Source: an uncultured archaeon
GTDB lineage: Archaea > Asgardarchaeota > Thorarchaeia > Thorarchaeales > Thorarchaeaceae
NCBI GenBank assembly: GCA_964610875.1
Contig: CAZSWP010000002.1
Span: 32,001-96,000 of the forward strand
Reading direction: 5' to 3'
Length of the DNA: 64,000 bases
Position 1 is the first letter of the stretch, and every line of letters begins with the position of its first letter. Positions 1-64,000 of the stretch are shown in pieces. The translations under genes were made by a program, and so were the position numbers. The notes beneath the pieces were generated by a model that was not told where the DNA came from, ran no database searches, and was given only the letters and a program-made list of their open reading frames with translations.

Positions 1-24
1 TATCAAACTGCGAGGTGGAGATGC

Positions 25-1002
25 TTGATTCGTAATAGTGTGGTGGAGCAACTTGAACTAATGGGAGTCACACTAACAGATAGTGAATTCCAAATCATTC
101 AAGCAATGATTGACCTAGGTTTTCAAGGTCAAAGAGAAGTGACGTATTCCGGGATTAGAAAATACTTGGAGAAACAATTCAAAGATGTGCCCAGCAAACA
201 ATGGTTATACAAATGCCTCAACAACTTAGTTGAGGCAGACTTCATTGAGATTGAGCCTATACCTAGACCTGCAAAATATAGAACTTCAGTAGATAAGATA
301 ATGGAGGGACTGGATAAAGCTCGTTTGCTTAGGACTCGCGAGATAGAACAGGAGATTGAAGCACTTGAAAAAGAAATTGCTGCTGTGAGAGATGTAAGCC
401 TCCACCAGTTAAGTAGATATATTCAGGAGGAACTAGGCGGAAAAGAAACACAGACCTTAGTCACAGTTGTAGAGGGAGTTAGCAACGTCAGGAAGTCATT
501 CATATCAGAATTATGTACGGATATAAAGGATGAGTCAGTTCTAAGCATATCAAACAATGTGCCCTTGATCGACATAGAGAATATAGAAACTGGAACGATT
601 GAGAGTGAGTTGTTAGAAGCAGCGAAACAAGGACTAACAATTAGAATTCTTTCATCCGTTGACAGATTAAAGATAATGGGACAATCAGAAGAAACTATGA
701 ATTTCATCCGAAAAAATCTGAAGGTTGTTCTTACTCTCATGGAAAAAGGCCGTGTTGCCTTAAGGCAAACACATCTACAGCAATCAACATACAGAGTGGC
801 TTGCTTTAAAGACGGATACGATCCAGACTTAGATAGAATAATGCTCTTTTTGACAGATAACCCCGGGCCTGATACTGTAGCAATAATATATCGGAAAAAG
901 AATCCCAAACTAATAGAGAATGCATTCGCATCCTTCGAGAAGGCATGGGAAGAATCTCAGGATATAAGTAATCTTGTAAAGAAGATGTGCGAAGACCTTT
1001 AG
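25..1002 (+). CDS. TrmB-like winged-HTH transcriptional regulator with coiled coil and C-terminal PLD-like/effector domain
   Basis: N-terminal wHTH pattern (VTYSGIR...SKQWLYKCLNNLVEADFIE...PAKYR), a coiled coil, and a C-terminal ...FEKAWEES motif typical of TrmB-type regulators; GAGGTGG SD before the TTG start. Confidence 0.6.
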   Translation: MIRNSVVEQLELMGVTLTDSEFQIIQAMIDLGFQGQREVTYSGIRKYLEKQFKDVPSKQWLYKCLNNLVEADFIEIEPIPRPAKYRTSVDKIMEGLDKARLLRTREIEQEIEALEKEIAAVRDVSLHQLSRYIQEELGGKETQTLVTVVEGVSNVRKSFISELCTDIKDESVLSISNNVPLIDIENIETGTIESELLEAAKQGLTIRILSSVDRLKIMGQSEETMNFIRKNLKVVLTLMEKGRVALRQTHLQQSTYRVACFKDGYDPDLDRIMLFLTDNPGPDTVAIIYRKKNPKLIENAFASFEKAWEESQDISNLVKKMCEDL

Positions 1003-2108
1003 ATGACCCAGTCTTTGGTCTTTGATAGTGTCAAGAGAATATCATCACATGTCGCTTGAAAGTCATCATAAAGTCCATACTCTCCACCCGCTGCATATGG
1101 ATGACCACCGCCATTGAAAAGCTTTGCAGCCTCATTACATAGAGCTGATTCATTACCACGCCTAAACCCGAGCATCCCCCCTTGGCCAACTGTTATCAGT
1201 AAATCTGCAACTTTAAGTGAGGTGCCATCGATTACGAGATTCTTGGGGTCTGCAAAAAAGGTTCCAATATCCGTAGTAGTGACACCACCAGGCATTTCCA
1301 CAATACGAACAAGTCTATCGTGTATTATCGAATCACAATGACCTGCAAGAGCTTTGCGCATTTTTCTGTTCTTTTCTTTCTGATAAGCTTCAACTTTTTG
1401 GTGTAACATTGTGTTCTTTAATCTTGCAGAGGACTCATCCCAAACACCAGAAATGCCTTCTTCAGCTAGAGGTTTCATGAGTTGCATAAGACTATCTGTA
1501 ATGTCTTCGCGTTTGTCAAGAGCTCGAAATCTTATGACAGATAAAGCATCAGTCAGTGCATTTGCACTGGGAATCTCTCTAAGATTGAAATCCGTATCAT
1601 GAGCAATTCGAGCAAGTTCCTCACTGATCCCATCACGTGGCATGAGCACTTTGTGCGCAATTTCAGCTGCACAAAAGTCATGATTCACTCTTAGAACGGG
1701 ATTATTACCAAGAGATTTAACAGCTCTGACAGCTCGTTTAGACCATTGGTGATGATCGAGCCAGACAACTCTACACCCCTGTGAAACTGCACGTGAAAGA
1801 TTATCGATCACCCTGTCTAGAACTGTCAAATCCATTCCAAGGTCAGTAATAATGATGAGGGTTGAACGAAGAACTCCAACCTTTGAAAAGACTTGTTCAA
1901 AAGAACCATAATCCGTAAGAATGACGCGATAATCTAGTCCTTTTGTCTTCGCATATCTCCAAACAATAGCAGCTGAGTTTAATCCATCAACATCTTTGTC
2001 GTGTGATATGGAAAAGACTGTATCAATCTTTTTCATCTTTTTATCAGTCTTCGAACTCATCTTCTCGTCGTATATCGGATAGATGCAACCCTTTTCATTT
2101 TTACTCAT
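999..2108 (-). CDS. DHH/DHHA1 family phosphoesterase
   Basis: HDKDVDG, ITDLG, WLDHH and C-terminal GGGHPYAAG motifs; true start may be ~2060. Confidence 0.85.
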   Translation of the reverse strand: MSKNEKGCIYPIYDEKMSSKTDKKMKKIDTVFSISHDKDVDGLNSAAIVWRYAKTKGLDYRVILTDYGSFEQVFSKVGVLRSTLIIITDLGMDLTVLDRVIDNLSRAVSQGCRVVWLDHHQWSKRAVRAVKSLGNNPVLRVNHDFCAAEIAHKVLMPRDGISEELARIAHDTDFNLREIPSANALTDALSVIRFRALDKREDITDSLMQLMKPLAEEGISGVWDESSARLKNTMLHQKVEAYQKEKNRKMRKALAGHCDSIIHDRLVRIVEMPGGVTTTDIGTFFADPKNLVIDGTSLKVADLLITVGQGGMLGFRRGNESALCNEAAKLFNGGGHPYAAGGEYGLYDDFQATCDDILLTLSKTKDWVI

Positions 2109-2167
2109 ATGACATGACTCGAAAGGGTTTTCATGTACAAGTAATGCTTAGAAAGTGGATGGTCTGA

Positions 2168-4033
2168 ATGAAAAGGCGAGTTCTTAGCGGGAATGAAGCA
2201 TTTGTCAGAGGTGCGCTCGAAGCAGGGATTGGATTCTGTGCTTCATACCCTGGCACACCTGCAACAGAGATTGCAGCAAATCTCATGGCTGTATCAAAGG
2301 AACATCAGCTATATGTTGAATGGAGTGTGAATGAGAAAGTCGCATTGGAAGCATGCGCTGGTGCAAGCTGGATGGGCGTGCCTGCATTATGTTCGATGAA
2401 ATCACTAGGTCTGAATGTTGCAGCTGATTTCTTACTGAACCTGAACCTGTCAGGAAGTGGTCCAGGAGGGTTGATTCTAATTGTGAGTGATGATCCCCAT
2501 GGACATAGTTCTAGCAATGAACAGGACTCAAGATTCTATGCTAGGGAATCATATCTTCCACTTCTAGAACCATCAGATTTCCAGATGGCAAAGGATATCA
2601 TTCCAATAGCCCTTGAAACCTCACGAAAACATGAGATACCTGTTATAATCAGAAGCACAACTCGATTGAGTCATTCCCGTGGTCTTGTCGAGCTAGGACA
2701 GATTCCAGAGAGGTTTTGGAGTCTTTCCAAGGAATTCCCTGACAATCTGTTCAATATACCTGCACCACATTTGAAGCACAAAGACCTCCTTGATAAACTA
2801 GAGGTGGTTCAAGATCAGTTCATGCATCTGGAACATAATACTCTTCCAGAGAAAAATAAAGATGGACTACTTGTATTGACCACAGGTATTTGTAGTTCAT
2901 ATAGCCGTGAAGCTTTAGATATTATAGGATTTGACAAGAGATTCAATTTTGACCTAATTACAACCAACCCAATCCCAAAACAACTAGTGTCCAAGATGTT
3001 TCAGGATTTTGAAAAAATATTAGTTGTAGAAGAAGTTGACCCATTTGTAGAAGATATCTTACGAGTAATGGCATCACTTTCAGATCAAACTCCCAAAATT
3101 TATGGGAAAAGGACTGGTCACATCCCATCCTATGGGGAATTGAATACGGATATTGTTATCGATGCCCTATCAAAAATTGCTCATGTACAGTATGAGCAAC
3201 GCTCTCACAAACTGCGAAACCCTATAGAATCTGCATCAGATTTACTTGTAGCAAGACCTCTTGCTTTCTGTCCTGGATGTACTCACCGAAATTTCTACTG
3301 GGCTATTCAAAAAGTAAGAAGACGTCTTGGCGGCAAGTTGATAGTTTCTGGAGATATTGGATGTTACTCACTTGGCATATTCTATAACAGGTCAATGAAT
3401 TCAATGCATGCTATGGGCTCAGGGATTGGAGCTGCGAACGGGCTTGGACAGCTACATCGCTGGGGGCAGGATTCAAAAATTGTTGCAGTGGCAGGAGATT
3501 CCACATTCTTTCATGGGTGCTTGCCAGGACTAGTCAATGCCAGACATCACAATACAGACCTGACATTTGTCATATTGGATAACAGAACAACTGCAATGAC
3601 CGGGTTTCAGCCGCATCCAGGTTCATATACTGAAGAAGAAACGAAGAAGGATGTGAGCATAGAAAAGATGGTTGCTGCGGTCGAGCCGGATTTTTTGGAT
3701 CGCATCGACAGTGAAGATATTGACACCCTGATAGATAGATTACATAGTACGGTGAATAAGAAAGGACTCAAAGTGTTAATTGTGGAAAGCGTATGCAGAC
3801 TTGAGGAGAAAAAGAGAACAAAAGGACGGCAAAACTACTCTGTGGTAGAGATTGATTATTCAAAGTGCCTAGGAGAAGATTGCAGAATCTGTGTCCGTGA
3901 TTTTGGATGTACTGCAATGAGCTGGAACAATACAAAACAAGTACCAGAGATAGTAGAGGACATGTGCATAAGATGTGGTTCTTGTATTCCAATCTGCCCT
4001 CATGGTGCAATTGGAGGTGTTGAGAATGACTGA
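2168..4033 (+). CDS. iorA: Indolepyruvate:ferredoxin oxidoreductase alpha subunit
   Basis: SGNEA, YPGTP, WSVNEKVALE, NEQDSR, FCPGCTHR, GDIGCY, GDSTFFH, LDNRTTAMTG, and C-terminal ferredoxin Cys motifs. Confidence 0.93.
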   Translation: MKRRVLSGNEAFVRGALEAGIGFCASYPGTPATEIAANLMAVSKEHQLYVEWSVNEKVALEACAGASWMGVPALCSMKSLGLNVAADFLLNLNLSGSGPGGLILIVSDDPHGHSSSNEQDSRFYARESYLPLLEPSDFQMAKDIIPIALETSRKHEIPVIIRSTTRLSHSRGLVELGQIPERFWSLSKEFPDNLFNIPAPHLKHKDLLDKLEVVQDQFMHLEHNTLPEKNKDGLLVLTTGICSSYSREALDIIGFDKRFNFDLITTNPIPKQLVSKMFQDFEKILVVEEVDPFVEDILRVMASLSDQTPKIYGKRTGHIPSYGELNTDIVIDALSKIAHVQYEQRSHKLRNPIESASDLLVARPLAFCPGCTHRNFYWAIQKVRRRLGGKLIVSGDIGCYSLGIFYNRSMNSMHAMGSGIGAANGLGQLHRWGQDSKIVAVAGDSTFFHGCLPGLVNARHHNTDLTFVILDNRTTAMTGFQPHPGSYTEEETKKDVSIEKMVAAVEPDFLDRIDSEDIDTLIDRLHSTVNKKGLKVLIVESVCRLEEKKRTKGRQNYSVVEIDYSKCLGEDCRICVRDFGCTAMSWNNTKQVPEIVEDMCIRCGSCIPICPHGAIGGVEND

Positions 4034-4619
4034 TACATTTAGTATTCTCGTTGCAGGAGTTGGGGGACAAGGTAACCTAGTTGTCGGTCAAGTGTTATCA
4101 GAAGCAGCAGCTACACAGGGATTGCAGCCAGTTGTAGGACAGACATTCGGGGCATCTCGTAGAGGGGGTACGGTATTCACGCACATAAGAATTGCAGACT
4201 ATGTTGTAGGCCCCATGATACCAGTAGGTCACGTTGATTGTGTGATTGGCCTAGAACCGTTAGAAACACTACGAGCAGTCGTTCAATATTGTGGAAAAGA
4301 AACAACTGTAATTATGAGTACTAAGAAGGTAGAAACTATCCTGACCATGGCAGGGGCAGACACCTATCCTGAAATCTCAGCGATATCCAAAAATATAGAG
4401 ATGCTATGCAATAGATTGCTATTACCTGATATCAGTAAACTTGATGATATCTCTGGAGCAAGTAGAATGTTGAACACCTTCATGCTAGGAGTCTTTGCAG
4501 GACTAGAGTTAGGGCATTTTTCAGTCAATTCGATTAGACAAGGAATTATATCAGTTCTGGGAGCTGATGAAACCAATTCAGCAGCATTCAATGCAGGAGT
4601 AGATAGAGTAAGGGATTAG
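4026..4619 (+). CDS. iorB: Indolepyruvate:ferredoxin oxidoreductase beta subunit
   Basis: GVGGQG, GASRRGGTV, LEPLETLR; ATG at 4026 with a GGAGGTG SD, overlapping the iorA end. Confidence 0.9.
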   Translation: MTDTFSILVAGVGGQGNLVVGQVLSEAAATQGLQPVVGQTFGASRRGGTVFTHIRIADYVVGPMIPVGHVDCVIGLEPLETLRAVVQYCGKETTVIMSTKKVETILTMAGADTYPEISAISKNIEMLCNRLLLPDISKLDDISGASRMLNTFMLGVFAGLELGHFSVNSIRQGIISVLGADETNSAAFNAGVDRVRD

Positions 4620-4626
4620 GTTCTTT

Positions 4627-6996
4627 TCACTGGTTCCCCTTTTTCTTGGCTTCGGCTGCTGCCCGAGCATCTCTCCACATCAGGTCGGAAAGAACTGTGA
4701 ACATGTCAGTAACACCTTCACCAGTTTTAGCAGATGATTCCATGTACAGAAATCCATTCTTTTCAGCCCAATCCAATGCTTCTTCAGCTGGAACAGCCCT
4801 GTCTGGCAGGTCTATCTTATTGCCAACACAGATCATGGGAACTCGAGTACCAATTGACTCGTCTGCTTCCTGCACCCATTTCTCTAGTTCTGTGAACGAC
4901 CGACGTCGTGTGACGTCAAAGACAAGGATGACTCCTGCTGCACCACTATAGTACATCTTGCGCACTGCTTGGAATCTTGCTTGGCCTGCAACGTCCCACG
5001 CCTGTAGTTTTATCCCGATTGCATATTCGCTCTCAGTCGGACTGATGTATGTGAGCTTGACGGCGAACTGACTCCCAATCGTTGTTTTATAATCCTGTTC
5101 GAATGCACCGGTTGTATAGCGATTCACAAGCGCTGTTTTTCCAACTGCACCTTCACCGATTATCATGACCTTGAACAGGTAACTATAGGAATCTATATCA
5201 TCACCAGGGCGAGTTGGTTTTCTGGGTCGATTTCGGATCTCAGCGACTTTAGTACTCTCAACTGCTTCTCCCTCAGGAGCCACTTCTGGTTCAGGAGTCA
5301 CAACAGTTTCAGTTGTATCCATTGTTTCACTACTCATCATATCTGCTGGGGAATCCACTAACACCGATTCAGGACCTTCTGATGCTTCTCCGAATAATTG
5401 GTCTAGAAGCGCTTCAGCTGCCTTTAGTGACTCTTCACTCCCGCTTGATGTCTTTATTCTTGGAAGCCCAGCTGTCACTTTATCCTCTTCAGGTATTGAC
5501 CCAAAACCAGTATCAGAAACCGCTTCAAATTTGTCTTCTGCTTCTATTACTACAGGTTCAGCGTGCTTTGTAGGTGTAGTATCCCTGAGTGTGACCGGTG
5601 CACTAGCAGCAGGTGCTGCTTCTGCCATGTCTTGGTCGATCAATAGTGCGGTTTCAGGTGTTGTGACTTGTTTTACCTTCCCTTCTTCATCAGTCCACAT
5701 CAAAACTATTGGCCGGATAATCACCGTGCCCTGTGATTGTGGATTGAGATGCATGTCAATGTAAGCTGTTTCATTGGGTTGTATGTCCAGATTGATCTGA
5801 TTAGGTTCCACTTCGAGATTTGCTTTCGGAAACCAATAGACCTTTCCTTTGATGCCAGAGATAGACATGTCAGTGACATTGTAAACAGTGAGGCGACCCT
5901 TTAGTCCATCACCAGATTCAGAGGGTTTCAGTACTTCGAACTTTGGTATTATCTGGTAGAGCCCCTCAATTATTTTCAAAGGGGCATCAGATATACCGAC
6001 CATTACTTCTTTTCTATCATCCCCAGAAGCATCACCCACACTGATGGAGAGAATCTTCTTACCAATGTCAGCTTCGGCAATCTCATTCAATTCAGCCATG
6101 TATAAGTTGTAGAATCTGATTTTATAGTCTGAAGTGGCTACAACCACTTCATCCATGTGATCAGCGTTTAATTCAACAATTCTGACAGAGAGTGCATTTA
6201 CATTATCTAGTTTGGAGAAGAGGTCCAGTTTGCTCTCCTCATTTCGATATATTCTGATAGAGCCATCATGGGTCACTACACCAAGCTCCATCTTTCTGTC
6301 ACCTAGAATATCACCTGCAGCGATTGAAATCACTGGACTTGGTAGATTGAGCAGCTCGATCTGTTGCAAGGAACTGTTAGTCATTTTGAAAACACGTAAT
6401 GTCTTATCACGATTTCCAGTGACGATCTCATCGATTTCGTCACCAATCACATCACAAGTGCCGATTGCAATTGGCATGTCCTCAAGGATGTGTTTAGCAT
6501 ACTCCCTCAGGTTATTGTCCGGGTCCATTTTGAAAACCCGCAGCGAAGAGTCGCTACCTCCAATCATGATTTCATTCTTTCCGTCTCCAGTGACATCAGT
6601 GACAACTACAGTAGTAATGAATCGGTCTACAGGATACTCTGCAAGAAGTTCCAAGCTCCCACTTGGAGAATAGCGATACACAAGAAGTGTGCCTGCCTCA
6701 CCTACAATCTCACCGGGTCCAACACTGCGTCCTACGACTATCTCCATTTGGCCATCATTATTTGCATCAGCAATCTTGATTGAGAGAATTGCCCCACTCA
6801 CATCTTGTTGAGCCAGAAGACGGATTTCACTCTGGTTAGCATCGTAGAGTCGTATCACACCATCACGACCTCCAGTGCACAATTCTGTCAAAGATGAACC
6901 TGTAACATCACCTACTGCAATGGCGCTGGTGCTCAACTCATCATCGATTTCAAATAACACGCGGGGATTTCTCAATTTATGCAGCTCCCTAATCAA
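4627..6996 (-). CDS. Fusion of FG-GAP/VCBS beta-propeller, Ig-like appendage domain, acidic linker and Rab-like small GTPase
   Basis: About 7 blades of type GDVTGDGKNEI; a beta-sandwich (LTVYNVTD...IQPNET...WTDEEG); GTPase motifs GEGAVGKT, TTIGSQF, WDVAGQ, YYSGA, GNKID, ESSAK. Confidence 0.85.
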   Translation of the reverse strand: MIRELHKLRNPRVLFEIDDELSTSAIAVGDVTGSSLTELCTGGRDGVIRLYDANQSEIRLLAQQDVSGAILSIKIADANNDGQMEIVVGRSVGPGEIVGEAGTLLVYRYSPSGSLELLAEYPVDRFITTVVVTDVTGDGKNEIMIGGSDSSLRVFKMDPDNNLREYAKHILEDMPIAIGTCDVIGDEIDEIVTGNRDKTLRVFKMTNSSLQQIELLNLPSPVISIAAGDILGDRKMELGVVTHDGSIRIYRNEESKLDLFSKLDNVNALSVRIVELNADHMDEVVVATSDYKIRFYNLYMAELNEIAEADIGKKILSISVGDASGDDRKEVMVGISDAPLKIIEGLYQIIPKFEVLKPSESGDGLKGRLTVYNVTDMSISGIKGKVYWFPKANLEVEPNQINLDIQPNETAYIDMHLNPQSQGTVIIRPIVLMWTDEEGKVKQVTTPETALLIDQDMAEAAPAASAPVTLRDTTPTKHAEPVVIEAEDKFEAVSDTGFGSIPEEDKVTAGLPRIKTSSGSEESLKAAEALLDQLFGEASEGPESVLVDSPADMMSSETMDTTETVVTPEPEVAPEGEAVESTKVAEIRNRPRKPTRPGDDIDSYSYLFKVMIIGEGAVGKTALVNRYTTGAFEQDYKTTIGSQFAVKLTYISPTESEYAIGIKLQAWDVAGQARFQAVRKMYYSGAAGVILVFDVTRRRSFTELEKWVQEADESIGTRVPMICVGNKIDLPDRAVPAEEALDWAEKNGFLYMESSAKTGEGVTDMFTVLSDLMWRDARAAAEAKKKGNQ

Positions 6997-7155
6997 GATG
7001 TGTCAGACTCTATTCGCCTTATAACTTTGAATACCAAGAGTCTCTACACATAACATATTCGAATTAGTGTAGTGCCTTTTTGTACTTTGCTTGTTCAGCT
7101 AAAACAGATAACAGCAATCCGCCAGATTATTAAACCCAAATCAATCTTGATTCAG

Positions 7156-7977
7156 ATGGTGGTTCGCCTGTCGAAGCTCTCCATCAAGAATATCAGTAAA
7201 TCCTTTCCAAATGGACACGGTGGTAGAGTACATGTCCTAGATGACATTTCATTTGATATAGAAGAATGTGAATTTGTATCATTATTGGGACCATCAGGTT
7301 GCGGAAAAACAACACTGCTCAAGATAATTGCAGGACTTATTCCACCAGATGAAGGAAAAGTTGTCTTAGATGGCGACCTACTAAAAACAGGACATAGCCG
7401 TGTTGGCTACATATTCCAACAAGAGAGTCTTTTTCCATGGTTGACTGTGCGCCAGAATGTAGAATTTGGACTTAAAATAAAAGGTAGATCTAGTGAAGAT
7501 ATCAGGAAAATCAGTGATGAAATGATCTCACTAGTAGGGATGTCTGGTCTTGAGGATAATTATCCCTACGAGATATCTGGGGGTCAATCTCGAAAGATTG
7601 AGATGGCAAGAAGTCTGGTGACAAGTCCAGACATTCTGGTTTCGGATGAAGCTCTATCAAACCTGGACGCACAGACGAGAAATTATCTGCAGGAGGAGAT
7701 TTTACGAATCTGGGAAACCACAGGTTCAACTATTCTTTTTGTCACACACAATGTCGATGAAGCTGTATACACAGCGGACAGGATTATTGTACTGAGTAAC
7801 ATGCCTGCAACAATCATCTCTGAGTTCAAAGTAGAGATTCCAAGACCACGGACTAGAACATCTCAAGAGTGTCTTCAGTACAGACATAAGATTCTCGAGA
7901 TTCTACGTGTTGAGCAAGTGAAAGCTCTAAAGCGTATTGAGGGACTTCCAGATTCATCGACTACAGCTGATGTCTAG
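7156..7977 (+). CDS. ABC transporter ATP-binding protein, nitrate/sulfonate/taurine type
   Basis: GPSGCGKT, FQQESLFPWLTV, ISGGQ, DEALSNLD, VTHNVDEA; start uncertain (ATG 7156 or CTG 7168 after GGTGG). Confidence 0.9.
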   Translation: MVVRLSKLSIKNISKSFPNGHGGRVHVLDDISFDIEECEFVSLLGPSGCGKTTLLKIIAGLIPPDEGKVVLDGDLLKTGHSRVGYIFQQESLFPWLTVRQNVEFGLKIKGRSSEDIRKISDEMISLVGMSGLEDNYPYEISGGQSRKIEMARSLVTSPDILVSDEALSNLDAQTRNYLQEEILRIWETTGSTILFVTHNVDEAVYTADRIIVLSNMPATIISEFKVEIPRPRTRTSQECLQYRHKILEILRVEQVKALKRIEGLPDSSTTADV

Positions 7978-8816
7978 ACTGACACGTCCTGTCGCCATTT
8001 CAGTAGGCGTCTTTCTATAAATAAGAACAGATAACTGAGACCGAAACCAATCAAACCAATGACTAGCATCCCACATATCACGGATGCAGTTCGTCCCGAT
8101 AACTGCATTATAAGCACAAGATAACCAAGACCAAGTCCACTACCTATCATCTCAGCGGCAACTAGACACATCCATCCAATTCCAAAAGCAATTCTTAAGC
8201 CAGCAAATATTTCAGGAGATGCACTAGGCACAACTACTTTGGTGATGATGTCAAATTCACTACTGCCAAAGGTTTCAGCTACATCAATGTGCACTGACTC
8301 GGTGCGCTTGACACCAGTAGTGGTATTGATGAGGAGTGGAAAGAATGCTCCAATCCAGATTATATAGATTTGAGAATAGAGCAGTACAGGGGAAAACATC
8401 AGTAAGGCTAGAGGAATCCAAGCGATGGGAGGAATTGGTCTTGTTGCTTCAATCACAGGACCAAGAATATTATCTAGCACTTTGAATCGACCAATAGCAA
8501 TACCCAGAGGAATAGCTGTTACTATTGCTAGTAGAAAACCAAGAAGCACGCGAAACATACTCAAACTGGTATGATAGAACAAACTATAGCCTTCACTATC
8601 GCCTTCTATTGATAGTTCTACAAATGCTATTGCAACATCAATAAGAGAGATTTGACCTTTGCTTGATATGTAAGCTATAACACTCCATATCACCAATAGA
8701 ATCACTATTGGAATCGCTGCCTTTTGTAAAACAATATTGGAACTAAATGAAAACCTATCATCGGGTCGATCGGATTGGTTATCATCTGACCTTGCTACTT
8801 GAGTGTTCATAGTCAC
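7974..8816 (-). CDS. ABC transporter permease, nitrate/sulfonate/taurine type
   Basis: RPIPPIAWIPL, LRIAFGIGWMCLVAAEM, GLGY. Confidence 0.92.
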   Translation of the reverse strand: MTMNTQVARSDDNQSDRPDDRFSFSSNIVLQKAAIPIVILLVIWSVIAYISSKGQISLIDVAIAFVELSIEGDSEGYSLFYHTSLSMFRVLLGFLLAIVTAIPLGIAIGRFKVLDNILGPVIEATRPIPPIAWIPLALLMFSPVLLYSQIYIIWIGAFFPLLINTTTGVKRTESVHIDVAETFGSSEFDIITKVVVPSASPEIFAGLRIAFGIGWMCLVAAEMIGSGLGLGYLVLIMQLSGRTASVICGMLVIGLIGFGLSYLFLFIERRLLKWRQDVSV

Positions 8817-8864
8817 AGAGGAATAGGTTGAGTCCTACTTTTCTTTCTGTCGATTACTCCAGAT

Positions 8865-9845
8865 TCATGTCTCAATATATGTTGTATTGATAAAGTCATC
8901 AAGAAATGATGTCATCTCACTTTTTTCCATCTCAACGATATTCTCATCGATGAGAAAGTTAAGATACAACTCGAGACCCGTTCTATTCACATTGTAGTCA
9001 TAGATGATTCGATTAAACGCATTTTCAACAACAGACTCGTCCATCTCAAGCCAGTCGATAGCAATCTCGATAGCTTCTGTAGGATTGTCAACAATCCATT
9101 CCTCCGCTCTTTTGTGAATTTCTACAATCTTTTGAACAGTTTCGGGGTTATTTGTCAGAAAGTTGTCTGTGGATGCAAGCACACAACATGGATGTCTTGC
9201 CCAAATCTCTCCAGATGTAATCAGTGGGACTGCAGTGTTAGAACCTTCGGCTTTTGCACAGAAAGGTTCCCATGCGATAAAAGCAGGTGCACTCTGCGAG
9301 AGTGAGTCCTGCATATAACTCACCTGAGTTGTTTCGGCGCTGATATCAGTGAAGGACAATCCCGATTGATTAAGGGCTAGCCTGAGGAGGAAAGATTGAA
9401 CGGTAGGAGGACCTGGATAATAAACAGTCTTACCAGAGAGGTCTTCCACAGTCGTTATTCTTCCTGCATCATATTCCTCTTTCAGGACCATTATTGCTGA
9501 ACCTTCAAGATTAACAGCAGCTAGAATAGTTATCTCGGTGCCTTGGTTAATACTCTTTATCATAGCAGGAGCCGCACCCAGGTAGCCCATGTCAATTTGC
9601 CCGGCAAGAAATCCATCCATCTCATATCCCCCATTTTGATATTGAGTGAGCTCGACCACTAATCCCTCTTCTTCAAACCAACCTTTCTCAACGGCAACAC
9701 GCAAAGCTAGTTGATGTAGGTCTTGGGAAAGATAACCAATTCTGACATCGGGCACAGTTATTGGATACCATAACGCAACCAACGCTACTGATGAAACGAT
9801 AACAGCAACCACAATAAGAGCGGCTGCTTGATTCCTCTCGACCAT
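8865..9845 (-). CDS. ABC substrate-binding protein, NMT1/SsuA-like, with N-terminal membrane anchor
   Basis: VRIGYL, GWFEEEGL, GQIDMGYLG, AWEPF, HPCCVL; adjacent to the permease. Confidence 0.88.
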   Translation of the reverse strand: MVERNQAAALIVVAVIVSSVALVALWYPITVPDVRIGYLSQDLHQLALRVAVEKGWFEEEGLVVELTQYQNGGYEMDGFLAGQIDMGYLGAAPAMIKSINQGTEITILAAVNLEGSAIMVLKEEYDAGRITTVEDLSGKTVYYPGPPTVQSFLLRLALNQSGLSFTDISAETTQVSYMQDSLSQSAPAFIAWEPFCAKAEGSNTAVPLITSGEIWARHPCCVLASTDNFLTNNPETVQKIVEIHKRAEEWIVDNPTEAIEIAIDWLEMDESVVENAFNRIIYDYNVNRTGLELYLNFLIDENIVEMEKSEMTSFLDDFINTTYIET

Positions 9846-9954
9846 AAAGAAAGACTCCTCTTCTTTGCCAAGTAGATTTACACATAAAATGATTAGGATT
9901 TGTGCCTTTCAGATATAGTCAAGTTCATAGAGGGGATTGTACTCTAGTAAATAC

Positions 9955-10332
9955 ATGTCCCTCCGCGATAAGATACCACAGAAACTGCTATTGGGTGAAG
10001 CAATAGTAAGCATTGCCTTAGAAGAAGACGTCGGCGTTTATGAAACGGAAGATTATGTTCTGATAGAGATTTCTCATAACGCGGGGCGGCTTAATATTCC
10101 AAAAATAGCTCAAACAGTTAGTGACCTAGTAAAAGCAGATAGAAAAATGGTCGCTGTGCGAGGTTTTGGATTCAAAGGAATTGGTCTTGGAGTAAGAATT
10201 GCTCATGAGATAAAAAAGATGGAGAAGCGATTTCTGTACCATATGACCTTCGACACCTTTGATGCTCAGGACCCTAGTAATAACCAATACCTCACAAGTG
10301 TGCAGATTGTGATCATCCCACCAGAGAAATGA
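9955..10332 (+). CDS. Alba/SpoVS-like small nucleic-acid-binding protein
   Basis: VAVRGFGFKGIGLGVRIAHEIK...LTSVQIVI resembles the Alba pattern (xARGxAIxxAVxxA...xSxIEI). Confidence 0.5.
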   Translation: MSLRDKIPQKLLLGEAIVSIALEEDVGVYETEDYVLIEISHNAGRLNIPKIAQTVSDLVKADRKMVAVRGFGFKGIGLGVRIAHEIKKMEKRFLYHMTFDTFDAQDPSNNQYLTSVQIVIIPPEK

Positions 10333-10362
10333 ACTGATTAAATACAGAACTAGTGAGAGAAC

Positions 10363-10968
10363 ATGTCCGCCAAAGACACCTCTGAACCAGTTGTCAAGGC
10401 AACTTTGTCCAAAACCATTTTCCCTGAGATATGTCCGGTATGCGGGGCCGAAGCCGAAGATTTTGTTTCTATAACTTACTATGCTAGTGGAGAGGAAGAT
10501 GATAAGGGTTCCTTGACAATGGAAGAATGGGGTTCTTCAAAGGATAGTATTGGAGCGAAAATGGCAACATCAAGAGGAGCTGTACTTTTCTGGGTACCAA
10601 CCTGTATACATCATGGCAGTAAATCTATGACCACGAGTCGAACAATGATGATTGCCATAATCGGCTTCATGTTATTATTCTATCCACTACTATTCTATGG
10701 TTTAGGAATCCTTTCTGCTATTTACTTCAATCGTCCTATATTTGAGAGTCTTATCCCGGTCCTCATCATTTTAGGAGCACTGATTGCATTATTATTCTAT
10801 GGATTCTATCCTCGATCACTTCAAAGGCAAATTCGTGTTCTTTCAACAAATCCATCCAGTGATGAGGTATATTTGATTTTTAGAAATACGGAATATCAAC
10901 AGAAATTCCTTGAACTAAACATCATGCATGCAGAAGTTGTAGATGCTAGTAAAACAGAAGAGTTTTGA
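10363..10968 (+). CDS. Hypothetical membrane protein with Zn-ribbon-like motif and two TM helices
   Basis: CPVCG and CIHH motifs; two hydrophobic segments. Confidence 0.65.
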   Translation: MSAKDTSEPVVKATLSKTIFPEICPVCGAEAEDFVSITYYASGEEDDKGSLTMEEWGSSKDSIGAKMATSRGAVLFWVPTCIHHGSKSMTTSRTMMIAIIGFMLLFYPLLFYGLGILSAIYFNRPIFESLIPVLIILGALIALLFYGFYPRSLQRQIRVLSTNPSSDEVYLIFRNTEYQQKFLELNIMHAEVVDASKTEEF

Positions 10969-11023
10969 TTGAATGGAAAATCTAAAGAGATGATGTTTTT
11001 CTAAGACTATCAATTGACGGTTA

Positions 11024-12208
11024 TTGGAGGGTACCACCATTAAGACAAGAATAGCATTCATGCTTCTAATTCTACCATTACTTCTAGTTACAAGTGTACC
11101 CCATCAAATTCATGCAGCGGAAAATACATCTACAGGGAAACAAACAGCTCAGCAATATACTCCTTTTAGTAGAATTACAATACAGGAGGACTCCCAATTT
11201 AGTAACCTCTTTCCTGGAAATGGTACTGAGAACAACCCATACCTTATCGAACGTCTCAACATAACTAATCCTACATCATCTATACAAATAATGTCAACAC
11301 GAGCACACTTCGTAATCAGGAATTGCTGGTTGACTTCCGAATATGTTACAGTTGGTTTCACTGATGTAAAAAATGGAAGAATCGAGAACTGTAGAATTAT
11401 GGATGCAAACCAGGGCGTTTGGATTACTAATTGCACAGATATAACAATAGAGAACACTTGGATTTCAGGATGTGATGATGGCATTCTGATAAATTGGGGA
11501 GCAGACCTAACGATAGAAAATTGTCGTATTGACCATAATCAGATTGGATTGGAGCAAATTGACACAAACAGAACACTCATTGAAAACAATACCATCTATG
11601 GTAACAGGAATAGAGGGGCTGTCATAGGACTGAATTCACATAACAATTCCATAATAGACAACAGGATAGGCTGGAATGGAGGTCTTCTTGATGCGGTTCC
11701 TGTCGTCAATGGATTTGACAGGGGCATCAACAGTCTTTGGGAGTCTAACAGATGGAGTGATTATGATGGCGTTGGGGTTTATGAGATATCAGGAGGAGCT
11801 AATGCAAATGACAGCTTGGCAAGACCTCTCGTAGACACCATATTACCAGAGTTATCTGACGAAACCGATATTGTCTATATTCGTGGAGAAACAGGTAATG
11901 TTCTATCATGGTCCTGTAGTGATGAATATCCCTTCAGATATGTGATCTATCGAAACTCAGAAACTCATAGAATTCGTAATTGGTATGGAAATGATATTTC
12001 CATCAATGTCGATAATCTCAATTTTGGAGCTTACAATTTCACAATTGTTGTGCGTGATGCTGCAGGAAACGAGGTTTCACATTCTCTATATGTGCACGTT
12101 ACAATGGACATGTTTGGTGGTCAAGCCACAGTCATCATTCTCGGAGGGTCTGTATTGAGTGTGTTTGTGGTGCTTGTCACCATTGTGATCGTGAAAGCAA
12201 GAAAATGA
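11024..12208 (+). CDS. Cell-surface parallel beta-helix (NosD/CASH-like) protein with Ig-like domain and C-terminal TM anchor
   Basis: Signal peptide, GNGTENNPYLIE, repeated IxNCxI/GI units, NRWSDY, RDAAGNE, and a C-terminal hydrophobic helix followed by KARK. Confidence 0.8.
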   Translation: MEGTTIKTRIAFMLLILPLLLVTSVPHQIHAAENTSTGKQTAQQYTPFSRITIQEDSQFSNLFPGNGTENNPYLIERLNITNPTSSIQIMSTRAHFVIRNCWLTSEYVTVGFTDVKNGRIENCRIMDANQGVWITNCTDITIENTWISGCDDGILINWGADLTIENCRIDHNQIGLEQIDTNRTLIENNTIYGNRNRGAVIGLNSHNNSIIDNRIGWNGGLLDAVPVVNGFDRGINSLWESNRWSDYDGVGVYEISGGANANDSLARPLVDTILPELSDETDIVYIRGETGNVLSWSCSDEYPFRYVIYRNSETHRIRNWYGNDISINVDNLNFGAYNFTIVVRDAAGNEVSHSLYVHVTMDMFGGQATVIILGGSVLSVFVVLVTIVIVKARK

Positions 12209-12215
12209 AACTCTC

Positions 12216-12467
12216 TTACCGTTCATTGTAAATTGTACACACTTGGACACCAGAGTGATGTACCTCCATAAACGGTAATGGATCGTACTCTGTGAGGTTA
12301 TTCTATGTGTCTGGTCAACCTCACAATACTATGATTATCTTTTGCTATACAAAGACCTACAGATGTACATTCTTTATTCAATCATTCACTAAAGAAATGT
12401 CCAACTTTGACCAGATCTCTTGCAACTGTTGGCAACCCGTTGGCGTTTGTGATTTGCACAATCACAA
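12216..12467. promoter_or_regulatory. Inverted-repeat-rich region upstream of the por operon
   Basis: TTACCGTT/AACGGTAA (12216/12271), TGTGAGGTT/AACCTCACA (12291/12317), TCTGGTCAA/TTGACCAGA (12310/12407), TTGTGATT-N5-AATCACAA (12447-12467). Confidence 0.45.
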
Positions 12468-12632
12468 TTGATTGGTGTTATTCTAGGAGTAGCAGCAGTT
12501 AATGTGGTACTAGTTGTCCTGATCTAAAAGAAATGAAGCATAGATTTCAAACAGTAAGAGTACATGCCAGTAAATACATAAGAGAACCCCTCTCGAGTCA
12601 GGAATGAAGCTTCTCCCCTAGGTGAGATAATT

Positions 12633-13208
12633 ATGGCGCTTGACTTTGCGAAAGGTATTACTGAATTTCGCTGGCACGGTCGCGGTGGCCAAGGTGTGGT
12701 CACGAGCAACCAGATGCTAGGCAAAGCTGCCCTTGCGGAAGGCAACTATATACAAGCCTTCCCAGAGTTCGGTCCTGAGCGGACCGGAGCTCCCGTAAGG
12801 GCATTTTTGAGAATCAGTAAGGAACCAATTCAGGTCTACGCACAGGTATACAGTCCGGATGTTGTCGTGTGTATAGACCCGACCTTACTAGATGTAGTCA
12901 ACCCAGCCGAGGGACTCAAGAAAGAAGGCACACTTGTTATCAACACAGATAAAGAACCCGCAGACATTAGGAAGAAGTTCGATTTTGAAAGCGGGAAAGT
13001 TGTCACTGTTGATGCTAGCACTATAGCTATGGAAGTGATGGGACGTCCATTTTACAATATGCCAACAATGGCAGCCGCTGTGAAAGCAACGGGTGTTGTA
13101 GATGTAGACACAGTCATCCATGCCGTCCAAGAGAGATACCCCGGTAAAGTTGGCGATTTGAACAAGTCTGCAATTGAACGTGCAGTTTCGGAGGCGAAGA
13201 TCGGATGA
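12633..13208 (+). CDS. porC: Pyruvate/2-oxoacid:ferredoxin oxidoreductase gamma subunit
   Basis: EFRWHGRGGQGVVT, AFPEFGPERTGAPV. Confidence 0.95.
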   Translation: MALDFAKGITEFRWHGRGGQGVVTSNQMLGKAALAEGNYIQAFPEFGPERTGAPVRAFLRISKEPIQVYAQVYSPDVVVCIDPTLLDVVNPAEGLKKEGTLVINTDKEPADIRKKFDFESGKVVTVDASTIAMEVMGRPFYNMPTMAAAVKATGVVDVDTVIHAVQERYPGKVGDLNKSAIERAVSEAKIG

Positions 13209-13501
13209 GTGAAAAATACAATGAGATTCCAATGGCTGGCAATATCATAAAGCCAGGAAATGCCGTGGAGTACAAGACTGGTGGTTGGAGGTCCCAACGT
13301 CCAGTACATAATCCCGATACTTGCTTATGGGTAAAGAATGGTACGTGCGGCAGATGCTGGATATTCTGTCCTGACAATGCAGTTGTATTGAAAGAGCAAG
13401 ACGGAAAATTCAGTTACGAATACGATTTGGATTACTGTAAAGGCTGTGGAATTTGTGCGAACGAATGTCCTACAGACAGTATCACAATGGAGGGCGAATA
13501 G
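13205..13501 (+). CDS. porD: Pyruvate:ferredoxin oxidoreductase delta subunit
   Basis: KTGGWRSQRP, CWIFCPD, YCKGCGICANECP. Confidence 0.95.
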   Translation: MSEKYNEIPMAGNIIKPGNAVEYKTGGWRSQRPVHNPDTCLWVKNGTCGRCWIFCPDNAVVLKEQDGKFSYEYDLDYCKGCGICANECPTDSITMEGE

Positions 13502-14707
13502 ATGACTTCTGTTGAAAAGATTCCAGACGATAAGATTGAGATTGAAGGTCTCACAGGTGATGCAGCAATTGCCCATGCGATGAAACAGTGTGACATTGAT
13601 GTTGTTGCAGCTTATCCAATCACTCCACAGACAATTATCGTGGAGGATTTCCAGAGATTCGCTGCAGATGGCGAAGTGAAGACGAAGGTCATTCCGGTAG
13701 AGTCTGAACACAGCGCGATGTCAGCCTGTGTAGGTGCTTCTGCTGTAGGAGCTAGAGTAGCTACTGCATCAGCATCAGCAGGACTTGCACTCATGTGGGA
13801 GATTCTGTACTGTGCAGCATCAATGCGGATGCCAATCGTGTTCACAGTGGCGAATCGCGCCCTGTCAGCACCAATCAATATCCACAACGACCACAGCGAT
13901 GGAATGGGTATGCGTGACAGCGGTTTCATCCAACTCTATTGTCAGAGCTGTCAGGAAGCCTATGATACAACCATCATGGCATTCAAGCTTGCTGAAGACC
14001 ACGATGTCCTGCTTCCGGTTATGGTAGGCATTGACGGTTTCATTCTCAGCCACAATGTTGAACGTGTAGAAATGTTACCCACTGAGGCGATTCACAAGTA
14101 CCTCGGTGTCAGAGACCCATTCATCGCACTCGACCCGGACAAACCAATCACTATGGGCCCACTTGCTCTTACTGACTACTACTTTGAATTTAAGGAACAG
14201 CAGGATGAAGCAATGGGTAATGTGATTGAGGCTTATCACAAGGTCGAAGCAGAATGGGAAAAAATGACCGGTCGCAAGTACGGTCTCTTTGAAGAACATA
14301 AGACAGAGGACGCAGACATTATCTTCCTTGCAATGAGCACCATGGGCGGTACGGTAAAAGCAACTGTTGATGTTCTTAGAGAAGAAGGCGAAAAGGTCGG
14401 AGCCATCAGACTCAAGATGTTCAGACCATTCCCAGGTGAACAACTAGCCAAGGCTCTCAAGAAGGCTAAGGCAGTGGTCGTCTTTGAGAAGGCGATGTCC
14501 TTTGGCGCTGCTACAAACCCACTTGCTCTTGAGATACGCAGTTCCCTCTATGATGAAGAAACAAAACCAATGGTCGTCAACTTCGTTGTTGGACTCGGTG
14601 GACGTGATGTGCCACCTACAACATTTGTAGAAGGCTATGAGAAAGCAAAGGAGTACGTCAAGAAAGGCAAGGCTCCAATGTACGAAACACTGGGGGTGCG
14701 TAAGTAA
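13502..14707 (+). CDS. porA: Pyruvate:ferredoxin oxidoreductase alpha subunit
   Basis: AYPITPQT, ESEHSAMS, NRALSAPINIHNDHSD, GLGGRD. Confidence 0.95.
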   Translation: MTSVEKIPDDKIEIEGLTGDAAIAHAMKQCDIDVVAAYPITPQTIIVEDFQRFAADGEVKTKVIPVESEHSAMSACVGASAVGARVATASASAGLALMWEILYCAASMRMPIVFTVANRALSAPINIHNDHSDGMGMRDSGFIQLYCQSCQEAYDTTIMAFKLAEDHDVLLPVMVGIDGFILSHNVERVEMLPTEAIHKYLGVRDPFIALDPDKPITMGPLALTDYYFEFKEQQDEAMGNVIEAYHKVEAEWEKMTGRKYGLFEEHKTEDADIIFLAMSTMGGTVKATVDVLREEGEKVGAIRLKMFRPFPGEQLAKALKKAKAVVVFEKAMSFGAATNPLALEIRSSLYDEETKPMVVNFVVGLGGRDVPPTTFVEGYEKAKEYVKKGKAPMYETLGVRK

Positions 14708-15657
14708 TGGAAGACGCAGCAGTATCAATCAAAGACATGCTCAAGAAAGATAAGATTCTCTCATCAGGTCACAGGATGTGCGCAGGATGCGCTGCCCCGA
14801 CAATTGTGAAATTGATGGGCATGGCACTTCGCGGACCAACTATTGTCTGTGAGGCAACTGGCTGTCTTGAGGTAGCAACAACCATCTATCCCTATACAGC
14901 TTGGGAGATACCCTGGATTCACGTAGCATTTGAGAACGCAGCAGCAGTCGCATCAGGCGTTGCTGAAGCAATCAATGCAATGCGTGATAAAGGACGCTAC
15001 AAGCACGACCACGTTGATGTCATTGCAATCGGTGGAGACGGTGGAACTTTTGACATTGGCTTTGGATCCCTGAGCGGTGCGCTCGAACGAGATCATGACT
15101 TTGTGTACATGGTCTACGACAACGGGGCTTATCAGAACACAGGAATTCAACGTTCAGGTGGTACATTCCCAGGTCAGGAAACCACAACCTCATGGGCTGG
15201 AAAAGTATCCCCAGGTAAGGAACAACGCAAGAAACCCTTGTCGGAGATTGTCGCAGCACACAGAATTCCCTATGTTGCCACAGTTGATCCATACCACTAC
15301 AGGGACTTTGTAACCAAGTTCAGAAAGGGCTTAGAAGTAGAGGGACCTGCATTCATTCACGCATTCTCTCCATGTCCACGTGGTTGGCGATCTGAAACTG
15401 GTAGAAGCATCGAGCTGGCAAAGCTTGCTGTAGAGACCGGACTACATCCACTGTATGAGGTCATTGATGGCAAGGAATGGAAACTGTCAGGCCCGAGTAA
15501 GAGATTAAAAGAGCTGACACCTGTTGATGAATACTTCAAGACACAAGGTCAATTCAAACATCTCTTCAAACCACAATGGGAAGACTTTCGCAAGCAGATT
15601 CAGGAACAGGTCACCGCTGACTGGGAATACCTGAAACAACGTTGTGGGGTCGAATAA
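14707..15657 (+). CDS. porB: Pyruvate:ferredoxin oxidoreductase beta subunit
   Basis: GHRMCAGC, TGCLEV, GGDGGTFDIG, YDNGAYQNTGIQRS, PCPRGW. Confidence 0.95.
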   Translation: MEDAAVSIKDMLKKDKILSSGHRMCAGCAAPTIVKLMGMALRGPTIVCEATGCLEVATTIYPYTAWEIPWIHVAFENAAAVASGVAEAINAMRDKGRYKHDHVDVIAIGGDGGTFDIGFGSLSGALERDHDFVYMVYDNGAYQNTGIQRSGGTFPGQETTTSWAGKVSPGKEQRKKPLSEIVAAHRIPYVATVDPYHYRDFVTKFRKGLEVEGPAFIHAFSPCPRGWRSETGRSIELAKLAVETGLHPLYEVIDGKEWKLSGPSKRLKELTPVDEYFKTQGQFKHLFKPQWEDFRKQIQEQVTADWEYLKQRCGVE

Positions 15658-15664
15658 AACTAAA

Positions 15665-15707
15665 TGATAGCTGGAGTAATACACTCCAGCATCAATTCTT
15701 CTTTTTT
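15665..15707 (+). terminator. Hairpin plus T-tract terminator after porB
   Basis: GCTGGAGT-AATAC-ACTCCAGC followed by ATCAATTCTTCTTTTTT. Confidence 0.7.
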
Positions 15708-15747
15708 AGAATTGAGATCAACAAAATTGTACCAATTGTGAGTACAT

Positions 15748-16386
15748 TCATAAACTATCTGTACTCACTAGGAATCCAATATCATCGAACAAGAATTCAA
15801 GATATTCATCTTGAATTAGCTTGTACATCTTGAATGCCATTTCTCGTATCTCAAAATCAGCAACATGTTCTGTTCTCAGGGTGAAAAAGTTCCGTAGAGA
15901 ACGCGCATTCACTGTCATCACAAGATCGGTTCTAGTTTCTTGAGGAAGCTTTCTTCTTGCAACATCCACATCATACCCTTTGTCAATCCATTTCTTATAG
16001 ACCAGAATTGCGTGTTCAATATCGCTAATCCATTCATCTCTATCTCTGTCTTTCAAATGAGGGGGGATTACGAAGTGCTCAGGAGAAAGGTCTCTCTTCT
16101 TTCTCAGACTCATTTGTGTATAAGAAGCCATTCTATGACGGACTAGTTGATGTGAAGCAACACGCGAGATACTGACCCAGAACTGAAAAACGATATGTTC
16201 GAGAACACTCTCATGTCCAAGCTCTATCATCTTTTGCAAAAACTGCTTTGCTTTCTCTAATGACAAGTCCTCCACAAATTCAGAATAAGGTTCGTCCTTT
16301 CGAGAAACCATACCTGCAGCTGCAGCATCAATCAAGCTTTGCTGGGAGGGGATTCCTGATTTTGTCCACTCAACGAACACATCCAC
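15748..16386 (-). CDS. thyX: FAD-dependent thymidylate synthase
   Basis: GHESVLEH, ISRVASHQLVRHRMASYTQMSLR, NARSLRNFFTLR, EIREMA. Confidence 0.93.
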   Translation of the reverse strand: MDVFVEWTKSGIPSQQSLIDAAAAGMVSRKDEPYSEFVEDLSLEKAKQFLQKMIELGHESVLEHIVFQFWVSISRVASHQLVRHRMASYTQMSLRKKRDLSPEHFVIPPHLKDRDRDEWISDIEHAILVYKKWIDKGYDVDVARRKLPQETRTDLVMTVNARSLRNFFTLRTEHVADFEIREMAFKMYKLIQDEYLEFLFDDIGFLVSTDSL

Positions 16387-16470
16387 GTCATGAACACCTC
16401 AAATCTATGGCACTTCCAACCAAATATGGAATTATAGGTATCGCTTGGAAGACATCTCCGACAAATAGAC

Positions 16471-17010
16471 TCAGAGAATATTTGAGGCCAACTTCTCACC
16501 TTGATCGCCCAGTTCCTTTACGAGGTCTCTAGCCAACTGCATACGACTCTCACGATAAGCACTTGCCCTTGCAGGAGGGAGAAAGTCATCGACATCGGAG
16601 AGGTTGTCCTGAATATCAAGCAATTTGATAATCTTCGCCTCATCAGGACCCTTGAGCAGTTTCTCTCTGTAAAGTTTAAATCGGTCTGGAGTTCCTGCTT
16701 CCGGTTTAGTCAGAGCCTCAACAATTTTAGCGATAGTGGACCCAAACCGCTCTTCAATTTCATCTATAGGGATATCAGAATCCTCTACAACATCATGCAA
16801 TAGAGCAGCCATAATACTCTCAACTCCAAGACCAATATCTGCAGCATGTATTGCAACTCGTAAGGGATGAACAATATAGGGTTCTGTGGTTGAACGTTCA
16901 TGAGTTTGATGCGCATTCAATGCAAAATGGAATGCGTCTGAAATATGCATGAGGTCTTCTTGTGTGAAACTACCTTCTCTCATTGTTGGCACGAAAATTC
17001 CACGTCCCAC
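16471..17010 (-). CDS. Stand-alone RelA/SpoT-type HD hydrolase (Mesh1/small alarmone hydrolase-like)
   Basis: AH..ER..EPYIVHPLRVA, AALLHDVVED, VEALTK, IKLLDIQDNL; start may be ATG 16983. Confidence 0.8.
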   Translation of the reverse strand: MGRGIFVPTMREGSFTQEDLMHISDAFHFALNAHQTHERSTTEPYIVHPLRVAIHAADIGLGVESIMAALLHDVVEDSDIPIDEIEERFGSTIAKIVEALTKPEAGTPDRFKLYREKLLKGPDEAKIIKLLDIQDNLSDVDDFLPPARASAYRESRMQLARDLVKELGDQGEKLASNIL

Positions 17011-17046
17011 AAGAACTTAAGAAAGATGGTTCTATACATAATCCAA

Positions 17047-17859
17047 ATGTCAGACTCCATTGTATTTACAGAGGGAAGACCTCTGATAATGGGACATCGA
17101 GGAGACCCTGGTGTAGCACCTGAGAATACAATTCAATCCATGAAAAGCGCAGTGGAAGCTGGTGTTGATTTTTTAGAGACAGATGTTCGCATTACTAAAG
17201 ATGACCGACTCGTTCTCTTTCATGATGATGGTCTTCAGAGGACCACTGGCACTGAGGGAATCGTGAGAGAAAAGACATTAGATGAATTACTGAATTTGGA
17301 TATAGGATACGGACTGAGTCCAGACCAAGGAGAGTCATTTCCATTCCGAGGAAAGGAATACAAAATCACTTTACTCGGTGATGCGCTTGAAACCTTTGCA
17401 GATACAGGATTTAATCTGGATATGAAAAGTGAAGAGAAGCATGTACCACAACTATTAGCGGATCTTATCAAAACACATCAGAGAGAGGATTCAGTTATAG
17501 TTGGATCATTTCATGATCAACAGATTCATACCTTCAGAAGACTGATGCCAGAAACAGCAACTGCTGCTTGCCCCGCAGAAGTCACCAAGTTTGTATTTGC
17601 TCTGAAAATGCGTGTAATAGGGCTCTTCTCAAAAAGATGTAAATATGAAGCATTCCAAATCCCACGAAAATATGGAAGAATAAATATTGTGGATGAGAGA
17701 TTCATCAAAGCATCGCATGAGCGTAACATTGCCATTCATGTGTGGACAATCAATGAAAGGGATGAAATGCTGGAACTTATAGAACTCGGCGTTGATGGAA
17801 TCTTTACTGATGACCCAAGTCTGCTTCGGAGTGTTCTGAAAGAACAAGGACTACTCTAA
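17047..17859 (+). CDS. Glycerophosphodiester phosphodiesterase
   Basis: GHRG, APENT, ETDVRITKD, FHD, HVWTIN, GVDGIFTDDP; ATG 17047 preferred over the overlapping upstream start. Confidence 0.92.
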   Translation: MSDSIVFTEGRPLIMGHRGDPGVAPENTIQSMKSAVEAGVDFLETDVRITKDDRLVLFHDDGLQRTTGTEGIVREKTLDELLNLDIGYGLSPDQGESFPFRGKEYKITLLGDALETFADTGFNLDMKSEEKHVPQLLADLIKTHQREDSVIVGSFHDQQIHTFRRLMPETATAACPAEVTKFVFALKMRVIGLFSKRCKYEAFQIPRKYGRINIVDERFIKASHERNIAIHVWTINERDEMLELIELGVDGIFTDDPSLLRSVLKEQGLL

Positions 17860-17993
17860 ACTATTGTTTGTCATATCTAAGGGCACGCGAAATAGCTTAA
17901 TATGCTACTTTCAAGAAGGCGAATTGTAGAGCCGTTCTTTGCTGATTACGGCAGAAAGAGGCTTGACCGTAGACCAATGTGGAGAAAACAACT

Positions 17994-18131
17994 ATGACAT
18001 GTCCCGAATTCAATGCTGAAGAAAACAAATGCGGTGTTGACGGATTCAAGTTTTACGAGGGTATGAACAAGCCCTGTGATACTCCAGGTATGAACAAGGA
18101 CAAATGTCCTCGTTTTGCCATGAGTGGCTAA
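17994..18131 (+). CDS. Unannotated 45-aa protein with four Cys (MTCPEFNAEENKCGVDGFKFYEGMNKPCDTPGMNKDKCPRFAMSG)
   Basis: Read by hand: GGAG SD at 17981-17984, ATG 17994, TAA 18129-18131; candidate TATA ~17897; flanked by hairpins. Confidence 0.7.
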   Translation: MTCPEFNAEENKCGVDGFKFYEGMNKPCDTPGMNKDKCPRFAMSG

Positions 18132-18164
18132 AAGCTAGAGTCCCCCGTATTTTATGACCCAGTA

Positions 18165-18202
18165 GACTGAGTAAGACGCGTGTTTTTCCGCGTCTCTCAG
18201 TC
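18165..18202 (+). terminator. Strong hairpin downstream of the small ORF (terminator, stabiliser or ncRNA)
   Basis: GACTGAG-TA-AGACGCG-TGTTTTTC-CGCGTCT-CTCAGTC. Confidence 0.5.
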
Positions 18203-18411
18203 AACTTATTGTGAAGAGTCATCTACTGAGAATTTTTAGATAATATTCATCATTTACGGTATGTAGTCATGCCTGTAACCTATCCAATTCACTATACCAT
18301 AAGAGATGATTTGAAGAGCATTCAGTGATAAAGAGCCATATTATCAAAAAGCAGTAAGAGTTATCAACACTGACTCATCTGAACGCAAATCATAACTGGT
18401 GGAAATATACA

Positions 18412-18678
18412 ATGGTCAAGGCCTATGTTCTGATCAAGACTGAGAGTGGTAAAGAAGATCACGTACTACGTGAATTACTCGAACTGACAGTTACCGAAGA
18501 AGCCCACAAGGTCTTTGGCCCCTTCGATATAATCGCAGAGGTTAGAGGACGAGACATGGAATCCTTAGTTGAGATAATAACTGGGAAAATACGACGAATT
18601 GAAGGCACCACTGATACACAGTCACTGATGGCAATTGATGTTGAGATTGATATGGTATCTTCTAGTCTCGCTAGCTGA
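18412..18678 (+). CDS. Stand-alone Lrp/AsnC ligand-binding (RAM) domain protein
   Basis: KAYVLIKTESG, VFGPFDIIAEV, IRRIEGTTDTQS. Confidence 0.88.
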   Translation: MVKAYVLIKTESGKEDHVLRELLELTVTEEAHKVFGPFDIIAEVRGRDMESLVEIITGKIRRIEGTTDTQSLMAIDVEIDMVSSSLAS

Positions 18679-18750
18679 CAAGCAAAAATCGGTCTTACAG
18701 ATATATAGTTCGTCCAAATTACAGTTAATAGGAAGCAGAAAGACTTCCAT

Positions 18751-19611
18751 TTGGAACCAAACCCAAAGGAGGATACCGGGATTCCAGTAAAAACTCTTTC
18801 AAGAAAGCCATTTCTATTAATGCTACAAGACGATTCAGGCGAACTATCTCACGTGAAACTGGATCCAAGTTTGATTAGCAGTGACAATGCTATCATTGTG
18901 CTCGATGAGTATAATGACACAACCTGGGTATGGATAGGGCGCGATGTCAACATGCCCACAAGAATGCATGCCCTGAGAATGGGTAGAAGTGTTCAGAAAT
19001 CAGGATACAAGGTGGGAGTGACAACTATCGGTATGGCACTTGACAATTATGTTGAGATGCTTGAAAAGAACGATAGTGACTCAGATGCCATCGCTCGTTT
19101 CAGAGAGGTGGTCGGTGCAAAATACAAGTTTGATGATGGCGTGCTAGCATATGATGAATCAAAAGCAAAAGAATGGGAGGCTGAAAGCCCTCAGATTGTG
19201 GATTCACGAGACGCAGTTGAACCTTCTTCAACACCGCAACCACCGCCAAGTCCGAAACCTGAAACTCCAAAAACAAAGCCTGTAGAAGTTGTTGCTGAAA
19301 CAGTGGAAACGACTCCTACTCCGGCTGCAAAGCCATCTGCAGTCAGCACCGGGGTTGAACCAGAAATACCTCGTGCAGATAAGAAAACAGCCTACCTGAT
19401 TTATTCAGCTGTCAAAAATGCAGACCTTGTCTATACAGAGCGATTTGAACGCAGTGGAAAATCTGGAGTTAAAATTGAAGCTCCTGGTGTGATGATGATT
19501 GAAGTCATACAGGATGGAGATAATCTCACTATAGAACCACCAGATTTTGGGAACACTGAAACCGCCACAAAGATTCGTAATGAGTACAACTCTTGGATCA
19601 AGAAATTATAA
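18751..19611 (+). CDS. Gelsolin-like domain protein with Pro-rich linker and C-terminal domain
   Basis: SLISSDNAIIVLDEYNDTTWVWIG matches the gelsolin-domain core (LxSxDxFILD...IYVWxG); PQPPPSPKP linker. Confidence 0.65.
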   Translation: MEPNPKEDTGIPVKTLSRKPFLLMLQDDSGELSHVKLDPSLISSDNAIIVLDEYNDTTWVWIGRDVNMPTRMHALRMGRSVQKSGYKVGVTTIGMALDNYVEMLEKNDSDSDAIARFREVVGAKYKFDDGVLAYDESKAKEWEAESPQIVDSRDAVEPSSTPQPPPSPKPETPKTKPVEVVAETVETTPTPAAKPSAVSTGVEPEIPRADKKTAYLIYSAVKNADLVYTERFERSGKSGVKIEAPGVMMIEVIQDGDNLTIEPPDFGNTETATKIRNEYNSWIKKL

Positions 19612-19646
19612 TCCACGTGATATAGAATACAACCAATACGACTTTA

Positions 19647-19689
19647 GATGGGGTTCTTAGTAGCCCCATCATTAGTCATTTTTCATTCT
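19647..19689 (+). terminator. Hairpin between convergent genes, followed by a T-rich tract
   Basis: GATGGGGTT-CTTAGT-AGCCCCATC then ATTTTTCATTCTT. Confidence 0.6.
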
Positions 19690-20445
19690 TTATTCCAAGT
19701 CACGATACCAGTATTTGTATGCAGTATTGAAGCCCAATTCTTTATACATTGCTATGGCTGCTTCATTGTTCCATGAAACTTGCAAATAGGCAAGCTGGGC
19801 ACCTTGTTCAATGCCCCACCTGAGTAACTCTGCTGTTATTGAAGAACCAAACCCAATTCTCCTATATTCGTGGTCTATATTGATATTGAAAAGACCAACC
19901 CACTTGCCACTTTGGATTGCCTGTCCTACACCAACAATTCTTTCATCTTCTAATCCTGAAACAAACATCTTGTTCAGAGTGGTGCGTGTCATCAGCCCTT
20001 CTCTGATTTTACGCTGATTAGGATTATATCCCGAGCCTCGGAAGAAAGTTTTGAACCACTCATCGTTCGGGGCATGTAATCTTCTTACAGCATTCCCTCT
20101 ATCTGAAAAATCGAAGTTTCCAATCTCCATAATCTGAACAAAGACTTGCAATCCAATCTTATACCCCCTATTTTGAAGCGTTCTATCCAGACCCCTTGGC
20201 ATTGAAGCTTCACTAACTTGAAACTGGGGAGTAATACCAAGTTCTTTGTAAAACTCCTCAGCTTTTCGAATAGCTTCTTTCAGAGAGTAAGGAAATGGCG
20301 AATGTATAGTATGTACACTATTTGCTCTTCTAGTAACCCCATTATCAGCTCGTAGACACCAACCTCCGAGTGGCATCTTAATTGATGCAACCCAGGATTC
20401 ATGTCCCATTTGCTCAAGGGTCTGTATGAGAGAGATATCTGTCAA
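19690..20445 (-). CDS. GNAT family N-acetyltransferase
   Basis: GWCLRADNGVTRRANSV, YRRIGFG, AYLQV..NEAAIAMYKELGF. Confidence 0.88.
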   Translation of the reverse strand: MTDISLIQTLEQMGHESWVASIKMPLGGWCLRADNGVTRRANSVHTIHSPFPYSLKEAIRKAEEFYKELGITPQFQVSEASMPRGLDRTLQNRGYKIGLQVFVQIMEIGNFDFSDRGNAVRRLHAPNDEWFKTFFRGSGYNPNQRKIREGLMTRTTLNKMFVSGLEDERIVGVGQAIQSGKWVGLFNINIDHEYRRIGFGSSITAELLRWGIEQGAQLAYLQVSWNNEAAIAMYKELGFNTAYKYWYRDLE

Positions 20446-20549
20446 ATCTTATGAGAAGTATAATCGGCATCTAAAAAATAAAGAGCATATGGCAATTACA
20501 TCACCTTAATCAAAGGGAAGCAAGTACCAAAGGCCAAGGTGATAAATCG

Positions 20550-21491
20550 ATGGGAGAACTCAGATGGAATGCAATGATGGGAGAATGGATTATTGTAACT
20601 CCAAAGCGTGCCGATCGACCTTTTCAAGACAGAGAGAGGCTTTGTCCATTTTGTCCAGGGCAGCCAGAAACTGAGGGAGAATGGGATGTCCTGTCTTTGG
20701 ACAACAAGTATGCAGCAGTACAGCCAGAAGAGCATCCCATGGATCTTGAGGAGCCATTGATTGTGGGAGCACCTGGTCATGGGTACTGTAAAGTGATTAT
20801 CCATTCTCGCGACCATGAGATGCAATTTGAGCGGATGCACCCCAACCAAGCAACACTTGTTTTTCAAGAGTATGCCAGAGTGTTTCAAGAATTAGATGAA
20901 AAACAGGGTATCAAATATGTGATGCAGTTCGAAAATAGAGGAAAAGCTATTGGAGTCAGTATAAATCATCCACACAGTCAAGTGTATGCATTACCATTTG
21001 TTCCACCGAGAATTGAGAGGGAGCTTCACCAATTCCAGGATTATTTTAAGAGATTTGATACCTGTCTCGTCTGTGAAACTATAGAGAATGAAAGCAAATC
21101 CAAGGAGAGAATAATCAAGGAGAGTCAAAATTTCATAACTATACTTCCATATGCCGCACGATTGCCATATGAAGTACATATCTACCCCAAGTGCCATGTG
21201 CAGTCTTTACCTCAACTAGGAGAGAAGCTGGAGGAGATGGGAGAAATGGTGATAGATATTACAAAACGCTATGCTGCAGTATTTGATGAGATGGCATACG
21301 TGATGGCATTGCATACACGCCCTTCCAAAGGAAATCATGATTATTGGCATTTCCATGTTGAGTTCTATCCACCCTGGCGAGACAGTTCAAGAAGAAAATA
21401 TCTTGCAGGAATTGAAACAGGTGCTGGTACCTTTACGAACGACTCAACACCTGAAGAAAAAGCGAAGGAGCTAAGGGAGGCTCTTGATTAG
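20550..21491 (+). CDS. galT: Galactose-1-phosphate uridylyltransferase
   Basis: ELRWN, RADRP, CPFCPG, FENRG..IGVSINHPHSQ, WHFHVEFYP. Confidence 0.93.
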   Translation: MGELRWNAMMGEWIIVTPKRADRPFQDRERLCPFCPGQPETEGEWDVLSLDNKYAAVQPEEHPMDLEEPLIVGAPGHGYCKVIIHSRDHEMQFERMHPNQATLVFQEYARVFQELDEKQGIKYVMQFENRGKAIGVSINHPHSQVYALPFVPPRIERELHQFQDYFKRFDTCLVCETIENESKSKERIIKESQNFITILPYAARLPYEVHIYPKCHVQSLPQLGEKLEEMGEMVIDITKRYAAVFDEMAYVMALHTRPSKGNHDYWHFHVEFYPPWRDSSRRKYLAGIETGAGTFTNDSTPEEKAKELREALD

Positions 21492-22654
21492 TGCAGATAC
21501 CAAAAGCATTGGATGAAACATATGAACATCTGAAGAAAACAACAAATGAGTCTATCTTTCTTTCAAGAGCACCAGGACGAGTTGAAATCCTTGGAAATCA
21601 TACGGACTACAATGGAGGATTGGTTCTTGCAACAACTATTGATAGATATGTGTGGACATTAGGTCATCCCTCATCTTATGTCACTCTTTATTCAATGAAT
21701 TACAATAAAGGGGTCAGTTTTCAGCCCAATGTCATAAGTCCCTTTACTTCAATCGATTGGACAGCGTACTTGAGGGGAGTATATTGGGCCTTCAAATCAA
21801 AGGACTATAAGGTAAAAGGAATTACAGGCGCAGTATATGGCGATGTTCCAAGAGGTGGTGGCCTAAGTTCTTCAGCCGCATATGAGGTTTCCCTAGTGAA
21901 TTTGATTGCTGAAATAAGTGAATTAGACCTTCAACCTGAAGAACTAGCTGCTATCGCGTACAAAGCAGAGAGGGAATACTGCGGTGTATCATGTGGGATA
22001 ATGGACCAGTACACTTCTCAGCTAGGAAAACCGGATTCATTATTGATGATAGATTGTGCATCCCTGCGGACGGACTCACACAAGGTCTCCGAAATGAGAA
22101 AATTTGTTATTATCGACTCTAAAATTTCAAGAGCCGCAGGACATGCATTGAATACTCGAAGATCTGAATGTGATAGAGCACTAAAGATACTCAACACGAA
22201 GGGCTGGTCAATCGCCAACCTCAGTGAGATAGAGCTTGACGATTTAGAGAAAATCGAAACGAATCTCAGTAATCCGCTTTCGAAAAGAGTTCGTCATGTG
22301 ATTCAAGAGAATAAGAGAGTCGAAGAAGGAATAATTGCACTAGGACAAAACGATTTTGATTCTTTTGGAGAGATAATGACCCAGTCACATAGAAGTTCAA
22401 GAGACCTCTACGAGGTGTCACATCCCAACTTAGATCTTCTTGTGGACCTCTCCCTTGAAATCCCTGGAGTGAAAGGTGCTAGACTCACAGGAGCAGGTTT
22501 TGGAGGAGCAATAGTTGCATTGGTGGATGTTGAATACATTGAGGAATATGCCACTCAAATTGAGCGGGAGTATTATGAGAGAACAGACTTACACCCGCAG
22601 GTCTACACATTCTCAATACCAGGTGGTGTAAAGGTAGAACAGATTTCTCAATAA
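21491..22654 (+). CDS. galK: Galactokinase
   Basis: APGRVEILGNHTDYNGG, GGGLSSSAA, CGIMDQ, GARLTGAGFGG. Confidence 0.93.
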   Translation: MQIPKALDETYEHLKKTTNESIFLSRAPGRVEILGNHTDYNGGLVLATTIDRYVWTLGHPSSYVTLYSMNYNKGVSFQPNVISPFTSIDWTAYLRGVYWAFKSKDYKVKGITGAVYGDVPRGGGLSSSAAYEVSLVNLIAEISELDLQPEELAAIAYKAEREYCGVSCGIMDQYTSQLGKPDSLLMIDCASLRTDSHKVSEMRKFVIIDSKISRAAGHALNTRRSECDRALKILNTKGWSIANLSEIELDDLEKIETNLSNPLSKRVRHVIQENKRVEEGIIALGQNDFDSFGEIMTQSHRSSRDLYEVSHPNLDLLVDLSLEIPGVKGARLTGAGFGGAIVALVDVEYIEEYATQIEREYYERTDLHPQVYTFSIPGGVKVEQISQ

Positions 22655-22721
22655 TCCAATAGAGATTTTATCAGGTAGTACACATCCGATAACTGCATTC
22701 TATGAATAGGAGAGTAATTCC

Positions 22722-25652
22722 ATGTCTGAAAAGAAACCCAAAGGAATCGTGATTAGTGAAACGCACTGGGACCGTGCATGGTACTTGACATTCCAACAAT
22801 TTAGATTGAAATTAGTAAAACTCACAGATAAGCTTCTGAATATTCTAGAGAATGACCCTGCGTTTACGCACTATACATTCGATGGACAGACAGTAGTTCT
22901 TGAGGATTATCTTGAAGTAAAACCAGAGAACGAAGAAAGAATTAGAAAATTAGTAAAAAACTCCAGGATTCACATAGGTCCCTGGTATGTGCTCCCAGAC
23001 GAGTTTCTTGTATCAGGAGAAGCTTTGATCAGAAATCTATTGATAGGACGTGGTATTGCAGAACTGTTCGGAGAATGCATGGATGTCGGATACATTCCAG
23101 ATCCATTTGGTCATGTTAGTCAAATACCACAGATACTCAATCAATTCAATTACGATTCTGTGATTTTTGCAAGAGGTATGGGAGAAGAAGCAGAGGAGTT
23201 GGGGTCTGAGTTCATCTGGAAAGCATCTGATGGCAGTAGCATTTTTGCACATTGGCTACCTCAGTCATATGGTAATATTGCATCACTTCCAGAAGATGTG
23301 GATGATGCGGTTTCCGTAATTGAAGAGATGATAGGTAAGCTTGAACCTTGGTCGAAGACAGATGTTCTCTTGTTAATGAATGGTTCAGATCATCTTGAAC
23401 CTCAGAAACACATTCCAAAGGTAGTGGAAACCTACAATGAACAGCATGAGAGATATATCAAAATAGGAACGCTTCAGGAATTCGTAGAGTATATTCGGAC
23501 AATGAAAGGAGAGCTTAAAGAATACTCTGGAGAGTTTAGAGAACCACGGTTTCAGAATCTTCTATCGGGAGTATATTCAGCAAGAATCTATCTCAAACAG
23601 GCCAATGAATATTCTCAAAGATATCTTGAACGAATGGTAGAACCTTGGTGCACTGCCGCATTGGCATTGGGTGCAGCTTATCCTGCTCATGAATTGCGTA
23701 TGGCTTGGAAATATCTGATAAAGAATCATCCACACGATGATATCTGCGGATGCAGTATTGATCAAGTCCACGATGACATGATGCAGAGATTCAGATGGGT
23801 AGATGAGATTGCTGATGCCTTGTTAGATGAAGCACTGGACTCGGTCCTCTCAGAACTTCAAAACAGTAAACCATCAATTGTAGTATCCAATGCAACACCT
23901 CACACACGTTCAGGAATAGCAGAGATTGAACTAGCTGTTTCAAACATACGTTTTACCAGACTAGGTCAAATTCGTCTCAAAGACCCAGATTATAAAGCAG
24001 ACAATCCATTAGATGCTGCAAGGAATGAAGCACATGTCGCTTACATAAGGACCCACGGATTTGATTTGCCTCCAAATGCGACTAGAGAAATCAAGATGAA
24101 TGGTGAAACGCTCACAGAGTTCGAGTTTGATTTCACAGGACTAGCAATGCTGTTTCCAGAATTAAAGGATTCACTTCGACACCTATCAACGGTGTATAGA
24201 ATCCGAGTAAACTCAAACAATAGAGTAGTAGAGGTATTTGCAAGGAAATATGATGCTTCAGATAAGATGAGAGGCGTTCCAGTCCTATTTGATTCCGAGG
24301 GAAATCAGATTCCAACACAAGTACTAGGATTTTCTGTCATGAAAGATGAGAAGTCACACTTGATCGCAGATCAAGAAGAATTCATCAGGTTGGCAATCAG
24401 TGCGCAAGATGTTCCAGCGCTGGGTATGAAACGTTACAACGTTGATCTCAGAGAACAATCAGATGACGATGTAAATCCAGAAGATGTAGTAAATTGTACT
24501 GAAGAAATCCTGGAAAATGAGTTTGTTATGCTCAGACTTCAAGAAGATAGCAGAATCTCTTTGACCGATAAACGTAATGGAGAGGTCTATAATAACCTGC
24601 TTGAGTTTGAAGATACTGCAGATGTTGGTGATGAGTATGATTATTCACCAGCACATATTCCCGTTGATATAAGATCTGCCGGACAAGAAGTTGCACTGGA
24701 AGTAATTCATGAAGGACCAATTATTGGTTCTTGGTTGCTATCAGGTGCTCTCGAATTACCTATCGCAGCAACAACGGATGATTTGACTAGAGAACAGATG
24801 ACTGAGATTTGTGATTATGTGATGGAAGTCACTCTCATGTCAGGGTCTCCTACTGTCTATGTCACCATTCTGTTTGACAATAGGGCACTTGACCATCGTC
24901 TTAGGGTTTTATGCCCAACTGGTACAAAGACAGAAACTTGTAAAGCAGATAGTACATTTGACATAATCGAGAGGCCTGTACGACCGAAACCTCACGATGA
25001 TTGGGTTCAACCAGTTGTTCCAACATATCCACTCAGAAGCTTTGTCACAGTTCAGGATGAAAAGCGAGGTTTGATGCTTACAACAGAAGGTCTGCTTGAA
25101 TTCGAGATACTCAAAGAACAAGGAAATACTATTGCACTCACATTGCTAAGAGCAGTGGGTTGGTTATCGAAGATTGGATTGAAGACTAGACGGGATGCCG
25201 CAGGACCTGTGTTGGAAACTCCAGGTGCGCAATGCTTAGGCACAAATATCGCGGAATTCGCAATTACACCTTTGGTGGGTGATAGTACACTCGAAGATAC
25301 CTTGAACCACTCAGAAAACTACCTGATCCCATTAGACGGTCACTTTCTACCGGCATCTGATACTAAAGAGGGCGTTTCAGAAATTGGACTAATTGAAATT
25401 ATACCATCACTCATACAATTATCTGCCTTCAAGCAATCAGAAGACGAAAAATGTATCATCCTGCGTTTCTGGAACTCATCACAAGAAACTCAGAAATGTA
25501 AAGTGAAACTGGGATTCTCTGTAAACAAAGTAACATCCTCAAGGATGGATGAAGAAGAGACTGATTGGTACAGTATCAAAAAAGTTGGCGGCAATGAATT
25601 CGAATTCGATATCACAGGTCGCCATGTGGCGACACTCCGATTATACAAGTGA
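22722..25652 (+). CDS. GH38 alpha-mannosidase / mannosylglycerate hydrolase-like protein
   Basis: THWDRAWY, FDGQ, IGPWYVLPDEFLVSGE, PDPFGH, NGSDH, HPHDDICGCSID, TLLRAVGWLS. Confidence 0.9.
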   Translation: MSEKKPKGIVISETHWDRAWYLTFQQFRLKLVKLTDKLLNILENDPAFTHYTFDGQTVVLEDYLEVKPENEERIRKLVKNSRIHIGPWYVLPDEFLVSGEALIRNLLIGRGIAELFGECMDVGYIPDPFGHVSQIPQILNQFNYDSVIFARGMGEEAEELGSEFIWKASDGSSIFAHWLPQSYGNIASLPEDVDDAVSVIEEMIGKLEPWSKTDVLLLMNGSDHLEPQKHIPKVVETYNEQHERYIKIGTLQEFVEYIRTMKGELKEYSGEFREPRFQNLLSGVYSARIYLKQANEYSQRYLERMVEPWCTAALALGAAYPAHELRMAWKYLIKNHPHDDICGCSIDQVHDDMMQRFRWVDEIADALLDEALDSVLSELQNSKPSIVVSNATPHTRSGIAEIELAVSNIRFTRLGQIRLKDPDYKADNPLDAARNEAHVAYIRTHGFDLPPNATREIKMNGETLTEFEFDFTGLAMLFPELKDSLRHLSTVYRIRVNSNNRVVEVFARKYDASDKMRGVPVLFDSEGNQIPTQVLGFSVMKDEKSHLIADQEEFIRLAISAQDVPALGMKRYNVDLREQSDDDVNPEDVVNCTEEILENEFVMLRLQEDSRISLTDKRNGEVYNNLLEFEDTADVGDEYDYSPAHIPVDIRSAGQEVALEVIHEGPIIGSWLLSGALELPIAATTDDLTREQMTEICDYVMEVTLMSGSPTVYVTILFDNRALDHRLRVLCPTGTKTETCKADSTFDIIERPVRPKPHDDWVQPVVPTYPLRSFVTVQDEKRGLMLTTEGLLEFEILKEQGNTIALTLLRAVGWLSKIGLKTRRDAAGPVLETPGAQCLGTNIAEFAITPLVGDSTLEDTLNHSENYLIPLDGHFLPASDTKEGVSEIGLIEIIPSLIQLSAFKQSEDEKCIILRFWNSSQETQKCKVKLGFSVNKVTSSRMDEEETDWYSIKKVGGNEFEFDITGRHVATLRLYK

Positions 25653-25664
25653 CTTGGAAGATGC

Positions 25665-26393
25665 GTGATGAATACTGATTCGATTGAACAAATAGTAATT
25701 GATCATGCACCAATTCTACATTTTCATCCAAATGAGGGACAATTCTGCTGCTATCCTAGTGATGCAGAAGAGGTCTTCGATAAATACTCAGAAAGATGGG
25801 AAGAATTCATAATTGATATGACGCCAAATGATCTGAATCCTGATACTCCAGTCTATTATGAATATTGGAATGACCTGGGCTTTCACCAGATACGATATTG
25901 GTTCTGGTATAAATATAACAGATTCCCAGGTGCGAAGTTCGGTCTCGGTGAACATCTAGGAGACTGGGAACATGTTGAAGTCAGGATATTTGAAAAACAT
26001 GAGAAGCAACCCAAGGTTGTTGTCTGGCTTGTTTCAAATCACCTAGAGTTTCGTATTGCATCCTCACCCAATGAGTTCACACTCAAGGACTATGAAACAA
26101 AGAACCCAATTCTGACAGGAACACAACTCAATACTTGGGTAGCACTGGGATCTCACGCGCATTATCTTGCACCAGATGATGAACCATACTGTGTCTTGAA
26201 GATACTGTGTGATCGATTTTCTGATGGTGGAGAGGTATGGAACACCAGAAATTCACTCATTCCTCTCTCATCGACTAACTTCTATAATTACACTGGTCGT
26301 TGGGGAGACAAGAAAGCACCAAGAAGTCCAACTAACGAGTACAACAACAGATGGCGAAATATTCCTGCTCTAGCGGTCAGACAGAGACTCTAG
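25665..26393 (+). CDS. Vps62/NPP1-like domain protein
   Basis: APILHFHPNE..YPS, IRYWFWYKYN, HLGDWEHV, VALGSHAHY, YTGRWG. Confidence 0.7.
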   Translation: MMNTDSIEQIVIDHAPILHFHPNEGQFCCYPSDAEEVFDKYSERWEEFIIDMTPNDLNPDTPVYYEYWNDLGFHQIRYWFWYKYNRFPGAKFGLGEHLGDWEHVEVRIFEKHEKQPKVVVWLVSNHLEFRIASSPNEFTLKDYETKNPILTGTQLNTWVALGSHAHYLAPDDEPYCVLKILCDRFSDGGEVWNTRNSLIPLSSTNFYNYTGRWGDKKAPRSPTNEYNNRWRNIPALAVRQRL

Positions 26394-26440
26394 TCAGATA
26401 CTTGATGTACTAGTATGTGCATCTATGTACTATATTGCAC

Positions 26441-26460
26441 AATGTTTATAAAAGACCGTC
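26441..26460 (+). promoter_or_regulatory. Archaeal TATA promoter of RNA unit A
   Basis: AATGTTTATAAAAGACCGTC; TATA lies ~27 nt upstream of the closing-stem start at 26474; ATGTAC motif upstream. Confidence 0.65.
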
Positions 26461-26473
26461 ATTGTTCACGCTC

Positions 26474-26698
26474 AACCACTTCCGAGGAAGATTATACAAG
26501 ACAACAAGTCTGTTACAGTGGATTTGCGTTTCTCTTACCTCATTCAAGCGAAGAAGGAGAGAGGGTACCTGTATAATCACCTATCCTCAGCGAATGTACA
26601 TCTTAGCATGGGATTCTGGCGCGTTTCTGAACCAGTTTTGAAAAAGCAGTGGCTTGCTTTCCAAATCCAGCTTGCCTCGGGAGTGGTTCTATTTTCTT
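26474..26698 (+). ncRNA. Putative structured RNA unit A (~215 nt)
   Basis: 14-bp 5'/3' stem AACCACUUCCGAGG/CCUCGGGAGUGGUU, inner helix UGGAUUUG/CAAAUCCA, internal hairpins and a 3' U-rich tract; homologous to unit B. Confidence 0.6.
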
Positions 26699-26724
26699 TA
26701 TCGGGATGTACATATTTGAGCAGT

Positions 26725-26744
26725 AATGTTTAAATGCGGACGTC
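26725..26744 (+). promoter_or_regulatory. Second, homologous TATA promoter (unit B / his operon)
   Basis: AATGTTTAAATGCGGACGTC has the same AATGTTTA...CGTC spacing as the first promoter, 284 nt downstream; ATGTAC motif upstream. Confidence 0.6.
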
Positions 26745-26755
26745 AAAGGAACACC

Positions 26756-26934
26756 TTGAGAGGAATAACAGTGAGGTCTTGCGTTCATCCGAGGCGATTG
26801 TCTTCATTGAAGTCCAGAAGGACATAGACACATCGGGAGAAACACAGGCAGAGATTCCTCCGAATTCTGATTTCTTGAATAGGCTTTTCTTTGTTAGAGA
26901 TGACTCCGTTCGAGAAACATATGGTTCCTCTCAG
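26756..26934 (+). ncRNA. Putative structured RNA unit B / his operon leader
   Basis: Closing stem UGAGAGGAA/UUCCUCUCA and motifs shared with unit A; ends ~15 nt before the hisG start region. Confidence 0.55.
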
Positions 26935-26949
26935 ACATTAGTTTTAGAA

Positions 26950-27948
26950 ATGGTGGTTAATTTGACTACAGTGAAATTTGTAATTCCAAAGGGTCACCTC
27001 ACAGAGGAGAGCATTACACTACTGAGAGCCGCAGGCTACACAATACGTGGTGAAGATCGTACATACAAACCTACTATCAATGACCACCATATCGAGCTTA
27101 GGATTCTCAGACCACAAGAGATTCCAATCTTTGTGGAGGAAGGTCTCCAAGATATTGGAATCACAGGTCAAGATTGGATTGAGGAAACCAAAGCTGATGT
27201 TGTTGAACTTGCGAATCTGGGTTTTGGAACAGTCCGGCTTGTAGTGGCTGTACCCAAAGAGTGGGATGAGATCAACTCGCTTGAAGATCTTTTAGAAAAT
27301 AGAATTGCAACCGGAAAGCAACTCAGAGTGTCAACGGAGTATCTCAACATTGCAAAAAATGCTTTACTTTCTAATGAGGTCTATCAAACAAGTTTCCCAG
27401 GTCTGCAGCCACAGATCATCACACCATGGTGGAAATGCGGAAACAATGAACAGGTGGGAGTATATCTTTCATTCGGAGCAACCGAGGCAAAGACTCCACT
27501 CGCTGCCGATGCAATTGTTGAAGTTGTTGATACAGGTACGTCTCTCAAAAGGAATGGTCTGAAAATTATTCATGAAATCATGTCTTCGTCAGCAGTTCTC
27601 ATTTCGAATAGTAGCGTTCTCGAAAACCCTTCTTCAAGAGAAAAGGTCTATGATATCCTTACACTGCTGCGAGGAGTGATTGAGGGGAGAAGAAAGCTCC
27701 ACATTTTTGTAAATGTGCAGAAGAGAAACCTCAATGAACTCTTAGACAGACTTCCTGCACTCAAATGTCCAACAATATCAGAACTCTCAGACAGCGAGTG
27801 GGTGGCAGTCAATACTATCATTGACAGAGATGAGTACCTCATGATGATTCCGGAGTTAAGGAGATTAGCTCAAGGACTTGTTGTCTATGAACCTAGGCAG
27901 GTCCTCCCACTAGAAAAGGATCTTATCGGAGGCGAGTATATTGAGTAA
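26950..27948 (+). CDS. hisG: ATP phosphoribosyltransferase (long form)
   Basis: IPKG, LRPQEIP, DIGITGQDW, FGATE, DTGTSLKRNGL, C-terminal regulatory domain; start ATG 26950 or TTG 26962 after GGTGG, not 26734. Confidence 0.93.
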   Translation: MVVNLTTVKFVIPKGHLTEESITLLRAAGYTIRGEDRTYKPTINDHHIELRILRPQEIPIFVEEGLQDIGITGQDWIEETKADVVELANLGFGTVRLVVAVPKEWDEINSLEDLLENRIATGKQLRVSTEYLNIAKNALLSNEVYQTSFPGLQPQIITPWWKCGNNEQVGVYLSFGATEAKTPLAADAIVEVVDTGTSLKRNGLKIIHEIMSSSAVLISNSSVLENPSSREKVYDILTLLRGVIEGRRKLHIFVNVQKRNLNELLDRLPALKCPTISELSDSEWVAVNTIIDRDEYLMMIPELRRLAQGLVVYEPRQVLPLEKDLIGGEYIE

Positions 27949-29248
27949 ATCTGCGGACCTCCATCTTGATATCCAGAGAGGGCTGTCCAAAAAACAGCTA
28001 GACGCTCGTAGAGTATCTACTAAATGGAAGAATGATGAAGAGTTTAAAATTGTTTCAAACATAGTAGAGTCTGTAAAAAGAAATGGGAATGCTTCTCTCT
28101 TTGAATTCACTGAAAAATTCGATGAGTTTCTCCTGGATGAAAAATCATTGAGAATATCGACCGATGAGATAAAGAGAAGTTACGAATATGTGAACAAAGA
28201 TGAGATCGAAGCCATCAAGGAAATAAAAAACAGACTTGAAATTGTATCACGCAAGCTTCTCGAAAGACTCTACATTGAAATCGATTTGGATGGTATCTCA
28301 ATCTCACAACGATATACAGCTCTGGAGAGTGTAGGCTGTTATGTGCCTGGTGGCAGAGCAGTATATCCAAGCTCACTGATTATGAGTGTAACACCAGGCA
28401 AATGTGCAGGTGTTGGCAGAATAGTTGTTTGTACCCCACCATCAGAACAAGGGTTTGTCAATCCTATCACACTTGTTGCAGCAGACATCTGTGAGGTAGA
28501 TGAAATCTATAGAATAGGTGGAGCTCAAGCAATTGCTACACTCGCATACGGTACCGAATCCATAGAACCGGTTGCTAAGATAGTGGGCCCGGGTAACAAA
28601 TACGTAACAGCAGCAAAACGCATTGTTTCACAAGATGTTCCAATAGACATGCCAGCAGGCCCTAGCGAGCTACTCATTCTGGCCGACGAAACCGCTGACG
28701 CAAAACTGGTCTGCTTCGACCTCATTTCACAAGCAGAACATGACCCAGACTCCAAGGTGTTTCTTATCACGGATTCACAGCAGCTAGCAGAGTCCGTTCG
28801 TCAGAATCTGATAGAAGCAGTAAAAGATGTTTCAAAACGGGAGATCATTAAAGCATCATTAGAGAAGCATGCCATTCTTTGTGTAGTAGATGCTATAGAA
28901 AGAGGTGTAGAACTTGCTAATGCAATCGCACCAGAACATTTGCAACTTGTCACCGATGATGATGAGAAATATGTAAGAGATCTTCAGACTTCAGGAATTA
29001 TACTGGTCAGTGATAACACCCCTGTTGCAGCAAGTGATTATAATCTTGGTACAAATCACATATTGCCAACTGACGGCTATGCACGAGTATATTCAGGTCT
29101 CTCAGTCTATGACTTTGTCAGACGCTTTCATACGGTAACATGCACGGATAGAGGTCTCAGGACTGTATCAGAAACAGCCAGACTTCTAGCAATCAAAGAA
29201 GGATTGCCAAACCACGCCCGTGCAATAGAAGGGAGGTTCAAGAAATGA
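27941..29248 (+). CDS. hisD: Histidinol dehydrogenase
   Basis: GCYVPGG, GGAQAIA, IVGPGNKYV, DMPAGPSE, SQAEHD, APEHL, GTNHILPT. Confidence 0.96.
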   Translation: MSKSADLHLDIQRGLSKKQLDARRVSTKWKNDEEFKIVSNIVESVKRNGNASLFEFTEKFDEFLLDEKSLRISTDEIKRSYEYVNKDEIEAIKEIKNRLEIVSRKLLERLYIEIDLDGISISQRYTALESVGCYVPGGRAVYPSSLIMSVTPGKCAGVGRIVVCTPPSEQGFVNPITLVAADICEVDEIYRIGGAQAIATLAYGTESIEPVAKIVGPGNKYVTAAKRIVSQDVPIDMPAGPSELLILADETADAKLVCFDLISQAEHDPDSKVFLITDSQQLAESVRQNLIEAVKDVSKREIIKASLEKHAILCVVDAIERGVELANAIAPEHLQLVTDDDEKYVRDLQTSGIILVSDNTPVAASDYNLGTNHILPTDGYARVYSGLSVYDFVRRFHTVTCTDRGLRTVSETARLLAIKEGLPNHARAIEGRFKK

Positions 29249-30321
29249 TGAAGTCATCAAAGACCATGGATCTCGAGAGAGAAACGGTGGCATCTGTTTC
29301 GAGGGAATATGGTATTCCTATGAACGAGATTCTAAAGTTGGACATGAATGAGAATCTCTTTGTTCACAGAGCATTCCTTCGTCAAATCCTGCAGGATGTA
29401 GTCTTATATTCAGATCCGAGGTTCTATCCTATCAATCAAATCGATGAACTCAGGGTAATCCTTGCTAGTACAATAAATGTGCAAGATGAACAGATTCTGG
29501 TTGGTGCCGGTGGAGACCAGATTATCGACCTCATCTTTCGTGCTTTCAAAAAAGAACGAAGAAAAGTTGTAACTGTTGATCCCACCTTTTCTATGTATAA
29601 GAAATTGTGTGCAGCATCAGAAATAGAGATTTCATTCAGTAGATTGCAGCAGGACTTTTCCTTGAATCTTGATGAAATCCTTGATGATTTTAACTCTCAA
29701 GATTCTATTCTGATGCTCTGTTCACCCAACAATCCCACAGGCAATCAATTTCCACGAGAAACGATTCAAAGACTACTTGATAATTATCAGGGAACATTAG
29801 TCATAGATGAAGCCTATGTAGATTTTGCCAAATTTGACCTCACAAGAAATATCGATGGCAATGAGAAACTCATACTCATTCGCTCATTTTCTAAATCATA
29901 TGGTCTCGCTGGGCTTAGATTGGGATATATGATTTCATCATCAGAAACTATAGGGAGAATACAGAGAACTCTACAGCAACCATACCCCTGCTCAATGATA
30001 TCTATTGAAACGGCCATAAAGGTACTGCAAAAACAACCCTATTTTGATTCCTGCATTAAATACACGATTCAAGAGAGAGACAGGTTGTACAATGAACTGA
30101 ATAAGCTGCAGTCTGTACAACCGTTCGCTTCTGATACTAATTTCATTCTATTCTCAATCGAACAGAATTGGAGAGATGTAAAGAAAGCTCTCATGCAGAG
30201 AGGAATCATCGTAAGAGGCATTGGAGAAGTAGTGGGCTATCCTAATTGTCTACGAGTGACGGTTGGGCCAAGGCCAATGATGTATTTCTTCCTAGACTCT
30301 CTAAAGGAGGTGCTCTCTTGA
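29245..30321 (+). CDS. hisC: Histidinol-phosphate aminotransferase
   Basis: LDMNEN, CSPNNPTG, IDEAY, RSFSKSYGLAGLRLGY. Confidence 0.93.
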   Translation: MMKSSKTMDLERETVASVSREYGIPMNEILKLDMNENLFVHRAFLRQILQDVVLYSDPRFYPINQIDELRVILASTINVQDEQILVGAGGDQIIDLIFRAFKKERRKVVTVDPTFSMYKKLCAASEIEISFSRLQQDFSLNLDEILDDFNSQDSILMLCSPNNPTGNQFPRETIQRLLDNYQGTLVIDEAYVDFAKFDLTRNIDGNEKLILIRSFSKSYGLAGLRLGYMISSSETIGRIQRTLQQPYPCSMISIETAIKVLQKQPYFDSCIKYTIQERDRLYNELNKLQSVQPFASDTNFILFSIEQNWRDVKKALMQRGIIVRGIGEVVGYPNCLRVTVGPRPMMYFFLDSLKEVLS

Positions 30322-30890
30322 GGACTGCTGAAATCAAACGCACAACCAGAGAAACCCAAGTAGAGGTTTCGGTTTCACTGGACGGGGATAAATCAGCTGA
30401 TATAACCACACCAATCCAGTTTCTCAATCATTTGCTTGAGATTCTGAGTTTCCATGGAGGAATCGGTCTTAGAGTGGAAGCTTCAGGAGACCTCGGTCAT
30501 CATATAATTGAAGATATTGCGTTAGTGTTGGGTGCTGCATTAGACAAGGCGCTTGGCGACCGGAAGGGAATCTATCGCTTCGGTGAAGCATGCGTACCAA
30601 TGGATTGCTCTCTAGCTTCCGTCAATCTTGACCTCGGGGGTAGACCCTATTCTGTTGTAAGATTACAGCTAGAACGCGAGATGATTGAGGATGTGGCATC
30701 TGAGGACATCCAGCATTTCATGGAGTCTTTAGCAACCGCATCGCGTGCCAATCTCCACATCAACGTGCAATATGGCAACAATGATCATCACAAGGTAGAG
30801 GCTGCTTTCAAAGCCCTCAGTCTTGCATTACGTAAGGCTGTTGCTGTAGACGGGAGAAGCAGAACTGCAAGCACAAAAGGAGTGATTTGA
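30318..30890 (+). CDS. hisB: Imidazoleglycerol-phosphate dehydratase (monofunctional)
   Basis: RTTRET, HHIIED, PMD, NDHHKVEAAFKA, STKG; TTG 30318 after GGAGGTG. Confidence 0.93.
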   Translation: MRTAEIKRTTRETQVEVSVSLDGDKSADITTPIQFLNHLLEILSFHGGIGLRVEASGDLGHHIIEDIALVLGAALDKALGDRKGIYRFGEACVPMDCSLASVNLDLGGRPYSVVRLQLEREMIEDVASEDIQHFMESLATASRANLHINVQYGNNDHHKVEAAFKALSLALRKAVAVDGRSRTASTKGVI

Positions 30891-30891
30891 G

Positions 30892-31494
30892 GTGAAGAGA
30901 GTAGCGATCATAGATTATGGTTATGGAAACCTGTTTAGTGTGAAGAATGCTCTTTCTTCAGTAAATCTCGAACCATTTGTTACGAACAACTCTAGTGACA
31001 TTACAACCGCCGACGCTGTCGTCATTCCAGGTGTCGGAAACTATAGCTACGCAGTGAAGGAGCTTGGTTCTTTCAGGAGTAGATTAAGAGAATTTGTGGA
31101 AAATGGTGGAACTGTATTTGGTATCTGTCTTGGACTACAACTTCTCTGTAGAGAGAGTGAGGAAGGAGAAGGCAAAGGGCTTTCTTTTCTGGATGCCTCT
31201 GTCAAGAAAATCAGCGCTGACATTGTTCCACACATGGGATGGAATTCATTATCACTTGAAAGCGACTCAGAATTGCTTGGACAAGTGATTGACGAGTCAT
31301 ACGTATACTTTGTGCACTCTTACTGTGTAGAACCAGTTAATTCCTCGATAGTAAGAGCAGTCACTTACTATGGAGAGAAAATAACCGCGGTTGTCGAAGA
31401 TGGCTCTTTACTTGGAACGCAGTTTCATCCAGAGAAATCTGGACCTGTTGGACTCCAGATATTAGACAACTTTGCAGGAATACTGAGGAGATGA
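30892..31494 (+). CDS. hisH: Imidazole glycerol phosphate synthase glutaminase subunit
   Basis: IDYGYGNL, PGVG, GICLGLQ, PHMGWN, YFVHSY, QFHPEKS. Confidence 0.95.
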   Translation: MKRVAIIDYGYGNLFSVKNALSSVNLEPFVTNNSSDITTADAVVIPGVGNYSYAVKELGSFRSRLREFVENGGTVFGICLGLQLLCRESEEGEGKGLSFLDASVKKISADIVPHMGWNSLSLESDSELLGQVIDESYVYFVHSYCVEPVNSSIVRAVTYYGEKITAVVEDGSLLGTQFHPEKSGPVGLQILDNFAGILRR

Positions 31495-32225
31495 TAGAAG
31501 TGGACTTAATACCAGCTATAGATCTCCTTGATGGCAATGTAGTAAGACTTGTGAACGGGCTTCCAGAATATGCAACAGTCTATTATAAGCAAGACGAAGT
31601 ACAAAAGTGCATCTTTGAATTTGTCAACATGGGAATTGATTGTATCAATATCATAGACCTCAATGCCACATTGGGAACAGGTAGTAATCTTTTCTTAATT
31701 GAGGAGATTCTTCCAAAGCTGTCAGTTCAAGTGAATGTTGGTGGGGGAATCCATGACTATGAGTGTGCTGTGAATATTCTATCAAGTACATGTTCGAATA
31801 TAATAGTGGGTTCAATGGCCTTTGAGTCGCAAGAAGTTCTGGTAGATCTCATCGACGAGTATCAGGAACGAATCATAGTTGCTCTTGACTACAAGGGACA
31901 AGATATACTCACGAGAGGATGGAAACGGAACACGGGAGTGACCATCAAAAAAGCATTTGATATGTTTGAATCCATGGGAGTACAAAGCTTTCTCATAACA
32001 TCAGTAGAGAAAGACGGCACACTAATGGGACCTGACATTGAAACGCTTTCTAACATTAGAACCTACACAGAATCTAATCTCATTAGTGCAGGAGGCATCA
32101 GGAACGTTTCAGATTTATTGCATCTCAAGGAGATTGGAATGGATTCTGCAGTATTGGGAAAGGCACTCTATGAAAGAACTATCAGACTCGACCAAGCGTT
32201 GAGAGTCTTACGGAGGGAAGGATAA
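31491..32225 (+). CDS. hisA: ProFAR isomerase
   Basis: IPAIDL..G.VVRL, VGGGI, DGTLMGPD, SAGGI, GKALYE. Confidence 0.92.
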   Translation: MIEVDLIPAIDLLDGNVVRLVNGLPEYATVYYKQDEVQKCIFEFVNMGIDCINIIDLNATLGTGSNLFLIEEILPKLSVQVNVGGGIHDYECAVNILSSTCSNIIVGSMAFESQEVLVDLIDEYQERIIVALDYKGQDILTRGWKRNTGVTIKKAFDMFESMGVQSFLITSVEKDGTLMGPDIETLSNIRTYTESNLISAGGIRNVSDLLHLKEIGMDSAVLGKALYERTIRLDQALRVLRREG

Positions 32226-32226
32226 C

Positions 32227-32985
32227 ATGCTGGCGAAGAGAATCATCCCATGCCTTGATATCAAAGAAGGGCGTGTCGTGAAAGGAATAAATTTCCTCAA
32301 CCTGAGAGATGCTGGTGACCCAGTTGAGCTGGCTAAAAGGTATAGAAACGCAGGTGCAGATGAACTTGTGTTCCTCGATATCACTGCATCACACCAGAAT
32401 AGAAAGACTGTCGCAGACCTTGTCAGGAATATTGCTGCTTCCATAGACATACCCTTCACAGTTGGAGGAGGTATATCTTCAGTGGACGATGCGAGAACAA
32501 TACTCAGCAATGGTGGAGATAAAGTATCAGTCAACACAGCAGCGGTCAATAATCCATCTCTGCTTATGGAGCTGGCTGATGCTTTTGGAAGACAGTGTGT
32601 TGTTTTGGCAATTGATGCCGAGAAGAAGCAGCAATCAACCAATTATAGGGTTTTCACCCATGGTGGGAGAAATCCAACGGGATTAGAAGCTTCAGAGTGG
32701 GCATCAAGAGGAACTATGCTTGGTGCAGGAGAGATTCTACTAACATCCATGAATCGTGATGGTACTCGAGAAGGATATGATTTTGACCTTATCCGTCAAG
32801 TCACAAAGTCAGTGACTGTACCTGTAATAGCTAGTGGAGGAGCAGGTGAACCCGAGCACTTTTTGGAAGTATTCAAAAAAACGTCAGCATCAGCAGCTCT
32901 GGCCGCGTCGGTATTTCACTATGATCAGTACCCTGTTCAAATAGTGAAGAGTTACCTGAAACAAAGGGGGATTCTAGTACGATGA
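32227..32985 (+). CDS. hisF: Imidazole glycerol phosphate synthase cyclase subunit
   Basis: MLAKRIIPCLD, ADELVFLDITAS, GEILLTSM, IASGGAG. Confidence 0.97.
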   Translation: MLAKRIIPCLDIKEGRVVKGINFLNLRDAGDPVELAKRYRNAGADELVFLDITASHQNRKTVADLVRNIAASIDIPFTVGGGISSVDDARTILSNGGDKVSVNTAAVNNPSLLMELADAFGRQCVVLAIDAEKKQQSTNYRVFTHGGRNPTGLEASEWASRGTMLGAGEILLTSMNRDGTREGYDFDLIRQVTKSVTVPVIASGGAGEPEHFLEVFKKTSASAALAASVFHYDQYPVQIVKSYLKQRGILVR

Positions 32986-33323
32986 AACGTGAATATACTA
33001 TTGCTGAACTCGACTTCAAGAAAAGCAATGGTCTGATTCCTGTTGTTGTTCAAGAGTATTCTACAACTGAAGTACTCACTCTTGCCTATGTGAATGAAAC
33101 TGCCTTGAGAATGTCATGTGAATCGGGATTCGCTCACTACTACAGAAGATCCAAAGGGAGAGTAATGATGAAAGGCGTTACTTCTGGGAATACACAAGAG
33201 ATTGTCAAGATTCTAGTTGATTGCGATGCTGATGCTCTTGTATACCTTGTTAGACAGAAAGGTCCAGCGTGTCATCTTGATGAAGGTTCGTGTTTCCATA
33301 ATGTGCTCCAATTGGAAGAGTAA
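32982..33323 (+). CDS. hisI: Phosphoribosyl-AMP cyclohydrolase (no fused HisE domain)
   Basis: GLIPVVVQ, KGVTSGN, DCDADAL, GPACH, SCF. Confidence 0.93.
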   Translation: MKREYTIAELDFKKSNGLIPVVVQEYSTTEVLTLAYVNETALRMSCESGFAHYYRRSKGRVMMKGVTSGNTQEIVKILVDCDADALVYLVRQKGPACHLDEGSCFHNVLQLEE

Positions 33324-33343
33324 AGGTCTCTTGAATCCGCATT

Positions 33344-33880
33344 TCATTCCAATGCGGGTTCATTCTTTTTCCACGGTGATAAACGAGGAATCCATCGGGG
33401 AACGTTCTTTTTGTACTCTAGATATGCATCCCCGAATCGCTTCTCTAGACCAGGTTCTTCAGATTTTATGAAATATATATGATTGCCAAATAGGAAGAAG
33501 ACACACCAGAATAGAATGAATATGGATTGTAGTGCTATAGATTCTGCAAGAAGTAGTATGACAATACCGGATATCATGGGATTCCTTACATAACGATAGA
33601 GACCTTCAATGACCAGATTCTGAGTTGGTGTCCATGGTGCTAATGTTCCTTCACCTATTGCAGCAAATGAGCGGATGGATTTTACTGATAGATAGAAGCC
33701 TATTATGAAAAGTGGGAGAGATAGGAGATACCAGCCTATGGATGATAAAATGCTCCAGTATGGTACGACGAATAATTCCTGTGTGTAGATTATCAGTAAG
33801 ATAGGCACGATTATGAGGACTGTGACAGGCAACATGAATGCGAAAAGATGCTGTCTTAGCTTCATATTCATCCATCTCAT
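33344..33880 (-). CDS. Isoprenylcysteine carboxyl methyltransferase / PEMT family membrane protein
   Basis: GEGTLAPW, LVIEGLYRYVRNPM, EEPGLEKRFG..Y..Y...VPRWIP. Confidence 0.85.
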   Translation of the reverse strand: MRWMNMKLRQHLFAFMLPVTVLIIVPILLIIYTQELFVVPYWSILSSIGWYLLSLPLFIIGFYLSVKSIRSFAAIGEGTLAPWTPTQNLVIEGLYRYVRNPMISGIVILLLAESIALQSIFILFWCVFFLFGNHIYFIKSEEPGLEKRFGDAYLEYKKNVPRWIPRLSPWKKNEPALE

Positions 33881-35469
33881 AGACGATCAATCGGTTCGTA
33901 TCCTTTCTTGAGAATTGTATCGACTGCCTGTTGCCATCCATTCATGTAGTCCTTATTGTAATGTGCCCCGCGACATTCTTTTCTCATTCTGGCCATCTTT
34001 ATGATGAGCTCTGCTACGATAGCAATATTACGCAACTCAATGAGGTCTGGCGTAATCTTATAGCCCCAATAAAAACTATTGATTTCCTTGGTAATGAAAT
34101 CGATACGATTTCTTGCACGAATCAATCGTTTTCTAGAACGGACAATACCAACGTAGTTTGCCATGAGTCTTCTAATCTCATCCCACATGTGTTTGATCAC
34201 AATCAATTCATCGGCATCTGTAGCGTTTCCAGGATCCCATGGAGGAATTTCACCGAATTTTCGTTCCTGTTTGACTTCAACTACAGCAGCTTCGACAGCC
34301 TTCTTTCCTAATACCGCTGCTTCTAGTAAGGAATTGGAAGCCATCCTGTTGGCACCGTGAAAACCAGTACAAGCAGTTTCTCCAATCGCATAGAGTCCTT
34401 TCACATCAGTCTGTCCATGAATATTGACCTTCACACCCCCCATCATATAATGAGCAGCGGGTACCACTGGAATCGGTTCTTTGGTCATGTCTATACCGGC
34501 TTCTAGACATGTTTCATAGATAACAGGAAAGCGGTCTTTGACAAACTCAGCATTCTTGAACGAGATGTCAAGCCATACATGGTCAACACCAGTCCGTTTC
34601 ATCTCATTATCAATGGCTCGTGCAACTACATCTCTTGGAGCCAATTCCACATCAGGATGATAGTCTTGCATGAATCGTTTACCATCAGCACCAATCAGAA
34701 TTGCACCTTCACCTCTGAGAGCCTCAGATATCAGAAATGAGCGTAACTTTGGATGAAATAGTAAGCTCGGATGAAATTGGTACATCTCCATGTTCATGAC
34801 CGATGCACCAGCTCGATATGCCATTGCAATGCCATCCCCAGTAGCTACATCAGGGTTGCTTGTGTACACAAAGACTCTTCCAGCACCACCTGTAGCAAGA
34901 ATGGTGACTTTCGCCTGAAATCGCTCTACTTCTGTAGTGTTGATATCAAGAACATACGCCCCTTCTACTTGATTGTTACTCACGAAGAGGTTCACAGCCA
35001 TATGATTCTCATAGATCTTGATGTTAGGTTCCGCTCTCACTTGTCGATTCAAAGCAAGCTCAATATCTTCTCCAGTATGGTCTTTCACATGCAAGACACG
35101 GCGATGTGAATGACCTCCCTCAAGACCCAGGTCATAATCATCACAACCCTCTTCCTTACAGAATACAACACCAGCTTCTTCTAATTCTCTAATTGCCTCA
35201 GGACCTGCTCTCACAAACTCCTCCACCACATCTCTATGACAGAGCCCTGCACCCACACGGATTGTGTCTTCAATGTGAGAGTTGAATGAGTCCTCATCAG
35301 CAACAACTGCTGCAATTCCCCCTTGAGCCCGTTTTGTTGAAGACTCTGAGAGAGTTCGTTTAGTAAGCAGATTCACCTTACCATGCTTTGCAGCTTTCAA
35401 GGCAAATAGTTGACCTGAGAGTCCACTACCTATCACTAAGAAATCCGATTGGTATATTTTGTCCGACAT
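33877..35469 (-). CDS. nadB: L-aspartate oxidase
   Basis: IGSGLSG, AQGGIAAV, EGGHSHRRVLH, QFHP, LISEALRGEG, LAPRDVVARAI, HGANRMASNSLLE. Confidence 0.95.
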   Translation of the reverse strand: MSDKIYQSDFLVIGSGLSGQLFALKAAKHGKVNLLTKRTLSESSTKRAQGGIAAVVADEDSFNSHIEDTIRVGAGLCHRDVVEEFVRAGPEAIRELEEAGVVFCKEEGCDDYDLGLEGGHSHRRVLHVKDHTGEDIELALNRQVRAEPNIKIYENHMAVNLFVSNNQVEGAYVLDINTTEVERFQAKVTILATGGAGRVFVYTSNPDVATGDGIAMAYRAGASVMNMEMYQFHPSLLFHPKLRSFLISEALRGEGAILIGADGKRFMQDYHPDVELAPRDVVARAIDNEMKRTGVDHVWLDISFKNAEFVKDRFPVIYETCLEAGIDMTKEPIPVVPAAHYMMGGVKVNIHGQTDVKGLYAIGETACTGFHGANRMASNSLLEAAVLGKKAVEAAVVEVKQERKFGEIPPWDPGNATDADELIVIKHMWDEIRRLMANYVGIVRSRKRLIRARNRIDFITKEINSFYWGYKITPDLIELRNIAIVAELIIKMARMRKECRGAHYNKDYMNGWQQAVDTILKKGYEPIDRL

Positions 35470-35659
35470 CAAGCTAACCTTCAATTTCCAAATATTCAAC
35501 GCCCATATACAGATTGCGCAAGAGAATCACTTGTTGCATCTTTGATAAAGGTTTAAAACACACCCAGACCTATTAAATATGGGACCAAGCTCCACTATAA
35601 TATATCAGGACATATTATTTCATATATTCTGTTGGGGCTTACAAGCCGGAGTGATTTGA

Positions 35660-36556
35660 ATGAACATCGAAGGAGTAGTCATCTTCGATACAAAGAGTGG
35701 TGTACCACTCTATTCGAAATTGAAAGATGACATTGACTCTTCACTATTCTCAAGTTTCGTGACAGCCATTGGTCATTTTTCCAAAGAATTGAAATTTGGA
35801 GGACTATCTTCATTTACCACAGAAGAGAAGATGATATTTCTAGCTGCACGAGAGTCAACGATAACAGCATTAATCACACCAAAGAGAGAAGAATTCCAAC
35901 AAGCCTATTCGCTAGCCAACGAGCTAGGACGACAATTCGAGGAACGACTTGGAAATGTTGGCACGCTTCAACCAGCAGACTATAAGGAATTCAATATCAT
36001 TGCAGATGATTTCTTGAGAAAGATAAGAGACCCATACACCAGTCGTGTTGCTAGTTTTGTACATATTAAATATGGAGGAGAGATTTCCACAAAGCCACGA
36101 CTGATGAAGGAGTCAGGTACTGAGGGAAGTCTGGATATGATGATTACTCATAGCACAAAGTACGATGAAGATGATGATTCTAGAGGAAAACGAAGTGTGG
36201 CAGAGTCACTTTCTCATTCCTATATTTTCTGCAAGATATCCGAGGGGCGTATGTCCAAAGGAGAGATTATGGAATTCATTGATACCATTGATGGATTTGG
36301 TGCTCGAGTCATGAACAAGGGCAATCTTGATTTTATCCCCTATTTCCCCTCACGTGCTGTGATTGTAGCTCGTGAGTTTAATCAACAAGCCATTGACTAT
36401 CTAAAGAGACTTCCAAAGGATAATGGTTCATCATATATTGATGGAAATCACGTCTTTATGGGTCGAGGAATAAAGAATGCACCTAAAGACATGAAGTGTT
36501 ACTTAGACCTCTATCAATGGCATGATGATCAAGAACCAGAACCTGTAAAGATCTGA
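35660..36556 (+). CDS. Longin-like N-terminal domain fused to a degenerate restriction-endonuclease-fold (Mrr-like) domain
   Basis: N-terminus IFDTKSGVPLYS..DSSLFSSFVTAIGHFSKE is an Asgard longin pattern; C-terminus SLDMM..IFCK..EIMEF..AVIVAREFNQQAIDY. Confidence 0.55.
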   Translation: MNIEGVVIFDTKSGVPLYSKLKDDIDSSLFSSFVTAIGHFSKELKFGGLSSFTTEEKMIFLAARESTITALITPKREEFQQAYSLANELGRQFEERLGNVGTLQPADYKEFNIIADDFLRKIRDPYTSRVASFVHIKYGGEISTKPRLMKESGTEGSLDMMITHSTKYDEDDDSRGKRSVAESLSHSYIFCKISEGRMSKGEIMEFIDTIDGFGARVMNKGNLDFIPYFPSRAVIVAREFNQQAIDYLKRLPKDNGSSYIDGNHVFMGRGIKNAPKDMKCYLDLYQWHDDQEPEPVKI

Positions 36557-36571
36557 TACTTGTTGTTTATA

Positions 36572-37255
36572 TCATCCAACTGTTGTGCCACAGTACTCAC
36601 AGGTAGCTGTCTTACCTCTCTTGAGCTCATTTGCTTGTGATTGTGTAAACTTAGACCCACACATTGGACATAACCACATCTTGGTACCATCTGTGGGAAC
36701 ACTAGCTGATTCTCCTCCAATCTCACCAAGAACGCGTTCTACCCAAGATACGAGTGTAGATTGATTCATTGCGTTGAAAGAAGATAGCGCATCATTCAGT
36801 AGTGGTCTTGCCTCATCAAGGCGACCCATTCCACGTAGAGAATTTGCAAGTCCAAAAGCATTCCAACCAGTATACCAATTATCACCGATACTTCGTGCAA
36901 GCTCCAGACCTCTTTGGAAGAAGTGAGTTGCATCGGGATGATTCATCTGATGTGAAGCTACTTGACCTAACCCCCATAACGCGGCAGCTTGATAAAACAG
37001 GTTCTTCATTCCCAGTGCTTCTACTAGTAATTGGTCATACAATTCCTTGGCTTTCTTGAGATCGCGCAGGTTGATTGTGCAATCACCCATGACGCGTAAA
37101 GCTTCCATGGCACGACCAAGATTCTTCTCTTTTACGAATTTCTTACGTGCATTCTCCGCAGACTTGAATCCTTTCTTGAACTCACGTGTGCTGTGGAGCT
37201 GGACAGCCTGTTGAAGATATTCTTCTGCGTCTGTCATGGATTTACTCTGAAGCAA
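36572..37255 (-). CDS. TPR protein with C-terminal Zn ribbon
   Basis: TPR helices; CPMCG...CEYCG. Confidence 0.8.
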   Translation of the reverse strand: MLQSKSMTDAEEYLQQAVQLHSTREFKKGFKSAENARKKFVKEKNLGRAMEALRVMGDCTINLRDLKKAKELYDQLLVEALGMKNLFYQAAALWGLGQVASHQMNHPDATHFFQRGLELARSIGDNWYTGWNAFGLANSLRGMGRLDEARPLLNDALSSFNAMNQSTLVSWVERVLGEIGGESASVPTDGTKMWLCPMCGSKFTQSQANELKRGKTATCEYCGTTVG

Positions 37256-38189
37256 TCTCAGTTATAAGAGGCTCGACTGGTTCATTCCGTTCATGATCTG
37301 ACATCCTTACTAGTGCAACACCAAGCAAAGCAATAGTACCAGCTATCAGGGAGAGTAAGCTGGGAGGTTCCCCTAGAAGAAAGTCACCAGCAAGACTGAC
37401 GAAGGGTACAAGAAATAGAAATGAAGAGGCTTTTGGAGCCCCAAGAGTTTCAATAGCAGAAAAATACAGCAGATAAGCTAACCCGGACGCAATGACTCCT
37501 GCAAACAGGAGTCCCAATATGGACCAAGCATCAACAATCAGAACCAATTGAGTACCATCTGCAATCATAAGGTAGATGAAAGGTACCACCATGATTGACG
37601 AAACACCATGTTTTACAGTCATAACAATATACATGTCAGCCCCTTCGAGGTAATGCAGAGTGATTGTATAAGCAGCCCACGAAAACAGACCTATCACTGC
37701 AAGAAGAATACCCCAAGCTGCACCAGGCATGAGTGTTAGCGAATTGAAGAGAAAAAGAAGTCCACCAAGTAATCCAAGTAAGAAACCTGTGACCTTCATT
37801 GGAGTTATTTTCTCTTTCAGGAACAATGCTCCGTAAAGTAAAACAACAATTGGATTCAAATTCACTAGTATTGAAGTAGTGCCAGAGGAGATGAATTCAG
37901 CACTCATATGAATTGACATAACGAAAAGTGCAGAGAATAGAGCACTAAGAAAAAGAACTCCTTTGTAAGATTTGGCCTCCTCAGTGATTTGTGATAAGCT
38001 TTTCCTCTGCGAAGCAAGAACAAGGACCATAGTAATCGTACCGAGAAAATATCGAAAGAAGGCATACAAAATTCCTGATACTCTAATTGGAAGTATTCCA
38101 GATAGAATCCTAGCTACCACGAAATTGAGGCCCCATATTGCGATTATCATTACCAACATTAAGTAGGCTCTTCTAGCGGTCACGAACAA
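37242..38189 (-). CDS. DMT/EamA family transporter
   Basis: IWGLNF, LKEKI, AYLLYF; about 10 TM segments. Confidence 0.88.
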   Translation of the reverse strand: MFVTARRAYLMLVMIIAIWGLNFVVARILSGILPIRVSGILYAFFRYFLGTITMVLVLASQRKSLSQITEEAKSYKGVLFLSALFSALFVMSIHMSAEFISSGTTSILVNLNPIVVLLYGALFLKEKITPMKVTGFLLGLLGGLLFLFNSLTLMPGAAWGILLAVIGLFSWAAYTITLHYLEGADMYIVMTVKHGVSSIMVVPFIYLMIADGTQLVLIVDAWSILGLLFAGVIASGLAYLLYFSAIETLGAPKASSFLFLVPFVSLAGDFLLGEPPSLLSLIAGTIALLGVALVRMSDHERNEPVEPLITEIASE

Positions 38190-38229
38190 TTTGCAATTTT
38201 ATCATTCACATAGTCTTTTTGATTACGGA

Positions 38230-58431: not shown

Positions 58432-58938
58432 TCATAATACCCGTACCATTCGCAAGTTTCCATCTTCCATTCGTTCCAGTACTTTGAAACCAAGTCTCTC
58501 GTAAAACCGCTTTAGTGGAATTCCACGTTCATTGACTTCTTCAGTGTCTAAGAGGATCTGCTTGTACCCTTTGGATTTAGCCCAGTTGACCAAAGACCAC
58601 ATGATTGTCTTTCCAATACCTTCTCCCGTCACCCGCACTGCAATCGTATCGAGATAGAATGCATCCTCTAAATCATAAGAAGTATATCCCAATACGACTG
58701 CAAAGGGAGAACCATCTACAAAGATGAAAAAGAATAAGAGACCTTCTTGCTCAGTTCTTCTCTCCAGCTCATCAGGAGTATATCTCAGCTCAGAGCGAAA
58801 TGCAGCTTGTTCAATATCACAAAACCATTGGTACGTTTCACGAAAACCTCCTGAATAGAACTCCATTGATATCTTACTGCAGGTATCTTCTTCGATTTTG
58901 TTACGAAGCGTACGCCATATGTGTTCTTGCGAAGTCAT
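58432..58938 (-). CDS. GNAT family acetyltransferase
   Basis: YLDTIAV..GEGIG, LKRFYERLGF. Confidence 0.8.
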   Translation of the reverse strand: MTSQEHIWRTLRNKIEEDTCSKISMEFYSGGFRETYQWFCDIEQAAFRSELRYTPDELERRTEQEGLLFFFIFVDGSPFAVVLGYTSYDLEDAFYLDTIAVRVTGEGIGKTIMWSLVNWAKSKGYKQILLDTEEVNERGIPLKRFYERLGFKVLERMEDGNLRMVRVL

Positions 58939-58956
58939 TTGATATGCTCCTACTCT

Positions 58957-59946
58957 CTATAACCCATAGCGACTTCTTGCAGAGTCAAGTAAACGATGTA
59001 TGAGTGTATTATATGTGTAACCACCTTGTATAGCCATATAGGGGTAAAAAGAGATATCCTTGTTTTCCAGGTCAAAATCCATTCCAGGTAGTGGATTTAT
59101 CTCCAGAAAGTAAAGATTTCCATCTTCGTCCATTCTGTAGTCGACTCTGGCAAAATCAGGAACCATGAGATGTTTACAGATATCAATTGTAATTCGTTCC
59201 AGTTCAGCTCGAATCACTTCCGATATCTTTGCAGGACAGATATAATGGTCCAGTTCCTCGTAAATTGTCTTTGCACGTTGACCAAAAACTCCACCCACTT
59301 CATGAGGTAGAGTTGAAAAATCAACCTCGAGAACGGGAAATACTTCGAAACCCCCATCAGTTTTGCCAAGCACGCCAACACTAAACTCACGTCCTTGGAT
59401 AAATTGCTCTAGAAGGATCCCTTGTTCGTATTCATCGAGCATTTGTTTGAGTTTCTCTGCAAGTTGTTCTTTGTTATGTACAACATTGTCTTCATTGATG
59501 CCTATGGAAGATCCTTCCTCATTTGGTTTCAGAATGAAGGGGTATTTCAAAGATATATCCAGAGCCTCTTCCAATGTTGTACAAATATGGAAGTCAGGAG
59601 TTGGAATTCCGTGATATGCTAGTATCTTCTTTGTCCACCCTTTATTAAGACAGACAGCAGTGGTCAGTACATTGGCACCAACATAGGGAACACCTAGCAT
59701 TTCAAGAACAGCAGGCACATGAGATTCCCGACTTTCTCCCCGTATTCCTTCAGAACGGTTGAAGACCAAATCAGGCCATACCTCTTTGATGTGCTCGACT
59801 ACTTTATCATCTGCTTCAATGAATACATACTCATTTCCTGATGACTCTATACCTTGTTTTATGAGTTCAATAGTATGAGGGGGGTCATATTCTACTTCAA
59901 ATTCTGACCCACTCTTTCGGGTATTCACAATTAGTGCAACGCGCAT
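58957..59946 (-). CDS. D-Ala-D-Ala-ligase-like ATP-grasp enzyme
   Basis: PDLVFNRSEG, RESHVPAVLEMLG, LKPNEEGSSIGI, EQFIQGREFSVG, ARVDYR, LEINPLPG; start ATG 59946. Confidence 0.85.
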   Translation of the reverse strand: MRVALIVNTRKSGSEFEVEYDPPHTIELIKQGIESSGNEYVFIEADDKVVEHIKEVWPDLVFNRSEGIRGESRESHVPAVLEMLGVPYVGANVLTTAVCLNKGWTKKILAYHGIPTPDFHICTTLEEALDISLKYPFILKPNEEGSSIGINEDNVVHNKEQLAEKLKQMLDEYEQGILLEQFIQGREFSVGVLGKTDGGFEVFPVLEVDFSTLPHEVGGVFGQRAKTIYEELDHYICPAKISEVIRAELERITIDICKHLMVPDFARVDYRMDEDGNLYFLEINPLPGMDFDLENKDISFYPYMAIQGGYTYNTLIHRLLDSARSRYGL

Positions 59947-60007
59947 TTCAATACCAACGGAAATCCATAACAAAATTTGCATAAAACTTTGATACTGTGT
60001 CCACATT

Positions 60008-61369
60008 TTACAATTCAAATGACACAATTTCTTCGCGATATATGGACAACACATCTTCTCGTAGGGATTCAGGCACACTGATTGGCTCATAGATTGAAAT
60101 AAACCGTTTCCAGAGTTCATCCTCTCGTGCTTTGGCTTCATCATAAAGATCAGACTTTTTGAATTCCTCGATTAATGATCCATGATTTCCCTTCTTTGCC
60201 GCGCAATATAAGCCAAATAACTGCTCATCATGTGCAGTCTCCGTATTAGCATATGTTAGTTCAGACCTTCCGCCAAATAAAGTGAAGAATTTTTGATGTC
60301 GTGATTCTAGCATGTTCTCCTTAAACCCAACATCTTTTGGATTCATACCACTTGCTGCACAGAGCAAATACATCTTTGCGCATACCGAACAATCATGACA
60401 CCATCTGTAGTCCCTACCTGATTCGGTTTCTGTAAAACAAGACATCTGATATTTTGCTATCTCTGGATATCTATGAACTAGTATTCGCTGCACCATCATA
60501 TCCATTAGAGGTTCAATCAAACTACCCGTTCTAACACTACCTCCAGAGAACAATCGTGTCATTTGATCAATATGTATAGTCCACTCATGTGACTGATCAA
60601 AGCAAGGATGAATTGTCCATTCTTTTTTTGCATCCATATAGGTTTCTGATGTTGTCTGCTCGTTCCCAAAAAGAATGTATCCACCATTATATGCATAGGC
60701 AAAAGGTATGAACTCTAAAGCATATTCAGTGGACTGGAGACCCCAACCGAACTCGGATTTTGGAAGTCCGAGATGAGAATAATCTCTGAGCTTTCCAGTA
60801 TCGTGATGTAGGATATGGACAGTCTTTCCGAACTCCTTCGCAAACCCTTCTGAAAGTAACCGTTTGTGTTTTTCTTCATAAGTCAAGGATTCTTCAATCA
60901 CGTAAACAACTTCTGGTTCAAGGCCGAGTTCTGCAGCAACAGCATATGTCAGAAGGCTGTCCTTACCAAAACTCATACCTATAATAGCTCTCTCAGGATT
61001 ATCCACAGGAGTTGATGAGGGAGTTGTCATAGATCCCTCATTGAAGGCATAAATCGTATTGTAAAAACGTCTAATAGCATCAGATGTATCAGTCTCATCC
61101 ACGTCGGTGCATGAAGGAATATCTTTTACAAAATTCTCATAGAAATAGGCTTCAAGTATTGGACGAGGTGTGTCGTATTTGATATAGTCATCTTCCAAAA
61201 CCAAGGGCAGATGCATAGTTGTTGCTAAAGCAAGATTATCACGAAGCGCAAGTTGTGTTTCAGAAGGGAGTCTATTCCATTCTTTGGTGGGATATTCAAT
61301 AGCATAGTCCTTTTTTCTGAATGTTACGACTATACCTGATGAGAAGTTTTTGCTTTTTATTTCAATCAT
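60008..61369 (-). CDS. MurL-like PP-loop ATP-dependent enzyme (peptide epimerase-like)
   Basis: SFGKDS PP-loop, FGNEQ, SC...RWCHDCSVC resemble the MurL motifs GGKDS, SNE, SCN, WCxxCxKC. Confidence 0.6.
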   Translation of the reverse strand: MIEIKSKNFSSGIVVTFRKKDYAIEYPTKEWNRLPSETQLALRDNLALATTMHLPLVLEDDYIKYDTPRPILEAYFYENFVKDIPSCTDVDETDTSDAIRRFYNTIYAFNEGSMTTPSSTPVDNPERAIIGMSFGKDSLLTYAVAAELGLEPEVVYVIEESLTYEEKHKRLLSEGFAKEFGKTVHILHHDTGKLRDYSHLGLPKSEFGWGLQSTEYALEFIPFAYAYNGGYILFGNEQTTSETYMDAKKEWTIHPCFDQSHEWTIHIDQMTRLFSGGSVRTGSLIEPLMDMMVQRILVHRYPEIAKYQMSCFTETESGRDYRWCHDCSVCAKMYLLCAASGMNPKDVGFKENMLESRHQKFFTLFGGRSELTYANTETAHDEQLFGLYCAAKKGNHGSLIEEFKKSDLYDEAKAREDELWKRFISIYEPISVPESLREDVLSIYREEIVSFEL

Positions 61370-61455
61370 CTTTCTATTTACTACCTATATGAAGCAGCAG
61401 ATATTTGCATATCTATTTTGTACTTCAATTAGGTGTAGAATTGCTGACAATGCTT

Positions 61456-64000
61456 TCATTCGTTTATTAGAACTTCTGGAAGCCCTTTCATCTTCTGAAC
61501 ATCTTGAACCTCTTCACTTATCACTAAATAGCATGTGAGAATCGCAGATTCCTTAGGTTTGAGTACCTTTAGATGCGATATTTGAACCCTTTCAGCTTGC
61601 TCACCCCAATTACTGAATTCAAGGCTCTCCTTTCCTTTCAGAGTTGAGATTACACCCAAAACGGTCTTCTCATCTGGGTCTTCAAAAGCAACCCAACTTC
61701 TATCCATAGGAGCAACAGCATGCATCTCGTTTTCAGTAGGTTCATATTTTCGTATCCTCCCCTGATGAACTGCGTGTATTATTGGTTGAGAAGATTCACC
61801 CGGCTGAGGAAAGCCGTGAAATCCTGAATAGACTGTTTTTGTTATCTTACTTGTATTCGTAAGATTGATACTCGACCTCACAATAGGAATACCGGGAAGT
61901 ATCATATACTGGACTTTTGCGGTCATTCCTTTGATGCCAGGACTGTGCTTGAATAGACTTTCCAATTCATAACCAATCCATGGGTCATCACGAATCTGTT
62001 TAATTGACCATTCCTCTTTTCTTAGGGCTGATTCCCAATCCCATACTCCTGCCCCAACGAAATATGGAGTGACACCAGAATAAAACTTGTCCCACCATAG
62101 GAATGGACCATTATCTGGAAATCGATCCAGCAAAACACTAGCTTCATCAATCATTCCAAAGCGAGTCAGTGCGGCTCGATATTCAGGACATACTTCAATT
62201 GAATATTCACCACTCTCTAATACATAAGCAGTCATTTCTTCATGTGAGTCTTTTCTCAATATCTCATCGATGTTTTCATCATATGCAATAACTGTAAGTG
62301 GAGCCCTTACAATTCTACTCGGAAATTCGATATAGGTTTCGCCACCATAATGCAACCATCCATCAGATTCCTGTTTAACTTGGAACCTAATCTTCTTTGA
62401 GAATGACTTCTGAAAACCAATCTCACCGATTTCGAATTTAATTGATGGTTTCCCTTCTACAAGTAGACTCTCTGGAACAGAAATCTCAACACTTGCACTG
62501 GTTGGAGATTCGTGTGGAACTTCTATTATAATCTCAACCTCGGACTCGCCTTTTGGAAGAATAATCGGGCTTTCAAGTTTGTATCTCTGCCCTGAAGTAT
62601 TCACATAAGAAACGTCTAAATCAGGTTTGAACTGAATTGAACCTTTTATCAGAGGTGTTTCACCTGTAAGACGCGCCCAGAGTGCTCGGACTTTTCTCCA
62701 AGATCCATCACTCACGAGCATACTGAGAAGCTTTTTCGTGTAACTCTCACCAGGGGTTAAATCGGGTATCTTGTATTCAAACCGAGACATACCCCACTGT
62801 CTTCTTGGACTCACTTCTACAAGGTCCTTGGAATCCCATACATATCCTATTAGCATCCCATTTCTATGGCCTTCAATCGCTGTCCACTCTTCATGGTAGT
62901 GCTCTGCTTTCTTTGGTAATTGTCTTCCACCAGTCCATTCTCTTGACGTGAATGAATATATTTCACCATTTAGTGGAACATACATCTGTTTGCCATGGAC
63001 CTGTAGCCATCCGCCAAGTCTTATGCCCAGATTACTATGTGTATAAGGACCAGTATTCTCTACTTTCGTAGTAACATCAATGTGTTCTGTCCCAGCATGA
63101 ATGCGGTATACTGTAGTCACTTTGAGGCCGAGGCGTTCTTTTGATTCACCTCTCAAGATGATTTCAGAATATCGTTCAGAGGATTGAAGATCTATGTCAT
63201 ACTGCATCCTATCCCATTCGCTTCCATTCGATGGAAAGGGATATCCAATGTCCGGAAGCAGGCACCATCCACTTATGTAAGAGTCGAGAATTTTCGACTC
63301 AATTCTCGTGAACATATTGGGGACATACTTTGACATGATGGCACGGAAACTCTCACTCTCTAGGATGTACTCATCCTCAACCCCTTCGAATGCGTGGGAA
63401 CCAGATATCCCAATCACAGGTATGTTGAGTGGTTTTTCCACTATCTTTGTCCTCTGGTCTTCTGATATTGAATAGATTGAGATGTTGCTCTCTAAAAGCT
63501 TAGATTTCGAAGAAGAGTCAGATTCCACCGTGAAAGCAATTTCAGTCCCACTATTCTCATTTATTGATACCTCCTCCTCAATAGGTTTGGAGATTCCATC
63601 TTTGGAGTGTGTAATCACTATTACTCCATTGAAAGTTGACTGCATGTTGTTCTCAAGAGATATACGGATCTCTTTTGATTCACCTGGAGTTAATGAAGGA
63701 TGTTTTGGAAATGTACTGACTTTCACAGCATGATTTGGAATTAGACCGCTGAATAGTGAGAACGATTTACCATTCAAAACTACAGACCACTCAACTTGAC
63801 TGGTTGCTTTTTCATCAGCTAAACGAAGACGATCAAGATGTCTTACACCAAAGGGGATTGAATATGTCCCAGTAATCACATGTTTCTCTCCCTTTGGAAC
63901 CCTACCACTCAAAGCACCTCCAATTGATAATCTGATATCATCTGATGTGTTTGTTGTGACCGTGTACGAAACATCATCTGTGGTGTTGTTCGATATTTGA
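61456..64000 (-). CDS. Large hypothetical beta-rich protein (Ig-like and mutarotase-like domains), 5' end outside the window
   Basis: The frame stays open from the TTG at 63912 to the window edge (…QISNNTTDDVSYTVTTNTSDDIRLSIGGA-LSGR). Confidence 0.75.
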   Translation of the reverse strand, partial: QISNNTTDDVSYTVTTNTSDDIRLSIGGALSGRVPKGEKHVITGTYSIPFGVRHLDRLRLADEKATSQVEWSVVLNGKSFSLFSGLIPNHAVKVSTFPKHPSLTPGESKEIRISLENNMQSTFNGVIVITHSKDGISKPIEEEVSINENSGTEIAFTVESDSSSKSKLLESNISIYSISEDQRTKIVEKPLNIPVIGISGSHAFEGVEDEYILESESFRAIMSKYVPNMFTRIESKILDSYISGWCLLPDIGYPFPSNGSEWDRMQYDIDLQSSERYSEIILRGESKERLGLKVTTVYRIHAGTEHIDVTTKVENTGPYTHSNLGIRLGGWLQVHGKQMYVPLNGEIYSFTSREWTGGRQLPKKAEHYHEEWTAIEGHRNGMLIGYVWDSKDLVEVSPRRQWGMSRFEYKIPDLTPGESYTKKLLSMLVSDGSWRKVRALWARLTGETPLIKGSIQFKPDLDVSYVNTSGQRYKLESPIILPKGESEVEIIIEVPHESPTSASVEISVPESLLVEGKPSIKFEIGEIGFQKSFSKKIRFQVKQESDGWLHYGGETYIEFPSRIVRAPLTVIAYDENIDEILRKDSHEEMTAYVLESGEYSIEVCPEYRAALTRFGMIDEASVLLDRFPDNGPFLWWDKFYSGVTPYFVGAGVWDWESALRKEEWSIKQIRDDPWIGYELESLFKHSPGIKGMTAKVQYMILPGIPIVRSSINLTNTSKITKTVYSGFHGFPQPGESSQPIIHAVHQGRIRKYEPTENEMHAVAPMDRSWVAFEDPDEKTVLGVISTLKGKESLEFSNWGEQAERVQISHLKVLKPKESAILTCYLVISEEVQDVQKMKGLPEVLINE

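What the first reader, a model, noticed from the sequence alone, without database searches (positions are those of the whole stretch)
26441..26934. Two tandem homologous structured RNAs, each with its own promoter, in front of the his operon
Seen: two similar promoters (AATGTTTA-N8-CGTC at 26441 and 26725, each preceded by ATGTAC). About 33 nt downstream of each begins a segment whose ends pair (14 bp, 26474-26487/26675-26688, followed by a U-tract; ~11 bp, 26756-26766/26924-26934). Both units share motifs in the same order: GAGGAA, ACAGUG, UUGCGUU, a 14-nt hairpin loop CAUU(C/G)AAG..AGA closed by AGG(A) (26541-26554 and 26805-26818), UCCUC..CGAAU, and UUUC(U)UGAA. Stems differ in sequence while loops are conserved, as expected for a structured RNA family. 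Inference: an unrecognised archaeal ncRNA family or riboswitch/attenuator; the UU(C/G)AAG loop could be T-loop-like.
Basis: partly seen in the sequence, partly recalled or inferred. Interest (0 to 1): 0.88.

Follow-up and report, generated by a model that had tools for sequence, protein, structure and literature searches.

The report
Histidine-sensing frameshift leader before hisG
The stretch before this Asgard archaeon's histidine operon is not two folded RNAs: its second half is a widely conserved leader whose reading-frame layout suggests that a histidine-starved ribosome slips forward twice to reach the first enzyme gene, a way of sensing an amino acid that I could not find published.

Summary
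Unit 2 (26756-26950) belongs to a conserved hisG leader family. It is in all 15 hisG-bearing genomes of this Thorarchaeota-like family, in no other Asgard family sampled, and in at least 120 metagenome contigs, probably mostly Bathyarchaeia. hisG always lies 130-200 nt downstream.

What is conserved is a reading-frame layout, not RNA loops. A Shine-Dalgarno (SD) sequence and start codon open a short upstream ORF (uORF) with NUU-CAY (His) at codons 5-6. A second NUU-CAY lies 19 nt later, in the +1 frame, which closes 1-3 codons afterwards. The +2 frame then stays open to the hisG start. In 22 lineage representatives it has 0 stops against 72 and 78 in the other frames, and about one fifth as many His codons. 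One-site variants use the +1 frame.

Best reading (about 0.55): two prfB-like +1 frameshifts at hungry His codons. This is inferred, not shown.

Unit 1 is not recognised by a family profile. It looks like a local duplicate in which an 11-nt deletion removed both His sites.

There is no Rfam or Pfam match and I found no paper. Earlier follow-ups of this scan reached the same reading on other genomes.

The parts
26706..26713 (+). ATGTACAT palindrome about 15 nt upstream of the TATA box of promoter 2. It may be a transcription-factor site.
   Evidence: Read from the sequence. ATGTAC is kept at the same place in most Thor-family his promoters (alignment). Its function is inferred.
26725..26736 (+). 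Promoter 2, AATGTTTAAATG (TATA-like TTTAAAT). The predicted transcript start is near 26758-26762.
   Evidence: A conserved TTTA(T/A)A box sits at the same distance from the core in all relatives. The start site is inferred from the usual archaeal spacing and was not measured.
26758..26765 (+). SD-like GAGAGGAA of the short uORF. It is also the 5' arm of the 9-11 bp pairing with 26925-26933.
   Evidence: GGUGA, GGAGA or AGUGR lies a few nt (about 5-9) upstream of the start in every leader inspected. Inverted repeat I6. Cognate versus non-cognate duplex test, p=0.002.
26771..26827 (+). Frame-0 uORF: GTG AGG TCT TGC GTT CAT ... TAG, 18 codons plus stop, with His at codon 6.
   Evidence: In 107 unique leaders the start is ATG 76, GTG 19, TTG 12 and never CTG. 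The frame is always open for 15-29 codons.
26773..26788 (+). Proposed shift site 1: SD-like GAGG (26773-76), spacer TCTTGC, P-site codon GTT (26783-85), His1 CAT (26786-88).
   Evidence: N-TT-CAY is invariant in 107/107 leaders. The only variation is at the Cys wobble position, the first base of the P-site codon and the His wobble position.
26792..26810 (+). Proposed shift site 2, in the +1 frame: SD-like AGGCG, spacer ATTGT, P-site CTT (26802-04), His2 CAT (26805-07), then the +1-frame stop TGA (26808-10).
   Evidence: His1 to His2 spacing is 19 nt (105 leaders) or 16 nt (2), always 1 mod 3. The +1 frame is open between the sites in 107/107 and closes 1-3 codons after His2 in 104/107 (22/22 representatives).
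26806..26961 (+). Long (+2) frame running from His2 to hisG. In this genome it is in phase with hisG, so shifted ribosomes would make an N-terminally extended HisG.
   Evidence: The frame is open to the hisG start in 107/107 leaders (22/22 representatives). It has 0/950 stop codons against 72/945 and 78/958 in the other frames. His codons are 6/950 against 30/945 and 27/958.
26855..26866 (+). Conserved box ATTCCTCCGAAT (family consensus YUUCUCCG). It is complementary to the uORF SD region and is followed by T-rich runs (26868-26897).
   Evidence: nhmmer alignment and alignments. The pairing with GAGGAAT was read by eye and is partly supported.
26925..26933 (+). TTCCTCTCA, the 3' arm of the closing pairing with 26757-26765, just upstream of the hisG ribosome-binding site.
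   Evidence: I6, 9 nt, 100% complementary.
26962..27948 (+). hisG (ATP phosphoribosyltransferase, long form). The likely start is TTG 26962, preceded by GGTGG; ATG 26950 is the alternative. The frame is open back to ATG 26734.
   Evidence: Pfam HisG 1.5e-39 and HisG_C 1e-15. The start was placed by alignment with relatives.
26425..26452 (+). Unit 1 promoter copy: ATGTAC, 11 nt, then CACAATGTTTATAAA.
   Evidence: D2. It is the best-conserved part of the duplication.
26474..26700 (+). Unit 1 body: a degenerate copy of the leader bounded by the 14-nt inverted repeat (26474-87/26675-88) and a T-rich tract (26691-26700). It has no N-TT-CAY site inside.
   Evidence: It is not detected by the family profile and is single-copy in the genome.
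26518..26733 (+). 71-codon open frame of unit 1. It starts at the GTG homologous to the uORF start. An 11-nt deletion relative to unit 2 joins it in frame to the homologue of the long frame. Its stop TAA (26731-33) abuts ATG 26734.
   Evidence: The interval from ACAGTG to TCATT is 19 nt in unit 1 and 30 nt in unit 2. P(open) in shuffles is 0.011. Whether it is translated is unknown.

Best explanation
Unit 2 (about 26758-26961) is the 5' leader of the his operon mRNA. It belongs to a conserved archaeal family that most likely senses charged tRNA-His through the ribosome.

Proposed sequence of events:
1. A ribosome starts at GTG 26771 on a short upstream ORF (uORF).
2. With histidine plentiful, it reads His1 (26786-88) and stops at TAG 26825, far from hisG.
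3. With His-tRNA scarce, it waits with GUU in the P site and CAU in the A site. An SD-like GAGG lies a few bases behind. The ribosome slips +1 onto UUC.
4. Six codons later, in the +1 frame, it meets the same signal (CUU-CAU, 26802-07). It either decodes His and stops at once (TGA 26808), or slips +1 again.
5. The resulting +2 frame has no stops and few His codons. It carries the ribosome to the hisG start. In most relatives this frame ends a few bases past the hisG start codon. In this genome it runs in phase into hisG.
6. That raises his operon expression, either by translational coupling or by shielding the nascent RNA from premature termination.

What is shown: the family, its tie to hisG, and the three-frame layout. 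What is inferred: the slipping itself and the way it raises hisG expression.

Unit 1 is a local, degenerate duplicate of promoter plus leader that has lost both His sites.
For: Family and context:
- The core is shared by 5 relatives in blastn and by all 14 other hisG-bearing genomes of the family.
- It occurs once per genome, only in hisG-bearing genomes of this family, and in 0 of 314 other Asgard genomes.
- At least 120 metagenome loci carry it. All 102 with enough downstream DNA have hisG 130-200 nt downstream.

Frames, in 107 unique leaders:
- The start codon is ATG, GTG or TTG, never CTG.
- The two His codons are 19 or 16 nt apart, always 1 mod 3.
- The +1 frame is open between the sites in 107/107 and closes 1-3 codons after His2 in 104/107.
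- The +2 frame is open for 31-59 codons and stops near the hisG start in 103; the other 4 are in phase with hisG.

In 22 lineage representatives:
- Stops in the +2, 0 and +1 frames are 0/950, 72/945 and 78/958. The chance of an open frame in shuffles is 0.08.
- His codons are 6/950, 30/945 and 27/958, as expected for a frame that must be read during His shortage.

Entry into the long frame by ordinary initiation is unlikely in several lineages. Ten of the 107 leaders, in at least 5 lineages, have a +2-frame stop between the sites or no +2-frame start before His2; 2 have no canonical start at all. L266 is a further case.

Both repeats vary only at the Cys wobble position, the first base of the P-site codon and the His wobble position.

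An unbiased hisG-based sample of Bathyarchaeia gave 8 two-site leaders. It also gave 3 one-site variants in which the frame reaching hisG is the +1 frame of the His uORF.

Each site has a purine-rich SD-like run about 4-6 nt before the N-UU-C-AY, as in prfB.

The Atkins 2016 review (PMC5009743) describes hungry-codon +1 shifting and states that no natural use of it for starvation-specific products was known.
Against:
- Most leaders (97/107) also have a possible start of their own in the long frame: GUG at -10 and/or UUG at +8.
- His1 is CAC more often where CAU would create a long-frame stop: 16/23 against 10/84 sequences. This is not significant by lineage, but it hints that the long frame may also be read across site 1.
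- GUU to UUC re-pairing leaves a first-position mismatch for tRNA-Val.
- The SD-like spacer (about 4-6 nt) is longer than in prfB (3 nt).
- The hisG ribosome-binding site is not consistently sequestered in predicted folds, so how the long frame raises hisG expression is open.
- Pairwise alignments of the variable part showed no excess of gaps that are multiples of 3, though those alignments were gap-rich and unreliable.
- The metagenome set was collected with a pattern that fixes much of the core. The start-codon and core statistics are therefore partly ascertained; the frame statistics are not.
Confidence: 0.55

Rival explanations
1. Conventional leader-peptide control without frameshifting. 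The short His-containing uORF is a stalling sensor. The long frame is an ordinary second uORF with its own start (GUG -10 or UUG +8). A ribosome stalled at His1 changes RNA pairing, initiation on the long uORF, or premature transcription termination, and so changes hisG expression.
For: - 97/107 leaders have a candidate start in the long frame before His2.
- There is a CAC/CAU bias where CAU would close the long frame.
- The 5' ribosome-binding region pairs with the downstream leader in a lineage-specific way.
- A GAUUGC/GCAAUC hairpin with a few compensatory changes occurs in about half the leaders.
- T5 runs lie after the conserved box in several Thor-family leaders.
- One relative (L263) has a plain uORF with two His codons that itself overlaps the hisG start.
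Against: It does not explain:
- the second His codon in the +1 frame, kept in 107/107 leaders;
- the 1-mod-3 spacing;
- the closure of the +1 frame right after His2;
- the leaders with a long-frame stop between the sites or with no long-frame start;
- the one-site variants whose hisG-reaching frame is +1.

In the Thor family the SD is spaced for the frame-0 start only. A single His codon is a weak stalling sensor compared with known attenuators.
Confidence: 0.22
2. DNA operator. The tandem direct repeats (TTGYSTTCAY, twice, 19 bp apart) just downstream of the transcript start bind a transcription factor that represses the his promoter.
For: Two near-identical 10-12 bp direct repeats lie close to the promoter and are conserved at the nucleotide level across two phyla. 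Archaeal repressors often bind at or just downstream of the TATA box and start site (general knowledge).
Against: It gives no reason for the start codon, the frame layout, the stop-free and His-poor long frame, or the one-site variants. Variable positions coincide with codon wobble positions. A 3-bp deletion in the spacer (L013, L016) changes helical phasing but keeps the reading-frame register.
Confidence: 0.07
3. Structured regulatory RNA. Each unit is a folded ncRNA or riboswitch with conserved loops that binds histidine, tRNA-His or another ligand. A T-box-like pairing of CAY with the tRNA-His anticodon is one version.
For: Closing inverted repeats exist in both units. There is some lineage-specific 5'-3' complementarity. 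CAY in both repeats could pair with the GUG anticodon.
Against: No Rfam family matches, even at E<=10. The consensus fold of 14 family leaders is -4 kcal/mol with almost no covariation. The region after the core is hypervariable in sequence and length but strictly stop-free in one frame. Unit 1 is not a family member.
Confidence: 0.06

Closest known systems
Bacterial prfB (release factor 2) autoregulatory +1 programmed frameshift (AGGGGG-UAU-CUU-UGA-C)
   Same: An SD-like purine run lies a few bases upstream. The P-site codon is of the N-UU type and can re-pair one base forward. [quoted passage not shown] The frame-0 reading ends early.
   Different: The slow codon here is a sense codon (His), not a stop. 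Two sites act in series in most members. The shifted frame is a non-conserved passage in a leader rather than the body of the regulated protein. The spacer is about 4-6 nt rather than 3. The organisms are archaea. Nothing has been tested experimentally.
Enterobacterial his operon attenuator (hisL leader peptide, Rfam RF00514)
   Same: A short uORF with His codons at the head of the his operon lets the translating ribosome report His-tRNA supply.
   Different: There is one His codon per frame instead of a run of seven. No terminator/antiterminator hairpin set was found. The Rfam model does not match. The proposed read-out is a change of reading frame, not a choice between RNA hairpins.
Yeast Ty1 +1 frameshift (CUU-AGG-C) and 'hungry codon' frameshifting in E. 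coli (Gallant; reviewed in PMC5009743)
   Same: A +1 slip of peptidyl-tRNA on N-UU occurs when the A-site codon waits for a scarce aminoacyl-tRNA.
   Different: Ty1 uses a constitutively rare tRNA to set a fixed ratio of products. Hungry-codon shifting in E. coli is regarded as an error. Here the layout suggests it is used as the sensor of a biosynthetic operon, which the review says was not known.
T-box leaders of bacterial his genes
   Same: A cis-acting leader of his genes that could read tRNA-His charging.
   Different: There is no specifier loop or T-box sequence, no Rfam match, and the features are reading-frame features.

Membership tests
Two-site His leader of archaeal hisG (undescribed family defined here) | Lies 130-200 nt upstream of a long-form hisG, just downstream of a TATA box | tested here: met
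   Unit 2: GTG 26771 lies 179-191 nt before the hisG start. Family data are (102/102 loci).
Two-site His leader of archaeal hisG (undescribed family defined here) | SD plus start codon, then N-UU-CAY at codons 5-6, and a second N-UU-CAY 19 (or 16) nt later in the +1 frame | tested here: met
   Unit 2: 26771-26807. Family: 107/107. Unit 1 fails this: it has no N-TT-CAY inside 26474-26700, and a profile search does not find it.
Two-site His leader of archaeal hisG (undescribed family defined here) | The +1 frame closes within 3 codons of His2, and the +2 frame is open to the hisG start | tested here: met
   Unit 2: TGA at 26808-10, and the +2 frame is open and in phase with hisG. Family.
prfB-type +1 programmed frameshift site | SD-like element a few nt upstream of the shift codon | tested here: met
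   GAGG-N6-GUU and AGGCG-N5-CUU in the window. AGGUGA-N4, AGGUGG-N4 and GGGGGG-N4 in the one-site variants. This is sequence-level evidence only, and the spacing is longer than in prfB.
prfB-type +1 programmed frameshift site | P-site codon whose tRNA can re-pair in the +1 frame | tested here: inconclusive
   N-UU followed by C is invariant. CUU to UUC re-pairs well. GUU or AUU to UUC leaves a first-position mismatch. A tRNA-Leu(GAG) gene is present, but no tRNA-Val was found in this incomplete genome.
prfB-type +1 programmed frameshift site | Ribosomes actually change frame at a rate set by A-site decoding | not testable with these tools
   Needs reporters, ribosome profiling or mass spectrometry.
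Bacterial his leader-peptide attenuator (Rfam RF00514) | Run of consecutive His codons in the leader peptide | tested here: not met
   There is a single His codon in the frame-0 uORF.
Bacterial his leader-peptide attenuator (Rfam RF00514) | Match to the covariance model; alternative terminator/antiterminator hairpins | tested here: not met
   No match at gathering threshold or at E<=10. The consensus fold is -4 kcal/mol.
Riboswitch / structured ncRNA | Conserved secondary structure supported by covariation | tested here: inconclusive
   RNAalifold gave 9 pairs, 2 of them with double changes, at -4 kcal/mol. The alignment-free cognate-duplex test supports some 5'-3' pairing (p=0.002). No aptamer-like core was found.
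T-box leader | Match to the Rfam T-box model (specifier loop, T-box sequence) | tested here: not met
   No hit in the Rfam searches.

The most novel reading that the evidence does not exclude
The his operon of Bathyarchaeia and of one Asgard (Thorarchaeota-like) family is switched on by two successive +1 ribosomal frameshifts at hungry His codons in a leader uORF. This would be an amino-acid sensor built from prfB-like shift sites, and the first natural use of hungry-codon frameshifting as a regulatory device. In this genome, a tandem duplicate of the leader with the sensor deleted and the frames fused (unit 1) may add a histidine-independent route into hisG.
Probability: 0.5. Interest if true: 0.92.

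Novelty: new variant of a known kind. Interest (0 to 1): 0.85.

Why it matters
I know of no experimentally established leader-peptide control of amino-acid biosynthesis in archaea. The standard review of recoding (PMC5009743) states that no natural use of starvation-induced ('hungry codon') frameshifting was known.

If the reading holds, this leader would show three things:
- The ribosome can report tRNA charging by changing frame rather than by stalling over a hairpin.
- Two sites in series can sharpen the response.
- The device has spread with the his operon across archaeal phyla.

It also matters for annotation. The 404-codon 'HisG' open frame from ATG 26734 and the small ORFs in these leaders are likely to be mis-called by gene finders.

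The model makes concrete, cheap predictions: a trans-frame peptide, effects of codon swaps, and the rule that the number of sites equals the frame offset.

Tried and rejected
Only L050 and L058 were real.
- the pairwise-alignment test for gaps that are multiples of 3 in the variable leader gave mod-3 counts of 1850, 2901 and 2132. There was no excess of in-frame gaps, but the alignments were gap-rich and single-linkage clustering collapsed to one cluster. I treat it as uninformative.
- a script gave no answer and was repeated.
- Rfam, at gathering threshold and at E<=10, gave only a chance sR35 hit (E=2.3).
- Pfam on five long-frame peptides gave nothing.
- a search for analogous tandem cassettes with other codons in G000 and in five further genomes found only the hisG leader.
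- hisG SD accessibility in predicted ensembles showed no consistent sequestration (unpaired probability 0.0-0.9).
- aragorn found only 16 tRNAs and no tRNA-Val, so the identity of the slipping tRNA could not be checked.
- MITE or decayed-gene readings of unit 1: it is single-copy in the genome and has no protein match.
- A single -1 shift from frame 0 to the long frame was rejected. There is no slippery heptamer, and several leaders have a long-frame stop right at His1.
- Hopping from GUU of site 1 to GUU of site 2 was rejected, because the ribosome would land before the same hungry codon.
Full report
**1. What is in the window**

- Two promoter-like copies, 26441-61 and 26725-45 (71% identity), each preceded by ATGTAC.
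- A 14-nt inverted repeat, 26474-87/26675-88 (93% complementary), followed by a T-rich tract.
- A 9-11 bp inverted repeat, 26757-65/26925-33.
- Collinear short motifs shared by the two halves.

Downstream lie hisG (HisG + HisG_C), hisD (histidinol dehydrogenase), an aminotransferase, and four more overlapping ORFs that I did not annotate. So 'in front of the his operon' is correct. Rfam has no match in the window at gathering threshold, nor in 26380-27000 at E<=10 apart from a chance snoRNA hit.

**2. The two units are not equivalent**

- Unit-to-unit similarity is weak. The best local alignment is only the promoter (z 1.9), and the semi-global score is z 3.5.
- blastn of the whole gap against 40 relatives hit only a 40-nt core of unit 2 (26768-26811) in five genomes.
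- An nhmmer profile of the 14 relatives' leaders finds unit 2 at E=1.7e-23. It does not find unit 1 even at E<=100.
- The gap is single-copy in the genome.

**3. Unit 2 belongs to a large, undescribed hisG leader family**

- In this GTDB family (Thorarchaeota-like, according to earlier notes of the scan), 15 of 86 genomes have this hisG, and all 15 carry the core 170-220 nt upstream of it.
- A motif search of 400 Asgard genomes found it once in each of 15 genomes of this family, essentially the set that carries this hisG. It found nothing in 314 genomes of other families, and no control hits.
All 102 with enough downstream sequence have hisG 130-200 nt downstream.
- Two named records are a Bathyarchaeia MAG and an 'uncultured archaeon'.
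- In a hisG-based, motif-free sample of 71 Bathyarchaeia genomes, 13 have this type of hisG (51-61% identical). Eight of the 12 with upstream DNA carry the two-site core. None of the 8 genomes with a distant hisG type does.

**4. What is conserved is a reading-frame layout**

In 107 unique leaders:
- An SD-like run (GGUGA, GGAGA or AGUGR) lies a few nt (about 5-9) before a start codon: ATG 76, GTG 19, TTG 12, never CTG.
- Codons 4-6 read UGY-SUU-CAY (Cys, Val/Leu, His).
- A second copy of GAUUGYSUUCAY lies 19 nt later (105 leaders) or 16 nt later (2). The spacing is always 1 mod 3, so the second His codon is in the +1 frame.
- The +1 frame is open between the two sites in 107/107. It closes at the next codon (63), the second (22) or the third (19) after His2.
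- From His2 on, the +2 frame stays open for 31-59 codons. It stops within a few bases of the hisG start in 103. In the other 4, including this window, it is in phase with hisG.

Across the variable part of the leader, stops per sequence are 4.15, 3.26 and 0.06 in the three frames. The chance of an open frame in shuffles is 0.08.

With one representative per cluster (22 clusters at 62% identity or less), one search gives:

| Measure | +2 frame | frame 0 | +1 frame |
|---|---|---|---|
| Stop codons | 0/950 | 72/945 | 78/958 |
| His codons | 6/950 | 30/945 | 27/958 |

The peptide of the long frame is not conserved between lineages and has no Pfam match. The frame seems to be kept as a passage, not as a protein.

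Both repeats vary at the same three places: the Cys wobble position, the first base of the P-site codon and the His wobble position. This fits repeat 1 being read in frame 0 and repeat 2 in frame +1.

**5. How ribosomes reach the long frame**

Ordinary initiation is possible in most leaders, at GUG -10 and/or UUG +8 (97/107). It is not possible in ten of them, in at least five lineages. Those have a +2-frame stop at His1 (UCA UAA) or before it, or no start before His2. Two have no canonical start in the whole frame, yet the frame downstream remains open. L266 from the unbiased sample is another such case. In the Thor family the SD is spaced for the frame-0 start only.

The simplest route is therefore two +1 shifts, one at each N-UU-CAY.

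Three one-site variants fit this. In L264, L283 and L274 a uORF with a single N-UU-CAY stops 3-10 codons later. It is the +1 frame of that uORF that runs 27-59 codons to the hisG start. So the number of His sites equals the offset of the frame that reaches hisG.

Each site is preceded at about 4-6 nt by an SD-like purine run (GAGGG, AGGCG, AGGUGA, AGGUGG or GGGGGG). The invariant N-UU-C lets a G34 tRNA exchange a G-U wobble for a G-C pair one base forward. This is the anatomy of the prfB site (AGGGGG-UAU-CUU-UGA), with a His codon in place of the stop. That comparison rests on established knowledge summarised in PMC5009743. The same review says that no natural use of hungry-codon shifting for starvation-specific products was known. 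Two further literature searches found no paper on an archaeal hisG leader.

**6. The window's own copy**

| Element | Coordinates |
|---|---|
| SD-like GAGAGGAA | 26758-65 |
| Start GTG | 26771 |
| Site 1: GAGG / GTT / CAT | 26773-76 / 26783-85 / 26786-88 |
| Frame-0 stop TAG | 26825-27 |
| Site 2: AGGCG / CTT / CAT | 26792-96 / 26802-04 / 26805-07 |
| +1-frame stop TGA | 26808-10 |
| +2 frame | from 26806, in phase with hisG |

By alignment hisG starts at TTG 26962, preceded by GGTGG; ATG 26950 is the alternative. The same frame is open back to ATG 26734, which overlaps the TATA box of promoter 2.

**7. What remains uncertain**

- The slipping itself is inferred, and I could get no expression data.
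- His1 is CAC more often where CAU would close the long frame: 16/23 against 10/84 sequences. By lineage this is roughly 8:3 against 8:12 and not significant. It hints that the long frame may sometimes also be read across site 1.
- The step from long-frame translation to hisG expression is open. The hisG ribosome-binding site is not consistently sequestered in predicted folds. Two options remain. One is termination-reinitiation at the overlap. The other is shielding of the nascent RNA from premature termination; T5 runs follow the conserved YUUCUCCG box in several Thor-family leaders.
- RNA structure is at most an accessory. The consensus fold of 14 family leaders is -4 kcal/mol. A GAUUGC/GCAAUC hairpin with a few compensatory changes exists in about half of the leaders. 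The uORF ribosome-binding region pairs better with its own downstream leader than with those of other lineages: -18.0 against -16.4 kcal/mol, permutation p=0.002.
- A gap-length test was uninformative.
- No analogous cassette with other codons exists in this genome or in five others.

**8. Unit 1**

Unit 1 keeps a good promoter copy and the ACAGTG..TTGCGTT..TCATT(C/G)AAG..AGAAGGA motif order. Between ACAGTG and TCATT it has 19 nt where unit 2 has 30. The 11-nt loss removes both His sites and joins the GTG (26518) in frame to the homologue of the long frame.

That frame is open for 71 codons; P(open) in shuffles is 0.011, and the other frames have 2 and 4 stops. It ends with TAA 26731-33 directly against ATG 26734, which opens unit 2's long frame in phase with hisG.

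There is no properly spaced SD before GTG 26518, and the 14-nt inverted repeat plus T tract lies inside the frame. Whether unit 1 is a relic, a separate small transcript, or a histidine-independent route into hisG from promoter 1 cannot be decided from one genome.

**9. Relation to earlier notes of this scan**

After I had reached this reading, a word search of the scan's notes showed that follow-up agents on other genomes had reached the same 'histidine-sensing frameshift leader' reading. Those notes cover two-site leaders and one-site variants in other archaeal lineages. They are unchecked AI notes, not independent evidence. I tested the two-site layout myself here, but not their other cases.

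**10. Verdict**

There is a real, undescribed his-leader family, but it is ribosome-read rather than a folded ligand-binding RNA, and only unit 2 belongs to it.

- Confidence in the family and the frame layout is high.
- Confidence in the tandem +1 frameshift mechanism is about 0.55.
- It is a new variant of known kinds: prfB-type regulatory frameshifting combined with leader-peptide sensing.
- It is of high interest because it is directly testable.

Noticed in passing
window 26405-26412, 26425-26432, 26594-26601, 26706-26713: ATGTAC(A/T) elements; ATGTACAT is a perfect palindrome. They recur four times in the gap. One sits about 15-20 nt upstream of the TATA box in both promoter copies and in most Thor-family his promoters. 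This could be a transcription-factor site that adds a transcriptional layer of his control.
   Followed up: partly
window 26518-26736: Unit 1's 71-codon open frame ends with TAA directly abutting ATG 26734. That ATG opens a 404-codon frame running through unit 2 into hisG. Gene callers will probably annotate a 404-aa 'HisG' with a spurious 72-76 residue N-terminal extension.
   Followed up: partly
L004 (G022:C489), about 1500-1700: A relative carries a leader-like two-site cassette (GGCGGCUGC variant, long frame open for about 48 codons). It is not followed by hisG. Small GTPase-like ORFs follow instead, and no hisG was found in that genome. This may be a relic leader or a rearranged or chimeric contig.
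   Followed up: partly
family-wide: This hisG type and its leader are patchy in the Thor-like family (15/86 genomes) and absent from the other Asgard families sampled. Both are common in Bathyarchaeia at 51-61% protein identity. This suggests that the operon and its leader moved together between phyla. No tree was built.
   Followed up: no
L263 (G430:C50): One Bathyarchaeia hisG has a tRNA-like sequence (not scanned) just upstream and a different leader. A 35-codon uORF with two His codons itself overlaps the hisG start, with no frame change needed.
   Followed up: partly
L155 (Ga0124853_1454009) 1201-1235 and 3112-3146: Two copies of the leader with short hisG 5' fragments lie in inverted orientation on one 4.3-kb metagenome contig. 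This is an inverted duplication or an assembly artefact.
   Followed up: no
window 25665-26393: The 242-aa ORF just upstream of the gap has no Pfam match at E<=1e-5. The ORF before it (22722-25652) is a GH38 alpha-mannosidase.
   Followed up: no
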